A stretch of 64,000 nucleotides of DNA from positions 149,541-213,540 of the forward strand of contig CAYTWA010000004.1 of NCBI GenBank assembly GCA_964441955.1. The letters are read 5' to 3'. Below are positions 1 through 64,000 of this stretch, piece after piece. Below the pieces are notes generated by a model. That model worked only from the letters and a program-made list of their open reading frames with translations, made no database searches and was not told the origin of the DNA. This stretch comes from an uncultured Elusimicrobia bacterium (GTDB lineage: Bacteria; Elusimicrobiota; Elusimicrobia; 2-01-FULL-59-12). The position numbers and the translations under genes are program-made. Numbering within the stretch: the first letter of the stretch is position 1; each line of letters opens with the position of its first letter.

Positions 1-7
1 GTGGCGG

Positions 8-697
8 GTGGGCATGACGCTTCCTCCCGTACGATCTGTTTTATGGAAGCGCGTTTGGCGTGTGATTCCCACGTTGTATCCGGAAGAAGCCATCTACGCT
101 CCCATTGCGGCGAACGGGGATTGGTCGTTCATTCAAGATATTGAACGGCACACCAATAGTGGCGTGCGCCAGGAGAAGGGTGAAACGCTCTTTATCCGCC
201 AAGGCGATACGCTTCCCAAAGGGAAATCCGCCTATAACATAGGGCGGCCTTTTGCGTTTCCTACACCAAGCCGTTTTAGCGACGGCACTTACGGTGTTTT
301 TTATGCCGCTCGCGATTTAATAACGGCGGCCATCGAGCGCGCTTACCATACCGAAAAATTTATGACCTTTACTTCCCAGCCGGCCACGACGCTCAAGCAG
401 CGTGTTTTGACCGCCCAAATTCATGGTCGCTTTCATGACCTGCGCCCCCAAAAAGCCAAATGGAAGTCGCTGTATCACGCTTCCAATTATTCCGCGTCTC
501 AAAAATTGGGAAAAATGTTGTGGGATCGCCATTCCGCCGGGATCTTGTACGACAGTGTTCGTCACGCCAAAGGCGAGTGCGCCGCTGTTTTTAGTCCCCA
601 AACCATTACCTTTTGTCGGCAGGACCGCTGTCTTCAGTTTGAATGGGATGGCCGCAAAATCTCCCATATGGCCCAACTCGAAGAATTTCCTTCCTAG
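8..697 (+). CDS. RES-domain toxin (RES/Xre-type toxin-antitoxin family)
   Basis: 229-aa ORF. The segments 'PSRFSDGTYGVFYAA' and 'AGILYDSVRHAKGECAAVF' match the Arg...Glu...Ser layout of RES domains. The frame is open to the window edge, so the start (GTG 8 or ATG 14) is uncertain. The expected upstream Xre/DUF2384 antitoxin would lie outside the window. Confidence 0.6.
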   Translation: MGMTLPPVRSVLWKRVWRVIPTLYPEEAIYAPIAANGDWSFIQDIERHTNSGVRQEKGETLFIRQGDTLPKGKSAYNIGRPFAFPTPSRFSDGTYGVFYAARDLITAAIERAYHTEKFMTFTSQPATTLKQRVLTAQIHGRFHDLRPQKAKWKSLYHASNYSASQKLGKMLWDRHSAGILYDSVRHAKGECAAVFSPQTITFCRQDRCLQFEWDGRKISHMAQLEEFPS

Positions 698-763
698 CCA
701 GGAACTTTCCCGCCACCCCGGTGTCGAAATCCCAGCCGCTAAAGCTGGATCAGGAGGATTTCG

Positions 764-2863
764 ATGAAGACACCATGGATGATGGCCGCTCTATTTTTTA
801 CCGTGATGCCGGTGCTGGGAGAACGCCTACCGGATAATTCGGCAGGGGAAGTCACGCTGGGGTGGCAGAAATTCAACGATCTCTGGACCAAGATGCAGGA
901 GATGGAAAAGAAGATTCAGGATCTGGAAAAGCCCGAGAACTTACCGCCTATTCCCTTCACGATCACCAAAGCGGCCTATAAAGGAGCGGTGGGGGAAAAG
1001 AGGACAGACATCACCGCGATTTTCGAGTTGGACGTTTACGATCCCAAGGAGTGGGTCAAAATCCCGTTCCTCCCATCCAGTGTGGCCATCACCGATGCGG
1101 AGCTCAATGGCAAGCCGGTGGGAGTGGTACAAGAAAATGGCTTTCACGCCATTCTTTTAAAGAAGCCGGGCCGCTACACATTGCGCACACGCTTTTCGCT
1201 GCGCTCGCCAAAACCGGAGGAGGCGCCCCAGCTTTCGTTCGCGCTTCAGAATACGCCCATCACCGTGATGGCGCTGGAGTTTGCCCGCCCCAACCTCGAT
1301 GTTCAAATCGACCCAGCGCAAGGCGTGGAAACCCAGGCCATTGGTACCTCCAAAACGCTGGTGACCGCCGCACTCCCTCCCACCAATTACATAACCGTTC
1401 GTTGGCAAAAAGCCGTGCCGGAGGAAGTGGCGGGGCCGGCCAAGCTGTATCTCGATTCGCAAAACCTCATCAGCGTTTCCGAAGGCACACTCAAAGCGCG
1501 CTGGAATTTAAACTACAGCATCCTTCGAAAAGGGGTTCGCGAATTGCGCGTGGGTGTGCCGGAAGGCTGGAACATCCTGGCCGTGAACGCCGAAGGGCTT
1601 CAAGAATGGAAAATGCAGGAAACCCCTCAGGGGACGGTGCTTCGAATCCAACTGGCTTATGCGCGTCGTGGCACTCTGGATGTCGGCATCCAAATGGAAC
1701 GCGCGTTAAGCGACAAAGATGAAGTGGTCGAAATTCCTCAAGTGAAAGCCTTCGACATCGAACGGGAGCAAGGCACAATCGGTGTGGAAGCCAAAGGCGC
1801 CATCGAAGTCGACGTGCAGACGGCCGAAGGCCTTCAGCGTTTAGATCCGCGCGAATTGCCTGGCGGGCTTTGGCAGGGCGCCACACAGCCGATCCTCTTG
1901 GCTTTCCGTTACACCAAGGCCCACGCGCTTGCTTTGGCGGTCAAGCGTCACCCCGAAACACCGGTGCTGACAACCACGGTGGATGATGCCAACGCCATGA
2001 CGGTTTTAACCGAACGTGGTCAGGTCATCACCAAGGTTCGTTATCAGGTGCGTAACCAGTTGAAACAGTATTTGGCGATTGCCCTTCCACAGGGAGCCGA
2101 ACTCTGGAGCGCCTTTGTCGCGGGCGAACCCGTGAAACCGATGAAAGCCGAAGACGGCCGTTACCGCATTCCTTTAGCCAAATCCCAGTTGGGCGACCAG
2201 GGCCAAAGCGGCTTCCCGGTGGAGCTCATTTTCTACCGGGCCAGCGCCAAGTTCTATCCTCTAGGCTACAAGTCGATGACGCTACCCATGCCGGATGCGC
2301 CGGTCAGCCGCATGCTTTGGTCAGTGTATTTACCGGAAAAATACCGCTTCCCGTACTTTGGCGGCGACGTGGAAAAAGGCGCTTCAGCCAGGCCTTGGAA
2401 TGCTTTAGTCGCTGCGAATGCCGTATACCGCAACGATGCGCCTGCTTTGTTTGAACGTGGTAATAGGAAAGCCCTAAAAAGCGAGATGGCCGAGCTAGCA
2501 GGCCGGATTACGTCTTCTGGAAGCGACAGCCGTTTAGAGCAGATCGTCGACAAGCAAACGGAGTTGGCCTCCAAAATATTACAAAACGCCGCCCCCGCCT
2601 CAGCGGTGGCCGGGGTTTTTCCGGTTTCCTTCGACCTGCCCGCTTCAGGTCAGTTGTTTCACTTCGGCCAGGTCATGGTGGTAGGCCAGGCGCCGCATCT
2701 GACCCTAGGGTATTTGCACCGCGGGTTTGTTCAAGCCGCCATGGCGTTATTCTTGGGTTTCCTCTTCATGGGGATCTATCGCTTCCGGAACCTTTGGCAA
2801 CCCTTGACTTTTGGGCTGGCCAAGGCCATAAGAGTTAGAATCATTCAACCCGCTAGAAACTAA
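764..2863 (+). CDS. Large secreted protein with C-terminal membrane helix, function unknown
   Basis: 699-aa ORF with an SD-like CAGGAGGA about 8 nt upstream. It has an N-terminal signal-like segment (MMAALFFTVMPVLG) and a C-terminal hydrophobic helix (AAMALFLGFLFMGIY). I do not recognise a family. Confidence 0.55.
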   Translation: MKTPWMMAALFFTVMPVLGERLPDNSAGEVTLGWQKFNDLWTKMQEMEKKIQDLEKPENLPPIPFTITKAAYKGAVGEKRTDITAIFELDVYDPKEWVKIPFLPSSVAITDAELNGKPVGVVQENGFHAILLKKPGRYTLRTRFSLRSPKPEEAPQLSFALQNTPITVMALEFARPNLDVQIDPAQGVETQAIGTSKTLVTAALPPTNYITVRWQKAVPEEVAGPAKLYLDSQNLISVSEGTLKARWNLNYSILRKGVRELRVGVPEGWNILAVNAEGLQEWKMQETPQGTVLRIQLAYARRGTLDVGIQMERALSDKDEVVEIPQVKAFDIEREQGTIGVEAKGAIEVDVQTAEGLQRLDPRELPGGLWQGATQPILLAFRYTKAHALALAVKRHPETPVLTTTVDDANAMTVLTERGQVITKVRYQVRNQLKQYLAIALPQGAELWSAFVAGEPVKPMKAEDGRYRIPLAKSQLGDQGQSGFPVELIFYRASAKFYPLGYKSMTLPMPDAPVSRMLWSVYLPEKYRFPYFGGDVEKGASARPWNALVAANAVYRNDAPALFERGNRKALKSEMAELAGRITSSGSDSRLEQIVDKQTELASKILQNAAPASAVAGVFPVSFDLPASGQLFHFGQVMVVGQAPHLTLGYLHRGFVQAAMALFLGFLFMGIYRFRNLWQPLTFGLAKAIRVRIIQPARN

Positions 2864-2878
2864 CTCGGAGGAATCTCA

Positions 2879-3253
2879 ATGGCCAGCAACGGAAAAGAAG
2901 CGCGCGATGAATGGAAAAACGTAATGGATAAAGCGGAAGAAATGATGGAACAAGGCCGCAAGGAAATGCTCAAGGCCGCTGAGCTCGCCAAAGATAAAGG
3001 CGAAGACGCTTGGGAAGAAGCCCAAGCCAAAGCCCAGCAAGCGTGGAAACACGCCCGCGCCCGGGGTGGCGAGTTCTGGGATGAAGCCAAAGCGAAAGGC
3101 GACCGCTTAGCCAAAGACGCCCGCGATGCCGGGGAAGATGCCCTCGAAGATCTGGAAAAAGTGATCCGCAAGCACCCCGCTCGTTCCATTGGTTTAACCC
3201 TTCTGGTGGGAGTAGTGATTGGGGCTTTGCTTTCGCGCGACCGCGACGCCTAA
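2879..3253 (+). CDS. DUF883 / ElaB-YqjD-like tail-anchored stress protein
   Basis: 124 aa with a charged helical N-terminal part. The C-terminal 'KHPARSIGLTLLVGVVIGALLSR' anchor is typical of the ElaB/YqjD/DUF883 family. GGAGGA SD upstream. Confidence 0.75.
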   Translation: MASNGKEARDEWKNVMDKAEEMMEQGRKEMLKAAELAKDKGEDAWEEAQAKAQQAWKHARARGGEFWDEAKAKGDRLAKDARDAGEDALEDLEKVIRKHPARSIGLTLLVGVVIGALLSRDRDA

Positions 3254-3304
3254 GCTACTTTTTACTTGACCGCACTCGTTTGACAGGGTAAATCCTTCGT
3301 AATC

Positions 3305-3928
3305 ATGCGAAAGGATTTTCTCGTAGTGGCGATGATCATGGCCGCCGTTCCGGTGCGCACCGCCGAAATGACGCTGTCCAACAGCAACTCCCCCCGCGCC
3401 CCACTGACCGTCAGCAAAGGGAAAAGCCCCTCGGCTTCGTTGTCCCGTGAAGAACGCAAAGATTTAATCCAAGAGTTTCGCGGGTTGCTTTCTTTTGGAA
3501 CCAAAAATCACCCCTTGGCCTCCTGGAAAGGCCGTTCTATGGCCGACTGTTATGCCCCACAACAGGCCACCGACCGCTGGGCGCAAAAATGTGAAATCAT
3601 CACGGGCCAGGGCAATGGGTTTTATTATTTTTATGGAGGGGATGCCGTAAAGGGCCCCACGCTTCAGCACGTGGAAGTCTTTTTACAAACCTCCGACCAG
3701 GCGATGCTCGCCGAACTACGCCCCACGTTGCGCCGCCTGTTTGGAACAAGGGAACTGGTGGTCCAAAACCGCCCCGGGGTGGCTGCCTTAGGGTCTATTT
3801 GGCATTGGAACACGGGGGAAGAATTCGCCGATCTCTTTTTGGACGCCCACCATTCCACCAACGGCACGGTCCATTTCGTCTGGACCCGCGCCCCGCTGGC
3901 TACAACCAAACAAGCCAAGGCGCTATAA
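3305..3928 (+). CDS. Hypothetical secreted protein
   Basis: 207-aa ORF with a signal-like N-terminus (FLVVAMIMAAVPVRTAEM). No recognisable domain. Confidence 0.45.
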   Translation: MRKDFLVVAMIMAAVPVRTAEMTLSNSNSPRAPLTVSKGKSPSASLSREERKDLIQEFRGLLSFGTKNHPLASWKGRSMADCYAPQQATDRWAQKCEIITGQGNGFYYFYGGDAVKGPTLQHVEVFLQTSDQAMLAELRPTLRRLFGTRELVVQNRPGVAALGSIWHWNTGEEFADLFLDAHHSTNGTVHFVWTRAPLATTKQAKAL

Positions 3929-4729
3929 ACCACTTTTCTCCAGGGCTTTGAGAAGAATTGCTTTTGTGAGATAGCGGCCTTGGGTGGGCTCCAGCAAGAA
4001 TGGTTCGACATCGCGGCGCACCTTTCCTTCATCTAGGTTCTCAAGTTTGTGGCGAAGCGCTTGATGAACAGACGCCATGTCTGGGAATTTCAGTTCAGGG
4101 TGTGTCTGCTTCGCGGCATTTTGGAAATAGGACAATTTGGGGCGCATCTTCTTGCCGAGGTAGTAGAGCAAATCAAAATAATCTCGTCCTTTCACATAGG
4201 GTCTGAAAAGAATGGCATGAAGCTTCGTGGAAAAAAGGGAAGACAAGGTGTAATGATTCGTCAGAAACATCATGGGTTCCTGAAGTAAGGTTTCTTCAAT
4301 ATCTCCCCCGGCCGGCGGGCGTTTGTCCACTTCCATTTTGATCGAAAGCTTTTGGGACCTGTTGAGGGTAAGCCCAAGCGGATGAAGAAGCTCTTCGAAT
4401 CGAAGAAAAAACGACCCCACCGTCTTTTCATCGCTCAGTTTAAAAACCCCCGCTTGCAACCCCAGGCGTTTGGCATGCCGTTTAAGGAGTTGGCTGAGAG
4501 TGGCCGTGGAATAACCTTTGGAATCCACAAGCGAAAAATCCATTTCCTCTTAGAAACGTGCGGTGCCATAGATGATCCGAAGAGCCGTGCCGCCCGTGAA
4601 CGCCAGTTTTTTTCGATAACCTCCGTCATCAATGCCCTGCAAAAGGAGTCGCTGAAGGTATTCGCGAAGGCCATTGAGTCTCTGGTGGGACGGCAGTGTT
4701 TCGAGATGTTTCCGAATAGGATCAATCAT
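3923..4729 (-). pseudogene. abiEii: AbiEii/AbiGii-family nucleotidyltransferase toxin (type IV TA), interrupted by one in-frame TAA
   Basis: My translation from ATG 4729 gives MIDPIRKHLETLPSHQRLNGLREYLQRLLLQGIDDGGYRKKLAFTGGTALRIIYGTARF-TAA-EEMDFSL... It continues in the same frame into the tracked ORF 3923..4543. The stop (4550..4552) sits where the family motif has Ser (RFSEDLDF). The C-terminal 'YVKGRDYFDLLYY' is typical of DUF1814/AbiEii. The start overlaps the upstream gene's stop as ATGA. Confidence 0.7.
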
Positions 4730-5348
4730 GCTTTTTCATGAGCGACAAGAGAATTGCTCCTCCTTGTTGAACGCGAGGCGGCGTAAAACGCTTGAGACAA
4801 TCACGCAGTCGTTTGGCGTTCAGAGATTCTAGATTTTGAAATCGATACCCCTGTAGAAATAGGTCTTGGGTTAGAGGTTCGGATTTGGGGATGGCCAGGT
4901 AGATGAAGTCCAGAATTGCTTTTTCCGGCCAGACCTGCCAATAGAATCCATGGCTCTTGATTTGCTCAAACCCAAAAAAATAGGGCTCGGACACGTGGGC
5001 ATATTGAAAGGCTCCTAAAGCATTGGAAAAGCGCGCGGTTTTAAAAGTGGTGACGCTTGTGAGAGTTCCTACAACATCCGGAATAATCCCATAGTGGCTA
5101 AGCGCCCAGTGGAGGCTTAGGTAGGAGGGTCGATAGAGTAGGCCGGCTACTTCCAGGGCGGAGGGTTCGCCCGAGCGGTAGTCCGGGGTGAGGGTGTATT
5201 AGTCTTTGCGCAGCCGGAGCAACTTGCCTTCCTTCGTCCATCTCGTCAAGAGAACCCGTTCATGGGGCAAAAGGGACATTTCCGAAAGCTGGTCCACCCG
5301 AAAGCAGGCCCGGCGCATCATTTTCTTTTGAAGGTCCGTGAATTTCAT
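4722..5348 (-). pseudogene. abiEi: AbiEi-family antitoxin/transcriptional regulator, interrupted by one in-frame TAA
   Basis: My translation from ATG 5348 gives MKFTDLQKKMMRRACFRVDQLSEMSLLPHERVLLTRWTKEGKLLRLRKD-TAA-YTLTPDYRSGEPSALEVAGLLYRPSYLSLHWALSHYGIIPDVV... This is in frame with the tracked ORF 4722..4994. The stop lies at 5199..5201. The wHTH-like 'L.RL.RG.Y.L' region and the 'SYLSL..AL..YG' motif fit AbiEi. Confidence 0.6.
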
Positions 5349-5405
5349 GTTTCTGTTAGTTATGTTTATTTATAACTATCAGAAACGCATAAAGCAAAGA
5401 CGTTT

Positions 5406-6884
5406 TTAGAACGGGTAGTTGATGTCCACGAACACCGCGGGGCCTTCTTTGCCAAAACCCAATTCCACATCACCAACCACGTTGGGTTTGACGGCGGCAC
5501 GGAAGCCCACACCGCCGACCAAGAGAAAGTCTTTCCGCTGTATGGCATTCAGGTGAGGAAACACGGTTCCTAAATCCACGAAGGGCGCCATTTCAAAATT
5601 GGTTTCGATGCCCATGAGTTTGAGTTGGGCTAGGCGGTAACGGTGTTCGGCGCTAAGCCCCAGCTTCCCCATGTCGACAAAACGGCCATCGCCGAAACCG
5701 CGCAGCGTTTCGCGCCCCCCCAGTTGGGCCGCTTCATAAAACGGCACGGCGCTTCCCATCACCCGTTCGTAGAAGCCATGCACGACCGTGACGTTCTTGG
5801 GGTTTTTCCAAGGGAAGAATTGCTTGGCATCCAGCGTATGGCGAAAGAAATCCGCATTCGACCCCCAGCCTCGATTGGTTTTTTCTACAGCAAATTCCGC
5901 CGACGTTCCTTTGGAGGGGGTCACCGGTAAATCACGCGAGTCCCACAACAATCGAAATTCATGAGCCACGGTTTGCTGCAGCTGGGTTCCATTGACAGCG
6001 GGGAATTTGGCTTTCAGGTCGGGTAAATCTTCAATGATGTTGTCGCGCGTCTGTTCGGTTACAAAACGGCCGCCCACCGTGGCGCGCATGTGGCCAAAAA
6101 AGTTGATGCCCACCGACGTCTTACCGCCGGTTTCTCGAAAGGTATAGCCTGCTTCGTCGCTTTCTCGCGAGTTGGGGCCCAAGCCAAAGAAACGGTGCGA
6201 GGCATCCACGGAGTGGTAAAGCTCCCCGCGCACATATAACACCTTGTCGAACAAGGAAGGGTTTTCGTAACGGATTTTAAAGTCGCGGTTGGTTCGTTTC
6301 GAATAACTGGCGTAGGTGAAAAATTGGCTGTCGTCCGTGGGATACCAGTAGTACCGCCACGTCCCCGTAAACCCAAAAAGATCGTTGTAAGTAGCTGAAG
6401 GGGCGAAGAGATGGCGAATGTGCTGGTTCTGCGGGTCCGCCAACACGAGCACGGGTAAGAGGCCCATCGTAGGCCCCGTATTCGGGTCGGTCGAGACCGC
6501 GGGCAGCCAGACGAAAATGTTCGACCCCCAGGAGGTGGTCATGATCTTGGCAACCACATCAAAAAACTTGTTGGCGCCTGCGGGTAAGGGTTCCGTATCC
6601 GGTTGGGGACCCTTGGGCATGTCAGGGGCGGGCACGGGCATGGCCGCAGGCGTCGTCCGCCCGACCTTCGGATTCGGCTTTGTCTTTTTAATTTGCTTTT
6701 GAATTTCATGCGGCACCTGGCGCAAGGACTTCGGCACCACATCTTTCATGTGCATGGATGAGCGTTTGGTTGAACGAGCGGTGCCAGAAGAGGACTCCAC
6801 CACCGTGCTCGTCGAGGTGTTGATCGAAAAAGCGGGAAGGGAAAAACTTAAAAGTAGCGCAAACGCTTTTTTAATCGTTTCCAT
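5406..6884 (-). CDS. Omp85/Bac_surface_Ag-family outer-membrane beta-barrel protein
   Basis: 492 aa with a signal peptide (ALLLSFSLPAFS). It has a Pro-rich linker and an alternating beta-strand pattern. The C-terminus '...GFGKEGPAVFVDINYPF' ends in aromatic Phe, as in OMP barrels. Confidence 0.7.
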   Translation of the reverse strand: METIKKAFALLLSFSLPAFSINTSTSTVVESSSGTARSTKRSSMHMKDVVPKSLRQVPHEIQKQIKKTKPNPKVGRTTPAAMPVPAPDMPKGPQPDTEPLPAGANKFFDVVAKIMTTSWGSNIFVWLPAVSTDPNTGPTMGLLPVLVLADPQNQHIRHLFAPSATYNDLFGFTGTWRYYWYPTDDSQFFTYASYSKRTNRDFKIRYENPSLFDKVLYVRGELYHSVDASHRFFGLGPNSRESDEAGYTFRETGGKTSVGINFFGHMRATVGGRFVTEQTRDNIIEDLPDLKAKFPAVNGTQLQQTVAHEFRLLWDSRDLPVTPSKGTSAEFAVEKTNRGWGSNADFFRHTLDAKQFFPWKNPKNVTVVHGFYERVMGSAVPFYEAAQLGGRETLRGFGDGRFVDMGKLGLSAEHRYRLAQLKLMGIETNFEMAPFVDLGTVFPHLNAIQRKDFLLVGGVGFRAAVKPNVVGDVELGFGKEGPAVFVDINYPF

Positions 6885-6914
6885 TTTTACCGAAGCGGGA
6901 ATGTGACCAGCGGG

Positions 6915-8258
6915 TTAGTCGTAGTACTCGATACCCAAATGGGTGATCAGCTCTTCGCCTTTCAGCCAGCGAAGGGTGTTCTTAAGCTTCATCAGTTGGA
7001 TAAAGAGATCGTGTTCCGGCGAAAGGCCGGGGGCGGCCATTGGGCTTTTCAAATAAAAGGAAAGCCATTCTTGGATGCCATGCATCTTAGCCCGCTGGGC
7101 CAAGTCTAAAAAAAGAGCCAAGTCCAAAACGATGGGCGCCGCCAGAATCGAGTCGCGGCACAGGAAGTTCACTTTGATCTGCATCGGGTAGCCCAGCCAG
7201 CCGAAAATATCAATGTTGTCCCAGCCTTCCTTATTGTCGCCGCGCGGCGGGTAGTAATTAATGCGCACGCGGTGGTCGACGTTACCGTAAAGATCGGGGT
7301 GAAGCTCAGGCTCCAAAATCGAGTCCAACACTGAAAGTTTGGATTCTTCTTTGGTTTTAAACGCTTCCGGGTCGTCCAACACTTCGCCATCCCGGTTTCC
7401 CAGGATGTTGGCCGAAAACCAGCCGTGCATGCCCAAGAGGCGCGCTTTGAACGCGGGGGCGAGCACTGTCTTCATGAACGTTTGACCGGTTTTGAAATCT
7501 TTACCAGCGATGGGCACGCCGTTTTTATCGGCCAATTCCAGCATCGCGGGGATGTCGACCGACAAGTTGGGGGCGCCATTGGCATAGGCAATGCCGGACT
7601 TCAGTGCGGCGTACGCGTAAATCGTGCTCGGGGCAATGTCCGGGCTGTTGTCTTTAAGACCTTGTTCGAAGGCGGCTACGCTTTGGTGCACGGGCCCGGG
7701 CGTCTGGAATTTTTCGGTGGAGCCGCACCAGACCATCACGAGGCGTGCGCAGTTGTTTTTCTTTTTGAACGCGGCGATATCCGCGATGAGTGCTTGCGCC
7801 AAATCCCATTTGGTTTTGCCCTTCTTCACGTGGGGGCCGGAAATGCGAGATACCCACGCGGAATCGAAAACGGCCGGCATGGGTTTTATTTTTTCGAGTT
7901 CAGAGCGGATGGGGGCTAAATCTTTGGCTTCAAGCACCCCCGCTTTGGTGGCGGCTTGATGCATGTTGTCCGGGAAAATATCCCAACCGCCAAAAACGAT
8001 ATCGTTTAAATCGGCGAGCGGCACAAAATCTTTGATCAAAGGGTTTCGTTTTTCCGTGCGCTTGCCCAAACGAATGGTGCCCATTTGGGTCAAGGAGCCG
8101 ATCGGTTTGCCGAGACCTTTCCGGGCCGATAAAACACCCGCAATAAACGTGCTGGCCACAGCCCCCATCCCGGGCGTCAAAATGCCCAATTTCCCTTTCG
8201 CGGGAATAATCGGACGCGGCTTCGATACAGTAGTGTTGACGAATTTAATCTTTTTCAT
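6915..8258 (-). CDS. ino1: myo-Inositol-1-phosphate (inositol-3-phosphate) synthase
   Basis: 447 aa. The N-terminal 'GKLGILTPGMGAVASTFIAGV...KPIGSLTQMGTIRLGKR' and the motifs 'NGAPNL', 'SANILGNRDG' and 'LCRDSILAAPIVLDL' match bacterial MIPS as I recall it. Confidence 0.85.
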   Translation of the reverse strand: MKKIKFVNTTVSKPRPIIPAKGKLGILTPGMGAVASTFIAGVLSARKGLGKPIGSLTQMGTIRLGKRTEKRNPLIKDFVPLADLNDIVFGGWDIFPDNMHQAATKAGVLEAKDLAPIRSELEKIKPMPAVFDSAWVSRISGPHVKKGKTKWDLAQALIADIAAFKKKNNCARLVMVWCGSTEKFQTPGPVHQSVAAFEQGLKDNSPDIAPSTIYAYAALKSGIAYANGAPNLSVDIPAMLELADKNGVPIAGKDFKTGQTFMKTVLAPAFKARLLGMHGWFSANILGNRDGEVLDDPEAFKTKEESKLSVLDSILEPELHPDLYGNVDHRVRINYYPPRGDNKEGWDNIDIFGWLGYPMQIKVNFLCRDSILAAPIVLDLALFLDLAQRAKMHGIQEWLSFYLKSPMAAPGLSPEHDLFIQLMKLKNTLRWLKGEELITHLGIEYYD

Positions 8259-8374
8259 GGTGGCAGAATTGTAGCAAGACGGACCGATGAGTCTTGTTTT
8301 TGGGGTTGCGGGGCGCCAAAACAGGTGTTATTTATCCTTTATGGAAAGGCGTATTTATAATATAAATCACCATC

Positions 8375-9550
8375 ATGGTTGATCGATTGCTTCGGTTGGA
8401 TCGCGTCTTAGAGGGCCGCCATTCGGCGTTTTTATTCGGCGCTCGCGGAACGGGGAAAACCTCGCTGGTCAAAGCCTGGCTTCAACGCCGGGCGGGGCTT
8501 TTCCATGTGGATTTGCTGAGGCCCGCGGAATATTCACGGTACCTCAAAGCCCCTTCGCAATTTGAAGAGGATTTAGATGAAGCGCTTAAACGTCACAAGC
8601 AAGTCACGGTCTTTGTAGATGAAGTGCAAAAGGTGCCGCTGCTGTTGGATGTGGTTCACCGGTTTATCGAAAATTACAAAGAACGCATCCAATTTATTCT
8701 GACCGGGTCGAGCTCTCGGAAACTAAAGCGCGGTGGCGCGAATTTGCTGGCCGGGCGCGCGTGGACGCTCAAACTTCACCCTCTCACCCATCGAGAAGGG
8801 GTTTCGAATCTTGTGCGTGCCCTTCGTTATGGCACGCTTCCGGCCATCTATTTAGAAACGGAAGGGGAAGATCTTACGCTTCAGGCCTATGTCGACACGT
8901 ATTTGCGTGAAGAAATCCTTCAGGAGGGGTTCGTTCGGCGTCTCGACGGATTTATGCGATTTTTAGAGGTGGCCGCTCAAATGAACGGGGAGCCAGTTAA
9001 CTTTGCGCAAACGGCACGTCAGGCGGGGGTGAGCGCCAACACCTGCCAGGACTTCTTTTCCATCTTGTCTGATACCTGGATTACGTTTCAGCTGCCCGGG
9101 TGGAATCGGTCGGTGCGAAAGCAACTTCAGCAAGCGGCAAAACACTATTTTTTTGATTGCGGGGTGTTGAATGCCATTCGTGGAGAACTTCAGGTCGCCC
9201 CCCAACCCTCGTCTTCTCGATTTGGGAATTTGTTTGAGACCTGGCTGATTCAAGAACTTTTTCGTCTCAACGATTACCAGAAGGCGAATTGGAAGTTTCA
9301 TTACTGGCGCACCAATACCGGCATGGAAGTCGATGTGTTGCTTTCGAAAGGCTCCGCAGACCCCGTCTATGCGATTGAAATTAAATCCCATACCGCGCCA
9401 CGTGAGCTCGACCTCAAAGGCTTGCTGGCATTTGAAGGGGAGTACCCCAAAACCCAGTTGATTTGCTGGTGCCGAACACCCCGTCCCTATCGCCTAGGTC
9501 CGATCCACGTACTTCCTTGGGATCAAGGCCTGAAGAAGATTTTCCATTAA
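8375..9550 (+). CDS. AAA+ ATPase with DUF4143 C-terminal domain (COG1373-like), paralogue 1
   Basis: 391 aa. Walker A 'GARGTGKTS' and Walker B 'VFVDEVQKVP'. 'LTGSSSRKLKRGGANLLAGRA' and the 'YWRT..G.EVD' C-terminal restriction-fold-like part match paralogues 2 and 3. Confidence 0.8.
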   Translation: MVDRLLRLDRVLEGRHSAFLFGARGTGKTSLVKAWLQRRAGLFHVDLLRPAEYSRYLKAPSQFEEDLDEALKRHKQVTVFVDEVQKVPLLLDVVHRFIENYKERIQFILTGSSSRKLKRGGANLLAGRAWTLKLHPLTHREGVSNLVRALRYGTLPAIYLETEGEDLTLQAYVDTYLREEILQEGFVRRLDGFMRFLEVAAQMNGEPVNFAQTARQAGVSANTCQDFFSILSDTWITFQLPGWNRSVRKQLQQAAKHYFFDCGVLNAIRGELQVAPQPSSSRFGNLFETWLIQELFRLNDYQKANWKFHYWRTNTGMEVDVLLSKGSADPVYAIEIKSHTAPRELDLKGLLAFEGEYPKTQLICWCRTPRPYRLGPIHVLPWDQGLKKIFH

Positions 9551-9581
9551 GCGATTCATTTTTTGTCTCGGCCTGTTTGGC

Positions 9582-10232
9582 GTGGCGGGGGTTTGTTTTG
9601 GGGTGCAGGGGCGGCCTCTTCATGTGCGCGCCTCCGATGGTGTCCAGCTGGAAGCCATTTGGATGGGGACCCCCAATCCTAAAGCGCGAGGGTGGATTTT
9701 GCTGCATGGCTTGGGGAGCATTAAGGAAGAGTGGACGCCTTTGACGGATAAGGCGGCGGGCCCCGGCGCGGCCTTTGCCCTGATGGATCTTCGGGGTCAT
9801 GGTAAAAGCGGAGGCCAGCGCGAGTGGAACAAGATGGCGGAAGACTTGGACCCGGTGATCGCGGAATTTTCGAAGGTAACGGGGATCCCCCGAAACCACA
9901 TTGGCGTGGGGGGTGCTAGCCTCGGGGCCAACTTGGCGCTCCGCTACGCGGCCGCGCATCCCGAAGTACCGGCGGTGGTGCTTTTATCCCCCGGCCTCGA
10001 ATACGCCGGAATCGGCATCGAAAAAGACTTTGCGCGTTACGGCACGCGCGCGCTCTTTATGGCCGCCAGCCCCCAAGACCCCTACGCCTTTGTCACCGTC
10101 CAACAATTCGCCCGCCGCCGCAACGACCCCGCCCTCCGCGTGGCCGTAGGCCAAGCCGCCCAGCACGGCGTCCAAATGCTCACCTCGGACTTCGAGAAAA
10201 CCCTCCAGGAGTGGATGCGCGTCCAACATTAA
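9582..10232 (+). CDS. Alpha/beta-fold hydrolase
   Basis: 216 aa with an 'LLHGLGS' oxyanion region, 'RGHGKS' and the nucleophile elbow 'GGASLGAN'. The GTG start is uncertain. Confidence 0.6.
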   Translation: MAGVCFGVQGRPLHVRASDGVQLEAIWMGTPNPKARGWILLHGLGSIKEEWTPLTDKAAGPGAAFALMDLRGHGKSGGQREWNKMAEDLDPVIAEFSKVTGIPRNHIGVGGASLGANLALRYAAAHPEVPAVVLLSPGLEYAGIGIEKDFARYGTRALFMAASPQDPYAFVTVQQFARRRNDPALRVAVGQAAQHGVQMLTSDFEKTLQEWMRVQH

Positions 10233-10245
10233 AGGGCGCTTCAGA

Positions 10246-10287
10246 GCTACTTCTTCAGCCGGTGCTCCGCGTTGGGGCCGGTGGGGG
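10246..10287 (-). repeat. 42-nt 3'-end repeat, copy 1 (encodes ...PTGPNAEHRLKK-stop)
   Basis: GCTACTTCTTCAGCCGGTGCTCCGCGTTGGGGCCGGTGGGGG matches 16061..16102 at 40 of 42 positions by hand alignment. Confidence 0.85.
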
Positions 10288-11467
10288 CGAATAAAGTTTC
10301 GTCGCCGCCCAAGCTCGGGGCCTGCCTCCAGCCCACGAAATGAATTCCGTCTTGAACCACGTTGCGGGTCCCTCCGTAAACCACAACCCCCGGTTGCTCT
10401 TGAGCCGCGGCGAGTTTTCGCCAATACGTGAGGTCTCGAGCCATTTCCGGCTGCACGGTCTGTGACGATTTAATTTCGATGGGAATGGGCGTTGCTTGAG
10501 TTTCTGATGGCATCAACACATCCACTTCATGCCCTGTTTGGTCACGCCAAAAATGAAGGTCTGCGGGTAGCCCCTGGTGAACGCGATGCTTCAGAAATTC
10601 TCCCATCACCCAGGTTTCAAACAACGCTCCCCGTAAAGGATGCGTCTCAAGGACCTCCGCTGTTCGAATGCCGAGCAGTGAGCAGGCCAACCCCGTATCG
10701 ATGAAATACAGCTTTGGCATTTTGATGATGCGCTTATTGAAGTTGGCATGATGCGGCGTGACGAGATGAATAATAAAACTCGCTTTTAGGATTCCGATCC
10801 AGGCTTGGATTGTGACGGGGCTCACCCCCACATCGGACGCAAGGCTTGCCGCGTTCAACAGTTGGCCGGTACGCCCCGCGCAGAGCTTTAAAAAACGTTG
10901 AAAGGTTTCCAAATTCCCAATGTTGCGCATCTGGCGGACATCGCGTTCCACGTAGGTTTGGATATAGGCGGAGTACCAGTCTTGAGAAGACACTGGCGAA
11001 TCAAACAGGCGCGGGTAAGCGCCATGAAGAAGGACCTCATCGAGTGTGGCAGGGCGTTTTTCGAGGGGCAGCTCATCCCACGCAAAGGGAAGCAATTCAT
11101 AAACCAAAATGCGGCCCGCCAGCGATTGAGAAACATTCTCCATCAAAAGAAAATGTTGGGATCCCGTTAGCACAAAAAGGCCCACCCGCCGTTTTTCATC
11201 CATCGCACTCTGCAGGTACGAAAACAGGGTGGGAACGCGCTGGACTTCATCGATGATGGCCCCATTTGGGAACCTGGACAAAAACGCGCGGGGGTCGCGG
11301 GTCGCCTCTTCGCGACTATCCAGAGGCTCTAACGTCACATAGGGTTTTTCGGGAAATAGGTTTCGAACCAAAGTCGACTTTCCCGACTGTCTCGGCCCAA
11401 CCACAACGACCGCTGGCATCGTTTCCATGGCCTTTCGAAGCTTTGTCGCCAGAGTTCTGGGGATCAT
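10247..11467 (-). CDS. AAA+ ATPase with DUF4143 domain, paralogue 2, with a repeat-derived C-terminal extension
   Basis: 406 aa with Walker A 'GPRQSGKST' and 'IIDEVQRVP'; 'LTGSQHFLL'. Relative to paralogues 1 and 3 it carries about 25 extra C-terminal residues ending '...PTGPNAEHRLKK'. These are encoded by the 42-nt repeat at 10246..10287. Confidence 0.8.
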   Translation of the reverse strand: MIPRTLATKLRKAMETMPAVVVVGPRQSGKSTLVRNLFPEKPYVTLEPLDSREEATRDPRAFLSRFPNGAIIDEVQRVPTLFSYLQSAMDEKRRVGLFVLTGSQHFLLMENVSQSLAGRILVYELLPFAWDELPLEKRPATLDEVLLHGAYPRLFDSPVSSQDWYSAYIQTYVERDVRQMRNIGNLETFQRFLKLCAGRTGQLLNAASLASDVGVSPVTIQAWIGILKASFIIHLVTPHHANFNKRIIKMPKLYFIDTGLACSLLGIRTAEVLETHPLRGALFETWVMGEFLKHRVHQGLPADLHFWRDQTGHEVDVLMPSETQATPIPIEIKSSQTVQPEMARDLTYWRKLAAAQEQPGVVVYGGTRNVVQDGIHFVGWRQAPSLGGDETLFAPTGPNAEHRLKK

Positions 11468-11598
11468 GAGAGGAGTATAGCCGAAGTTTGACCGATCAAC
11501 AATCCAATTATTGATTTGTAATACTAATTAAAAGTAATTGATAATTAGATATAAATAAAAAAATTAATTCTTTGATTGGCCGTAAATGGAGTCTATTT

Positions 11599-12210
11599 TT
11601 AGTCTAGACGTATACCGGCCGCTTGATGAAAAGCCTCGACAGCGGAAGCGAAGGGGAATGACGGGCCCCAGCAGCGCGGGCCGTACTTCTTTAGAAAAAA
11701 TTCAACTTGCTGGCGAAAAAGATGCAAAGCGCTAGACGGCGGGCTCTGCCGCAGCGCTTTCCCCCAGGCCGTGACGACTTTCTTCCAGGGCACGCGTCGG
11801 CGGTGGAACACCTGCGCCATGTCCTTCACATCTGAATCCAAAAAGCGCGTCATCTTTCCAATCGACCAATAGACGGGGTCCATGAGGGTGAGCTGAAGCG
11901 GCCCAAAGTGTTTGTAGGCGATGCGGTGCTTGCGGTAGTCGAGCAGAGAAATCATGCCCCATCGGTCGATGTTATCGGCAAAGTTGGCTTGGATGCCGGT
12001 TTCCATCGAGGCCACCGTCGCCGCATTTTCAACGCGCTGCCACAAGGCCGGGCTTTTTCGCCGCAAAGTCACTTCGAAATCGACGTCAAAACTGGGGCGA
12101 ATGCGCCCCCAGAACGCCCCAGCTCCGGCCCCCGTTAAAATCACGAGCGCCTCCTCGCCTAATTCACGAGAGAAGATCTTAAAGAATTGATCAATCTGGC
12201 GAGTGTTCAT
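11599..12210 (-). CDS. Minimal nucleotidyltransferase-fold protein (candidate toxin/effector of an Xre-NTase pair)
   Basis: 203 aa. 'LTGAGAGAFWGRIRPSFDVDFEV' resembles the G[SG]-x(n)-D-x-D signature of Pol-beta-type NTases. It overlaps the upstream Xre gene by 20 nt. Confidence 0.45.
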   Translation of the reverse strand: MNTRQIDQFFKIFSRELGEEALVILTGAGAGAFWGRIRPSFDVDFEVTLRRKSPALWQRVENAATVASMETGIQANFADNIDRWGMISLLDYRKHRIAYKHFGPLQLTLMDPVYWSIGKMTRFLDSDVKDMAQVFHRRRVPWKKVVTAWGKALRQSPPSSALHLFRQQVEFFLKKYGPRCWGPSFPFASAVEAFHQAAGIRLD

Positions 12211-12733
12211 GGGCTCGGCGCGTGGCTTCGTCTGAAATTTTATCCAGCAAGGCGTTCAAAACGGCTTTGGGGAGTTGATGCCGTAAAGTGAGCCCCCGTA
12301 ACGATTGAAGCCGTTTCGGCCGGGGCCGAGAGGCAAGGCCAATGCCGGCGGCCTCGAGGCGATGCCGCGTGAGTTCGCGCAGGTCTTGGGCGAGGGCCTG
12401 TTCATCCTTATGGGCGAGCGACCTTTCATAAACCACGGCGCGCGCCAGCCGGCCGAGCTGAGACCGGTCCAAGGTTAAGGCGGGTGTGGGTTCGGTGGGG
12501 GGCTGGCCATCCACCAAAAGCCCGGGGCGTATCATCAAGGCATGCGCCAGGGCGCGAATCGTGCGCAGGGATACCTCTCGCGCCCCGCGCTCAATGGCGG
12601 AGAGGTTGGGCCGTGGTATTCCAGCCGCTTGCGCCAGCGCTGCCTGTGTAAGCCCTTTGCGCATGCGCCACAAAAGCACCGTCTGTCCAAAGGGGAGCAT
12701 GCTCATATGTAGCATATTTACTACATTTAGCAA
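12191..12733 (-). CDS. Xre-family HTH protein with C-terminal extension (candidate antitoxin/regulator)
   Basis: 180 aa. 'LLWRMRKGLTQAALAQAAGIPRPNLSAIERGAREVSLRTIRALAHAL' is a canonical HTH_3/Xre motif. Several alternative Met starts lie in the first 12 codons. Confidence 0.7.
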   Translation of the reverse strand: MLNVVNMLHMSMLPFGQTVLLWRMRKGLTQAALAQAAGIPRPNLSAIERGAREVSLRTIRALAHALMIRPGLLVDGQPPTEPTPALTLDRSQLGRLARAVVYERSLAHKDEQALAQDLRELTRHRLEAAGIGLASRPRPKRLQSLRGLTLRHQLPKAVLNALLDKISDEATRRAHEHSPD

Positions 12734-12752
12734 GGCTGGTTTTAGGCCTGTT

Positions 12753-14630
12753 TTAAGCCGCAGCGAGAAGGGGGGGTCTTAGTTCTGGGCGTCGTTTCAG
12801 GAGTTCCCGAGAGAGCTGCTTTACTATTTGGTCAAACAATGAAACGCGGTGGTCGGGGTCTATTTTGTATTGCTCTAAGATGCCTAGCCTACGAAGGAGA
12901 TTTCCAATCGCATTGCGTTGATTTAAATAATCGCCCAAGGCATAAGAGTCGATTCCGCGCAAGGGAGTTAATAGCCAAATCATTTTGATCACCCGGGCGG
13001 CCACATAGGTTCCATGAACCGTTTCGGGGTGCACCGCGGAAGCTCTGATGTTGGGGTCGTAGATATCCACGTCACGAAAAGAAAGTGAGTTGTCGAGAGG
13101 ATTTTGTCCCTCATAAGAGGGCCGGCCCGACACATGAAATTGTCCCGAATAGAACATTAACAAGAGGCTATCGCTTCGACCGAACCGCCAGGGGCTTGCG
13201 GGGTCTGGGATCTGTTGAGCGTTGAGCCCTAAAAGTTTCGAAACCAAAAACGATTTTCCCGCTCCCATCCAACCAAACACGACAACAGCTTCTTCGTGGT
13301 CTCGGCTAACCACGTAATCGCCATGCCGAGGGTCAATAAGGATTTCTCCGCGAAAAATGGCGTGAACAATAGCGACTTGGCGTTGTGTAAGCGTTTGGAG
13401 GTTGAGTAGCCCCTCGAGGGATCGCGTCAATGTGCTAGCGGGCGCAATTTTTGAATTGCAGCGGTCTATGAGTTCCATGATTTCGGAGGGATGCAAACCC
13501 TCTAAATAGGGAACAGACTTAAACTTTAATCGGTTTTTCTCGGCTTCGCGAATGGAGGCAAGATCGCGCAGGAGCGCTTTTGAATTTTTTGAGTCGGCAT
13601 ACCGCATCAGTGTGGCCGCGTACGGGAGTGTTCTGGGGTCATCGTCGGCATTTAAAAAGCCAATGGCCATGGCGACATTTTGGATCTCCTCCTCCTCGGT
13701 GAGGTTTCTCAGTGCGCGGACGATGCGAGCGGAAGCGCCTGCGGTGCCGATTCGATCTTCCTGAAAGTGCCGGTAAACGCGAATGATGGTTTGATCTAGA
13801 GAACCAGAGGTTTGCGGAGTTTGGAGTGGCGGAAGCTGCTTTAGAAATCCTTCGATCCAGTTTTCTCGGTTCCAAGCGCTGATGAAGTGGTTGATTTTGT
13901 AAATGGTCGAAATCCAATTCTCCGAATGAAAACCCGTCTTGTTGAAGTTCGCTACTAGGTGAGCCACTTCATGCTGTAGCCATTGGTGGTACGCCGGAGG
14001 CTTTCGTTGGCGAAAGACGCGAAGGCGGTTGAGTTCATTTTCAGGAATGAGCAAATTGAGGGATCGGGGGTTACCCTGATCGTCTCGATAAGTGCCGGGG
14101 TGTGTTACTAATCGAAAAGAAGCGGGGAATTCAACCCCGACTTCTTGGCCTAACGCCCTCAAGCGCTGATAAAGCGCAAGGTCGTTCGGAACGTGAATGT
14201 GGAGAGGGAACACGCTGAATGATTTTCCAAGTTCACGGCGAACATCTTTATAAATTGGGTCCTCACCGCTCAGGCAGTTTGGATTGGAGTCCCAATGGTC
14301 CTTCCAGAATCGGTTGATGATTTGGTGCTCTTCCTCCGTCAACAAATATTGCCCAATTCCGTGGTGATCATGTAATGCAATGGCAGGCGCATAAGTGTGA
14401 GCGGATGCGGCACGCCATTCTCTCGAAATATTGGGATAGATTCCCAGGATCCGGCGGTGGGCAAAAACCAACCGTGCCGGCAGGGCCTCAGAAGCAAAGA
14501 CCGCCGGATGGGTTGTTGAAGGGGCTATGGAACCTGTGGACCGTTCCATGCCGTGTGCCGCCAGCAAAGGGCTTGTCAGCAGGCAAGGCATGAGAAGAAG
14601 GGCGATGAGGCGATGAAGACTCTTTGGCAT
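12753..14630 (-). CDS. Secreted orphan protein with HExxH motif and a Walker-A-like string
   Basis: 625 aa with a signal peptide (LIALLLMPCLLTSPLLAAHG). It contains 'WLQHEVAHLVANF' (HExxH) and 'FGWMGAGKSFLV'. By eye it is more AT-rich than its flanks. No family recognised. Confidence 0.5.
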   Translation of the reverse strand: MPKSLHRLIALLLMPCLLTSPLLAAHGMERSTGSIAPSTTHPAVFASEALPARLVFAHRRILGIYPNISREWRAASAHTYAPAIALHDHHGIGQYLLTEEEHQIINRFWKDHWDSNPNCLSGEDPIYKDVRRELGKSFSVFPLHIHVPNDLALYQRLRALGQEVGVEFPASFRLVTHPGTYRDDQGNPRSLNLLIPENELNRLRVFRQRKPPAYHQWLQHEVAHLVANFNKTGFHSENWISTIYKINHFISAWNRENWIEGFLKQLPPLQTPQTSGSLDQTIIRVYRHFQEDRIGTAGASARIVRALRNLTEEEEIQNVAMAIGFLNADDDPRTLPYAATLMRYADSKNSKALLRDLASIREAEKNRLKFKSVPYLEGLHPSEIMELIDRCNSKIAPASTLTRSLEGLLNLQTLTQRQVAIVHAIFRGEILIDPRHGDYVVSRDHEEAVVVFGWMGAGKSFLVSKLLGLNAQQIPDPASPWRFGRSDSLLLMFYSGQFHVSGRPSYEGQNPLDNSLSFRDVDIYDPNIRASAVHPETVHGTYVAARVIKMIWLLTPLRGIDSYALGDYLNQRNAIGNLLRRLGILEQYKIDPDHRVSLFDQIVKQLSRELLKRRPELRPPLLAAA

Positions 14631-14800
14631 AAGGTCTCAGAACGCGCGCCTAGCGGGTGAACGAGATGTCTTATTTTACGTCGGTGGGCCGCCTCAAAAC
14701 AGACCCAGATCCTCGTCCCAGACCGGCGCATCAAGCGTGGGTCTGAAGGCCTGTCCCTGAGCCCATGAGCACTTACGTCGAACCGCTCCTCCCGCGCTGT

Positions 14801-14821
14801 TCCGCCTAGGGGTCGGTGGGG
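14801..14821 (-). repeat. Partial (21-nt) copy of the 3'-end repeat, 5 nt downstream of the ATPase-3 stop codon
   Basis: TCCGCCTAGGGGTCGGTGGGG versus TCCGCGTTGGGGTCGGTGGGG at 16081..16101, matching at 19 of 21 positions. Confidence 0.6.
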
Positions 14822-14825
14822 AAGC

Positions 14826-15983
14826 TTATAGTCCCAGTGCTTCGAGGCCCTGCTGCCAGGGAAGGCAGCGGATTCCTTCAATCACTTTGGGTGTGGGGTC
14901 GAGCGATAGGCAAAAGGAGTGGCTGTTGGGAATGTCGGGTGCCAGGCGCCGCAGGGAAGAAAGATCGTCTCGTGTGATGTGGTCGGACGATTTAATTTCC
15001 ACCAGGGCTCGTGGCTGCCCGGGCCGTTCGATGATCAAATCAATCTCGACGTCATCTTTGGTTCGAAGGTAGGAAAACCGGAAATCTTTTTCGGCGTAGG
15101 ATTCCAGCCGTCGTATTTCGTTGATGACGAAGTGTTCAAAAATGGTTCCGTAAGCGTAGGTGTGGGGAAGCAGGTCCAACGTGAGCGTTTGCTGAAGCGC
15201 GCGTAAAACCCCCGTGTCAAAAAAATAAAACTTAGGGTTTTCCCGTTGGCGTTTTCGAATGGATTCGTGGAAAGGGTCCAGCAGAAAGCCCATCAGGGTG
15301 TCTTCGAGAATTTGAAAATAACCTTGAACGCTGGGGACGGTGGAGCCAATATCTCGAGCGATTTTCGAGAAATTAACGACTTGCCCGCTCATTTGAGCGG
15401 CCACCATCAAGAAGCGTCGGAACGGAGTTAAATTTCGTACGACTTGCTCTTGAATGATTTCCTCTTGGAGGTACGTTTGGGAATAGCTGCGCAAATACTT
15501 TCGTTTTTCTTCGTCACTTCCCAGTGACGTGAGGCGAGGAAGGCTCCCCCAGCGCAGCGCCTCATCGAGAGAAAAGGAAGACCCCATTTCTGTCGCCGTA
15601 AGGGGGTAGAGATGGTTTACGAAGGCGCGTCCAGCCAACAGATTCGTCCCGCCGCGTTTAAGCTTCCTGGCGCTAGACCCGGTCAAGGCGAAGAGGAAGC
15701 GTCCTTCCTCAATTTGTTGATGCGCCAAATCCAAAAACGCGGGGATCCTTTGAACCTCATCGATGATCACCCAGCGTGTTTCGCTTGGAAGAGCGGCCAG
15801 GCGTTCCTTGAGCGTTTTGGGATGCAGAGAAAGCGTTTCATAAACATCCGGATCCAAAAGATCGATGTAGTGAACCTTTACGCCTGAGAAGTGCTGCTTC
15901 AGGAGGTGTGTCTTCCCAGTCCCTCGGGGTCCCAAGAGGAAAAAGCTGGAATTTGATGGAGGTTTCAATAGTCTGTTAAACAC
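14826..15983 (-). CDS. AAA+ ATPase with DUF4143 domain, paralogue 3
   Basis: 385 aa with Walker A 'GPRGTGKTH' and 'VIIDEVQRIP'. 'LTGSSARKLKRGGTNLLAGRA' is nearly identical to the same segment of paralogue 1. Confidence 0.8.
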   Translation of the reverse strand: MFNRLLKPPSNSSFFLLGPRGTGKTHLLKQHFSGVKVHYIDLLDPDVYETLSLHPKTLKERLAALPSETRWVIIDEVQRIPAFLDLAHQQIEEGRFLFALTGSSARKLKRGGTNLLAGRAFVNHLYPLTATEMGSSFSLDEALRWGSLPRLTSLGSDEEKRKYLRSYSQTYLQEEIIQEQVVRNLTPFRRFLMVAAQMSGQVVNFSKIARDIGSTVPSVQGYFQILEDTLMGFLLDPFHESIRKRQRENPKFYFFDTGVLRALQQTLTLDLLPHTYAYGTIFEHFVINEIRRLESYAEKDFRFSYLRTKDDVEIDLIIERPGQPRALVEIKSSDHITRDDLSSLRRLAPDIPNSHSFCLSLDPTPKVIEGIRCLPWQQGLEALGL

Positions 15984-16060
15984 GATTTAAATTAGTCCGC
16001 CATTTATATACCATACGATAGGACTATAAGCCAGCTGTCTTTCCTTCCCAAATGCCATTG

Positions 16061-16102
16061 GCTACTTCTTCAGCCGGTACTCCGCGTTGGGGTCGGTGGG
16101 GG
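16061..16102 (-). repeat. 42-nt 3'-end repeat, copy 3 (encodes ...PTDPNAEYRLKK-stop)
   Basis: GCTACTTCTTCAGCCGGTACTCCGCGTTGGGGTCGGTGGGGG forms the last 12 codons plus the stop of the wHTH membrane protein. Confidence 0.85.
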
Positions 16103-16775
16103 ATTTGGCTTGGCGTTGGATGGCGCCGTCGTCTAGCATGGATTTGAGGAGCCGGGCCAAGGTGCGCGGGGCGATGTTGAGCGAATCGCGGATGTTGCCC
16201 GAACTGGCGTCGCCCTTCGACAAAAGATCGGCGATGCGCTGGCGATCCGCCTGATCCACGTCGCGCTCCGGGGCGCGCGGCCCTAGCCCTGCCCGAGAAG
16301 AGAGCGGTCGCGCGCGGCGGTACTGGCGAAACACATACGTTCCTGTAAAGAGCCCCAGCACGCTGATCGTTATTGAGGGCAACTCTGGGGGCATTGGGAA
16401 GGTGCTGTCCCATTGCCGCAATAGCCCGGCGAGGAGCAAGAGCCCTGTCCAAGCCACCAGTAAAGGGCCACCCTTTCGAAGCCGTTCTTGCCATGGAGAA
16501 TAGTCGGCCGGCTCCACGCCTTTAGCCCACGATTTCACCTCTTGGCCCCCGGCATAAGCCCCTAAGATCACCAAATACACCGTTTCCCAGCGATCCGGGG
16601 AAGCCATCGCGCCACGGGTTAATAGATACAGCAAATTCGAGCCCCAAACATAGGCCGATGCGCCAATGGCAATACGGCGTATCAAGGCTTGGCTGTCTTC
16701 TATTGTGGGGGGTGCTTCCAGTGGCTCTGCCATACGCGGCTGTATACCATACTTTCTTGGCATAGCCAATGGCAT
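16062..16775 (-). CDS. Membrane-tethered winged-helix DNA-binding protein (4 predicted TM helices plus a C-terminal wHTH)
   Basis: 237 aa with four hydrophobic helices, then 'RQRIADLLSKGDASSGNIRDSLNIAPRTLARLLKSMLDDGAIQRQ...AEYRLKK'. The first 14 codons overlap the operator repeats, so ATG 16733 (MAEPLE...) is a plausible alternative start. Confidence 0.55.
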   Translation of the reverse strand: MPLAMPRKYGIQPRMAEPLEAPPTIEDSQALIRRIAIGASAYVWGSNLLYLLTRGAMASPDRWETVYLVILGAYAGGQEVKSWAKGVEPADYSPWQERLRKGGPLLVAWTGLLLLAGLLRQWDSTFPMPPELPSITISVLGLFTGTYVFRQYRRARPLSSRAGLGPRAPERDVDQADRQRIADLLSKGDASSGNIRDSLNIAPRTLARLLKSMLDDGAIQRQAKSPTDPNAEYRLKK

Positions 16776-16845
16776 AGCAATTAAGGCCCCCTATTTCGAC
16801 GATAGTTCGCCTCATCTATGCCAAGCTATGCCAATATGGCATAGC
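16758..16845. promoter_or_regulatory. Operator-like array of five TGGCATAGC half-sites, including a perfect 9-3-9 palindrome
   Basis: TGGCATAGC occurs at 16758 and 16770 as direct copies. cTATGCCA occurs at 16816. GCTATGCCA-ATA-TGGCATAGC spans 16825..16845. The array lies in the divergent region between the wHTH membrane gene and the hsp20 genes, and the palindrome ends 8 nt before the -35 box. Confidence 0.5.
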
Positions 16846-16852
16846 TACCCTC

Positions 16853-16881
16853 TTGACAGAGGGAACCACCTCGGCTATATA
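16853..16881 (+). promoter_or_regulatory. Sigma70-type promoter for the hsp20 tandem
   Basis: TTGACA (16853..16858), a 17-nt spacer, then TATATA (16876..16881). An AAGGAGG SD follows 8 nt before ATG 16942. Confidence 0.5.
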
Positions 16882-16941
16882 TTTGTTAGCAATCGTAGCT
16901 GTAGATTGCCAATATCAAAATCAAAAAAGGAGGAAGTGGTT

Positions 16942-17382
16942 ATGTTGCTGCAAGAACTTGAAGCGGTTTGGAGCCCCTGGCGCCAACTGGACCGGCTCCA
17001 AGAGATGTTTGGAGAGAAAATCGCGGATCGGCGTCCCGAAGACGGGGCTTATTCTCCGGCTTTGAACGCCTATGTAGGAGAAGATGACATGGTGGTCACC
17101 GCAGAAATCCCCGGAGTAAACCCTAACTGCTTGGATATCCAGGTGGAAGGCGACACCTTAACCCTCAAGAGTGAGCGCTCCGAAGAGGCGCTCCCGGAGG
17201 GGCAACGGTGGTTGCGCCGGGAACGCGGAAGCGGCGCCTTTACCCGCCACGTCCGCCTGGCCTTTCGGGTGGATCCCGATCAAGCGGTGGCGCAAGTTAA
17301 AAACGGCGTCCTAACTTTAACCTTGCCGCGTGCGGCTGCAGACAAACCCCGCCGCGTGGCCATTCAAGGAGGCTCCCGATGA
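16942..17382 (+). CDS. Hsp20/alpha-crystallin small heat-shock protein 1
   Basis: The tracked ORF 16666..17382 is trimmed to the ATG that has a strong SD. 'PALNAYVGEDDMVVTAEIPGV...LDIQVEGDTLTLKSER...GAFTRHVRL...VKNGVLTLTLPR' is a typical ACD. Confidence 0.85.
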   Translation: MLLQELEAVWSPWRQLDRLQEMFGEKIADRRPEDGAYSPALNAYVGEDDMVVTAEIPGVNPNCLDIQVEGDTLTLKSERSEEALPEGQRWLRRERGSGAFTRHVRLAFRVDPDQAVAQVKNGVLTLTLPRAAADKPRRVAIQGGSR

Positions 17383-17744
17383 GCACCACCCTTTTAGAAA
17401 AACCCGCAGTTCCCTTGCGTTCCCCTGCGACGGATGTGATCGAAGGGCCCGATCATTGGACGTTGGTGGCCGATGTTCCTGGCGCCGATGAAACCTCATT
17501 GGAGGTCACCGTCGAGGCAGACGTGTTAAAGGTGCGGGCGCAAAGCCCTTCCGCGTGCACGCCCTCGCAGACGCCGGCGGCGTATCAAGAGTACATCCCG
17601 GGCTCTTATGAACGGCGGTTTACCTTGACCGATGAGGTCGACCGCGACGGCATTGAGGCCAGCTTGCGCGATGGGGTTTTACGTCTTCGCATCCCCAAAG
17701 CCGTTCGCGCGCAGGCGCGCCGCATTCCCATAAAAGTCCAATAG
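17379..17744 (+). CDS. Hsp20/alpha-crystallin small heat-shock protein 2
   Basis: 121 aa with an ATGA start/stop overlap with hsp20-1. 'WTLVADVPGADETSLEVTVEADVLKVRA...YERRFTL...LRDGVLRLRIPK' is an ACD. Confidence 0.8.
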   Translation: MSTTLLEKPAVPLRSPATDVIEGPDHWTLVADVPGADETSLEVTVEADVLKVRAQSPSACTPSQTPAAYQEYIPGSYERRFTLTDEVDRDGIEASLRDGVLRLRIPKAVRAQARRIPIKVQ

Positions 17745-17796
17745 AAAAAGGGGTTCGTCACGCGCGCCGCTCCTCCTGGTTGACGGACCAGGCGGA

Positions 17797-19278
17797 GTGG
17801 CGCCCCTAAGGGGGGACTTGAAAAATGGCGAATCCTCGTTAGAAAGATTGATGCCTATGAAAGCGTTCTCGCGCATTCAGTGGTCAAAAGCGCTCTCGCT
17901 CGGCGCGTCGCTAAAAACGCGCATCGGGATCGGCACGCTGCTGCCGGTCTTAGCCATCACGGCCTATTTTGCTTACACTGTTCATGCCCAAAACCAACTG
18001 GCGCGCATCACGCATGAAATTTTGGACAAGCGCATCGTCATGATGCAGTCGGCGGAACGCCTTAAACACGCGCTGGTGGCTTATGACGATGCGCTCTTTC
18101 GCTTTTTGGCGGCCCAAGATCCGCGGGTCGCCACCGAGGGCCGCAAATTCGTTTCAACGGCCCGTCAGGAAATCGACAAACTCCAGCAGCTTTCCGCGGG
18201 AGGGGTCTTGGACGAGCGGTTGTCCCTTTTGGAAAGCGAGATCACCCAATATTTCGACGACGCCGATAGGCTTATCGCCTTTTCCCAAAACACGCCGCAA
18301 AGCGTCAGTGCGATTCGACAGCGATCGGCCGCTTGGGTACGGACGAAGAAAAACGAAAATTTGGAACTGGCCTTCCTCTCGCAGGAAGGGGCGATGCGGC
18401 TGGAACGCGTCTACGCGCTTTGCGATGAGATCGTCACCTTGAACCGCTTGGAGCTGGACCGCGCCCAAAGCGACATGTCGGCGCTGCTGTCTCGGGCGCG
18501 GCAGACGGCGTTCTTCTTAAGCGTTTTATCCATTGGGCTGTTGGTGGTCATCGCCTTGGGCTTGGCGGCGTCGCTCATTTTTCCCCTGCGCGTGTTGTTG
18601 GATGCGGTCCATGAAGTGGAAAAAGGAAACATGAATGTCGAAATTCCCGTCACCAGCGCCGATGAAATCGGGGAACTCACGGCGGCGTTTAACCGCGCGA
18701 CCAAATTGGTTCGCCAGCAACGCGAACAGTTGTGGCAGGAAACGATTACGGACGGCCTCACCGGTCTTTTTAATCAACGGCATTTTCGACGTTTGCTGAA
18801 GCAAGAGGTCGAGCGTGCCCATCGGTCGCGGAGCTCTCTGGCCCTTTTGATGCTCGACATCGATCATTTCAAACGCTACAACGACGTAATGGGGCATGAA
18901 TTTGGAAACGACATTTTAAACCGCGTTTGCGCGGTGTTGCGCGAGACCGTTCGGGAAGTGGATTTGTTGGCCCGTTATGGCGGCGACGAGCTCGCCGTGA
19001 TCCTACCGGATACGGACCCCGCCGAGGCGCGTCAATTGGCCGACCGAATTCTAAAGGCCGTTCGCCTGGCTGATCTTAAGTTTTTCGGTTCGTCGGACGA
19101 GCGGGTCACGATTTCGGTGGGCGGGGCCTCCTATCCCAGCGACGCGGACACGTGGGAACAGCTGCTCCGCCGAGCCGATGAAGCGCTTTATGAGGCCAAG
19201 CGCGCCGGGCGGGCTCGAGTGGTATGGTGTGGCGCCGCGCAAACCCGGCCGCCTATTTCGTTGGAACAACAAGGCTAG
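17797..19278 (+). CDS. Membrane-bound HAMP-GGDEF diguanylate cyclase (GGDEL variant, RxxD I-site present)
   Basis: Two TM segments flank a helical periplasmic region, followed by a HAMP-like 'PVTSADEIGELTAAFN'. The GGDEF domain reads 'DGLTGLFNQRHF...LLMLDIDHFKRYND..GH..GN...REVDLLARYGGDELAVILPDT'. Alternative starts at ATG 17851 or 17857 are likelier than 17797. Confidence 0.85.
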   Translation: MAPLRGDLKNGESSLERLMPMKAFSRIQWSKALSLGASLKTRIGIGTLLPVLAITAYFAYTVHAQNQLARITHEILDKRIVMMQSAERLKHALVAYDDALFRFLAAQDPRVATEGRKFVSTARQEIDKLQQLSAGGVLDERLSLLESEITQYFDDADRLIAFSQNTPQSVSAIRQRSAAWVRTKKNENLELAFLSQEGAMRLERVYALCDEIVTLNRLELDRAQSDMSALLSRARQTAFFLSVLSIGLLVVIALGLAASLIFPLRVLLDAVHEVEKGNMNVEIPVTSADEIGELTAAFNRATKLVRQQREQLWQETITDGLTGLFNQRHFRRLLKQEVERAHRSRSSLALLMLDIDHFKRYNDVMGHEFGNDILNRVCAVLRETVREVDLLARYGGDELAVILPDTDPAEARQLADRILKAVRLADLKFFGSSDERVTISVGGASYPSDADTWEQLLRRADEALYEAKRAGRARVVWCGAAQTRPPISLEQQG

Positions 19279-19341
19279 AATATCAGTCTAAAATGATACG
19301 TCCTCTCTTCGAGGATGTGCCTATAGGGTGAAGGAGACTCC

Positions 19342-20331
19342 ATGGATCAAAGCATTAAGGTTATTCATGAAAAAGTGAAGCAAGCGAGCGTCTTCGTTCA
19401 GTCGCTCAAGCAGGAAATCGGAAAAGTTATCGTCGGCCAGGATTATTTGATCGAGCGGCTGTTGATCGGGCTTTTGGCGGACGGGCATGTGTTGTTGGAG
19501 GGCGTCCCGGGGTTAGCCAAAACGTTGGCCGTCAAAACGCTGGCAAAAGCTATCGACACACAATTTAGCCGCGTGCAGTTTACGCCCGACCTATTACCCG
19601 CCGACTTGGTGGGAACTCAAATCTACAACCCGCGCGAATCGCAGTTCACCGTCAAGAAAGGCCCGATCTTTACAAACCTTTTATTGGCGGATGAAATCAA
19701 CCGCGCGCCGTCCAAAGTGCAAAGCGCCTTGCTGGAAGCCATGCAGGAACACCAAGTCACCATCGGCGAACAAACCTTCAAACTGCCCGAACCGTTCTTG
19801 GTGCTGGCCACGCAGAACCCGATCGAACAAGAAGGAACCTACCCGCTGCCCGAAGCGCAAGTCGACCGTTTTATGCTGAAGCTTCGCGTGACTTATCCGA
19901 CGCGGGATGAAGAGCGGCTTATTTTGGACCGCATGACCAGCGGGAAAGCGATCGATATCAAACCGATCGTGCATCCCAACGAGATTCTCTCGGCGCGTCA
20001 AATCGTTCATGAAATTTATGTGGACGACAAACTGAAGAATTACATTTTGGATTTGGTCTTCGCCTCGCGCTCTCCCGAAAAATTCAAATTGGAAACGTTA
20101 AAGCCGATGATTGCTTTTGGCGGCAGCCCGCGTGCCACGCTTTCGCTCACCCAAGCGGCCAAAGCGTATGCGTTTCTCCAAGGCCGCGGCTATGTGACGC
20201 CCGAAGACGTCAAGTCTATCGGCGCCGATGTGCTGCGCCACCGCATTCTCCTCACCTACGAGGCGGAAGCCGAAAACACCACAACGGAAGACATCGTGCA
20301 AAAACTCTTCGCGGCAGTGGAGGTCCCCTAA
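19342..20331 (+). CDS. moxR: MoxR-family AAA+ ATPase
   Basis: 329 aa. 'GHVLLEGVPGLAKT', 'RVQFTPDLLPADLVG', 'LLADEINRAPSKVQSALLEAMQE' and 'VLATQNPIEQEGTYPLPEAQVDRF' are canonical MoxR motifs. Confidence 0.9.
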   Translation: MDQSIKVIHEKVKQASVFVQSLKQEIGKVIVGQDYLIERLLIGLLADGHVLLEGVPGLAKTLAVKTLAKAIDTQFSRVQFTPDLLPADLVGTQIYNPRESQFTVKKGPIFTNLLLADEINRAPSKVQSALLEAMQEHQVTIGEQTFKLPEPFLVLATQNPIEQEGTYPLPEAQVDRFMLKLRVTYPTRDEERLILDRMTSGKAIDIKPIVHPNEILSARQIVHEIYVDDKLKNYILDLVFASRSPEKFKLETLKPMIAFGGSPRATLSLTQAAKAYAFLQGRGYVTPEDVKSIGADVLRHRILLTYEAEAENTTTEDIVQKLFAAVEVP

Positions 20332-20336
20332 GGGCA

Positions 20337-20410
20337 GTGGGAGAGGGAGTGGGAGTCAAGGAAGTCTTTATTAAAATTAAAAATACCTCGACTCCCACTC
20401 CCTCTCCCAC
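20337..20410. repeat. Perfect 21-bp inverted repeat with a 32-nt AT-rich spacer (GGGAGRGGG palindrome family)
   Basis: GTGGGAGAGGGAGTGGGAGTC (20337..20357) pairs with GACTCCCACTCCCTCTCCCAC (20390..20410). It fills the moxR-DUF58 intergenic gap. Confidence 0.9.
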
Positions 20411-20419
20411 GGATTCGCT

Positions 20420-21295
20420 ATGTTGACACGCGATCTCATCTCCCAAGTCCGTCGCCTCGAGATTAAAACTCGTCGTCTCGTGAACGACGTGTTCTCCGGC
20501 GCTTACTCCTCCGTGTTCCGGGGCTTAGGCATGGAGTTTGCCGAAGTGCGCGAATACGTGCCGGGGGATGATGTGCGCGCCATCGACTGGAATGTGACCG
20601 CTCGCATGAACCACCCTTACATCAAGAAATTCATGGCCGAGCGTGAGATGACCGTTATTTTGCTGGTGGATGCCAGTGCTTCGATGCGCTTTGGCACGAC
20701 ACCTAAATGGAAATCGGAACTGGCGGCAGAAATTGCGGCCGTACTGGGTTTTTCGGCGATTCGAAACAGCGATAAAGTAGGGTTGTGTCTGTTTACGGAT
20801 CGCGTCGAACGGTTTGTTCGCCCCCAAAAGGGCCGTACGCATACCTTGCGCCTTATCCGCGACGTGCTGGAATTCTCCCCGGAACATAAGGGAACGAATC
20901 TGGATGAAGCGCTAAGGTATTTAAACCGCGTGGTCAAACGAAAAGCCGTCGTGTTTCTTCTATCCGATTTTTATTCTTACAGTGAACGGTTGTTGGCGAT
21001 CACGGCCAAACGTCACGATTTGGTGGCCCTTCAGGTGGTCGACCCCCGCGAGCAAACGCTGCCTTCTGCGGGCCTCATCGAATGGCACGCGGCGGAAACG
21101 GGCCAAACCATGACACTGGATACGTCGGATCGCCGCGTTCGAGTGCGTTTTGAGGCGCTAGCGCGCGAGCGCCTGGCCCGGGCCGAACACATTTTCCGCC
21201 GGCACGGCATCGATCATATTCTCCTTCGAACGGACCGCTCGTTTGTGGCGCCTTTGGTCCAGTTTTTCCATCAACGTGTTAAACGATTCCGCTGA
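20420..21295 (+). CDS. DUF58 (vWA-like) protein of MoxR/Bat operons
   Basis: 291 aa. 'GAYSSVFRGLGMEFAEVREYVPGDDVRAIDWNVTAR' and 'VILLVDASASM' are typical DUF58 motifs. Confidence 0.85.
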   Translation: MLTRDLISQVRRLEIKTRRLVNDVFSGAYSSVFRGLGMEFAEVREYVPGDDVRAIDWNVTARMNHPYIKKFMAEREMTVILLVDASASMRFGTTPKWKSELAAEIAAVLGFSAIRNSDKVGLCLFTDRVERFVRPQKGRTHTLRLIRDVLEFSPEHKGTNLDEALRYLNRVVKRKAVVFLLSDFYSYSERLLAITAKRHDLVALQVVDPREQTLPSAGLIEWHAAETGQTMTLDTSDRRVRVRFEALARERLARAEHIFRRHGIDHILLRTDRSFVAPLVQFFHQRVKRFR

Positions 21296-22151
21296 TCCAA
21301 GCCTGGCCGTTAAAGCCGAAGTATCGCCGACCTCCGCCAAAGTGGGCGATGTGGTCATGTTGGAGATTCGCGTGGAGCATCCGTTAACGCTGGTCATTGA
21401 CCCGCCGACCTTCGCCAAGGAACTAGGTGCCTTTGAAATTCGCACGAGCACGCAATTGCCGGTTGAACTCCAAGGCGACAAGGGAATCGATCGTTTCCGC
21501 GCTGAACTTCAGTCCTTCACTACCGGCCAGCATAAATTACCGGGTTTAGAGGTTCCTTATCACAATGCCATGGGGCAGGCAGGCCGCGTGAAAACGCCCG
21601 AGCTCGTTGTGACCATTGAAGAATTTCCGCCTGGTCCAAAAGACAAAGGCGATATCCGCGGCATTGTAGGGGCCATCGGCCCCGTGGCCTGGCCGGCTTG
21701 GTGGTTGGTTTTCGCGGCCATTTTGTTTTCTGCCCTCTGCCTTCTACTTTGGCGCAAGCGCCAGCGCGCGCGGCAAGGGCCGCCGCCTCCACCGCCCATT
21801 CCACCGGATCAAGAGGCGCTGGCCAAGCTTCGTGAGTTGGAAGCGTCCACTCTTTTGGCGAACGGAAAAATAAAAGAGTTTTACAGTGCGCTCTCCGACA
21901 TCGTGCGGTTGTACCTGGAACAAGGTTTTAAGGTGATGGCGCTTGAACGCACCACGGCTGAACTCATGCGGGACCTGCGCCGAAACCCGCATGTCCAAAC
22001 GGATTGGCATGCGACGCTGCGCCATCTTCTGGAGGCCTGCGACTTAGTCAAATTCGCCAAGTTCCGCCCTTCTTCCGAAGAAGGAAAAGAAGAACTAAAC
22101 AAAGCCATTCAGTTTGTCGAGCACTCCCGTTCGGCGGTGGCGAAAAAGTGA
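21243..22151 (+). CDS. Bat-operon membrane protein (BatD-like Ig N-domain, TM helix, DUF4381-like C-domain)
   Basis: 302 aa with one TM helix (WWLVFAAILFSALCLLLW). The C-terminal 'ALAKLRELE...EFYSALSDIVRLYLEQGF...TTAEL...CDLVKFAKF' resembles DUF4381. The start is uncertain because the ORF overlaps DUF58 by 53 nt. ATG 21357 is an alternative. Confidence 0.55.
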   Translation: MWRLWSSFSINVLNDSADPSLAVKAEVSPTSAKVGDVVMLEIRVEHPLTLVIDPPTFAKELGAFEIRTSTQLPVELQGDKGIDRFRAELQSFTTGQHKLPGLEVPYHNAMGQAGRVKTPELVVTIEEFPPGPKDKGDIRGIVGAIGPVAWPAWWLVFAAILFSALCLLLWRKRQRARQGPPPPPPIPPDQEALAKLRELEASTLLANGKIKEFYSALSDIVRLYLEQGFKVMALERTTAELMRDLRRNPHVQTDWHATLRHLLEACDLVKFAKFRPSSEEGKEELNKAIQFVEHSRSAVAKK

Positions 22152-23137
22152 ACTTTGCTAACCCGCTTTTTCTTTTGTTCCTCCCTTTAATAGGGCTCTT
22201 AGCCTGGTGGCGGGAACGCCCGGCATCGCCTCAAACGGCCCGGCTTCCTTTTCCGGAGGAGTCGCTTCTACGTGCGGCGCCCGAAACGTGGCGAACGCGC
22301 TTGGCTTGGGTACCGGCCGCGCTGCTCTATGCCGGCTTGGCGCTTGCCGTCATCGCGTTAGCCCGTCCGCGCTCGCTCCTTAAAGGAGAAGAAGCGCGAG
22401 AAAGAGGGATCGACATCATGATTGCGCTCGATACCTCGGGCTCGATGCGAGCGCTGGATTTCAACCCGCAAGACCGAATGGCGGTGGCTAAAAAGGCCAC
22501 GCGGATGTTCATTACCCGCCGTAAAGCGGACCGGATCGGTTTAGTGGTGTTTGCGGGGGTCGCGCTGCTTCAATGCCCGCTGACGCTCGATTACGCGGCG
22601 CTGTTGGATTTTTTTGAACAAGTTCAGGTGGGGATGACGCAAACGGAAAATACCGCCGTCGGCACGGCGATCGCCGCCGCGGCCAATCGCCTTAAGAAAA
22701 GCACCGCAAAAAGCCGGGTCATTATTCTTGTGACCGACGGGCGATCAAACGCCGGGGAAATAGACGCGCTCACCGCCGCCAAAGCGGCGGAAGGGCTCGG
22801 AATTCGCATTTACACGATCGGTGTGGGCATCCGTGGTCAATCGGTTATTCCCGTGGACACGATGTGGGGAAAGCAGTTAGTTCCCATTCAAGAAGATTTG
22901 GATGAGCCAAACTTGGAACAGATTGCCCGCAGCACGGGGGGGCGTTTTTATCGTGCCTCGAGCCCTAAGGAACTCGATCACATTTTTGGAGAGATCGATC
23001 AGTTGGAAAAAACGGATATCCAAGCGCCGTCTTCGCAGGCGTATCAGGACCGCTATCTGGCGTGGTTGTTGGCGGCGATGACGTGTTTAGGGGTGGGCTT
23101 TGGGCTAAAAGCAAGCGTGTGGCGAACGGTCCCATGA
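22148..23137 (+). CDS. batA: BatA-type vWA-domain membrane protein
   Basis: The tracked ORF is trimmed to a GTG that overlaps the upstream stop as GTGA. 'FANPLFLLFLPLIGLLAWW' is the N-terminal TM segment. The vWA MIDAS motif is 'IMIALDTSGSM', followed by 'VILVTDGRSNAGE' and a C-terminal TM segment. Confidence 0.85.
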   Translation: MNFANPLFLLFLPLIGLLAWWRERPASPQTARLPFPEESLLRAAPETWRTRLAWVPAALLYAGLALAVIALARPRSLLKGEEARERGIDIMIALDTSGSMRALDFNPQDRMAVAKKATRMFITRRKADRIGLVVFAGVALLQCPLTLDYAALLDFFEQVQVGMTQTENTAVGTAIAAAANRLKKSTAKSRVIILVTDGRSNAGEIDALTAAKAAEGLGIRIYTIGVGIRGQSVIPVDTMWGKQLVPIQEDLDEPNLEQIARSTGGRFYRASSPKELDHIFGEIDQLEKTDIQAPSSQAYQDRYLAWLLAAMTCLGVGFGLKASVWRTVP

Positions 23138-23147
23138 TGCTTGAAGG

Positions 23148-23210
23148 CTGGGGTCAGATCCGGTTTTCAAGCAAAACCGTGCGTTGCTTGAAAACCGGAT
23201 CTGACCCCAG
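23148..23210. repeat. Perfect 27-bp stem / 9-nt loop hairpin between batA and batB
   Basis: CTGGGGTCAGATCCGGTTTTCAAGCAA, then aaccgtgcg, then TTGCTTGAAAACCGGATCTGACCCCAG. No U-tract follows it. Confidence 0.9.
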
Positions 23211-23232
23211 TTGTTAAGCAAGAGAGGAATTA

Positions 23233-24246
23233 GTGAATTACTTCGCGTATCCAGAATTATGGGGATGGTTGGTGGTTCCCGGGGTCCTTTGGGGACTCGG
23301 AATTTTCATGGCTCGCTGGCGCCGCCAAACCCTCCAACAATTGGGCCCTATTCCCAACAGCGCGGTTGATCGACTGTTGCCGGCGGGGCTCGCCCGGCGC
23401 AGGGCGTGGGTGTTGTTTTTGCAGGTGGCCGGGTTATTTTTCATGGTCTTGGCGCTGGCGGGGCCGTTGATCGGGACTAAACTGATGGAATTTCGGCAGA
23501 AAGGGCTGGATGTGTTGATGGCGGTGGATTGCTCCTTGTCCATGCAAGCACAGGATTTTAAGCCTTCGCGTATGGCCCATGCTAAATTGGTGCTCGGGCA
23601 AATGATCGACCGCTTAGGGGGCAGCCGAATCGGTGTGATAGCCTTTGCGGGCCAAGCGTACCTTCAGTGCCCGCTCACCATCGACCAAAATGCGGCGCGC
23701 GATACCTTAGACACCTTGGACAGCGGCGCCGTTCCCATTGCGGGAACCAAAATTGGCGATGCCATTCGTTTGGCGGTTCAAGGGTTGAAAGCAGGTGAAG
23801 GCGGCAACCGCGTACTCGTGCTGCTGACAGACGGTGAAGACCATCAAAGCGACCCACTTTCGGCGGCGAAAGAAGCATCGAAAGCCGGCGTCAAAGTCTT
23901 TACGATCGGCATCGGCAACGCCGAAGGCGAGCCTATTCCAGTTTTTAATGACAAAGGCGAGCGAACCGGCTACAAGCGTGATAGAAAAGGCGAGGTGGTA
24001 CTTTCCCGTGTGGATGAAAAGACTTTGGAAACCATCAGTCGGGAAACCCAAGGGCAGTATTTCCGGGCTGGCCCCGGCGGCGATGAAGTGGAGCCGCTCC
24101 TGCGCGAGCTTGAAAAACTGCAAGGCGGGGACCGAAAAACCCAAATGTTTAATCGCTATGAGAATCGGTTTCAGTGGCCGTTGGCGGTGGCGCTTACGCT
24201 ACTTCTAATAAGTTTGGCAATTCCGGAGATGGGGTTTCGGCGGTGA
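23233..24246 (+). CDS. batB: BatB-type vWA-domain membrane protein
   Basis: 337 aa with N-terminal TM helices, 'VLMAVDCSLSM' (MIDAS), 'VLVLLTDGEDH' and a C-terminal TM segment. Confidence 0.85.
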   Translation: MNYFAYPELWGWLVVPGVLWGLGIFMARWRRQTLQQLGPIPNSAVDRLLPAGLARRRAWVLFLQVAGLFFMVLALAGPLIGTKLMEFRQKGLDVLMAVDCSLSMQAQDFKPSRMAHAKLVLGQMIDRLGGSRIGVIAFAGQAYLQCPLTIDQNAARDTLDTLDSGAVPIAGTKIGDAIRLAVQGLKAGEGGNRVLVLLTDGEDHQSDPLSAAKEASKAGVKVFTIGIGNAEGEPIPVFNDKGERTGYKRDRKGEVVLSRVDEKTLETISRETQGQYFRAGPGGDEVEPLLRELEKLQGGDRKTQMFNRYENRFQWPLAVALTLLLISLAIPEMGFRR

Positions 24247-24944
24247 TGCGGCGAAGGGCAAAACAAATAGAAAATAGAACCACACAGACAAAGGCGAATA
24301 GGAATAAAGCCTCGTCTTTATTTCTTTATTCCTGTGTGGTTTCCGTGCTTTTTTCTTTTTGTTTTGCCGTACCTCTCCAAGCCTCAAACTCCCGCCTCAA
24401 AGAAGGCAACCGTCAATTTAAAAACGGTCATTACGATAAAGCGCTCAAGATTTACGACGACGCGCTGATCGATGCCCCGCATTCGCCTGTTCTGCGCTTT
24501 AATGCGGGAGCTGCGGCTTACCAATCGGGCGATTTTGCTCGGGCTGAGAAGGAGTTCCAAGAGTCTGGACAAGCCTCACTTCTACCCCTTAAGAACGCCA
24601 GCCACTACAACCGCGGCAATGCGCTTTACCGACAAAGCCGCTACGATGAGGCGATGGACGCCTATAAAGACGCTTTGCGTATAAACCCCAAGGATGAAAA
24701 CGCAAAATATAATTTGAGCGTGGCGATGAGGGCGAAGCAAAACCCGCCCAAACCGCAACCGCCATCCGGAAAGCCGCAGGAGCAAAAGGGAAAACCGGAC
24801 AAGCAAGAATCCAAGGCGGAGCAGAAAAAGCCTTCTATGAACCGTGAGGACGCTGAACGTCTATTGTCCGCCGCGGCGGCCGGCGAAAAGAAGAAACAGC
24901 AAAAGGCGCAAGGCGAGGGGAAACAGGTTGATGAAGACTGGTAA
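24246..24944 (+). CDS. batC: BatC-type TPR protein
   Basis: The start is set at an ATG overlapping the batB stop (TGATG). It has a basic N-terminus plus TM helix (SLFLYSCVVSVLFSFCF), TPR repeats (NGHYDKALKIYDDAL...) and a Lys/Gln-rich tail. Confidence 0.75.
   Translation: MRRRAKQIENRTTQTKANRNKASSLFLYSCVVSVLFSFCFAVPLQASNSRLKEGNRQFKNGHYDKALKIYDDALIDAPHSPVLRFNAGAAAYQSGDFARAEKEFQESGQASLLPLKNASHYNRGNALYRQSRYDEAMDAYKDALRINPKDENAKYNLSVAMRAKQNPPKPQPPSGKPQEQKGKPDKQESKAEQKKPSMNREDAERLLSAAAAGEKKKQQKAQGEGKQVDEDW
24257..24368. repeat. ~112-nt imperfect palindromic module encoding the BatC N-terminal anchor (paralogue of 26803..26910)
   Basis: GGCAAAACAAATAGAAAATAGAACCACACAG...CTGTGTGGTTTCCGTGCTTTTTTCTTTTTGTTTTGCC. 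The arms are complementary with mismatches. It aligns to the batE module at roughly three quarters of positions by hand. Confidence 0.75.
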
Positions 24945-26799
24945 GGGCGTGGTACGTGGTAAGTGGTACGTGATACGAAAAGGCGTGAAGACGCTAGCCA
25001 TCTTGCTTACCACGTACCACCTATCACGTACCACGTTGTGTGCCGCCGATTTTCAGATCTCTGCCAGCCTCGACAAATCCCAAGTGGCTTTAAACGAGCA
25101 AACCGTTCTCTCCATCCATGTCTCCGGCTCTGGGAACAGTCTTCCCAACCCCAAACTACCCGCGCTGGCGGGTTTTCAGGTTTACAACGCCGGCCGGTCG
25201 CAAAATTTTTCTTGGATAAATGGGCAAGCCTCCGCAAGCGTCACGCATAACTTTGTGCTCACGCCCTTGCAGGAAGGCACGTTTAAAATTCCGCCGATCG
25301 TAGCCGAAAAAGATGGGCAGACGGCGCAGACGGGCGAACTGACTCTACGGGTGACCTCGGCGTCGTCATCCTCCGCCGTCCCTGGCGGAGGATCCACTTC
25401 ATCGATGGATCCCCGACAGGGGCATTCGGGGATGACGGACGGGCGTACCGCGGCCATCTTTATCACCGGTACGGTGGATAAAGCCAGTGTTTACGTGGGC
25501 GAACCAGTGGTCTACACATTCCGGCTTTTTAACCGTGTTCCACTTTTGCGCCAACCAGGCTATCAAGCGCCCGACGTTCAAGGGTTATGGAAAGAGGACT
25601 TGCCGCCGCAGCGCAACTTTAAAACCACTGTTAAAGGCGTGCCGTATAACGTGACAGAAATACGCACCGCTCTTTTCCCGACCGCACCCGGCAAAGCCCG
25701 TATCGGCTCGGCGCAGCTTCAGGTGATGCTTGAAAACGTCGGGGGCGATCCATTCAGTTCGGATTTTTTCGCCAGTTTCTTCGGGCGCGGTGAAGAAAAA
25801 GTGTTACGCACCGAACCCCTTTCCATCAGCGCAAAGGCGCTCCCCGAGCCCAAACCGGCGGCATTTAACGGCGCGGTGGGCCATTACACGTTGTCCTCTT
25901 CGTTGGATAAAACGGAAACCTCTGTCGGTCAGCCGGTCACCATGACCGTAACGATCTCCGGCCGGGGCAACATCAAATCTTTGCCGGAGATCAGCTTCCC
26001 CGCGCTGCCCAATTTCCGCACCCTGGCCGATAACGCCGCGGTACACGTTGAAAACCAAAACGATGAGGTGCGCGGCTCGAAAGTGTTTAAGACTGTGCTC
26101 ATTCCCACTACGTCCGGCGACTTAACCATTCCCACGTTGTCCTACGTTTATTTCGATACCGAAGCGAAAGCCTATAAAACGCTGGCGTCAAAGGCCTTTA
26201 CGCTGAAGGTTTTAGCCGGAACGGGGCCTCAAAAAAGCGCTGATCCTTCGTCACCTTTGGGGCCTGCCGCAAGTCCAAGCCGCACCGCGGGCATCCAGCG
26301 TTTGGCCGAGGATATTCACTATATCCGCACCTCGGAGAAGATTTCTTCGCAGGGGCGGCCGCTTTACCAGCACGCGTGGTTTCGCTGGCTGCATTTTTTT
26401 TCTCTGATGGGCATAGGCGGCTTCGGGTTCATTCGCCTCTATCAGCGCTTGTTTTTATCAGACCGCGCTGCGGCGCGTTTTAAAAATGCCAAAGGGACCG
26501 CGCTCATCCGTTTGGCCAAGGCGGATAAAGCCGATGCCATGGCGCAAACGCTTCAAGACTATCTGGCCGATAAATTAAATTTGGAAAGCCGCGAATTGTC
26601 GCTTCGCTCGGCCCAAGAAAAACTGCGTACACGCAGTGTCAGCGCCCACACGTTAGAGAAAATACGCAGCCTTTGGGAAACGCTCGACTTGTACCGTTTT
26701 GCTCCGGCGCAAACGAGGACGGATGATGTCAGTCAAGCCAAGATCGCGCTTGGGCAGCTCATCGAAGGGCTCGAAAAGGAAATCTTGTGGAAAGTTTGA
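24931..26799 (+). CDS. batD: BatD-type oxygen-tolerance protein
   Basis: The tracked ORF is trimmed to ATG 24931, which lies inside the batC 3' end. Repeated Ig-like BatD modules are present ('FQISASLDKSQVALNEQTVLSIHVSG', 'GTVDKASVYVGEPVVYTFRL'). A TM helix lies near residue 500 and a helical C-terminus follows. Confidence 0.8.
   Translation: MKTGKGVVRGKWYVIRKGVKTLAILLTTYHLSRTTLCAADFQISASLDKSQVALNEQTVLSIHVSGSGNSLPNPKLPALAGFQVYNAGRSQNFSWINGQASASVTHNFVLTPLQEGTFKIPPIVAEKDGQTAQTGELTLRVTSASSSSAVPGGGSTSSMDPRQGHSGMTDGRTAAIFITGTVDKASVYVGEPVVYTFRLFNRVPLLRQPGYQAPDVQGLWKEDLPPQRNFKTTVKGVPYNVTEIRTALFPTAPGKARIGSAQLQVMLENVGGDPFSSDFFASFFGRGEEKVLRTEPLSISAKALPEPKPAAFNGAVGHYTLSSSLDKTETSVGQPVTMTVTISGRGNIKSLPEISFPALPNFRTLADNAAVHVENQNDEVRGSKVFKTVLIPTTSGDLTIPTLSYVYFDTEAKAYKTLASKAFTLKVLAGTGPQKSADPSSPLGPAASPSRTAGIQRLAEDIHYIRTSEKISSQGRPLYQHAWFRWLHFFSLMGIGGFGFIRLYQRLFLSDRAAARFKNAKGTALIRLAKADKADAMAQTLQDYLADKLNLESRELSLRSAQEKLRTRSVSAHTLEKIRSLWETLDLYRFAPAQTRTDDVSQAKIALGQLIEGLEKEILWKV
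24948..25035. repeat. 30-bp imperfect inverted repeat built from TACCACG-like heptamers, over the batD start region
   Basis: CGTGGTACGTGGTAAGTGGTACGTGATACG (24948..24977) pairs with CTTACCACGTACCACCTATCACGTACCACG (25006..25035). 26 of 30 positions are complementary and the loop is 28 nt. Confidence 0.8.
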
Positions 26800-27629
26800 C
26801 GGAAAAACAAAAAGAAAATAGAACCGCGCGGGCAAAGGCGAAAAGTTATAGAGCGCTGTCTTTATGTCTCTATTCCTTTGTCGCCGTGGTGCTATTTTCT
26901 TTTTGTTTTGTCGTGCCCCGCCCCGCCTCCGCGGAATCTCCTCAGGAAACGTTCAAGCGCGCCAATGTTTTGTATTCCGAAGGAAAATTCACAGAGGCGG
27001 CCTCCGCTTATCAAGAGGCACGCGCGCCCGGCCTTCGCCATTGGGCTTTGGAATACAACTTAGGCAATGCCTACTTTAAAACCGGCCAAATAGGCCGTGC
27101 CATTGCCGCCTACGAACGCGCCTTCCGTTTAAATTCCGGGCAACGCGACGTGTTCGCCAATTTACGCCTGGCCACGGAGCGGGTGGGTGACCCGGTTGTG
27201 CCCCAAAGCGCTTTACCGGCGTTAGCCTGGCGGCTCTTTTTTCGAATTTCGATCAACACGCTGACGGTTTTGGCATCGCTTTTGTTTCTGAGTTTATTGG
27301 GTGCGGGAGGGCTTTCGTTGCTGCGCGGGAAGTCCACCTTAACCGGTGAACAATGGGCGGCGCTCATCATGGCCTTCCTTATTATGGGCGCCTGGCTCGC
27401 CGGCCGCATTTACGAACTCGAAAAACCCATAGGCATCATCATCGCCGCTCCCACCGCGGAAGTCCGCTCTGGCCCCAACACGAGCTACCCCGCGAGCTTC
27501 ACCGTCCCGGAAGGCCGCCACGTTCTGATCCTCAAAGACCAAGAACCCATCGACGGCTGGCTAGAAATCGGCGTCCCCCAAGAAGGGCTTAAAGGATGGG
27601 TGCCGTCGCCAGCCCTTGAGGTTTTATAA
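26787..27629 (+). CDS. batE: BatE-type TPR + SH3b protein
   Basis: 280 aa with a GTG start overlapping batD by 13 nt. The basic N-terminus plus TM helix is paralogous to that of BatC. TPRs are present (EGKFTEAASAYQEA...), followed by 2-3 TM helices and a C-terminal SH3b-like 'AEVRSGPNTSYPASFTVPEGRHVLILKDQEPIDGWLEI'. Confidence 0.75.
   Translation: MESLTEKQKENRTARAKAKSYRALSLCLYSFVAVVLFSFCFVVPRPASAESPQETFKRANVLYSEGKFTEAASAYQEARAPGLRHWALEYNLGNAYFKTGQIGRAIAAYERAFRLNSGQRDVFANLRLATERVGDPVVPQSALPALAWRLFFRISINTLTVLASLLFLSLLGAGGLSLLRGKSTLTGEQWAALIMAFLIMGAWLAGRIYELEKPIGIIIAAPTAEVRSGPNTSYPASFTVPEGRHVLILKDQEPIDGWLEIGVPQEGLKGWVPSPALEVL
26803..26910. repeat. ~108-nt imperfect palindromic module encoding the BatE N-terminal anchor
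   Basis: ACAAAAAGAAAATAGAACCGCGCGGGCAAAGG...CCTTTGTCGCCGTGGTGCTATTTTCTTTTTGT. It is paralogous to 24257..24368, and some arm differences are compensated. Confidence 0.75.
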
Positions 27630-27733
27630 CCGGTTTATGGATAGGGCCTAAAAACCGAAAGGTCTGTTGTCCCTGAGACATAGCCATTTATCCTCTACCA
27701 AGCGCGCGATAAATCCATTAACTTTGAAGTCGA

Positions 27734-28903
27734 ATGCGTGCTTTAAACCATCTTGTCTCAAGCGTCTGCGCCGCGTCTGTTTTGATGGCGTCTGGGCAGC
27801 CGTATATTAAATCCGACCAAACGGAAAACTCGACTGTATCCCTTATGCTGGTGGAAGCTTTAGCATCTCCTGCTTTAAACGTGCATCGCCAGCATTTAAA
27901 TTCTGCGCAAATCAACATCGTGCGATTATGCGAAGCGTTCTGGACGCAAGGCCGATTCTGGGGTAACGTAGCCGTTTCGTCACTGCTTATTCCGATGCTC
28001 GGAATGGGTATGGGTGGGGGTAGCGGCTCGCTAATCAAAGTGAAGAAAAAGCCAGGACGTCGATTCCTTCCTGTGTCCCCAAAAGCGCTTCGATGGCTGG
28101 AGGCAAACCGAAATACACAGTCATCAGAAAGCGTCGAAAAACTCGCCATTCGTTTAGGGGCTAGTGTTTGGCAATTACGACAAGCGTTCTCTCGTTACAA
28201 TATTGAGAAAAAGGGTACGCGATCGAAAGGCGCCACTAAAGTAAACGCTCTCAAGAGAGTTGAAAAGGAGATTAGCACTTTAAAACAGAAAGGGATTGAC
28301 GTGCTCCCCGAGGGCATTCGGGAAGCGGCACAGAATCGCGGATTAACGGTCGATGAATTTTCCAAGATCCTGAACCGAAACGACATGAAGACCAAGGGAT
28401 CCGCTGGGGTTCCACGGCCTACACAAAAAGGCGAATTGTTCCAGCGGCTGATCGAATCGGACCAAACCGCCAGAATGACAATCCCGCAAATTATGGCTCA
28501 TACGGGGTATACCGATAGCACCGTTCGAAAAAAATTGAAAAACGCCCAACGCACATTTCGCGCGGAGCCAAGGAATAATTTGGCCGTCCCCTCAGCGTTA
28601 CCGCCCGTCGCTGCAAATCCCGCGAAAATGTCAGATCCATCCCAAACAAGAGCCGAACGCATAGTTTCCGTTTTTCATGCCAAGCATGGCCGCGGAACCA
28701 TTATTGAAGTGGATAGAGTTTATCGAAGTGTGAAAATTCAGTTTTCTGAGGGTATCAGATGGTTCTCGGGGAAAACGGCAGAATCCCTTTTAAGAAAACT
28801 TAATATCCCCTTTATGGTTATCTTTTTAATAGCACGCCATGAAAACTGCTGGTCTATAAATGACGCCCGAAGCGCCCGTTTGTCCATAACGACAGCCGCT
28901 TAA
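27734..28903 (+). CDS. Orphan protein (signal-anchor, Gly/Met-rich hinge, basic helical repeats)
   Basis: 389-aa ORF, visibly AT-richer than its neighbours. The N-terminal 'LVSSVCAASVLMASG' is followed by '...LVEALASPAL...'. No family recognised. Confidence 0.45.
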   Translation: MRALNHLVSSVCAASVLMASGQPYIKSDQTENSTVSLMLVEALASPALNVHRQHLNSAQINIVRLCEAFWTQGRFWGNVAVSSLLIPMLGMGMGGGSGSLIKVKKKPGRRFLPVSPKALRWLEANRNTQSSESVEKLAIRLGASVWQLRQAFSRYNIEKKGTRSKGATKVNALKRVEKEISTLKQKGIDVLPEGIREAAQNRGLTVDEFSKILNRNDMKTKGSAGVPRPTQKGELFQRLIESDQTARMTIPQIMAHTGYTDSTVRKKLKNAQRTFRAEPRNNLAVPSALPPVAANPAKMSDPSQTRAERIVSVFHAKHGRGTIIEVDRVYRSVKIQFSEGIRWFSGKTAESLLRKLNIPFMVIFLIARHENCWSINDARSARLSITTAA

Positions 28904-28943
28904 TTTTTCATGTAATGCGAGCAATCGAGTAAAATTCCCTTGC

Positions 28944-29528
28944 GTGCGGCAATCATCCCCCTTTATAAAGTTTGACCATTGGTTCAAAATCGCGCGGCGC
29001 GATCGTCGCATCGGCGATGCGACGGCCATGTGCGTCTCAACGATTTCCTCCGCGCTGTACCCCGATAACCGAATGGTGTTGTTGAAGGAATTTGACGAAC
29101 ATGGGTTCGTTTTTTTTACCAACCTAACGTCATCCAAAGGGCAGGCGCTTCGCCGCGCGCCGCGGGCGGCCATTACTTTTTTCTGGGAACCACTTGGACG
29201 GCAAGTCCGCATTCAGGGAAAGACCGAAATCGTCTCCGATGCCGAAGCCGATGCGTACTGGGTCACGCGGCCGCGTGTGTCGCAATTGGGGGCCTGGGCC
29301 TCCAAACAAAGCCGACCGCTTTCCAGTTACGCCTTCTTGATGAAGGAGGTTCGCAGGTACGCCAAGCAGTTTAAGGGTATACCCGTGCCTCGGCCGTCCT
29401 ACTGGACCGGCATCCGCGTGATTCCTTCCAAAATCGAATTCTGGTCTGCCCGCCCCAACCGTTTGCATGACCGGCTGCTTTATACCCGACGAGGGAAAAC
29501 CTGGCGCCTTCAGCGTCTGTTTCCTTAA
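28944..29528 (+). CDS. pdxH: Pyridoxamine 5'-phosphate oxidase
   Basis: 'RMVLLKEFDEHGFVFFTNLTSSKG', 'AITFFWEPLGRQVRIQG', 'YWVTRPRVSQLGAWAS.QS', 'PRPSYWTGIRVIPSKIEFW' and 'RLHDRLLY' are canonical PdxH blocks. It has a GTG start and a slightly short N-terminus. Confidence 0.8.
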   Translation: MRQSSPFIKFDHWFKIARRDRRIGDATAMCVSTISSALYPDNRMVLLKEFDEHGFVFFTNLTSSKGQALRRAPRAAITFFWEPLGRQVRIQGKTEIVSDAEADAYWVTRPRVSQLGAWASKQSRPLSSYAFLMKEVRRYAKQFKGIPVPRPSYWTGIRVIPSKIEFWSARPNRLHDRLLYTRRGKTWRLQRLFP

Positions 29529-29532
29529 TAAA

Positions 29533-29612
29533 CCCCTCCCTTTGAAAAAGGGAGGTTGGGAGGGATTTCGCCCTACGGCAAATCCCCCTCGATCCCCCTT
29601 TTTCAAAGGGGG
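29533..29612. repeat. Nested palindromic repeat (three hairpins; GGGAGG/CCCTCC family) downstream of pdxH
   Basis: CCTCCCTTT-gaa-AAAGGGAGG (29535..29555). GGGATTT...AAATCCC (29562..29586). CCCCCTTT-ttc-AAAGGGGG (29594..29612). Hairpins 1 and 3 are inverted copies of each other. Confidence 0.8.
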
Positions 29613-29635
29613 AAGTACACTATAATTCGCCTGCC

Positions 29636-30901
29636 ATGCTAGACCTCAAATGGATTCGTGAAAATCGTTCTGCGCTTGAACAGATGCTCTTTAGCCGGCG
29701 TTCTAAGCTTGATGTGGGTCCCCTCTATGATTTGGATGGTCAGCGGCGGAAAATTCTGACGGAATTGGAACAGCTTCAAGCACAGCGCAACAAAGCGGCT
29801 GATCAAATTGGGAAGTTAAAAGCTCAGAAAGCTGACACCTCCGCGGCCATTAAGGAAGTCGAAGGGCTAAAAGGGAAAGCCAAAGACTTGGAAACCCAGC
29901 TGGCTGAGGTCGAGCCCAAAGTAAACGATTTTCTGCTTCGCATCAATAACGTCCCCGACGCCTCCGTTCCGATCGGCGCGAGTGCGGCCGACAACAAGGT
30001 TCTTCGCGAAGTGGGGAAGCCTTCCACGTTTTCGTTCAAAGCCAAATCGCATCTGGAATTGGGCGAGTCCCTCGGGATTATCGATTTCAAATCCGGGGCT
30101 AAGCTTTCCGGGTCGGGGTTTCCTGTGCTGCGGGATAAGGGAGCACGGCTGGAGCGAGCACTCATCAATTTCATGCTCGATACCCACACGAAAGAGCATG
30201 GCTATACCGAAGTGTTCGCGCCTTATCTCGTGACCCCTCAAAGCATGCAAGGCACGGGCCAGTTGCCCAAGTTCGAAGAAGAGCTTTTCCGGGTGGACCG
30301 TGACAATTTGTATTTGATCCCCACGGCCGAAGTGAGCGTGACCAACCTGCACCGGGACGACGTGCTGGACGAGAAAGATCTCCCCAAAAAATATGTCTGT
30401 TACTCCGCGTGTTTCCGCCGCGAAGCAGGCTCCTACGGCCAAGACACGAAAGGATTGATCCGCAACCACCAATTCAACAAAGTCGAGTTGGTTCAATTTT
30501 CGAAACCGGAAGACTCGCTGGAAACGCTTGAACTGTTAACCGCAAGCGCGGAAAAAATCCTTTACAAGCTAAAAATTCCCTACCGAGTCATGGCCCTGTG
30601 TACGGGCGACATGGGATTTGCATCCGCGAAAACCTATGACCTTGAAGTTTGGCTTCCCAGTGAAAACAATTGGCGTGAAATATCGTCTTGTTCGACCTTC
30701 TCCGATTTCCAGGCGCGACGCCTAAACATTAAATTCAAGCGCGCAGACGGCAAAAAAGAATGGGTCCACACGTTAAACGGCTCGGGTGTGGCCATCGGCC
30801 GTACGTTTGCCGCGATCCTCGAAAACTTCCAGCAGGCTGACGGGTCGGTTCTGCTTCCGGAAGAACTACGCCCCTATGCCGGTTTCGATGTCCTCCGCTA
30901 A
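29636..30901 (+). CDS. serS: Seryl-tRNA synthetase
   Basis: 421 aa. 'MLDLKWIRENRSALEQ', a coiled-coil arm and the class II motifs ('FRREAGSYGQDTKGLIRNHQFNKVE', 'GSGVAIGRTFAAILENFQ') are all present. Confidence 0.95.
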   Translation: MLDLKWIRENRSALEQMLFSRRSKLDVGPLYDLDGQRRKILTELEQLQAQRNKAADQIGKLKAQKADTSAAIKEVEGLKGKAKDLETQLAEVEPKVNDFLLRINNVPDASVPIGASAADNKVLREVGKPSTFSFKAKSHLELGESLGIIDFKSGAKLSGSGFPVLRDKGARLERALINFMLDTHTKEHGYTEVFAPYLVTPQSMQGTGQLPKFEEELFRVDRDNLYLIPTAEVSVTNLHRDDVLDEKDLPKKYVCYSACFRREAGSYGQDTKGLIRNHQFNKVELVQFSKPEDSLETLELLTASAEKILYKLKIPYRVMALCTGDMGFASAKTYDLEVWLPSENNWREISSCSTFSDFQARRLNIKFKRADGKKEWVHTLNGSGVAIGRTFAAILENFQQADGSVLLPEELRPYAGFDVLR

Positions 30902-32210
30902 ACGTCTTCTCTTAAGCGCCTTGATACTTTTGGGTGCGGCGGCTTGTTTGGTTCTTTGTGCGTGGATGTTTCGCTTGCAGTCGCAAGCGGCGGATGAGCG
31001 CTTAAATGAAGTGTCCACGCTGGCCGACCCTTCCCCGTTTCGAGTCGCGCTGACCGGACATCTTGACCAAATGCATTTGGCTCTCCAAGCCTATAGTCAA
31101 AACCCGGACCCGGAGCTGGTGGAGCGAATCGATGTCAGTCGTCATGCGTTTGAAAAATCCCTGCAAGAATTTGGAAAACAAAGCCCACGGCTTTTTCCTG
31201 CGGGTGCGCGCGAAACCCTTTTGACCGCTTTTCATCCATTTGAAACATCCGTCAAACAAGCTTTGGACGTCAGCCGCGAACGCGCCGAGGCCCGAGGCGC
31301 GTGGCAGGGGGACTTTGAGCAGTTCCTTCAAACCATCCAATACCGTTTGCGGCCTTTATCACGAAAGGACCGCGAAGGGGCGGCTGTTCGAAACGACTCG
31401 CTGCTTAATATTGAAAATCAGTGGCGGGCATGGCAGCAAAACTTAGCCCAATTCTGGGCGGAGCCTGTCCCCGCCGCGTGGGCGCAGGCGCAAAAAAGCC
31501 AGGATCAAATCGACCGCCATTTCGCACTTTACAGCCAAGTCGCGGGTTTGGCGGCGGAGCGCCGTGAAATCCGCGTGCTTCATAATTTGTTCGTAGCCAA
31601 CGTCCAGCGGACGGACCAAATCAAGGCGCTTGGCAAAATTGCGGAGGGGGCTTTTAGCCAAACGGAAACTTATCGGCAGGACGTTTTGTCCGTTCTAGCC
31701 CGCATTTTGCCGGCGATGCGTCCCGAAGAATTGGAACAGAAGAAAAATGCCTTGTTCCGCCAAGTCCGTTTGCACTCGGCCGCCATGGTGGCTCTCGCGT
31801 TAGGGACGCTTGCGGGTAGCCTTTTGGGGTTGTTAGGCCTGGTTCGTCTTTGGAGAAAACCCACGGGGAAGGGAGGTCCGCCGCCCGTACCCGCCGGCCT
31901 ACATCCGCAGGAGGAAGTCGTCTTCGAAATGGACTTGAAAGGCCGCATCACCGGTTGGAGCCCTGCGGCGTCACGCTTTTATGGCTACAGCGAAGGCGAA
32001 ATCAAAAACCAATCCATTTCCCTTTTATTTGCTTCGGAAGATGAGATTACTCATCTTTATGAGGAGCTTAAATCCGGAAAGCAAGCCGGGGTGGATGCTC
32101 TACATAAAACCAAAGCGGGGGCCGCGTTCCCCGTTCGCATTGAATTCCAGCCGATCAAGAAAGGCGATCAAGCCGCTATTCGTTTAATTTGTAAACGTCG
32201 CTGTCGCTAG
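30876..32210 (+). CDS. Membrane-anchored sensor-like protein with a single C-terminal PAS domain and no output domain
   Basis: The tracked ORF is trimmed to ATG 30876 (or 30888), overlapping the serS 3' end. It has an N-terminal TM helix (LLLSALILLGAAACLVLCAW), a long helical region and a second TM helix. The PAS-like region is 'EVVFEMDLKGRITGWSPAASRFYGYSEGEIKNQSISLLF'. Confidence 0.6.
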   Translation: MPVSMSSAKRLLLSALILLGAAACLVLCAWMFRLQSQAADERLNEVSTLADPSPFRVALTGHLDQMHLALQAYSQNPDPELVERIDVSRHAFEKSLQEFGKQSPRLFPAGARETLLTAFHPFETSVKQALDVSRERAEARGAWQGDFEQFLQTIQYRLRPLSRKDREGAAVRNDSLLNIENQWRAWQQNLAQFWAEPVPAAWAQAQKSQDQIDRHFALYSQVAGLAAERREIRVLHNLFVANVQRTDQIKALGKIAEGAFSQTETYRQDVLSVLARILPAMRPEELEQKKNALFRQVRLHSAAMVALALGTLAGSLLGLLGLVRLWRKPTGKGGPPPVPAGLHPQEEVVFEMDLKGRITGWSPAASRFYGYSEGEIKNQSISLLFASEDEITHLYEELKSGKQAGVDALHKTKAGAAFPVRIEFQPIKKGDQAAIRLICKRRCR

Positions 32211-32412
32211 CAAGGACCCATAAAAAAAGGGCCCTTCGATCTATTGGAGTCACGCGGTTGCCACGCTATAGTGATGATGCTTCCCCGGCCAGCGTTGGCC
32301 TAAGCCGTACACCGTTGTCACCTACAGCGTAGTCTCTCCTCAAAGACGAAATAAACCAAAAAGGGCGTCGCCGCCGATCTGAAAGCTTTTCGCATTTCCG
32401 ATCGGGAGCCAC

Positions 32413-35400
32413 GTGGTTTCTAAACTTAAAAATCGAGTTGTTTCGTGCCTAAGCCGTTTCGCCTGTTTAAGTCTGGCGGCGAGCTTGGTCATCACATCAG
32501 TCCCCGACCTCGGAGCGGCCGTCATGCCGCTTCCAAAGAAAATGTCGTTAAGCCCAATCAGTGCCCGCGTCATCGTGGCCTCACATGACCCCTCTTTCTT
32601 AACTCAGCAGGCTTTGGTCCAGCGCATCTCGAGCGCACGAAATGCGGCCGGCCAAATCACGTTTGCTTATCAGTGGAGTAAGAATAATTTTGGCTCCGCC
32701 CTGGCCCGACCCAGGCTCGCATTTAAACCCTTAATTCCAACGTTTAACGAGTGGTCAAGGTGGGATCTCTGGACGATGGCGATGTCATTGTCAGGCACCG
32801 TATTTTCGATCTGGGCGCATCCGCATCACCCCACCTACTGGATTTTTTATTTTTTTGGCACACAAGCCATTCCAGCTGCCCTCCGCGTTATTCTCGGCCA
32901 CACGCCTGATATTCATCCGGCGCAAATGAATTGTGGAAATTTGGCCTTCAGCGGTGAAATCAGTTTGGAGGAGTTGGAAGAGCTTCTAAAACCGTCGATC
33001 ACCGATCTTTTGAACCGTGGGTTTTATTCCTTTGGTTATTCATTTATGGTTCCTGTGAAACGAAAGGTGCCGCACGCTGTCCAGTTGTCTGGGTTTGAAA
33101 CGAATGACGAACAAACGGTTTGGGAATACCGAGTCCGAAAAGTGTGGGTCCATAAACGTGCCAACGCCGTTCAGAAGGCCTTAAATCAAATTAAGTCGGA
33201 CTTCGCAAAAGTGCGAAAGGACGCAAACATGCCGAAGTTCATCATGTTTAGCTTTCATTCCCGCTTGGGGTCGGTGGGTTCAAATGGCGAATCGGTTCAA
33301 GACTTAGAAGAAGCCGCACAGCCCGGTGTTGCTCCACCGCAAGGCCAGCCTGAGGATTGGCAGCTTCGGTGGAATCCCGTTCGTGGGACAGCAACGCCTC
33401 ACATGGACTGGCTCTACGTTATTGTTACGCATCTCTTCCAATTTAACGGAGATATCGGTGCGACCAAAGCGCTGTCGCGGTTACTCGCCGGACATAAAAT
33501 TGGGAACTCTGTCATGCGTGCCCGCGCGGCACGATGGTTGGGGTATACCCCCAAGCCCGAGAAAACTGGGGTTTGGCGGTTGTTTCATCCATTGACGAAA
33601 TTCAGCCGTCACATCCGATCCATTTTGCAAGGAAGCGGAAAAGTGGCCCCAGGCGATGCCCCGCTTGAAGCCATGATACTTAAACTCGTGAATACGGAAC
33701 GCTTGTTTAAAGCCTCCATCATTTATGCGCTTTTCTTTCACGTCATCGATTTAGACGATCCACGGGATCAACACCCGCCGCTGGATAAAGTCGATGAATG
33801 GAATCGGATAATTCAAACCGAATTTAAAAAGTGGGTCAGCGGTAAACCGGAAGTGGCGGAACAATTTCTGCGGACGGCAAATACGCAGAAAGAATACGAC
33901 GAGATTCAAAAGGTAATGCTCGGGCACGCCCAGGCGTTCGAAGAAGTTCTCGTGCGCGACCAGACGCTGAAGGATTCACTTGAAACGTTCTTGAAACCCG
34001 AAGAACGACTTAAATTCCTGCACTACACCACGCTCGCGTTTTGGCGAAACTCCTTGGACTACGCAGTTTTAGAGGAAATGAAACCTCGAATCGATGGGAC
34101 GCAGGCTTCCGATGCCTCCACGACGCTCAACCCCCCGGATGGGCCCGTGTCTCGTGTGCAAACGTCCCTGGGCCAAAATTTGGTTTATGGAGTTATCAAG
34201 GGTGGTAGGGTGGTGGCCATGGTGTCCGATCGCATCGTGCTTCCTAAAGGTCTTGTGACCGAGCGGGTTTTAATGAGGAGCGATCGAAACGCTTCAGCCA
34301 TTTTTGGAAAGTGGGGCGATAGCGTCTCCATTACGTTGACGGAGGGTATCGAAAACATTGTGAAAAGCAAGCAGGATGTGCGAATGAATGCCCTGAGGCC
34401 GTTCGAAAGTCGCGAAAACGGCCAAGGCGTTCATAATCCATTAAAAGAGGAGGAAGTCTTAGAAAACAGTGCGCGGGCGGCGGCGATGGTGATGCCGAAA
34501 GTTCATCGAAAGTGGGAAGCCGTTCACGATGTTCCAGGAGGCGATGAATCCCAGATCGAAAACCGCATACCGGCCGTCGAATTCACGCGTGTAGCCATGC
34601 GTGTGAAAATTGCGCGCGTCATTCAAATAGCTTTGAAAGCCAATGGCCTATCTGAAGTGCGTATGGACCGCTGGGTTCAATCGTTGGCGGATCGCTTGTC
34701 CCGGGACCTTTGGATGCAGGAGATCACAACGGACGCGGCAATCCATGAAATTGAGCGCCTTGCGCGCGCAGAACGGCTTAAGGTAAACCCAACGAGCTCC
34801 GAGCCTCATGAAATCGACTATTCCGCGGCCGATCATGCCGTTCATGGGGTCATCGTGGCGACAGGAAAAACGCGCCTAGCCGCTTTGAAATTCGCACGAA
34901 GCGCCTACCTTTCGATGGGCCTTCATTATGACGTTCAAATCGGCAATAAGGTGGTGAAGCTTTCCTTTAAGCACCGAGACGACGTGGATGGATTCCTGCA
35001 TGATTTAAAAATTGACCAGCATACCCCGATTGTTCTGGCTACGGACAGCGGCGCGGAAACATACGAAAAAAATATTTTGAAGGCTTACTTGCCTTACGTC
35101 ACGGAGGAACCTTTCGGGATCGCGGGAACCGATGACAATCAGTTGGTGGATTCCTTTGGCGCCGAGCGCGTGTTTACCACGTTCAATTTTGGCAGTAAAA
35201 CGCAGGATGGCTTGCCCGCGTATGCCGCCATGGTTCAAACCTTTGAAGAATTGTCGCTGTTTATGTCCGAGAACATTTCCAAGCGGTTCAAAACGGGAGG
35301 TGAGAACTGGAAAAAAGCGCCGTTCTTCCGAAGCCGGATGACGTACGAGCGCATCGTGACGGTTCTTAAACGCGCCAATCGCTTGTTTGTCACAACCGTC

Positions 35401-38400
35401 CCAGAACGAATGCTGGGCTACACCGAATCGGGCGCTCGCCTTGAGGACCGCCCGGGCAGCAATGAATCCGCGAACCTCCGCGCCGTAGGCGAACAGACCG
35501 CGGAGCGACAGCTTGAAGCAGCCCGAAAATGGTTGGTCAACATCACCTATGTACTCACGACCGTGATTGGCAGCATTTTTGGAATCGGGCCCATTTTCTA
35601 TCTCATGACGCATATCGCCGGCTTGTCTTCGGCGTTCTGGCTTGATGCGGCGAAAGTCGGCGATGCATGTTTTTATGTCAGTTTCGGGCTTTCGTGGCTT
35701 CTGGTCAAACGAACGTATCTACGGTGGCGCGGAAAATCGGATACGAAATTGTTTGAAGGGTTCGGCCTTCCGACATTTTTATTCGTTTCACCTTTTGATT
35801 GGGTTCATGCGGCTTTGGCGGACACGGCTCGCGCGGCTCAAGGATTGGCCTATTCCATGACCAAAAGTTACTTTGATCATACGGAAAATGCGGTCGCCAA
35901 CGATGACCATCGGGCCACCGCGAACCGTAATTCAATCGCCATATTGCTGCGGCCGGGGACAGAACACCGCGCGTATGAATTCGAAAACAGTCAGTCAGAT
36001 CAAATAGGGCGTCATTTCCTTACACAAATGAGTTTGCCTCTTCCCGAACGATTGACCTGGGTCTCCAAATTGATTTCCGGTATCCGGCCTACGCCTCCCA
36101 AAGTGATTGATGCGGGGACCGCGACGTTAACCAAGCAAGACGATGCTTGGGGCAAAATGGCTCGATCATCAGAGGTGAAGGTCAGAGGCATCACAATTCC
36201 CCTGCCGCCTGGGGAAAGTTTTGAAAACCTCGACTATGACGTGGCCGAATATATTCTTGAACAGTACGAGAGCATGACGTGGTATCTGCAATACACGCGC
36301 GTGCTTTATACGCAGCTGCACCGTGTGGCCCAGGGATTTTTGGGTGTTTTCTTCAAATATCCGGAAGGTCGTTTTTTTGGGGGCGGCGCGGTAAAAAGCA
36401 CAAAAGCCTCGGCCAATGGCGAACCCACCTTAGACGTGGCTCAAGAAATGGCGCGTACCCGACCGATGCGAATGATTCCAATCGGCATCCGCCCCGCAGC
36501 ACCTCTTTCCACTAGCGGGCTTGTAGTTTTGGATGCCGGTCTTTGGAAATCATGGCCCCGCGAACCGTGGTTAGCTGGTGAACCCATTTCCGCACATGAA
36601 ATGAATCAGCCCGCGCCTCGCGCCCTGACGGCGTCAAGACCCAGTACGGCGACACCGGCTACACGATCGGTCGAAGTCGTCTTGGCGCTACCGGTTGCAC
36701 CAGAAGATTTACACGTGGTGTCGCGGGTTGGTCTTCCTGACAAAAGTCCTTCCACGCTAGGGCAGGCAGACGAATTAAGTCGGCGGGCGCAAGCCGCTTT
36801 ACTCAAAGCAAAAGCCGCCGCCATGGCCCCAAAAACGTCCATCGTAACGAAAGAAGAGGGAGAGCCGGTTGCAGCAGATGCCATCAAAGGGACATTCGAA
36901 ATTAGTCCAAAGGGTACTGTGAGCAAGCGATCAGTAATTTTCGAACCGGCGGCTCAGCGGTTGGTGTCGCAAGTTTTAAAGACGAGCGGCTTAGGGAAGG
37001 CGATGGCCGAATCGAAAGATCGGCGCCCTTTGTTGGTTACTTTTCACCCGATTAACAACAGACCGGCTTTTTATAATGCCACGCCTGATAACTCGGAAAC
37101 GCGAGGCGTCATCGTGTTGGATTCCCATTTGGCCTACGATTGGCTCACGAAGGTCGAAGGCGCACAAAGCGCGGTGAGGTTCAAGCTTTTCGAGGAAATG
37201 CGCCATGCCCTCCACGACATTTTAGGCGAGATCCCCGAACCCATCGTAGATTTGGAATTTAAGCTAAACCATGAAACATTTGAGCAAATCGTCATTACCT
37301 CAAAGCGGGCTCAAATGGAACACCTCACCTATTGGAGACGCCATAGCGCTTACGACCCTAAAGGAGTTTACGCCGACATACTGGAAAAGGCGTTAGAGCG
37401 TGGTTTGGAAGCCGCAGGCCCAGACTTGTATTCCTTGGCCGAACAGGCCGTCCGCGATCCGAAACCCGAATTAGTCATGGAAACCATCGGAGCGGTCCCT
37501 CCAGTTTCGTCGTCTGCAGATGAGGCCGGCTCACGACAGTGGCAAGAGCGTCCTATCGAAACGGGCCCTGTTATTCCTTCGGCGTCTTCAAGTCATCCCA
37601 AAGGGGCAGAGTCCAGGCGCCATGTAGTTGGCGTTTTGGCGAGGCAGCTGTTAGGCGTCATGGCCGGGATTTCTTTGTCCATCTATACGTGGCTGATCCC
37701 CTCCAAAATTCCAACAGCGTCAAACGTCATAACCTATTCCTACCAATGGGTTCTCGGCTCTGCGATGGGCAAGGGTACTCTCATCGTATTAGCGGGCGTA
37801 TTCTTAACCGCCGGTGTCAATTTTTGGAGGGGGGACTTGGCATTTTCTCAAGGACAGCCTATTCCCAAGCCAAGCGCTGAAACACGGGAAAAACGTACCT
37901 CTGAAGCGCTCCAGGGGAGCCCCGCTTTGCTCCTCTCCCCAAACGCCGCTGATACAAAGCGACCCTCTCTAAGTGCCACCGCCCCAGGAGAGCGGAAGGC
38001 CACATCGCCACGAGGCGCCCAATCTGTTAACCCGGCGGGCACCGCTTCGAGCAAAGCCTCCAAGCTCCCAACGCTTTTAAACCGTATCGAGGCCTTGGCG
38101 CCAGAAAAAGTCTTAGTTGCGCTCGTGATGGCGGAATCCGTCGCTGATACGATGTCCTCTGGGCAGAAGGAGGCGGTTCTAAAAGCTATAGAGGCACAGC
38201 GCGCGGCGGCGACATTTCTTTTAGAACTCAAAAGCAAGGACCCCGTAACGCTTTCACCGGCCGACAACCGCCGATTGAAAGGTATTCTTACTCAATTTTC
38301 CAATCCCAGCGTATTGCCAGAAGGGCCATGGATCACTCAGACCATGTTGCGTGGCTTGCTCGCGCAGGCCAGTTCCAGCGCCATGCAGGCGGCTGCGAAA

Positions 38401-40107
38401 GCGTTAGGTGTAGCGTTTATATTCTTTGCTGGTGTTATTCAAACGGCGTGGTGCGCGCCTGTGACACTCGCTGCCGTGCCGGTGCGTGAGGCAACCCGCG
38501 CGGCGACCGAAACCCTTTCAGTCTATGCGCCCGTCAAAGACGGTTGGGGTCCCAGTCACGTGGCACAGTTTCTTCATTCGCACGGTTGGGAGACGCTTTT
38601 CCAATATTCTTCCCAGTGGACACAGCATCATATGCTTCACCCGGGCAGCGTCCGCTTTGATATTCCTGTCTCCCCGCTGGGCGCCATGCCGCCGGCCGAT
38701 ATCCATCCCATTGCCTTCCACCTTGTCGATTTTCTGCCGCAATCGGAGTTGCTTTGGGCGGGGCTTGCCGTCAGCCTAATGGCGGTTGGCTTCTGGTTGT
38801 TTAAATCTCATCGCCGTCTGAGCTTGGCTACGGCCATGACTCTGATCGCGCTGATGGCTGGCCCGGCTTTTTCGCAAGCGCCGGTGGCGCCGCCCACCCG
38901 GAATATTTTTCAGCGCATTGGCCACGGGATTGGCCAAGCCATCACGTGGCCACTTCGGTATAGATCTCCTTCCATCGTAAGGAAAGAGGCTGCTGAACAA
39001 TCCGCTGCACAAGCTGCCGCCCTAGAGCGCGAGCGACAAGCGGAAGAAGAGCGTATTCTTCGTGATGAAACATTGTCCTTCGAAGCAGCCGCAGCGCGTG
39101 TGGGGCCCTTGCAGAGCCCGTATGGCCTGGACAACCTTGAATACGTCATAAATTCACCCAAAATTTCTCCTCCACCTGTAATGACCCCAGTCGACACGCC
39201 AAAAGTCGCGGAGGCACCGGAGGCGGTGCTAGATCGCATGGGTGCGGGGCTCAAGCCGGATTCCATCGCGCTGATCAAAGCGTTGCGCCCACGCATTGGC
39301 GACGCCTGGGTTAAAAAAGGCTATTTCCCCGGCCTTGAAGCATGGTATTCCTGGATGGCCGAGCAGGCCCGAAAGGATGGTTCCGCTTATTTGATGGTCA
39401 CCCGCATCGAGGAGCTGGAAAAACTTTCCGAGATGAAAAAATTAAATCAGATTATCCTTCCGCCTCAACCTGTTTTTGCGCTTATGGAGCGCCTTGCCAG
39501 GGCCGTCCTCCTCGAACGCTTGCAAGGGCGTTATGACACCCCCGCACAACTGGCCGCTCGGTTCACGTCAACAGCCGACCGCGCGGCGAGTCAGTTTGAA
39601 AGCCAAAGCGACGACGGCGGCTCCGTCGAGCAGCAAATGGCCAAAATCTTAGAGGTCTTCGTTCAACCCACTAGTAGCGCAGTTCGGCCCACGCCTGCCA
39701 AAACCGCTGTGTCCGCCGACCGCCTACCGGTGCCGGCTGAGGGTATGGCATCGGCTTCGCAAAAACCGGATGTGTCTTCCGCGTTGGAGATGGTTTCAAA
39801 GATGCTCATGGCTTGGACGTTCCCGGGTTTTGGGGAAAAACCCGCAGATTCGATGGATACCGTGAAAATACGGGCGCTTCAGGAAGCCTCCCAAATTCTA
39901 AAGACTGTCGACATTGTAAACGTCACGCAATTTATGAGGTTATTGTCTACCTTAAAGCCGTTTGAGCCGTCTCTAAAAGACAGCGTGCAGCGATATCCAA
40001 ACTGGACCAACCGAATGGTTGACCAGGCGGGCCGCTTCGGGGTTCTTTTGCGAATGTCCAGGTCATCCTCCTACAAATCTGCCAAAAACCTTCGTTCAGC
40101 AGCCTAG
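32413..40107 (+). CDS. Giant (2564-aa) polytopic membrane orphan protein
   Basis: A single uninterrupted ORF with a GTG start and GGGAG 7 nt upstream. It has an N-terminal signal anchor and at least five further hydrophobic clusters, near residues 115-160, 1040-1120, 1720-1790, 1990 and 2110-2150. Ala/Pro/Ser-rich linkers are present. I recognise no catalytic domain. Confidence 0.7.
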   Translation: MVSKLKNRVVSCLSRFACLSLAASLVITSVPDLGAAVMPLPKKMSLSPISARVIVASHDPSFLTQQALVQRISSARNAAGQITFAYQWSKNNFGSALARPRLAFKPLIPTFNEWSRWDLWTMAMSLSGTVFSIWAHPHHPTYWIFYFFGTQAIPAALRVILGHTPDIHPAQMNCGNLAFSGEISLEELEELLKPSITDLLNRGFYSFGYSFMVPVKRKVPHAVQLSGFETNDEQTVWEYRVRKVWVHKRANAVQKALNQIKSDFAKVRKDANMPKFIMFSFHSRLGSVGSNGESVQDLEEAAQPGVAPPQGQPEDWQLRWNPVRGTATPHMDWLYVIVTHLFQFNGDIGATKALSRLLAGHKIGNSVMRARAARWLGYTPKPEKTGVWRLFHPLTKFSRHIRSILQGSGKVAPGDAPLEAMILKLVNTERLFKASIIYALFFHVIDLDDPRDQHPPLDKVDEWNRIIQTEFKKWVSGKPEVAEQFLRTANTQKEYDEIQKVMLGHAQAFEEVLVRDQTLKDSLETFLKPEERLKFLHYTTLAFWRNSLDYAVLEEMKPRIDGTQASDASTTLNPPDGPVSRVQTSLGQNLVYGVIKGGRVVAMVSDRIVLPKGLVTERVLMRSDRNASAIFGKWGDSVSITLTEGIENIVKSKQDVRMNALRPFESRENGQGVHNPLKEEEVLENSARAAAMVMPKVHRKWEAVHDVPGGDESQIENRIPAVEFTRVAMRVKIARVIQIALKANGLSEVRMDRWVQSLADRLSRDLWMQEITTDAAIHEIERLARAERLKVNPTSSEPHEIDYSAADHAVHGVIVATGKTRLAALKFARSAYLSMGLHYDVQIGNKVVKLSFKHRDDVDGFLHDLKIDQHTPIVLATDSGAETYEKNILKAYLPYVTEEPFGIAGTDDNQLVDSFGAERVFTTFNFGSKTQDGLPAYAAMVQTFEELSLFMSENISKRFKTGGENWKKAPFFRSRMTYERIVTVLKRANRLFVTTVPERMLGYTESGARLEDRPGSNESANLRAVGEQTAERQLEAARKWLVNITYVLTTVIGSIFGIGPIFYLMTHIAGLSSAFWLDAAKVGDACFYVSFGLSWLLVKRTYLRWRGKSDTKLFEGFGLPTFLFVSPFDWVHAALADTARAAQGLAYSMTKSYFDHTENAVANDDHRATANRNSIAILLRPGTEHRAYEFENSQSDQIGRHFLTQMSLPLPERLTWVSKLISGIRPTPPKVIDAGTATLTKQDDAWGKMARSSEVKVRGITIPLPPGESFENLDYDVAEYILEQYESMTWYLQYTRVLYTQLHRVAQGFLGVFFKYPEGRFFGGGAVKSTKASANGEPTLDVAQEMARTRPMRMIPIGIRPAAPLSTSGLVVLDAGLWKSWPREPWLAGEPISAHEMNQPAPRALTASRPSTATPATRSVEVVLALPVAPEDLHVVSRVGLPDKSPSTLGQADELSRRAQAALLKAKAAAMAPKTSIVTKEEGEPVAADAIKGTFEISPKGTVSKRSVIFEPAAQRLVSQVLKTSGLGKAMAESKDRRPLLVTFHPINNRPAFYNATPDNSETRGVIVLDSHLAYDWLTKVEGAQSAVRFKLFEEMRHALHDILGEIPEPIVDLEFKLNHETFEQIVITSKRAQMEHLTYWRRHSAYDPKGVYADILEKALERGLEAAGPDLYSLAEQAVRDPKPELVMETIGAVPPVSSSADEAGSRQWQERPIETGPVIPSASSSHPKGAESRRHVVGVLARQLLGVMAGISLSIYTWLIPSKIPTASNVITYSYQWVLGSAMGKGTLIVLAGVFLTAGVNFWRGDLAFSQGQPIPKPSAETREKRTSEALQGSPALLLSPNAADTKRPSLSATAPGERKATSPRGAQSVNPAGTASSKASKLPTLLNRIEALAPEKVLVALVMAESVADTMSSGQKEAVLKAIEAQRAAATFLLELKSKDPVTLSPADNRRLKGILTQFSNPSVLPEGPWITQTMLRGLLAQASSSAMQAAAKALGVAFIFFAGVIQTAWCAPVTLAAVPVREATRAATETLSVYAPVKDGWGPSHVAQFLHSHGWETLFQYSSQWTQHHMLHPGSVRFDIPVSPLGAMPPADIHPIAFHLVDFLPQSELLWAGLAVSLMAVGFWLFKSHRRLSLATAMTLIALMAGPAFSQAPVAPPTRNIFQRIGHGIGQAITWPLRYRSPSIVRKEAAEQSAAQAAALERERQAEEERILRDETLSFEAAAARVGPLQSPYGLDNLEYVINSPKISPPPVMTPVDTPKVAEAPEAVLDRMGAGLKPDSIALIKALRPRIGDAWVKKGYFPGLEAWYSWMAEQARKDGSAYLMVTRIEELEKLSEMKKLNQIILPPQPVFALMERLARAVLLERLQGRYDTPAQLAARFTSTADRAASQFESQSDDGGSVEQQMAKILEVFVQPTSSAVRPTPAKTAVSADRLPVPAEGMASASQKPDVSSALEMVSKMLMAWTFPGFGEKPADSMDTVKIRALQEASQILKTVDIVNVTQFMRLLSTLKPFEPSLKDSVQRYPNWTNRMVDQAGRFGVLLRMSRSSSYKSAKNLRSAA

Positions 40108-40140
40108 TGGACCACTCGATTCCTCTGGCATAATCCCGCC

Positions 40141-41043
40141 ATGAAACGCCTTTTGTTCTTAGCGCTCCTTGGGAGTTCATCGTTCATTTTCGCCAAAGAC
40201 CCGTTCGAAGAAGAAGCAATCGGCGCGCCCAATACTCAAGCGCCCATGGATGTCACAGGGTCTATGTCGGCGGCAGAGGCGGCGCAAGGACGAGAAGCCG
40301 CGAAAAAAGAGGCAACCCCTCGTCCCCTCGTACCCACAGCCTTATTTGTGGAAGGCCACTCTTTTTCGGTCCCGGCGGATATCGCTATTTCTGCGGAGCA
40401 ATTGGCGGGCCTCTCGGCGGACATAAAGGAAGGACGCGTCAAACGTGTATCGTTCGAGGATCACCGGGAAATCGGCGATTCGCAATTGGCGCTACTGGCC
40501 GGACACTCCGGAATTCTGGGCCTTAACTTAAAAGGAACCTCGGTTCAAACAGAAGGCCTAAAAGCGCTGGCAACCATGCGCGGATTAGAGGAGCTCGACT
40601 TAACCGACACGGCCATTCTAAACGACGGCTTGTCGTCGCTTGCGGGTCTGTCAAAACTTCGAGTTCTACGCCTAAGCAACACCCCCATTGATGATGCGGG
40701 GGTGTGGAAACTGCGCCCTCTTAAAAACGTGGAAGACTTAAGCTTAAGCGGCACGGGCATCAGCGGAAAAGCCCTTTCGGCGTTGGACGGCATGCTTAAA
40801 CTTCAGACGCTGGATTTAGGGGAAACCAAAGTGGGCGACGGGTTTGAAGCGCTGCGCTCGCTTAAAAAACTGGAAAATTTGCACGTGAACGATTCACTCG
40901 TAACGGATGAGTCGCTTTTGCCCATCCGCTGGCTGCCGGGCCTGCGTTTTTTAAACGTCAGCTGTACGAAAACCACCGACAAAACACTCACCCGCTTTTC
41001 GATGGAACGCGGTATTCAAGTCTTAAACGCCTGCGGCCGTTAA
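40141..41043 (+). CDS. Secreted leucine-rich-repeat (LRR) protein
   Basis: 300 aa with a signal peptide (LLFLALLGSSSFIFA). About 8 tandem ~24-aa repeats follow, of the form 'L..L..L.L..T.I.D.GL..L'. It starts 33 nt after the giant ORF. Confidence 0.8.
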   Translation: MKRLLFLALLGSSSFIFAKDPFEEEAIGAPNTQAPMDVTGSMSAAEAAQGREAAKKEATPRPLVPTALFVEGHSFSVPADIAISAEQLAGLSADIKEGRVKRVSFEDHREIGDSQLALLAGHSGILGLNLKGTSVQTEGLKALATMRGLEELDLTDTAILNDGLSSLAGLSKLRVLRLSNTPIDDAGVWKLRPLKNVEDLSLSGTGISGKALSALDGMLKLQTLDLGETKVGDGFEALRSLKKLENLHVNDSLVTDESLLPIRWLPGLRFLNVSCTKTTDKTLTRFSMERGIQVLNACGR

Positions 41044-41058
41044 AACGGCCACGGAGAC

Positions 41059-41307
41059 GGCGGTGTCCCTGGACGGCGGTTGACCTTGACGGCGGCAAGA
41101 GGGAGCCGTATGGAAAAAGTCATGAATCGAGTTTCTGTTCATAAAGACGTGATGGGGTAGCGGTATCGGCTCTGTTGTCTCTTTTTTGCGTTTCTATGAA
41201 ACGTTCGAAGGTCTTTCCAAGCTTAAAGAAGAAAGTCGGTTTACACGTTCCTAAACACTGTTTCCTATCGCCGCCGTCAAGGTCGACCGCCGTCAGGGGA
41301 CGCCGCC
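41059..41307. mobile_element. MITE-like element: 38-bp terminal inverted repeats around a 173-bp AT-richer core
   Basis: GGCGGTGTCCCTGGACGGCGGTTGACCTTGACGGCGGC (41059..41096) pairs with GCCGCCGTCAAGGTCGACCGCCGTCAGGGGACGCCGCC (41270..41307). 34 of 38 positions are complementary. It sits between two convergent genes and has no ORF longer than about 16 codons inside. Confidence 0.5.
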
Positions 41308-41320
41308 CTTCCTGTTGTTT

Positions 41321-43027
41321 TTAAAGGCTGGGCGTGCCGCCGTATTTTGCAAAGGTATTCCCTGAACTTTTAAACCCGGGACCCGTCGTAATCGACAACA
41401 CCCATTTGTTTTCTCCCGGGTATTTCCTTAGAGCATAGGCCATGTCGATGCGAATGACGCTGCCGCCGGAAGCTCGGGTGAGGCCAATGCGAAGGCCTGC
41501 GCCCACGTTGGCCTGCATGTCTCGAAGAGCCATTTTTTCGCCGGAGGGCTGGACTTGTCCGGCGTCAAAAAACGTCGCGGCGCCAAAAATAAATAAGTGC
41601 AGGAATTCCTTCGGGTAAAACACTCGTCCCTCCAAGTTCATGAGCATGCTTTTGTTTCCATTGAAGGCCGTGTTTTTATAACCGCGCAAGCCCGTATCGC
41701 CGCCTAACTCCAACTGGTTTTGCGCGTCGGCATTTTGCACATAGGCGCCTTCCACGTGCAGCACCCCCGTCATCGGGACCACGGTGACGCGGTGGCGGTA
41801 CATATTGACGTTTGCAAAATAGAGCGTGTTGGTCGCACGCCCGCCCCGCTGGCCTGTCTCATAAAGATAATACCGGCCCGTGCTTCCATAGGAGGCAGTG
41901 CCAAACCAGGCGCCCTCCCCGCCAAAGCCGAAGGCGTGTGCGGCGGTAAAGGGCAGCGAGTTTTCAGAGGACCCGAGTTTTTTCCCGAAATACCCAAGAC
42001 CGGTTTGCGCGCGGTGGCCTAAATTAAAATCCTCGACGCGGTCCACGCGATCGATATAGGTTTCTTTGATGAACCGGGATTCCTCGTAGGTCCAGGTGGT
42101 CTGTGGGCCGGAGAACGTGCGGTTGGGCGGCATTTGGGTGAGGTCCGATTGCGGTTGAGCGCTGAAAACCTCTTCGCGGTATTGGTAGCTTTGTATCAAA
42201 CGATGCGCCGAGCCTTCTTTTCCTTTTAAAAGATAACCAAAGGATGGGTTCACGCTGAATGCATCCCGCTGATAGCGGTTGATTTCTTGACCCGCCTCAA
42301 AAATTTTCTGCAAGCGCGTTTCGTTTTCAAAATCGATCCCTAAGGCATAGCGCGTCGCCAAAGAAAAGAACGGCCGGTTGAGCGCAACGTGCTGACTGTT
42401 GCCGGTGGGGAAAGCTTCAAACTTGGAATCGAGCGTAAATCGCGTCCCGAACAACAACGGGTCTTTATAGCCCAATTCATGAGCCACGCCGTCGCGGTCC
42501 TTTTTATAAAAATAAGAAAGTTGCTTGCCGTAGCCGAGAAAGTTTTCCTCTAGGAAGCCGGTCGATATTTTTGTCTCACCGCCTTCTTGTCCGTAATTAA
42601 ACTGGGGTTGCAGCGTCCAAGTGTCTTGAGTTTTGATCACCAAATCGACCTGCCCGCCTGGGACTGGTTCCGTCGTTATTTCCGCGGATTTAATGAAGCT
42701 TTGAGCACGTAGAATACGTTCCGATTCTTCCAATAGTTCTTTGGTCGTGCCTTGGCCGGGTTTGGCGAGGAGAAACCCGCGGATGACGCGGTCACGCGTG
42801 CGAATATGGATGCGGTTTGCGACCTGAAAGATAGCCGCATTTTCTCCCGGCACCGCCGGGTCGAAAACGTTCTGTACGTCGATGCGAATCTCTCGTATCT
42901 GCACCGGCTCGAGGCGTGGCTTTCGCCGCAGCGCGTGAGCTTCCTGCGCCAGAAGGATGATTGCAACGAAGAAGACAGTCCTGTTAAACTGGGCCCAATA
43001 TGAAATTACGTCTTTTAATCGCGGCAT
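41321..43027 (-). CDS. Omp85/BamA-family outer-membrane protein (POTRA + beta-barrel)
   Basis: 568 aa with a signal peptide (VFFVAIILLAQEAHA). A POTRA-like 'IREIRIDVQNVFDP...' precedes a beta-barrel with 'FFDAGQV...VGAGLRIGL...IRIDMAYAL'. Confidence 0.75.
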   Translation of the reverse strand: MPRLKDVISYWAQFNRTVFFVAIILLAQEAHALRRKPRLEPVQIREIRIDVQNVFDPAVPGENAAIFQVANRIHIRTRDRVIRGFLLAKPGQGTTKELLEESERILRAQSFIKSAEITTEPVPGGQVDLVIKTQDTWTLQPQFNYGQEGGETKISTGFLEENFLGYGKQLSYFYKKDRDGVAHELGYKDPLLFGTRFTLDSKFEAFPTGNSQHVALNRPFFSLATRYALGIDFENETRLQKIFEAGQEINRYQRDAFSVNPSFGYLLKGKEGSAHRLIQSYQYREEVFSAQPQSDLTQMPPNRTFSGPQTTWTYEESRFIKETYIDRVDRVEDFNLGHRAQTGLGYFGKKLGSSENSLPFTAAHAFGFGGEGAWFGTASYGSTGRYYLYETGQRGGRATNTLYFANVNMYRHRVTVVPMTGVLHVEGAYVQNADAQNQLELGGDTGLRGYKNTAFNGNKSMLMNLEGRVFYPKEFLHLFIFGAATFFDAGQVQPSGEKMALRDMQANVGAGLRIGLTRASGGSVIRIDMAYALRKYPGENKWVLSITTGPGFKSSGNTFAKYGGTPSL

Positions 43028-45081
43028 GGATGGTGTTGGCGGGAGGGCTTCTTCCTGCAGAAGAAGCCTCCAGTGATGCGGATGCGTTGACGGCTTATGC
43101 GCGGGGTGATTTTAAGACCGCATTTAAATTGTTGAGCACCATGGCCGTTCGCGGCAACACCTTCGCCCAATTCACAATGGGAAAAATGTACGCGCGCGGG
43201 GAAGGCGTGCCCCGCGACATGAAGAAGGCCGTCCTTTATTACCGCCAAGCCGCCGAACAAGGTGTCGTTGTTGCACAGTATCACTTGGCCAAAGTGTATG
43301 AAGAAGGAGACGGTTTTCCCAAGGATCTTCCGCAAGCAGCGGTGTGGTACGCCAAAGCCGCCGAGCAAGGGGATGCGGACGCGCAATTTGCATTGGGCAA
43401 ACTTTATTTAAACCCGGATTCCGGTTTAGCCGACCCGCAGAAGGCGGTGGGTTGGTTTGAAAAAGCTTCTCAGCAGAATGTCTCGGGCGCCATGTACGCT
43501 TTAGGGTCTCTCTACCGGCAAGGGAAGGGCGTTGCCGTCGATCCCGCACATGCCGCCGCCTGGTACCGAAAAGGAGCCGAGCAAGGTTATGCGCAATCCC
43601 AATTTGAATACGGAAAAATCCTTCTAACAGGCAATGGTGTAGCCAAAGACGAAAAGGGGGCCGCCGCTTGGCTCTCCAAAGCCACCGAACAAGCCGACCG
43701 GGAGGCTCAATTTCTACTCGGGAAAATGTACGAAGAGGGGCAAGGTGTGGCCAAGGAACCGGCTCGCGCCGCGGAACTCTACGCCGCCTCGGCTGACAAA
43801 GGCCATCCGGATGCGCAATTTCATTTGGCGGAAATGTTTGCTTATGGGCGGGGTATAGCGCCTGATCCGAATGCGGCTTTATCGTGGTATCAGCAGGCCG
43901 CGTCGCAGGGGGACGCGCGAGCGCAGTTTCGCTTAGGCCTGCCGAAGAATGCTGAAAAAGCCGCCGTCATCAGCCGAAAAGCGGCTGAAGCGGGCATGCC
44001 CGAAGCGGCTTATTTTTTAGGCGTGGCCTATGCCTCCGGGTCAGGCGTCTCTAAGGACCTCGGCGCCGCCGCCAAGTGGTATCGCCAGGCCGCGGATGCG
44101 GGAATAGCGGAGGCGCAGTACAACCTCGCGCTCATGTATGCCTCTGGTGAAGGCGTCGCAAAAGATGTGGAACAAGCCAAAGTGTGGTATCAGAAGGCCG
44201 CGGAAAAAGGCATTTCGGAAGCTCAGTTGGCTTTGGCCGCTTTATTGGCGCAAGGCCCGTCGGCAAAACAAAACGCGTCCCAATCCGCCGAGTGGATGAA
44301 AAAGGCGGCTGAAGCCGGCAACGCGGATGCGCAAGCCTATTTTGCATTTGCACTTTTAAATGGGGAAGGCGTGGCCAAAAACCCTACTCAAGCGGCCATC
44401 TGGTTTTCAAAGTCGGCCGAACAGGGAAACGTCGATGCATGGGTTCAGTTGGGGGCTATGTCGCTCCAAGGAATCGGCGTTTCTAAAGATGAAGCCAAGG
44501 CCGCTTCTTATTTTCAGAAAGCCGCGGAAAAAGGCCATCTGCCTTCCCAGCTTCAATTGGCCTATATGGGGGAAGCAGGAATCGGCATACCCAAGGATCT
44601 TTCTAAATCAGCTGACTGGTATCAAAAAGCTGCTGATGCTGGAAGCGCCGACGCGCAACTTCGTTTAGGGGCCATGTATTTTTTAGGCGAAGGAGTGGGC
44701 AAGGACCTTGGGAAAACGCTTCATTATTATGAAAAAGCCGCCGCTCAAAATAACGCCGATGCACAATTTCGCCTCGGAGTCATTTACGAAACCGGCGCAG
44801 GCGTTTCCACGGACACGGTTAAAGCGGCTCAGTTTTATGAAAAAGCGGCAAACCAAGGCTTGGCATCTGCCCAGCTTCAGCTGGGCCAGCTGTATGCTCA
44901 AGGAATTGGAGTGAAGAAAAGCAATGCGCGTGCACGTGACCTCATTAAAAAAGCAGCTGAGGGTGGAAATAAAAGCGCGATGGAACTTCTTTCCCAAAGT
45001 TATCAAAACGGATGGTTAGGATTAGCGCAAGACCCCTCATTAGCCCGCAAATGGGCGTCAAAAGCCCGGCATGCTCGTTAA
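43000..45081 (+). CDS. Sel1-repeat (SLR/TPR-like) protein
   Basis: 693 aa with a signal peptide. About 18 tandem copies of the ~36-aa Sel1 unit are present ('A..WY.KAAEQG.A.AQ..LG.MY..G.GV.KD'). Confidence 0.9.
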   Translation: MKLRLLIAAWMVLAGGLLPAEEASSDADALTAYARGDFKTAFKLLSTMAVRGNTFAQFTMGKMYARGEGVPRDMKKAVLYYRQAAEQGVVVAQYHLAKVYEEGDGFPKDLPQAAVWYAKAAEQGDADAQFALGKLYLNPDSGLADPQKAVGWFEKASQQNVSGAMYALGSLYRQGKGVAVDPAHAAAWYRKGAEQGYAQSQFEYGKILLTGNGVAKDEKGAAAWLSKATEQADREAQFLLGKMYEEGQGVAKEPARAAELYAASADKGHPDAQFHLAEMFAYGRGIAPDPNAALSWYQQAASQGDARAQFRLGLPKNAEKAAVISRKAAEAGMPEAAYFLGVAYASGSGVSKDLGAAAKWYRQAADAGIAEAQYNLALMYASGEGVAKDVEQAKVWYQKAAEKGISEAQLALAALLAQGPSAKQNASQSAEWMKKAAEAGNADAQAYFAFALLNGEGVAKNPTQAAIWFSKSAEQGNVDAWVQLGAMSLQGIGVSKDEAKAASYFQKAAEKGHLPSQLQLAYMGEAGIGIPKDLSKSADWYQKAADAGSADAQLRLGAMYFLGEGVGKDLGKTLHYYEKAAAQNNADAQFRLGVIYETGAGVSTDTVKAAQFYEKAANQGLASAQLQLGQLYAQGIGVKKSNARARDLIKKAAEGGNKSAMELLSQSYQNGWLGLAQDPSLARKWASKARHAR

Positions 45082-45304
45082 AAACGCGTCTAAAAATAAA
45101 CAAATAATTAGATATAGACACAAAATCAAACCTCAATTAAGCTTTACAGTCAGAACATGTCTACAAATTAATCTGTTTTTTATTGCATAGTAGAAATCAA
45201 ATTTTGGTATTTACATTCGTTTACACATCATCTATCTATGACTCGTAACAATGAGTTTACTATCCAGATATTTGCGCGTAACATTCAAACGGCATACTGA
45301 GGCC

Positions 45305-46411
45305 ATGAAAATTACATTTCATCGAAACATTTTCGCCGCCGCGACCCTGACTTTGTTCGTCGGTTCTGGAGTACGTGCCTCGGTGGGAACGGAAGGGGCC
45401 TCTTTCTTAGATATTCCCGTTGGCGCGGGTCCGGCCGCAATGGGTTCTGCGTATACCGCTTTAGCCACCAACGCCTATGCTCCGACTTGGAACCCTGGTG
45501 CCATGGGGTTTGTCACGGGCAACGAAATGGCGTTTCAGCACCTTTCCTATTTAGAAGGCATTCACTACGAATATTTAAGTTTCGTCCACCCCTTGGCCAA
45601 AGGCCGCGACTCTGTGGTCAAGCACAGCCTCGGCCTCTCCGCGCAGTATTTAGGGTCAGGGGATATCGCGGGAACGGATACCAACGGCAATTCGATTGGA
45701 GATTTTTCAAGCCACTACGGCGCCTACAACCTGGCTTGGGGCATGACGCTTAGCGATAAACTGGGCGTCGGTGCGACGGGCAAAATCATCAATGCCAAAA
45801 TTGACGATGTGTCGGCCAATGCGTATGCCGTCGACCTGGGTACCTTATATAAGGTAACTGAAAAAGTTCAGGCGGGCGCTACGCTCACCAATGCCGGTTC
45901 AAAACTCAAATTTTTAAGCGAAGGCGATCCGCTTCCGATGGCGCTTCACGTGGGTGCGGCGTACCGCCCCAATGGCCGCTACCTAGCCTCCACCGAAGTG
46001 GTCTATCGCAAAAATGGGCTGGCCAGCTTCCACGTGGGAGGCGAGTGGCGCCCAATCGAAGCGTTCTCGTTTCGCACGGGCTACAAAACGGATACGCTGG
46101 ATGGGTTGTCGCCCATCGCTGGGTTAACCGCCGGCATCGGCTTGCATTTGTGGGGACAAGAATTTGCCTATGCTTGGGCGCCTTACGGCGATTTGGGCAA
46201 TGCTCAATATTTTTCGATGCTGGTTAAATTCGGTGCACGCGCGGAAGAGCGCCGCAACCTCATCCAATATCAAAAAATCAAAAAGCACCGCACGGTACAA
46301 AAAGACAACAAGACGGATGACCTCGAACCGGAATATCAACAGTTAATGCAACTTCTCTCCGAGCAAGACGTTCACATGGCGCAATCCGAGCGAGATGGGG
46401 TGGCCCGATGA
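45305..46411 (+). CDS. PorV/PorQ-like (UPF0164-type) outer-membrane beta-barrel protein
   Basis: The tracked ORF is trimmed to 'MKITFHRNIFAAATLTLFVGSGVRA'. 'GASFLDIPVGAGPAAMGSAYTALATNAYAPTWNPGAMGF' matches the family's N-terminal signature as I recall it. An alternating-strand pattern runs throughout. Confidence 0.6.
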   Translation: MKITFHRNIFAAATLTLFVGSGVRASVGTEGASFLDIPVGAGPAAMGSAYTALATNAYAPTWNPGAMGFVTGNEMAFQHLSYLEGIHYEYLSFVHPLAKGRDSVVKHSLGLSAQYLGSGDIAGTDTNGNSIGDFSSHYGAYNLAWGMTLSDKLGVGATGKIINAKIDDVSANAYAVDLGTLYKVTEKVQAGATLTNAGSKLKFLSEGDPLPMALHVGAAYRPNGRYLASTEVVYRKNGLASFHVGGEWRPIEAFSFRTGYKTDTLDGLSPIAGLTAGIGLHLWGQEFAYAWAPYGDLGNAQYFSMLVKFGARAEERRNLIQYQKIKKHRTVQKDNKTDDLEPEYQQLMQLLSEQDVHMAQSERDGVAR

Positions 46412-46761
46412 ACCCGAAACGACTCCTTTTAGCCATGATGGCCATCGGGTTGGGGTCGAGCTTAGGATTTGCCAGCATCATGATCAGCTCGACCCTGGAT
46501 GGGGTACGCGTTTACCCAAACCCATGGCGGGCCGACCAGCACGCCGGGGCGGTGACGTTTGATCAATTGCCGTCTATGACCACCGTAAAAATATTTACCT
46601 TAAGCGGAATGTTCGTCAAAGCCTTGGATGCGGATGCCGGTTCGGCCACATGGGATCTCACCAACGACGCGGGCGATAAAGTGGCCAGCGGTATCTACTT
46701 CTACGTCCTCCTCACTGACGACGGCCAAGAATTCAAAGGCAAACTCGCCGTCATCAAGTAG
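46408..46761 (+). CDS. Small secreted protein consisting essentially of a T9SS-type C-terminal sorting (FlgD-Ig-like) domain
   Basis: 117 aa with an ATGA overlap with the PorV-like gene. After the signal peptide comes 'VRVYPNPWR...VTF..LP..TTVKIFTLSGMFVKAL...ATWDLTNDAGDKVASGIYFYVL...KGKLAVIK', which follows the Por_Secre_tail pattern. Confidence 0.6.
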   Translation: MNPKRLLLAMMAIGLGSSLGFASIMISSTLDGVRVYPNPWRADQHAGAVTFDQLPSMTTVKIFTLSGMFVKALDADAGSATWDLTNDAGDKVASGIYFYVLLTDDGQEFKGKLAVIK

Positions 46762-46785
46762 TTTTTCTCTTCTAAAATAACCCTC

Positions 46786-47169
46786 ATGAGCCCCACAGAA
46801 GTCCGTGTTTTTACACAACGAGAAATGGCGCAACAATGGGTCAAGGGCGCCGTGCTTTTTGACAACGGTCAATACCAAGCCCATGCCAGCCGCCGCGAAA
46901 AACCCGGCATGGCCGAAGTACACACCTTAGACACCGACATTTTTCACATGGTCGAAGGCGAAGCCACAGTTGTGACTGGCGGCACAGTCCCCGATCTAAA
47001 ACTCACCGAACCCAATGAATACCGTGGGAGTGTCATTGAGGGGGGGCAAACGTATGTGCTTAAAAAAGGTGATGTGATCGTAATCCCCGCCGGCGTCCCT
47101 CATTGGTTTGTTTCGGTCACCCAGCCGTTTCTTTATTTCACCGTCAAAGTTCGTCACGCCTCCGCGTAA
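46786..47169 (+). CDS. Cupin-fold protein
   Basis: 127 aa. 'EVHTLDTDIFHMVEGEATVV' and 'GDVIVIPAGVPHWF' correspond to cupin motifs 1 and 2. Confidence 0.6.
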   Translation: MSPTEVRVFTQREMAQQWVKGAVLFDNGQYQAHASRREKPGMAEVHTLDTDIFHMVEGEATVVTGGTVPDLKLTEPNEYRGSVIEGGQTYVLKKGDVIVIPAGVPHWFVSVTQPFLYFTVKVRHASA

Positions 47170-47220
47170 TCTTTCGAAGCGTTTGTAAGAAAACGAGATT
47201 CCGCTGCACCTACCGGTGCG

Positions 47221-49239
47221 ATGGAACAGAAACGTTTTGATCGGAAAGCGGAATGGCTCGAGACCGATGGGCTGGGTGGGTTTGCCTCGGGTACCGTAGA
47301 GGGCATCCGCACGCGGCGCTATCACGCGCTGCTCTTGGTCGCCACCACACCGCCCACCGGGCGCGTGGCCCTCGTCAACGGGTTTGAAGCCTGGGTGGAA
47401 ACACCGGAAGGCCGCACCTCTTTAACGTCGCAGCGCTACACGCCGGATGTCATTCATCCCGATGGGCACCAGCAGTTGATCGACTTTACGCCTCAGCCGT
47501 GGCCGACTTGGACCTTTCGTCTGGCCGAGGGCACCTCCATTCAGCAGTCGCTATTCATCCCCCATGGACAAGCAGCGGTGGTCCTCACCTGGAAACTTCT
47601 CACTCCGCGGCCGGCTTGCACACTGCCCCGTCAACCATTAAGCTCGCCTCAGGCGAGCGATATCGACGGGACTGCACCGTCAAATAATAACTCCAATAAG
47701 AAGACGGTGCTGTTTGTCCGCCCCCTTTTATCCGGGCGCGATTATCACGCGCTCCACCATGAAAATACGTCGTTTAACTTCACGGCCAAAGAATCGGCCT
47801 CCGATGTGGAATGGCACCCTTACTTCGACCTTCCCAAAATTCAGGCGCGGTCCAACGGAACCTATCAGCACGACCCCGCCTGGTACCGAAACTTTCTTTA
47901 TCTAGAAGAAAAAAACCGCGGCCTCGATTCCATGGAAGATTTGGCGAGTCCTGGAATTTTCAAATGGGATCTTTCGGCAGGCGAAGCGCAGTGGGCCCTC
48001 TCCACGCAACCGCTCGAAGCGTCCGTGCATATTCTTCGCGCCCAAGAGCGCACCCGCCGCCGTGCGTTTGCTTCGCCCCTTCTTAAAGCCGCCGATGATT
48101 ATGTGGTTCAGCGCGGCACCGGCAAAACCATCGTGGCGGGCTACCCCTGGTTTACGGATTGGGGGCGCGACACCTTTATCGCCTTGCGAGGGTTGTGCGT
48201 GGCCGGCGGGCGTTTGGACGTCGCCCGGCAAATTCTTCTCGAGTGGGCGGGCGTGGTGTCGGAGGGCATGCTGCCGAACTTATTTCCTGACCGTGGCGGC
48301 ACACCCGAATACAACTCGGTGGATGCGTCTCTGTGGTACATCATCGCCATTCACGATTACCGCCAAGCCTCCTGTGAAAACCCGGAAGCGCTGACAAAGG
48401 CCGTTGATGCGATATTGGACGGCTACACAGAAGGGACACGCTTTGGCATCCGCATGGACACCGATGGGCTTCTGGCTTGCGGCGCGCCGGGCGCTCAGCT
48501 CACCTGGATGGATGCCAAAGTGGGGGACTGGGTAGTGACACCGCGCAGCGGTAAGCCGGTGGAGATCCAAGCCCTCTGGATCAACGCGCTCCGGATCGCC
48601 GGGCGCACGGTGGCCGCAGAGAAAGCGCAAGCGGCGTTTGAAAAAAGGTTTTGGAATGAGGCCACGCGAAGCCTCTTCGATGTAGTGGACGCCGCCCACA
48701 TGCGCGGCCTGAACGACGCCACCCTTCGCCCAAACCAAATTTTTGCTGTCGGCGGTTTGCCCTTTCCTTTACTTAAAGGCGAAAAAGCCCAGCTTGTGGT
48801 GGAAACGGTTGAGCGTGAACTCTTAACACCGCTCGGCCTGCGCTCGCTGGCGCCGCACGAAAAGGCTTACGCGCCGCGTTACGAAGGCGGCGTCTTGCCG
48901 CGTGACGGCTCGTATCACCAGGGCACGGTGTGGCCCTGGCTAATGGGCGCGTTTGCGGAGGCCTGGCTGCGCGTTCACGCCCACGACCCTCTTTCCAAAA
49001 CCACGGCGCGGGAGCGATTTGTCCAACCCCTTTTAACGCATCTGGAAGAAGCCGGCCTTGGCCACGTCTCAGAAATTGCCGATGCCGATTTCCCGCACAC
49101 CCCCCGCGGCTGCCCGTTTCAAGCCTGGTCGCTGGGTGAGCTCATTCGGATGGAGCGTCTTCTTTCTCCTGAGCCAACGGAGCTTGTAAGAAATCCCACC
49201 CCTCGCGCACTGACAGGTAGCCGCACCCAAACCCACTAA
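47221..49239 (+). CDS. Glycogen debranching enzyme (amylo-alpha-1,6-glucosidase, GDE_N + GDE_C)
   Basis: 672 aa. 'EWLETDGLGGFASGTVEGIRTRRYHALL', 'GYPWFTDWGRDTFIAL', 'SVDASLWYI', 'LTWMDAKVGDWVVTPR.GKPVEIQALW' and 'YHQGTVWPWL' are present. Confidence 0.85.
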   Translation: MEQKRFDRKAEWLETDGLGGFASGTVEGIRTRRYHALLLVATTPPTGRVALVNGFEAWVETPEGRTSLTSQRYTPDVIHPDGHQQLIDFTPQPWPTWTFRLAEGTSIQQSLFIPHGQAAVVLTWKLLTPRPACTLPRQPLSSPQASDIDGTAPSNNNSNKKTVLFVRPLLSGRDYHALHHENTSFNFTAKESASDVEWHPYFDLPKIQARSNGTYQHDPAWYRNFLYLEEKNRGLDSMEDLASPGIFKWDLSAGEAQWALSTQPLEASVHILRAQERTRRRAFASPLLKAADDYVVQRGTGKTIVAGYPWFTDWGRDTFIALRGLCVAGGRLDVARQILLEWAGVVSEGMLPNLFPDRGGTPEYNSVDASLWYIIAIHDYRQASCENPEALTKAVDAILDGYTEGTRFGIRMDTDGLLACGAPGAQLTWMDAKVGDWVVTPRSGKPVEIQALWINALRIAGRTVAAEKAQAAFEKRFWNEATRSLFDVVDAAHMRGLNDATLRPNQIFAVGGLPFPLLKGEKAQLVVETVERELLTPLGLRSLAPHEKAYAPRYEGGVLPRDGSYHQGTVWPWLMGAFAEAWLRVHAHDPLSKTTARERFVQPLLTHLEEAGLGHVSEIADADFPHTPRGCPFQAWSLGELIRMERLLSPEPTELVRNPTPRALTGSRTQTH

Positions 49240-49249
49240 GGAGACTCGC

Positions 49250-49831
49250 ATGAAACGATTAACCCTCGCTCTGGCCGCTCTGACGCTTGGTTTGACCCAA
49301 GCCCACGCCGCCAACTACAAAATCGACCCGGATCACAGCACGGTGATGTTTAAAGTCCGGCACTTGATCGGCAAAGTCACCGGCCGTTTCGACCGCTTTA
49401 CCGGGACGTTTGTCTATGAAAAAGACAAACCCAAAGCCTGGAAAGCCGAGACCACCATTGAAGCCGCCAGCATCAACACGAACACAGCCAAGCGCGACGA
49501 GCACCTGCGCTCCGAGGATTTCTTCGATGTGAAGAATTACCCCACGCTCAAATTCGTATCGACCGGCGTCTCGGATATCCAAGGCAACAAATTCAAATTA
49601 AACGGCAAGCTCACGATTCATGGCGTCACCAAGACCGTCGCGCTCGATACGGAATTCCTGGGCGAAGGCAAAGACCCTTTCGGCAACGAGCAAGCCGACT
49701 TCGAAGCCCGCGTGAAAATTAACCGCAAGGATTACGGCCTCACTTGGAACCAAGCGGTGGAAACCGGAGGCGCGCTCGTAGGCGACGACGTGGAAATCGA
49801 ACTCGCGATCAGCGGCTACAAACAAAAGTGA
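49250..49831 (+). CDS. YceI-family periplasmic (polyisoprenoid-binding) protein
   Basis: 193 aa with a signal peptide. 'YKIDPDHSTVMFKVRHL.GKVTGRFDRFTG' and 'LTIHGVTK' are present. Confidence 0.85.
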   Translation: MKRLTLALAALTLGLTQAHAANYKIDPDHSTVMFKVRHLIGKVTGRFDRFTGTFVYEKDKPKAWKAETTIEAASINTNTAKRDEHLRSEDFFDVKNYPTLKFVSTGVSDIQGNKFKLNGKLTIHGVTKTVALDTEFLGEGKDPFGNEQADFEARVKINRKDYGLTWNQAVETGGALVGDDVEIELAISGYKQK

Positions 49832-50577
49832 AAACCGAAACTGTGATCGAAGGCGCACTCCTGGGGCTTTTTATGACCTCCGCTTGCCTCTTCACCGCGG
49901 TTTTGGAGCACCCGGCCTCTCCCGTCCGGCACGCCGTTTCCAACGGCCTGGCCCGGCGGGGGATGATGGGACTTTTGATGGGCGCCACCGCGGTCTTCCT
50001 TATATACAGCCCCTGGGGCAAACGCTCCGGTGCGCATATGAACCCCGCGGTGACGCTCACCTTCTGGCGCTTAGGGAAAATCAAAACGCGGCAGGCCCTC
50101 GCTTACATCACCGCGCAATTTACGGGCGGGTTGGTTGCTGTGTTTAGTCTCTCCGTTTTATTTCCGTGGCTTTCCAATCCAGCCGTTTCGTTCGCCGCTA
50201 CACGCCCCGGGTCGCATGGGGTGATCGCTGCTTGGTGGGGGGAATTCGTGATCGCATTCCTATTAATGAGTGTGGTGCTCATGGCCATGAACAGCCGTTT
50301 CAAACAATGGACGGGTGTCATTGCGGGGCTTCTGGTGTCGCTTTACATCACCTTCGAAGCGCCGATTTCCGGCATGAGCATGAACCCCGCACGCACGTTA
50401 GCGTCTGCCTGGCCCGCCGGCGTATGGAATTCCATTTGGATTTATTTCACTGCCCCCGTTTTGGCCATGTTGAGCGCGGCCACCCTATTTAAGGCGCTCG
50501 AACCGATGAATTTTTGCGCGAAGCTCATCCACGACACCAATTATCGCTGCTTGTTCTGCGAAGGGAGACCCTCATGA
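49828..50577 (+). CDS. MIP-family channel (aquaporin/aquaglyceroporin-like)
   Basis: The tracked ORF is trimmed to a GTG that overlaps the yceI stop as GTGA. Two NPA boxes are present ('HMNPAVTL', 'SMNPARTL') with six TM helices. The Cys-rich tail 'CAKLIHDTNYRCLFCEG' is unusual. Confidence 0.8.
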   Translation: MKTETVIEGALLGLFMTSACLFTAVLEHPASPVRHAVSNGLARRGMMGLLMGATAVFLIYSPWGKRSGAHMNPAVTLTFWRLGKIKTRQALAYITAQFTGGLVAVFSLSVLFPWLSNPAVSFAATRPGSHGVIAAWWGEFVIAFLLMSVVLMAMNSRFKQWTGVIAGLLVSLYITFEAPISGMSMNPARTLASAWPAGVWNSIWIYFTAPVLAMLSAATLFKALEPMNFCAKLIHDTNYRCLFCEGRPS

Positions 50578-52109
50578 ATACGTCCTACGACATCATCATC
50601 ATCGGCACTGGCCCCGGGGGCAGCACCATCGCCCATTCCTTGGCGCCCACCGGCAAGAAAATTTTGATTCTGGAACGCGGCGACTATCTTCAGCGCTCCA
50701 AAGACAATTGGGACCCGGAAGCCGTCTGGAAAAAAGCCGTCTACATGACCCAGGAGCGCTGGCTCACCGCCAACAACAAAGAATTCCACCCGCACATCAC
50801 CTACATGGTGGGCGGCCAAAGCAAAGTGTTCGGTGCGGCATTGGTACGCCTGCGCAAAGAAGATTTTGGCGAAATCGTTTACGAAGACGGGACGTCACCG
50901 GCCTGGCCGATTTCGTATGACGACATGGAGCCCTATTACAACGAAGCCGAGCGGCTTTATTACGTGCACGGCCAGCGCGGCGAAGACCCTACCGAGCCCC
51001 CCGCCTCCAAACCTTACGCGTACCCCAAGATGGCACACGAGGCACGCATGCGTGAAGTGGGCGAGCAGCTGCGTGGTTTGGGGTTAAAACCGTTTCACTT
51101 GCCCATCGGCATCAAACGCTTCGCAGACAATTTACCGAACAGCCCCTGTATCGCCTGCAACACCTGCGACGGCTTTCCCTGTCCGCTAAACGCCAAAGGT
51201 GATGCGGAACAATCGGCGCTGGTTCATGCGCTCGCGCACCCTAACGTGACGATGTTGACCGGTGCCAAAGCCGAGCAAATTGAAACCAACATCTCAGGCA
51301 CACGCGCCTCGGCCGTGGTCGTTCAGCATCAAGGCGAGAAGAAACGGTTTGAAGCGGGGACGATCATCGTCTCGGCCGGCGCGGTCAATTCGGCCATCTT
51401 GCTGCTCAAATCGATGAACCCCAAACACCCGCGCGGGTTGGGGAACTCCTCAGGGCTTCTCGGGCGCAACTACATGGCGCACAACAACTCGGCCATGCTG
51501 GCCATTCACCCGTTTAAGAAGAACCCCACGCAGTTCCAGAAAACCATCGGCATCAACGACTTCTATTTCGGCGGCCCGGGCGACCCGATTGGCCACATCT
51601 CGCTCCTAGGCAAAGCCACCGAAGGCATTTTGCGTACCGACCAGCCCTTGGCGCCGCGCTTTGTGCTGCGCTTCATGGCCGAACATTCCGTGGACTGGTG
51701 GTTCACCACGGAGGATCTGCCGCGAAAAGAAAACGGCGTTGAGCTGACCTCTGAAGGCCGCATCCGCTTGAACTACACGCCCAACAACACAAAGCCACAC
51801 GAGCGCCTCAAGAAAACCTTCACGAAGTATTTGTGGAAGGCCGGCTTCCGCGTGATGTTGTCCAAAACCATGCCGATCAACAAGGTGGCGCACCAAGTGG
51901 GAACCACCGTGATGGGCAAAGACCCGGCGAGCTCCGTCCTTAACACCGATTGCCGCACGCATGATTTGGAAAATCTCTACGTGGTGGACGGTGGTTTCTT
52001 CCCCAGTTCGGGTGCGCTCAACCCGGCGCTGACGATTGCCGCCAACGCCTTGCGTGTGGGCGACCGCATCAAAGCGTCGATGAGCTCTGAACGCCATGCA
52101 ACGGTTTAG
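50574..52109 (+). CDS. GMC-family FAD-dependent oxidoreductase
   Basis: The start is set at an ATGA overlap. 'YDIIIIGTGPGGSTIA' is the Rossmann FAD motif. The C-terminal 'HQVGTTVMG......VLN.DCRTHDLENLYVVDGGFFPSS' is the GMC signature. Confidence 0.85.
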   Translation: MNTSYDIIIIGTGPGGSTIAHSLAPTGKKILILERGDYLQRSKDNWDPEAVWKKAVYMTQERWLTANNKEFHPHITYMVGGQSKVFGAALVRLRKEDFGEIVYEDGTSPAWPISYDDMEPYYNEAERLYYVHGQRGEDPTEPPASKPYAYPKMAHEARMREVGEQLRGLGLKPFHLPIGIKRFADNLPNSPCIACNTCDGFPCPLNAKGDAEQSALVHALAHPNVTMLTGAKAEQIETNISGTRASAVVVQHQGEKKRFEAGTIIVSAGAVNSAILLLKSMNPKHPRGLGNSSGLLGRNYMAHNNSAMLAIHPFKKNPTQFQKTIGINDFYFGGPGDPIGHISLLGKATEGILRTDQPLAPRFVLRFMAEHSVDWWFTTEDLPRKENGVELTSEGRIRLNYTPNNTKPHERLKKTFTKYLWKAGFRVMLSKTMPINKVAHQVGTTVMGKDPASSVLNTDCRTHDLENLYVVDGGFFPSSGALNPALTIAANALRVGDRIKASMSSERHATV

Positions 52110-52950
52110 CCGCGTTCTTCTCGCGCTGGTTTTCTTCTCGGCGGCGTCTTCGGACGCCGCGCGGGTGGACCTGGTGTCCTTATCGGTCGGAAATCTGGAG
52201 AAGGCCGTTGATTTTTATAAGCGCGTGTTGGGGTTTCATCCGATTCGCGTCACAGCCGTGGAAGCCCGGCTTCGCCTGGGGGATGAAGTGATCGAGCTGC
52301 ATGCCTCTCCTAACGGAAAACCTTACCCACCCACGCGCTCAAACGATTTGTGGTTCCAGCATTTGGCGATCATCGTGTCCGATATGGATAAAGCCTTCGC
52401 CAAACTCAAAGAGAACCACGTGACCCTTTTGTCTGAGGAAGGCCCGCAGCGCATTCCCGATTGGAACAAGGGTGCCGGCGGCATCCGCGCGTGCTACTTC
52501 GCCGACCCCGATGGCCACCCGCTCGAAATGTTGTGGTTCCCGCCCGGAAAAGGCCAGATGAAATGGCAGCGCAAGGACGCCCTTTTCTTAGGCATCGATC
52601 ACACGGCGATCAGCATTTCTTCGACTGAAAAAAGTCTCGAGTTCTATGAAGGCAAGCTGGGGTTTAAGCGTCAGGGGTTCGGCGAAAATTACGGGCCGGA
52701 ACAGGAACGGTTGAATCATGTGCCCGGCGCGCATCTGCGGATCACCAGTGTCCGCGGTACAGGTGGCCCGGCCATCGAGTTTTTGGAATACCTCAAGCCC
52801 GGCCCGGGTCGTTCCTACCCCAAAGAAGCCACTTCTGGGGACTTGGTCTATACGCAAACGGTGGTGAGCGATGAACCCACGGCCTGCGGCGCGCCCCGGG
52901 ATTGTTCGCTTCGTGATCCCGACGGCCATGCCATCGAGGTACGCTTGTGA
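52096..52950 (+). CDS. Two-domain VOC (glyoxalase/bleomycin-resistance/dioxygenase) family protein with signal peptide
   Basis: 284 aa. 'LSVGNLEKAVDFYKRVLGF' and 'IDHTAISISSTEKSLEFYEGKLGF' are two VOC modules. It overlaps the GMC gene by 14 nt. Confidence 0.75.
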   Translation: MQRFSRVLLALVFFSAASSDAARVDLVSLSVGNLEKAVDFYKRVLGFHPIRVTAVEARLRLGDEVIELHASPNGKPYPPTRSNDLWFQHLAIIVSDMDKAFAKLKENHVTLLSEEGPQRIPDWNKGAGGIRACYFADPDGHPLEMLWFPPGKGQMKWQRKDALFLGIDHTAISISSTEKSLEFYEGKLGFKRQGFGENYGPEQERLNHVPGAHLRITSVRGTGGPAIEFLEYLKPGPGRSYPKEATSGDLVYTQTVVSDEPTACGAPRDCSLRDPDGHAIEVRL

Positions 52951-54797
52951 GCCGTCTCGACGCCTATCGCCTGAAGAACGCATCGCTGCGTTTTAAAGTG
53001 GCGTCCACACTGAGCCTTCTCGTCAGTCTAGCCGCGCTGGGCGTGGCCTGGAAGCTTTGTTTCACCTTGATTTCCTGGAACCGTTCGGGTTTCTCACGCA
53101 TGACCAGCGTAGGTGCCGATTTGTACGGCCTGGCCTGGGATCTCACCGGAATTTACGCGAGCTTGCTGCTCCTTCAAGCGGCCGGTTATGCCGGGCTGTA
53201 TTTTGCGGCACGTTCGCTCTTCCGGAAAGCGGCACTCCGGCGCCGGATGAAGTCGCTCATTCTTTTCGCCTCGAAAACATTCGTTGCGCTGCATTTTCTG
53301 GTTTGGCTCACGGTTCCTGTTTGGGATATGTCTCAAACCTTGGCCGGCCCAGTGGGATTGTTGTCTTCGTTGGGACTTACAGCGCTAACGCTTCCCGCGC
53401 TGGTTGAAATGTGGCTGTTTAAACGTTGGAAAGCAGCGGGTAAGAAACGGGTGGTGATCGTGGGTGGCGGTTTTGCCGGGCTCTATACCGTTCAGGGATT
53501 GGATCAAGCCTTAGGCTACCACGAAGACCTCGAGATCGTGCTCATCGACCAGAAAAATTTCTTCCTCTTTCCACCGCTTCTGCCCAGTGCCGCGGTAGGC
53601 ACCATCGAAACGCGCCAAGTCACCTACCCGTACCGCCGCATTTTCGAAATGACCAACATCGTCTACAAAAAAGCCACTGTGACGTCCGTAGACCCCCAAC
53701 GCCAAGTGGTTCGGATGCATGTTCATCTTGAAGGGGAAGAGAACCCCCTCTCCCCTTCGAGGGAGAGGGATGGGGTGAGGGGGATTATCGAGATGCCGTA
53801 CGATTATTTGGTTCTCGCCCCCGGTTCCACGACGCAAACGTTCAACACCCCGGGGGCCGAGGAGCATGCGTTGTTCGTGCGGGAGCTGGGTGACGCGATC
53901 AAAATCAGAAGCCGCATCATCGACTGCTTTGAACGCGCGGCGGTGGTGAGTGACGAAACGGTTCGAAGGGAGCTATTGTCATTTGCGGTTGTGGGCGGCG
54001 GTCCCACGGGCGTGGAAATCGCCACGGAAATTCAGGATTTGATTCAGGAAGTGCTGCTCAAACGCTATCCGGAAATCGACCTGGCCTTGCCCCAGGTCTC
54101 AATCATCCAGTCGGGCCCGCAAGTGCTGCCCGGCTGGCCGGAGAAAGTGGTGCGCCTTACAACGAAGCAGCTGCAGCATCTGGGAATTCGCCTGGTGCTC
54201 AATAACCGCGTCACGGCGATTGAATCCAATGCGGTGGTTCTCAAAGAGGGTGACCCGGTGGTGGCGCGAACGACACTCTGGTGTGCCGGGGTGAAACCCT
54301 CACCACTCTTAGCCGCCTGCGGCCTGCCGCTCGACAAGTCCGGCCGCGTACCCATCGACGCGTATCTGCGTCCACAAGGGTTTGAAAACGTGTTCGTGCT
54401 GGGCGACGCCGCCACGTGTTTGGACCACAAAACGCAAAAGCCGCTGCCGCCGCTCGGCCAAGTGGCGTTCCAGCAGGGCCCGCTGATGGCCGCCAACCTG
54501 GTGCGTTTGCTCCGCGGCGAGCCGCTCAAGCCGTTTCGTTACATTAATTTTGGGGCCTTGGTCTCGGTGGGGGAACATTTCGCCGCGGTCGACTTGCTAG
54601 GCGTCAAACTCTCCGGCTTCATCGGCTGGATCACCTGGCGCATGCTCTATCTGACGAAGATCGTCGGCATGTCCAACCGCATCCGAATCCTGATCGACTG
54701 GACACTAGATCTCTTTATCGAACGTTCGATCTCCCAACTTCAAGACTCCACCCACACCCCAGACCCCAAACCCGCCAACTTAATCGCGACTCCGTAG
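52947..54797 (+). CDS. ndh: Type II NADH dehydrogenase (NDH-2)-like flavoprotein with a ~170-aa N-terminal multi-TM extension
   Basis: GTGA overlap with the VOC gene. 'KKRVVIVGGGFAGLYT', 'YDYLVLAPGS' and 'FAVVGGGPTGVEIA' are followed by the C-terminal membrane-association region 'GFIGWITWRMLYLTKI'. Confidence 0.8.
   Translation: MSRLDAYRLKNASLRFKVASTLSLLVSLAALGVAWKLCFTLISWNRSGFSRMTSVGADLYGLAWDLTGIYASLLLLQAAGYAGLYFAARSLFRKAALRRRMKSLILFASKTFVALHFLVWLTVPVWDMSQTLAGPVGLLSSLGLTALTLPALVEMWLFKRWKAAGKKRVVIVGGGFAGLYTVQGLDQALGYHEDLEIVLIDQKNFFLFPPLLPSAAVGTIETRQVTYPYRRIFEMTNIVYKKATVTSVDPQRQVVRMHVHLEGEENPLSPSRERDGVRGIIEMPYDYLVLAPGSTTQTFNTPGAEEHALFVRELGDAIKIRSRIIDCFERAAVVSDETVRRELLSFAVVGGGPTGVEIATEIQDLIQEVLLKRYPEIDLALPQVSIIQSGPQVLPGWPEKVVRLTTKQLQHLGIRLVLNNRVTAIESNAVVLKEGDPVVARTTLWCAGVKPSPLLAACGLPLDKSGRVPIDAYLRPQGFENVFVLGDAATCLDHKTQKPLPPLGQVAFQQGPLMAANLVRLLRGEPLKPFRYINFGALVSVGEHFAAVDLLGVKLSGFIGWITWRMLYLTKIVGMSNRIRILIDWTLDLFIERSISQLQDSTHTPDPKPANLIATP
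53744..53783. repeat. GGGAGAGGG-type palindromic repeat lying in frame inside ndh
   Basis: CCCCCTCTCCCCttcgaGGGAGAGGGatggggtGAGGGGG. The stem CCCTCTCCC/GGGAGAGGG pairs 53746..53754 with 53761..53769. The outer stem CCCCCTC/GAGGGGG pairs 53744..53750 with 53777..53783. It is translated as NPLSPSRERDGVRG. Confidence 0.8.
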
Positions 54798-54800
54798 CAC

Positions 54801-54990
54801 GGCCGGTCTGGCGGGCCCGGCTTCCGTTATCGCTCCCGGACAACCCGGCCAAGAGCGAAGGACAGCCTGCGGAACTCCCCTCTTTCCTATTGAGGTGGAG
54901 GACGACGGTCAAACAGGTCCTCGGCAAGACGCGTCCTTCCCTCTTGGCCGCCGTCCGCTAATCACTCCAGCCGAACCCGCCAGCCCGGCC
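54801..54990 (-). repeat. Rod-like structured element, copy A (~190 nt); candidate ncRNA or structured recombination/transposition end
   Basis: The ends pair (GGCCGGTCTGGCGGGCCCGG ... CCGAACCCGCCAGCCCGGCC). The reverse complement aligns with 57483..57676 through four conserved blocks separated by helices with compensatory changes. The U-G wobble pattern favours the minus strand as the RNA sense. Confidence 0.6.
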
Positions 54991-55110
54991 TTCGTAAGCA
55001 AATGCTTTTGTTTCGTTACCCATATTCCAAGCTCCTTCAAGCCCCACTTAAAGCCGGCAACGACACTTACGCTGACCTCGAGCGCGAAACTCGCTGTTTT
55101 TGAAATCTAC

Positions 55111-55998
55111 TTATGCCGCCGCCAAGGCAAGAGAGGGAGAATTCACGATGTCCATTTCTCGAAGTATGGGAAACCAACGGCGAAGTGTGCGTAATATGAC
55201 ACGGTGCTGTTCGTAAGGATAGATTGACTGATTTTTTTGGTATGCAGCTTCTAGAATTTTAAGCACTAGGCTGTGCCGAGTTTCTGGTCTTAGGGCTAAA
55301 ACGCTTGCTAAAGATGTGAGATCCAGATTATCCAAACCCATTTCAGCGGCCGTGGTGAAAAGAAATTCGATCGTTTTCCATGGAGCGTTCTGTTTAAGCA
55401 AAAGACGCCCCAATTCTAAGACAGGCTCGCCAACAGACATGAGAGTATCAACGACCACTAATGCTCCTCTTGAGCCGGCAGACTCCTCGTGAAATTTAAA
55501 AAACTGTGTAACGCCTGTAAATGACATCGCATGGTCATGATCTCCTTTCGATGCAGCAAGCTGCATAGCGGCAAAGGCAGCTTTGGTCGAAAATCGAGAC
55601 ATGGCGGCCAACACGTCTCGAGCCCTGTTATAATCTCCTCGGTAAACACACCCTCGAACTATTTCATGACGAATATCATTCATTTGATCGCAGTGCATGC
55701 GGTGTGCTTGCTCCTCGCCCCAATACTCCACTGAAAACTTTTGATAAATAATGGGAAGGAGTGTTTCCGCTCTGGTGTCATCCCCCGTTGCGGTTAATTC
55801 AAAAGCGATGGCTCGAATGAAATGAGGTAAAAAACTGGAGTCACCCCTGTTTCGGTCAAGTCGGTTCAGCCATTGAAGTGCTTGATCATAAAGGGCATCC
55901 CTTAAGGTCATATACCCTCCGCCAACCCTAAGATTATGCTCCCGCATAGCCGGTAGAAACAAAAGCGCTGAAGCTTCCTGGCGATCATCTGCTGGCAT
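55111..55998 (-). CDS. Orphan all-helical protein (islet gene 3)
   Basis: 295-aa ORF in a visibly AT-rich islet. No signal peptide and no recognised domain. Confidence 0.45.
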   Translation of the reverse strand: MPADDRQEASALLFLPAMREHNLRVGGGYMTLRDALYDQALQWLNRLDRNRGDSSFLPHFIRAIAFELTATGDDTRAETLLPIIYQKFSVEYWGEEQAHRMHCDQMNDIRHEIVRGCVYRGDYNRARDVLAAMSRFSTKAAFAAMQLAASKGDHDHAMSFTGVTQFFKFHEESAGSRGALVVVDTLMSVGEPVLELGRLLLKQNAPWKTIEFLFTTAAEMGLDNLDLTSLASVLALRPETRHSLVLKILEAAYQKNQSIYPYEQHRVILRTLRRWFPILREMDIVNSPSLALAAA

Positions 55999-56004
55999 AC
56001 TCTC

Positions 56005-56652
56005 CTATATCTTCCAAGCCTTATTGAGAAGTCTCTGCGCCCGAGGGATATCGTTTTGTTTAGCAAAGCGCTGGGCCGCATGAACAAGCATTCTGGTAGA
56101 TTCTTTCCGGGGGAATCGCCCAATCCACTTTAGAACGCGCCTATAAAATCCATGCTGGGTGATAAGGTAGGAGGGAAGACCTTCATAATACCGGGGGAAA
56201 ATCAGGTTCCCATGCTCAATCTCTTCAAGGACCGAGAGTGCTTCGCGAGGTTTGGTTATATCCATCAATTGCTTTGCTACCACACAAAGAGCCATGCGAC
56301 GATCGTCCGGGTCGGGAGTCCATAGGGCAAAAGCGTGGAGTTCAGATTCCAGCTCAGGAATGTGAATCAATTTCTCAATGAAAAAGGAGATATGAAACTG
56401 GTTTCGGCGGGCATGAAAAACATCAATCAGTGCATCAGCCCGGGCGCGGTACATTTTAAGCAATCGAATGGAGCGGGGAATGTCTTGCGAGCCAAGCGCG
56501 AGGATATAGTTTTCTAAATAATACAGTTGTCTCTCCAAGGACTCTCGAGCATCCTCGAGAGAAAGTTTCGCGCGTGCGCTAACCTTGACGGCTAATGCAT
56601 TTTGTGTGTCGGGTTGAGGGGCTATTTGTAATGTGTAAGTACGAGGGTCCAA
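56005..56652 (-). CDS. Orphan all-helical protein (islet gene 2)
   Basis: 215-aa ORF, 6 nt upstream of islet gene 3. No recognised domain. Confidence 0.45.
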   Translation of the reverse strand: MDPRTYTLQIAPQPDTQNALAVKVSARAKLSLEDARESLERQLYYLENYILALGSQDIPRSIRLLKMYRARADALIDVFHARRNQFHISFFIEKLIHIPELESELHAFALWTPDPDDRRMALCVVAKQLMDITKPREALSVLEEIEHGNLIFPRYYEGLPSYLITQHGFYRRVLKWIGRFPRKESTRMLVHAAQRFAKQNDIPRAQRLLNKAWKI

Positions 56653-56676
56653 AATGATGGCTTCTGCGCGGTCCCG

Positions 56677-57288
56677 TTAAGAGGGATCCGAAGCCATTTC
56701 AACCACAACCGGATTAATGGAACGGGACATATCGCGGAGCGCCACTTCATTAAGAGTCCGCTGGTACGAAGATTGAAGAAGAGAAACGGCAGTTTTGAAA
56801 TTAGACGGGTGGAAAAGCAATTCGCCCGCTATTTTGGCCTGAAGGTGTAATGCTTCGGATAGCGCATAGGAGTTCTTGTCTTGCGCCGCTTCAGAAAACC
56901 TTCTTTCCGCATCATCGAATAAGAATTGGATTGATTTGCGATAAAGAGCCCTTGCTCTTTCAATTAATGGTGTAGGATCAACCGTCGTTAAAAAAAGAGC
57001 GCCTGCACCAAGTCTGGTGAATGTGTGATGGCTTTGATCTTGCAATACCCATCCTAAGAATACGCTTGAAATAACAATACCGCTTAAGACATGGATCGCT
57101 GTGCCTGCCGGTGCGGCAAGGGCCTGGTTCTGGCATAGGTTCTGCGGAAAATAGCGATACGTCTCGGGAGTTGCTGCTATGGTCCCTTTCGAGAAAGGCC
57201 CAATAAAAAGGAGGGGGATAATGATGAGCCTTAGTATTCGATGCATATATCTCAATCGTAAAGTCTTTCGCGGGATGAATAAATCCAT
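56677..57288 (-). CDS. Orphan membrane/secreted protein (islet gene 1)
   Basis: 203 aa. A signal anchor 'ILRLIIIPLLFIGPF' is followed by 'FPQNLCQNQALAAPAG' and a second hydrophobic helix. Confidence 0.45.
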   Translation of the reverse strand: MDLFIPRKTLRLRYMHRILRLIIIPLLFIGPFSKGTIAATPETYRYFPQNLCQNQALAAPAGTAIHVLSGIVISSVFLGWVLQDQSHHTFTRLGAGALFLTTVDPTPLIERARALYRKSIQFLFDDAERRFSEAAQDKNSYALSEALHLQAKIAGELLFHPSNFKTAVSLLQSSYQRTLNEVALRDMSRSINPVVVEMASDPS

Positions 57289-57438
57289 CCTTTGGCTTAT
57301 CCCTTGATCAAAAAGGCCTTGGCTTTATCCGGGTCTTTCAGGTTTTTGGTGTCTTCTCTGAAAAAGGTCAAGCGAATTTTTGGTGTCACCAGGACGAAAC
57401 GTAGTGAGGTTTTGGTGCCACAGCGAATGTCTTTGTTT

Positions 57439-57468
57439 CTTATCACCTACCACTTACCACGTACCACG
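57439..57468. repeat. Third copy of the TACCACG-type heptamer array, with no obvious inverted partner
   Basis: CTTATCACCTACCACTTACCACGTACCACG resembles the right arm of the batD repeat (25006..25035). It lies 15 nt before structured element B. Confidence 0.6.
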
Positions 57469-57482
57469 CCGTAGTCCCAGTA

Positions 57483-57676
57483 GGCCAGCCGGGGGGAGGG
57501 GGTGTGGAGTGCTTAGCGGCCGGCGCCTCAAGCGAGAGGGCGCGTCTTGCCGAGGACTGTTCGAATACCTTCCTTTTAACTTCAACAAGAAAGGGTGTGA
57601 GTTCCGCAGGCTGCCCTCTCGCTGGAGGCGGGTCGTCCGGACGCGATAACGGAACGCCCCCTCCCCCCGGGTGGCC
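57483..57676 (+). repeat. Rod-like structured element, copy B (~194 nt)
   Basis: Closing helix GGCCAGCCGGGGGGAGGGGG / CCCCCTCCCCCCGGGTGGCC pairs at 19 of 20 positions. The inner helix is CCTCAAGCGAGAGGGC / GCCCTCTCGCTGGAGG. The blocks GGAGTGCTTAGCGGCCGGCG, GCGCGTCTTGCCGAGGAC, GAGTTCCGCAGGCTG and GTCCGGACGCGATAACGGAA are shared with copy A. Confidence 0.6.
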
Positions 57677-57758
57677 GGGAGCGCCGTAAAAGCAGACCTG
57701 GCAAAAACCTATAATTTCTGATAGTTTCTGAATATCACACATTGTCCAAGGAGGACGT

Positions 57759-58022
57759 ATGTCGATTGCGCGTATTCGGGGGCGGGGGCAGGTCACGATT
57801 CCGGCGGCGTTTCGGAAACAACTTCACTTGGAAGACGATGCGGCGGTCAATATGATTTTGATTGGCCAAACCGTCATCATGGCTCCCTATGAAGCCAAAG
57901 GAGAGAAATTAGCGAAGAAATTCGAGCGCGAAGCCAAGAAGCGCTCGCTCACGTTGGACGATGTTCTCAAAGACTTAAAGCAAGTTCGCCGGGAGAACAA
58001 TCGCCAACGCTATGGCCTATAA
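57759..58022 (+). CDS. vapB: AbrB/SpoVT-fold antitoxin (VapB-like)
   Basis: 87 aa. 'IRGRGQVTIPAAFRKQLHLEDD' is a SpoVT/AbrB swapped-hairpin motif. A strong AAGGAGG SD is present. It overlaps the PIN gene by 11 nt. Confidence 0.8.
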   Translation: MSIARIRGRGQVTIPAAFRKQLHLEDDAAVNMILIGQTVIMAPYEAKGEKLAKKFEREAKKRSLTLDDVLKDLKQVRRENNRQRYGL

Positions 58023-58467
58023 GCGCTGGCGCCTCTTTTTGGATACCAGCGCCTTATTGGCTGGTCTTCTCTCCTCTAAAGGAGCCGCTCGTGGCGTTCT
58101 GGCTCTGGGGGAAATGGGGCTTGCCGAATTGCTGGTGTCCACCGATGTCTTGACGGAGGCTGACCGTAACATCGCCAAAAAATTCCCCACGCTTCTCGAT
58201 GACTACCGCTCTTTTATCCACCAAACGGCGCCCACGCTCGTAGAAGACCCCACACTCAAGGAAGTTAAGCAGGCCATTCCCTGGGTCGGCCAGGATGACG
58301 CGCCTATCCTGGCCGCGGCCCTCAAAAGCCAAGCCGACTATTTGCTGACCTGGAACACCCGCGATTTCATGACCCCCCGCATCCCCAAAGACATTCCCCT
58401 CAAGATTCGTACACCCGGCGGCTTTGTGGAAGACTGGACCGCCCATTTCAAAGACTGGCCCGTTTAA
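58012..58467 (+). CDS. vapC: PIN-domain toxin (VapC-like)
   Basis: 151 aa. 'LFLDTSALLAG', 'DDAPILAAALKSQADYLLTWNTRDF' provide the acidic PIN residues in the usual order. Confidence 0.8.
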   Translation: MAYKRWRLFLDTSALLAGLLSSKGAARGVLALGEMGLAELLVSTDVLTEADRNIAKKFPTLLDDYRSFIHQTAPTLVEDPTLKEVKQAIPWVGQDDAPILAAALKSQADYLLTWNTRDFMTPRIPKDIPLKIRTPGGFVEDWTAHFKDWPV

Positions 58468-58523
58468 AAGCCGTCGGCCTGTAATGGTGGGCCTCTTGCG
58501 CGCACTTACAGGTGGAGGTTTTT

Positions 58524-58721
58524 ATGAACAATTTAGAATCGGTCAATCGCCTGGTGCGGGTGTTGGTGGGGGTGGTTTTGGGGGGTGGGGGGATTTTGCT
58601 CTCGGACCTGACGGCGGCACAAAGCACCCTCGGCTGGGTACTTGGAGCCTCGGTGATGGGGGCTTGGGTGGGGATTCCTTTGGTGAATCGCATGTTGGTT
58701 GTTTCTCCGGTGCGGCGTTGA
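58524..58721 (+). CDS. Small two-TM membrane protein (weakly DUF2892/YgaP-like)
   Basis: 'MNNLESVNRLVRVLVGVVLGGGGILL...LGWVLGASVMGAWVGIPL'. The family assignment is weak because the usual C-terminal CP motif is absent. Confidence 0.3.
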   Translation: MNNLESVNRLVRVLVGVVLGGGGILLSDLTAAQSTLGWVLGASVMGAWVGIPLVNRMLVVSPVRR

Positions 58722-59416
58722 AGCGTGGGTTCGCCTTGGTTTTGGGAATGGCGGTTTTCGGGGCTAATGCTTTCGCTTCTGGCCCAGCGCCGGTGGTGGT
58801 CGAGCTATTCGAATCGCAAGGCTGCTCCAGCTGCCCACCGGCTGAGCGTGTGATGGATGCCTTGCAAAAAGAGTTTGGTTCCTCCGTGGCGCTACTCACC
58901 TTTCACGTCGACTATTGGGATCACCTGGGCTGGAAAGATCCGTTTTCATCACCCGAATTTACGGAACGACAAAAAATGTACGGCCAAGCGTTTAATCAAA
59001 GCTCCATTTACACGCCCGAGATCGTCATTCAGGGGAAAGCCGGTTTCGTCGGTTCCGATTTGCGCGCGGCGCGGCGAGTTATTCAAGAGGAACTTCGTCA
59101 GCAGCGCTCATCCGTGGACGTGAGATTAAAACCGAGCGGCAAGGCCACGGAGGTGGGGCTTAAGCTGGCGGCCGATGTGGCCGGCGCCGCCAAAACGGCA
59201 GAGATCATTCTCTTTGAAAATGCGCCGGCAGTGGCTGTTCTACGCGGAGAAAATGCGGGGGTGACGATGAGCGGGCGCTATGCGGTTCGGTCGGTCCAAC
59301 GCATTCCCCTTTCGGCAGGCCAAGGCCGTACTACCGTGACGGTTCCCTCACAAGGCGGCGGCGTGAGTCTTATTCGCGGGGAAAGCGGGGCGATTCTCGC
59401 GACGTCTCTTCTTTAG
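58718..59416 (+). CDS. DUF1223 thioredoxin-like secreted protein
   Basis: 'VVELFESQGCSSCPPAE', 'LTFHVDYWDHLGWKDPF' and 'YTPEIVIQGK' are the DUF1223 signature. The tracked ORF (from 58424) is trimmed to TTG 58718, which precedes the signal peptide KRGFALVLGMAVFGANAFA. ATG 58748 is an alternative start. Confidence 0.7.
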   Translation: MKRGFALVLGMAVFGANAFASGPAPVVVELFESQGCSSCPPAERVMDALQKEFGSSVALLTFHVDYWDHLGWKDPFSSPEFTERQKMYGQAFNQSSIYTPEIVIQGKAGFVGSDLRAARRVIQEELRQQRSSVDVRLKPSGKATEVGLKLAADVAGAAKTAEIILFENAPAVAVLRGENAGVTMSGRYAVRSVQRIPLSAGQGRTTVTVPSQGGGVSLIRGESGAILATSLL

Positions 59417-59537
59417 GTCCTTCGACGATCCCGGGAATAAATACCCACCATATCCCTCTAAGGATAACGAGAACTTAAACAACAAATAATCCTTGAGAGG
59501 AGTATGTCGATCGTGTATATACAAATAGAGTGCTACA

Positions 59538-59813
59538 ATGCGTGTTGAATCGTTCGAATGGGACGATGCGAACACCCAGCATATCGCACGACATCAGGTG
59601 GACCCAGATGAGGCGGAAGAGTTGTTTGAAGGGTGGGTCCATTACCAAAGAAGCCATACGGGGCGTTACCTGGCCTTTGGGCAAACGGTGACCGGTCGCT
59701 ATTTGGTCTGCGTCATCGAGCGCGTAATGCCTCCTGGCTGTATTCGAGTCGTAACGGCGAGAGATATGAATCACACAGAGCGGCGGCTCTATAAGCGCAA
59801 ACGACCTTTATGA
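59538..59813 (+). CDS. brnT: BrnT-family (DUF497) ribonuclease toxin
   Basis: 91 aa. 'FEWDDANTQHIARHQVDPDEAEELF' and 'RVVTARDM' match the BrnT pattern. Confidence 0.85.
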   Translation: MRVESFEWDDANTQHIARHQVDPDEAEELFEGWVHYQRSHTGRYLAFGQTVTGRYLVCVIERVMPPGCIRVVTARDMNHTERRLYKRKRPL

Positions 59814-60118
59814 AAAAAAAGAAACTGCCTCATTTTAAAACCGCAGAAGATGAAGCAAACTTTTGGGATACCCATAGCATCACGGATTACTTGCATGAAC
59901 TCGAACCGGTCGATGAGGTTTTCGTTCTATCCCCGGCGTTAGCCCACCGTATCCGCGAAAGGGCCAAAAAGCGGCTCATTTCGATCCGTCTGGCGAACTG
60001 GGAAATCGAAAAGTCCAAGCAAATCGCCAAAACCCGGAAAATTCCTTACCAAACCCTCTTGCGCGAGTGGATCGATGCAGGAATCCGGGCCGCTTTCGTG
60101 AAACATCGGACCACCTAA
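59810..60118 (+). CDS. brnA: BrnA-type (CopG/RHH-containing) antitoxin
   Basis: 102 aa with an ATGA overlap with brnT. 'FKTAEDEANFWDTHSITDY' and the C-terminal 'ISIRLANWEIEKSKQIAKTRKIPYQTLLREWI' are typical. Confidence 0.75.
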   Translation: MKKKKLPHFKTAEDEANFWDTHSITDYLHELEPVDEVFVLSPALAHRIRERAKKRLISIRLANWEIEKSKQIAKTRKIPYQTLLREWIDAGIRAAFVKHRTT

Positions 60119-60177
60119 TCCCTGCTTTCCCTGCCTGGCTCTAGGGGGATCCGCAGAGCTACAATTCTATCCTCGCT

Positions 60178-60336
60178 ATGCGCTGGTTCAACCGCCTGCA
60201 GTTGCGTGCTTACAACTCCCGCATCTGGGCCGCTTTCTTTCTGTTGTTCTTTGTTGTGGGCGCGCTGATCGCCGCCCCGCTCGCCTTGGCCGAAGCCGGT
60301 TTGGACTGGCTGCTCCACCTCAAAAAAGATCTCTAA
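60178..60336 (+). CDS. Candidate 52-aa single-TM micro-protein (below the ORF-track cut-off)
   Basis: My own translation gives MRWFNRLQLRAYNSRIWAAFFLLFFVVGALIAAPLALAEAGLDWLLHLKKDL-TAA. It is co-oriented with and 78 nt upstream of bufA. There is no clear SD. Confidence 0.25.
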   Translation: MRWFNRLQLRAYNSRIWAAFFLLFFVVGALIAAPLALAEAGLDWLLHLKKDL

Positions 60337-60414
60337 TCTCCTGTAATAAACCACACCCCTCCTGCACTTACCGGTGGGAAGACGTAGCCCACTATCACGC
60401 AAGGAGAACAACTT

Positions 60415-60684
60415 ATGAAGACATCCAATGCCTTACTCGGAGCCGCGATCGCCGGACTGTTGGGAGCATCCATTGCCTCCACCAGCTTTGCCGCGGACAA
60501 AAAGAAAGTCGAAACGGAAAAGTGTTACGGCATCAATAAATGCGGCGGCCACGGCAAATGCGGCGGAGCGGGCCATGCCTGCGCCGGCCAGAACAAATGC
60601 TCGGGCCAGGGCTGGATCGAAGTGATCAAAGGCACCTGCGAAGACATCACCGGTGGTTCACTCACGGCTCCGGCCGCGAAGTAA
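60415..60684 (+). CDS. bufA: DUF2282 / bufferin-type RiPP precursor (6-Cys class) with Sec signal peptide
   Basis: 89 aa. After the signal 'LLGAAIAGLLGASIASTSFA' comes 'EKCYGINKCGGHGKCGGAGHACAGQNKCSGQGWIEVIKGTCEDITGG', which follows the DUF2282 pattern (EKCYG...H.CAG...W..V..G.C..I.GG). Confidence 0.8.
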   Translation: MKTSNALLGAAIAGLLGASIASTSFAADKKKVETEKCYGINKCGGHGKCGGAGHACAGQNKCSGQGWIEVIKGTCEDITGGSLTAPAAK

Positions 60685-60703
60685 CCCTTAAGGAGAATCC
60701 GCT

Positions 60704-61609
60704 ATGCGACTATCGTGCGACGTTTTGAATTCGGAACTTCCCACTTCGCCTCTGGGCGTGGGGGTTGGGCTGCGGTCGGCGCACTATAGTCACATCCTGG
60801 AAAACCGTCCCCGGGTGCCGTGGTTCGAGGCTGTGTCCGAGAACTACATGGGCATCCGGGGCGGAACAGGCGGTCGTCCGCTGGAAATGCTGGAAAAGGT
60901 GCGGCGCGATTACCCGGTGATGCTGCACGGCGTGTCGATGAACATCGGTTCGGCCGATCCGCTCCGCCTGGATTACTTAAAAGAACTCCGCGCGCTGGCT
61001 GATCGCTTCCAGCCCCAATTTGTCTCGGACCATTTGTGCTGGACGGGCGTTGAAGGCGAAAACCTTCACGACCTTTTGCCGCTTCCTTTTAATGAAGAAA
61101 CCGTGCGCCACGTGGTCGGCCGCGTCCGCCAGGTGCAGGACCTCCTGGGCCGCCGGATCTTGCTGGAGAATGTCTCCAGCTATGTCACGTTCAACCATTC
61201 CGACATGCCGGAGTGGGAATTCCTCTCTGAAATCGCCGCGCGCGCCGATTGCGGCATCCTCCTCGATGTGAACAACATTTATGTGAGCGCCAAGAACCAT
61301 GGCTTTGATCCGCGCGCCTATCTGCAAGGCGTTCCCAAAAACCGCATGGGCTACATGCATGTGGCCGGGTATTCGGAAAGCGACTCGATGTTGATCGATA
61401 CGCACGACCATCCCGTCACCCCACCCGTGTGGAGCCTCTATGCCGATGCCGTGCGGCGTTTTGGCGACGTGCCCACGCTGATCGAGTGGGACGAGAACAT
61501 TCCTCCTTTTGAAACCTTAATGGATGAAGCGCGGAAAGCCGAAACGATTCAGCATGAAGTATTGCGTGAAAGGAGCCGCCATGACCACCGCGTCGCCGTC
61601 TCTGCCTGA
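60704..61609 (+). CDS. bufB: DUF692 / MNIO (multinuclear non-heme iron oxidase, MbnB-like) RiPP-modifying enzyme
   Basis: 301 aa. 'GVGLRSAHYSHILE..P.VPWFEAVSENYM', 'HGVSMNIGS', 'VSDHLCW' and 'ENVSSYV' are DUF692 blocks. Confidence 0.85.
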   Translation: MRLSCDVLNSELPTSPLGVGVGLRSAHYSHILENRPRVPWFEAVSENYMGIRGGTGGRPLEMLEKVRRDYPVMLHGVSMNIGSADPLRLDYLKELRALADRFQPQFVSDHLCWTGVEGENLHDLLPLPFNEETVRHVVGRVRQVQDLLGRRILLENVSSYVTFNHSDMPEWEFLSEIAARADCGILLDVNNIYVSAKNHGFDPRAYLQGVPKNRMGYMHVAGYSESDSMLIDTHDHPVTPPVWSLYADAVRRFGDVPTLIEWDENIPPFETLMDEARKAETIQHEVLRERSRHDHRVAVSA

Positions 61610-62477
61610 ACTGCAGCGCTGGATGCGTTGGGTCATTACCGACCCACGCGGACCCTACCGTGCGTTGGCGGAACCGCACACGCTGGCTGTGAGGTCGGAT
61701 GGCACTCTAGCCCAACTCGAAAACTGGGAAGACTCGCCGCGCGTTATCGAACCGTTGCCTCGTTATCTCGATCAAATTGCCAGCACGGAAGCGGTGGCGC
61801 GCGAAGGCCGCCTGTCGGTCTATTCCGACGCCTATTTCATTCGCCTTTTAGGATGCCTCGAATCTGATTTTGCCGCCGTGCTCTTGGCGACGGGCCCTGC
61901 CGCGTTTCGTCAACTTGCAGCCGATTATTTGCTGCGACACCCTTCTAGTTCGCCGCACGTAGGCGACTTAGGCCAAGCGTTTGCGGCGTTTGTGCGCACG
62001 CACGAGTTGTCCAAGAACCTTCCGTACTTGCCGGACTTGGCCGCGCTCGAATGGAATGTGCTGCGTTCAATTTATTCCGAACGGCTGCCGGCGTTGGATG
62101 TGCAAACGCTCGCCGCCATTCCCGAAAGCGCGTGGGCCGGAGCCCGCTTAATTGTGGATCCCACGGTGCGGCTTCTGGGCACTGCTTGGGCTGTTGACCG
62201 GCTATGGGAAGATAAATTTGATGCAAACGCCAAACCGCACAAACCCCGGCGGCAACGCCGCTGGTTGGTGATTTTTCGAAACGAAGAATGGGCGCAAGTG
62301 CGTTCGATCGACGGCCCGCAGTGGTTTGCACTGGAGCGTCTGCAGGAAGGCAAAACGCTGGGGCAAGTCTGCCAGGATTTAACCGACGTCTTCAAAGAGC
62401 AAAGCGGAGACCTGCCGGCGATGCAATGGTTCGGAGAATGGGTTCGCGACGGGCTCGTTAAAAAGGTGGAGATCTAA
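61581..62477 (+). CDS. bufC: DUF2063-family partner protein of MNIO enzymes
   Basis: The tracked ORF is trimmed to ATG 61581 (MTTASPSLPELQRWMRWVI...), which has a GGAG SD and overlaps bufB by 29 nt. The N-terminal 'L.ELQ..M...I' and the gene's position after DUF692 fit DUF2063. Confidence 0.65.
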   Translation: MTTASPSLPELQRWMRWVITDPRGPYRALAEPHTLAVRSDGTLAQLENWEDSPRVIEPLPRYLDQIASTEAVAREGRLSVYSDAYFIRLLGCLESDFAAVLLATGPAAFRQLAADYLLRHPSSSPHVGDLGQAFAAFVRTHELSKNLPYLPDLAALEWNVLRSIYSERLPALDVQTLAAIPESAWAGARLIVDPTVRLLGTAWAVDRLWEDKFDANAKPHKPRRQRRWLVIFRNEEWAQVRSIDGPQWFALERLQEGKTLGQVCQDLTDVFKEQSGDLPAMQWFGEWVRDGLVKKVEI

Positions 62478-62478
62478 G

Positions 62479-63615
62479 ATGAAAGCGATTGCGGCCTTTC
62501 CCAAAACCCAAGAAGTGAAATTGATTGACCATCCGGAGCCCATGATCACCCGGCCGACCGACGTCAAAATCAAAATGCTCAGTGTCGGCGTGTGCGGTAC
62601 CGACCGCGAGATTTGGGAATTCAAATACGGTACGCCGCCTCCGGGCTCGGACTATTTGATTACAGGCCATGAATCCTTCGGCCAAGTGGTCGAGGTAGGC
62701 CCGCGGGTGACGCAAGTTAAAGTCGGCGATTACGTGGTGCCTACCGTACGCCGTGGCTGCCCGGAGAACTGCATCTCCTGCCAGCACATGCAGCAGGATT
62801 TCTGCTACACGGGCCACTTTACAGAACGGGGTATTAAGGAAGCGCATGGGTTTATGACCGAATACGTCGTGGATGACCAGATGTACATGAACGGGGTCCC
62901 CGCAAGCCTCAAAGAATTCGGCATGCTGATTGAGCCCATGACCATCGCCCAAAAAGCGCTGATGCAGGTAAACACGATTCAAAGTCGATTGCACTGGGAG
63001 TGCCAGATTGGCAAAGCCGGCGCCAACAAAACGTGCCACAAAGCCGTCGTCCTCGGGGCGGGCCCGGTCGGAATTTTGGGCGCGATGGCGCTGCGCTTGA
63101 TGAATATGGAGGTGCACGTCGTGGCGCGCGAGCCGGAGCCGAACGCGAAAGCCAAGCTGCTGGAAGGCATTGGCGCGCCATACCATGCCACGGCGGAATA
63201 TTCGGCTGAACAAATTACCGAACACATCGGCAACGTCGACCTTATTTTTGAAGCGACCGGGGCGGCCAAAGTGTCTTTCGATTACTTAAACGTCTTAGGC
63301 ACCAACGGCATCTTCATCTTTACCGGCGTGCCCGCCCCGATGAAAGACATCACGATTGATGCCGGGACGCTGATGCGCAACATCGTGCTGAAGAACCAAG
63401 TCGTGCTCGGCACGGTGAATGCGCCTAAAGCTGCTTTCGAAAGCGCCATCCGCGACTTGCAGGAATGTCTCGTGAAATGGCCCAAAGAGATGAAGGAACT
63501 GATCACCGGCTATTTGTCGATCGACCAATTCCACGAAACGATCAAACGCACCAATTCGGACGAGATCAAAACGGTTTTGGAAATTGCCGGCGTCGCCGCG
63601 GGGTCTTCCCGGTGA
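62479..63615 (+). CDS. Zn-dependent MDR-family dehydrogenase (glucose-1-dehydrogenase-like)
   Basis: 378 aa. 'GVCGTDREI', '[12 protein letters not shown]', the structural-Zn Cys cluster '[16 protein letters not shown]' and the Rossmann motif 'VLGAGPVG' are present. Confidence 0.75.
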
Positions 63616-64000
63616 GTCAGACCCCAGAACATCAGCGGCTCGCCGATACCGCTGCGCACAAAGCGCATTGGCGCAAGTGGGGCCCGTATGTCTCCGATCG
63701 TCAATGGGGAACCGTTCGCGAAGATTACAGCGAGCACGGCACCGCGTGGGAATATCTTTCGCATGACGATGCGCGTTCGCGCGCCTACCGTTGGGGTGAG
63801 GACGGCCTCATGGGCATTTCCGATAACCACGGCCGCCTGTGCTTCGCGCTTTCCCTTTGGAATGGCCGCGACCTGATTTTGAAAGAACGCCTCTTTGGCG
63901 TGACCGGCAATCAAGGCAACCACGGCGAAGACGTCAAAGAGTATTACTTCTACTTGGACTCGACACCCACCCATTCCTACATGAAGGCGCTCTACAAATA
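63612..64000 (+). CDS. GH63-like glucosidase / MGH1-like glycoside hydrolase, N-terminal fragment (runs off the window)
   Basis: My own translation starts from a GTG overlapping the upstream TGA: [129 protein letters not shown]. It is open to the window end. The pattern matches bacterial GH63-type proteins as I recall them. Confidence 0.55.

Follow-up and report, generated by a model that had tools for sequence, protein, structure and literature searches.

Hairpins at the junctions of a bat operon

The window analysed here is a 64,000-nt stretch from a 2.55-Mb metagenome-assembled genome (MAG; 16 contigs, some N runs) of an uncultivated Elusimicrobiota bacterium, and it contains an operon of the bat type (MoxR/VWA/TPR). 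The genes and hairpins of interest are collected in Table 1. The start of batE is preceded by a Shine-Dalgarno-like AAGGA motif at 8-9 nt, which is kept in relatives, and no in-frame start was found for batC between its hairpin and the conserved segment LKEGNRQFKNG. As the downstream starts overlap the upstream stops, a hairpin situated right after a stop falls inside the downstream gene.

Table 1 Genes and hairpins of the bat operon region, with positions in the 64,000-nt window
Feature	Position	Strand	Remarks
GGGAG-type hairpin	20337..20410		Fills the gap between moxR and the DUF58 gene; large dispersed family
37-nt-arm hairpin	23138..23220		Fills the gap between batA and batB; second copy on contig C6
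batB, VWA protein	23233..24246	+	Stop codon 10 nt 5' of the batC hairpin
batC, TPR protein	24246..24944	+	ATG overlaps the batB stop (GTGATG)
Family-A palindromic repeat, batC codons ~4-41	24257..24368	+	Repeat search, blastn, folding
batD (PF13584)	24931..26799	+	ATG overlaps the batC end by 14 nt
Second hairpin family (GTGGTAC heptamer arms), batD codons 6-35	24948..25035	+	3 nt after the batC stop
batE, TPR + SH3_3 protein	26787..27629	+	GTG start overlaps the batD end by 13 nt
Family-A palindromic repeat, batE codons ~5-43	26799..26914	+	First base is the final base of the batD stop (TGA, then CGG)
CCCTTTGAAAAAGGG-type hairpin	29538..29610		Between pdxH and serS; family of at least 11 copies

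Hairpins occupy five junctions of the operon, with one more after pdxH, giving 5 census hairpins in 9.3 kb compared to about 30 per Mb genome-wide. The hairpin in batD encodes a weak h-region (mean KD 1.18), indicating that a convincing signal peptide is not made by every junction hairpin. Other hairpin families of this genome also encode predicted N-terminal signal peptides, in a DsbH-like protein (C1:9857) and an orphan (C3:133780). A terminal ACGG...CCGT motif was considered as a feature common to every hairpin family and rejected; it is stem-paired in only 10 of 74 census hairpins, is not enriched, and is confined to certain families and the batD/batE site.

Two copies of one palindromic repeat in batC and batE

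The original prediction held that the 5' DNA of batC and batE is alignable, and this is borne out by a repeat search within the window (78% identity between 24257-24385 and 26801-26929) and by blastn within the genome (78.6% identity over 117 nt, E 5e-22). The two copies share their reading frame relative to the repeat. Each is also, as had been claimed, a long imperfect palindrome that can form a hairpin of ~45 bp. In batC, the A-rich 5' arm gives KQIENRTTQTKANRNK and the T-rich 3' arm gives LFLYSCVVSVLFSFCF; these arms (24257-24309 and 24316-24368) are 72% complementary, and those of batE (26799-26853 and 26860-26914) are 75% complementary. The predicted RNA folds reach -44.2 kcal/mol for batC (z -6.5) and -51.4 kcal/mol for batE (z -7.1), with none of 200 dinucleotide shuffles as stable in either case.

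When codons were resampled synonymously with the peptide fixed, the mean minimum free energy (MFE) still lay at -35 and -34 kcal/mol for batC and batE, respectively, which indicates that much of the pairing is forced by the peptide itself. The native codons pair better than this: the fold of batE, at -51.4 kcal/mol, was matched by 0 of 300 resamples, and that of batC, at -45.7 kcal/mol in the codon control, by 13 of 300. Contrary to the original prediction, the hairpin does not span the translation start, as it sets in at codon 4-5, with an offset of +11 to the batC ATG (24246) and of +12 to the batE GTG (26787). The further claim that arm differences between the two copies are compensated survives in part. 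The example quoted for it partly reflects a shifted pairing register in batC, whose stem contains two internal loops (8 and 6 nt), but clean compensatory pairs were seen at 5 of 31 consensus pairs across the seven copies of the family described below, in which the outer stem is conserved.

A dispersed repeat family

Iterated nhmmer searches of the genome recovered seven full-length copies of a ~113-nt dispersed palindromic repeat, here termed family A (E 1e-16 to 1e-27), along with at least three partial copies, half-copies included, the family being spread over four contigs. The 26-bp termini (GGCAAAACAAAAAGAAAATAG...CTATTTTCTTTTTGTTTTGCC) are conserved and the centre is variable. All seven copies are predicted hairpins (z -2.3 to -14.6), and the best-folding and best-preserved one is intergenic (50 bp, -62.9 kcal/mol, z -14.6). 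Four of the seven are intergenic, one of these adjoining the sufS stop between convergent genes. The remaining three are coding and lie at gene 5' ends, in batC, in batE and in a TPM-domain gene that is unlinked to the bat operon. At this last site, the WecG/TPM junction, the repeat supplies the C-terminal tail and stop of WecG and then the start and predicted signal peptide of the TPM protein. The description of the batC and batE modules as paralogous captured a real similarity but was too narrow, because they are two of seven dispersed copies, a third gene is involved, and the orthologues look otherwise.

The sequences flanking the seven copies show no common direct repeat indicative of a target-site duplication, and neither a transposase with ends matching family A nor a parent insertion sequence with such ends was found in the genome. 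The ORFs neighbouring isolated family-A arms carry no transposase domain, and the ORF between the two arms on contig C3 has no Pfam family. A link to a RAYT or other transposase was rejected, as both Y1 genes (PF01797, n=2) are flanked by GGTGCCAGGC-type hairpins and not by family A. No filled/empty polymorphism of family A was found within the species, and blastn gave no match in 30 relatives. The species representatives searched include no genome of the same genus by which the insertions could be dated. In metagenome contigs, a two-arm pattern gave no match and a one-arm pattern gave 91 single-arm matches, 0 of them palindromic. With no transposase, target duplication or within-species polymorphism found, the argument for mobility is made from copy number and distribution.

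Among these 91, the HMM matched only two, both weakly, and these were taken as chance: L046, without a hairpin inside a LysE-type membrane gene, and L095, a marginal match with E ~0.07. Comparison of the repeat to Rfam gave nothing above the gathering score, and the sub-threshold matches, which resemble miRNA precursors, are a sign of a long hairpin and of nothing beyond that.

Coding potential of the repeat

On either strand, arm 1 of family A is A-rich and arm 2 is T-rich, and in each of the six frames a charged stretch of Lys/Arg/Asn/Gln/Glu is followed by a hydrophobic stretch of Phe/Leu/Cys/Val/Ser, so that any in-frame copy encodes the charged and then the hydrophobic part. The coding copies in batC, batE and the TPM gene are free of stops in the frame used, and the intergenic copies mostly contain stops. 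By hand rules, BatC shows a net charge of +7, then VVSVLFSFCFAV (12-residue window KD 2.64) and then a putative cleavage site between ..PLQA and S, and BatE shows a net charge of +4, then VAVVLFSFCFVV (12-residue window KD 3.06) and then a site between ..ASA and E. Both sites are Ala-X-Ala-like and lie 3' of the h-regions. By these hand rules, both proteins thus have the charged n-region, the h-region of 10-20 residues and the small residues at -1/-3 of a Sec-type signal peptide. Judged from the sequence, the two arms of family A match the n- and h-regions of such a peptide, and we infer that the hairpin is translated and that the resulting peptide directs export.

Signal peptides of orthologues and the BatE tree

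In relatives, the orthologous BatC, BatE and TPM proteins carry either a signal peptide of ordinary type or, in the equivalent place, a hairpin whose sequence is different. The BatC and BatE proteins of L013 have short plain signal peptides, and those of the TPM orthologues are likewise plain. Among 68 BatE orthologues, 38 N-termini are plain and 30 are extended. The tree of these proteins calls for at least 20 switches between the two states, compared to 22.3 ± 2.2 with shuffled labels, and strongly supported sister pairs differ in their N-terminal state. The closest filled/empty pairs are P0062/P0050 and P0004/P0026, and the comparison at the DNA level used L155/L157 against L153/L154.

At the batD/batE site of six genomes, a hairpin lies directly 3' of the batD stop (TAA or TGA followed by CGG), and the internal sequences differ. 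Filled batE sites have 10-19 nt left before the mature start, whereas plain sites have ~38 nt of ordinary h-region. Across 12 genomes, 16 of 31 bat-gene 5' windows fold with z <= -3, compared to 0 of 32 internal windows. In the relative G004, the hairpin of batD belongs to a dispersed set that numbers at least 13 copies. We also see common boundaries and some common sequence among the batE hairpins of several genomes, so some of these could have been passed down vertically from old insertions instead of being recent arrivals. Overall, relatives show recurrent replacement by hairpins at this one site, scattered over the phylogeny.

Origin of the modules

The batC and batE modules are probably copies of a palindromic repeat, similar to RPE (Rickettsia palindromic element) and REP repeats, that was exapted as signal-peptide coding sequence. 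Family A would be a non-autonomous dispersed repeat broadly comparable to Rickettsia palindromic elements and to hairpins of the REP/REPIN type, spreading by some form of mobility or by gene conversion. In an operon whose downstream starts overlap stops, a copy placed directly 3' of an upstream stop would enter the gene that follows; it would have substituted for the ancestral n- and h-regions of batC, batE and the TPM gene, with a short c-region and the cleavage site retained from the old flank. Because the genetic code sets hydrophilic codons opposite hydrophobic ones, an A-rich/T-rich hairpin after a stop in such an operon would be a ready n- and h-region. The suggestion of a domesticated mobile palindrome, one of two origins in the original prediction, is supported as to domestication by a family of seven copies, four of them intergenic, by the third gene and by the other signal peptides of the orthologues, while mobility remains its conjectural component. 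The other suggested origin, structure-based translational control, would act through RNA: the hairpin may make translation of batC and batE dependent on ribosomes completing batB and batD. Enforced coupling of this kind would fit the location of the hairpin, which follows the upstream stop immediately, where the start of the next gene overlaps that stop.

An emphasis on RNA is taken further if the hairpins are mainly selected structures at cistron junctions, protecting upstream 3' ends, as REP does between malE and malF, or forcing coupling, with the peptides tolerated as a side product and the copies elsewhere doing the same job. We regard this as rather unlikely as the main explanation, and it is compatible with exaptation of a repeat. 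It would account for the density of hairpins at the five operon junctions and after pdxH, for their onset 0-12 nt past the upstream stop in all coding cases, for the unrelated hairpins at the same junctions in relatives, and for the advantage of native over synonymous codons and the compensatory pairs in stems. However, hairpins are absent (z about 0) from many of the orthologous junctions, and closest relatives differ in its presence with no phylogenetic signal, where a needed structure is expected to be more stable. L036, the closest BatE relative, has a decayed hairpin yet an intact h-region, and copies also occur at non-operon sites and as half-copies. An origin in place, in which a T-rich h-region was copied inverted just upstream by template switching and the palindrome later seeded others by gene conversion or recombination, is less likely again. 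The hairpin does always coincide with the h-region, with the old c-region kept; the batE hairpins of several genomes have boundaries and some sequence in common, and one family is common to batC, batD or batE within a genome (our own, L026 and L035). Such an origin sits poorly with the four intergenic copies, which have stops in all or most frames and include the best-preserved copy, with the dispersed relatives of the G004 junction hairpin, and with the recurrence of the WQMANGRWQ/AICLLPFAICHLP type on distant branches of the BatE tree.

The long charged n-regions could instead be artefacts of ORF extension if the true starts were GTG codons within the 3' arm, leaving only a short h-region. 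In-frame GTGs do occur in the 3' arms (VVSVLFSF.., AVVLFSF..), and some database gene calls for relatives begin there (P0009, P0030, P0063). This seems even more improbable than an origin in place, given that the stop-overlapping ATG/GTG starts are conserved in position and sequence in relatives (ME+LT.., MK+G..), as is the AAGGA upstream of the batE start, and that the frame is stop-free through the whole element in coding copies but mostly not in intergenic ones. The internal GTGs lack a Shine-Dalgarno-like motif, their product would have no positive n-region, and the 3' arm encodes the h-region even so. Chimeric inverted duplications arising in assembly are conceivable for a MAG in 16 contigs with N runs, and we give them almost no credence: the seven copies are mutually diverged, with compensations, on four contigs, the coding copies are in frame, and the same phenomenon is found in independent assemblies (NCBI, ENA, JGI, Logan).

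Exaptation of a repeat may extend beyond this genome. We tentatively put forward, as a possibility that we hold at somewhat less than even chances, that in this clade of Elusimicrobiota purine-first palindromic repeats form a standing source of new Sec signal peptides that repeatedly overwrites the residents, while the same hairpin, as RNA, couples downstream to upstream translation. Signal peptides are usually viewed as loosely constrained sequences that evolve through point mutation; in the present case, a repeat family apparently provides a functional module in its entirety and has replaced it time and again. Such a supply is possible for a simple and general reason, which is that complementary A- and T-rich strands encode charged and hydrophobic residues, respectively. 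If the peptides do export, this would be a tangible example of DNA of a selfish or semi-selfish nature turned directly into a working protein-sorting signal, and a one-step route for proteins to change compartment, for example from the cytoplasm to the periplasm. It would also advise caution for gene callers and signal-peptide predictors, as unusual n-regions of great length in MAGs may stem from repeats. Orthologue pairs with and without a hairpin offer a natural set for studying strong hairpins at codons 5-40 and translational coupling.

Comparison with known repeat systems

RPEs, as described by Ogata et al. (2000 Science 290:347; 2002 Genome Res, PMC186582) in the form relayed by PMC2996958, are hairpin repeats of ~100-150 nt that are found in intergenic regions and in frame within genes, where the frame is unbroken and a peptide segment is added. 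Family A resembles them in being dispersed and multi-copy, in its long imperfect palindromes with predicted stable hairpins, and in its in-frame, stop-free copies in batC, batE and the TPM gene, whose orthologues lack the module. It differs in being a small family (seven copies) of unrelated sequence, and since it comes from another phylum it is unlikely to belong to RPE-1 to RPE-10. Its coding copies also lie at the extreme 5' end, replacing an existing n- and h-region module and plausibly carrying its function.

REP and BIME sequences of proteobacteria are imperfect palindromes found just after stops, within operons and at operon ends, where they are known to affect, as RNA, the stability of upstream cistrons, as in malE-malF. 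By definition, REPs lie outside genes, and they occur in hundreds of copies; a REPIN goes together with a RAYT gene that has the same repeat on its flanks. Like REPs, the hairpins seen here are uniform within a genome and different between related genomes at the same positions. Four copies of family A lie outside genes; the other three are coding, yet lie directly after or across an upstream stop. Unlike in the REPIN-RAYT system, family A flanks no Y1 transposase gene. MITEs, such as the Correia elements of Neisseria and ERIC/IRU, are short non-autonomous elements with terminal inverted repeats; they are often co-transcribed with neighbouring genes, whose ends they can change. In family A, the conserved outer stem of 26 bp is comparable to such termini, but in this genome we see no target-site duplication or autonomous relative with the same ends, and the repeat is self-complementary throughout rather than at its ends alone.

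PARCEL elements are tandem intragenic palindromic repeats encoding amphipathic domains of surface proteins (PMC2996958). Family A likewise translates to a useful physico-chemical pattern from either strand, although elements of its type are single dispersed hairpins and encode predicted signal peptides. A literature search found no paper on signal peptides encoded by palindromic repeats, and signal-peptide coding would be a new use of the selfish palindrome inside genes that is known from Rickettsia.

The batC and batE hairpins

The original prediction held that the 5' ends of batC and batE carry related hairpin-forming modules, and the two stretches do align as DNA, with 78-79% identity over ~117-129 nt and in the same reading frame relative to the repeat. 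Each is an imperfect palindrome with arms of 53-55 nt that are 72-75% complementary, and the RNA fold energies are −44.2 kcal/mol for batC and −51.4 kcal/mol for batE (z −6.5 and −7.1 against shuffles). As a codon control, the peptide was held constant and synonymous codons were redrawn from the genome's usage in 300 resamples. The mean MFE was still near −35 kcal/mol, so the peptide itself is 'palindromic'. The native sequences fold lower than these controls, being matched by 0/300 resamples for batE and 13/300 for batC, so it is the DNA palindrome that appears to come first, with the protein sequence following from it. The hairpins were also expected to span the translation start region, but they open at codon 4-5 and leave the start codon uncovered.

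Both stretches belong to family A, a dispersed ~113-nt palindromic repeat. Blastn and an iterated nhmmer profile gave seven full-length copies in the genome (2.55 Mb, 16 contigs), alongside half-copies and isolated arms.

Coordinates of bat operon genes, family-A copies and other hairpins encoding predicted signal peptides (plain numbers are window positions; C1-C4 are contigs of the genome)
Feature	Position	Context
moxR		bat operon
DUF58		bat operon
Unnamed ORF		bat operon; hydrophobic segment
batA		bat operon
batB	23233-24246	bat operon
batC	24246-24944	bat operon; TPR
batD	24931-26799	bat operon; PF13584
batE	26787-27629	bat operon; TPR + SH3_3
Family-A copy	C4:173797	batC
Family-A copy	C4:176341	batE
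Family-A copy	C1:580426	Intergenic, convergent genes either side, abuts sufS stop
Family-A copy	C2:159673	Intergenic
Family-A copy	C3:159067-159176	Intergenic
Family-A copy	C3:163566-163683	Intergenic
Family-A copy	C1:515720-515838 (L128)	Across junction of WecG glycosyltransferase and TPM_phosphatase-domain protein
Hairpin C1:9857	C1:9855-10012 (L129)	DsbH/DUF255 thioredoxin-like protein; predicted signal peptide ..KEGKEIRSQKVTFLRSDFLALLALLSFMSLNVNA
Hairpin C3:133780	C3:133758-133923 (L130)	Orphan protein, 273 aa; predicted signal peptide MKNENAKPKTQNSRLKTGIKFCILSFEFWALSFSFANA

Each of the seven folds into a hairpin, and the strongest is that of the intergenic copy on C2 (50 bp, −62.9 kcal/mol, z −14.6). 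The copies vary at the centre and have a conserved outer stem of 26 bp, with double compensatory changes in 5 of 31 consensus pairs. Whichever of the six frames is translated, a segment rich in K/Q/N/E/R precedes one rich in F/L/C/V; the frame used in coding copies is stop-free, and intergenic copies mostly contain stops. The C1:515720 copy encodes the end of WecG (C-terminal tail ..TAKQKENRMHG, and stop) and, in opposite orientation and another frame, the start and predicted signal peptide (MDKMRKSKSMRAVYFNPFWIFAACYFLFVLPSAA) of the TPM protein, both on the same strand. TPM orthologues have plain signal peptides. Signal peptides were called by hand rules throughout; ribosomes would translate through the hairpin, and the proteins would then be exported.

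Several right ends (C1:580537, C2:159784, C3:159176) finish CCGTTA / TCGTTTAA / CTGTTAG, which puts a readable TAA stop on the opposite strand at the edge of the element. The sufS stop directly adjoins its copy, in just the way that the batD stop adjoins the batE copy. The two C3 intergenic copies have similar right flanks (GAAAATGACTTCAAAGTGAC) and may have arisen by duplication of a longer segment, not by independent insertion. A lone arm at C3:157666-157690, just 5' of gatC, lengthens the gatC ORF with ..IIFSFCYAVP..; the true GatC start probably lies downstream.

Hairpins across the bat operon

The window corresponds to C4:149541-213540, and the bat-type operon occupies its positions 19.3-27.6 kb. 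The starts of batC, batD and batE all precede the stop codon of the gene before, with overlaps of GTGATG (batB/batC), 14 nt (batC/batD) and 13 nt (batD/batE). The gene call for the closest BatE relative (L036:1-1670; JGI contig, 943 kb) joins BatB and BatC into a single 592-aa VWA+TPR protein, so BatC there would be without a signal peptide of its own.

By a seed-and-fold census the genome has 76 or more long hairpins, about 30 per Mb, in at least eight multi-copy families. The 9.3-kb moxR-serS stretch contains five of these hairpins against 0.28 expected (P ~1e-5, a Poisson estimate), and the operon is a hairpin hot spot both here and in relatives. The batC copy and five long inverted repeats are all found between moxR and serS, at window positions 20337-29610; the rest of the 64-kb window has no long inverted repeat at the same threshold. 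Other families too encode predicted N-terminal signal peptides a few nt after an upstream stop, as in the DsbH protein, whose orthologues in relatives have plain signal peptides or none. GC-rich families at gene starts give a Gly/Pro/Arg-rich peptide and then a separate h-region. The arms of the batD hairpin (24948-25035) consist of GTGGTAC-like heptamers, and heptamer-repeat arms also occur in several relatives' families (GGCAAAA/GGCAAAT, ACGCAGA); the h-region that it encodes is unusually weak and contains Arg and His.

Recurrent replacement of signal peptides

Family A is absent from 30 related genomes, labelled Elusimicrobiota, and from the metagenome contigs searched. Orthologues of BatC and BatE still have a signal peptide, though of another sequence: at the relative locus L013, BatC has MSAIRVRKIVRFCFRLSFLSFLLSASAQA and BatE ..RHWRWMLCFLSLFFCQAAFSA, and both regions are unfolded (z −0.6 and +0.5). 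Hairpins of other sequence stand at many orthologous 5' ends, with z <= −3 in 16/31 windows before the BatC/D/E mature N-terminus (12 genomes) versus 0/32 windows inside batD.

The N-terminus is plain in 38 of 68 BatE orthologues (<=27 residues, a length-based split that includes some mis-called starts) and extended in the other 30. A quick-search tree of mature domains requires at least 20 switches between these states, compared with 22.3 +/- 2.2 for shuffled labels, so the states carry essentially no phylogenetic signal; sister pairs with strong support differ in state, and replacement is recurrent and scattered. Four species of genus g8 differ at BatE: two have plain N-termini, and the other two have hairpins of types unrelated in sequence. 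The batD hairpin of the relative genome G004 belongs to a dispersed set of at least 13 copies, and the batE hairpin of G010 is almost unique. One family can be common to several bat genes of a genome, as in our batC/batE, batC/batD at L026 and batC/batE at L035. P0050 and P0062, which come from one metagenome sample (JGI 3300050821), are the strongest candidates for a filled/empty pair of recent date: one BatE has a plain signal, the other is of the hairpin type (MSWQMANRRW..AICLLPYAICHVP), and their mature domains are nearly identical.

At six filled sites (our genome, L034, L035, L036, L155 and L157) the batE hairpin starts immediately 3' of the batD stop (TAA-CGG or TGA-CGG) and ends ..CCG-TT, with the mature start 10-19 nt further on (3-6 codons, c-region). 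In the plain sites, L153 and L154, the same place is taken up by ~38 nt of ordinary h-region, and the n- and h-regions have thus been replaced, not added to. Two consecutive hydrophobic segments would invert topology, so that only replacements would survive. In L036 (BatE 63%) the T-rich arm is intact as h-region and the 5' arm has decayed, as would be expected if the peptide, and not the stem, is under selection. Weak matches to the family-A profile come from the batE hairpins of L034 (E 1.5e-5) and L035; these elements make up a loose superfamily, and some batE-site occupancy may be old.

Origin, RNA effects and known systems

A domesticated mobile element and translational control were the two proposed origins. 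For mobility, neither target duplication nor parent element was found in the flanks of the seven copies or beside isolated arms, and no transposase is linked to family A, both Y1-transposase genes of the genome being flanked by other hairpin families; its mode of spread is one that we infer. These Y1 genes (PF01797; C1:21126-21452 and C5:172754-173080, L132 and L131) each lie between inverted GGTGCCAGGC-type hairpins (census families 5 and 17), a classical RAYT-REPIN arrangement unrelated to family A. As for a putative RNA effect, a stem that begins 11-12 nt past a start codon which itself overlaps the upstream stop would be expected to interfere with independent initiation, leaving translation dependent on ribosomes that come from the upstream gene; such hairpin-enforced dependence is plausible.

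No description of palindromic repeats encoding signal peptides was found in the literature searched. Family A resembles REP/REPIN elements in its post-stop placement and within-genome uniformity, but those are extragenic and RAYT-linked, and family A is not. Among known systems the Rickettsia palindromic element comes nearest, as a hairpin repeat that is inserted into genes in frame (PMC2996958 and references therein).
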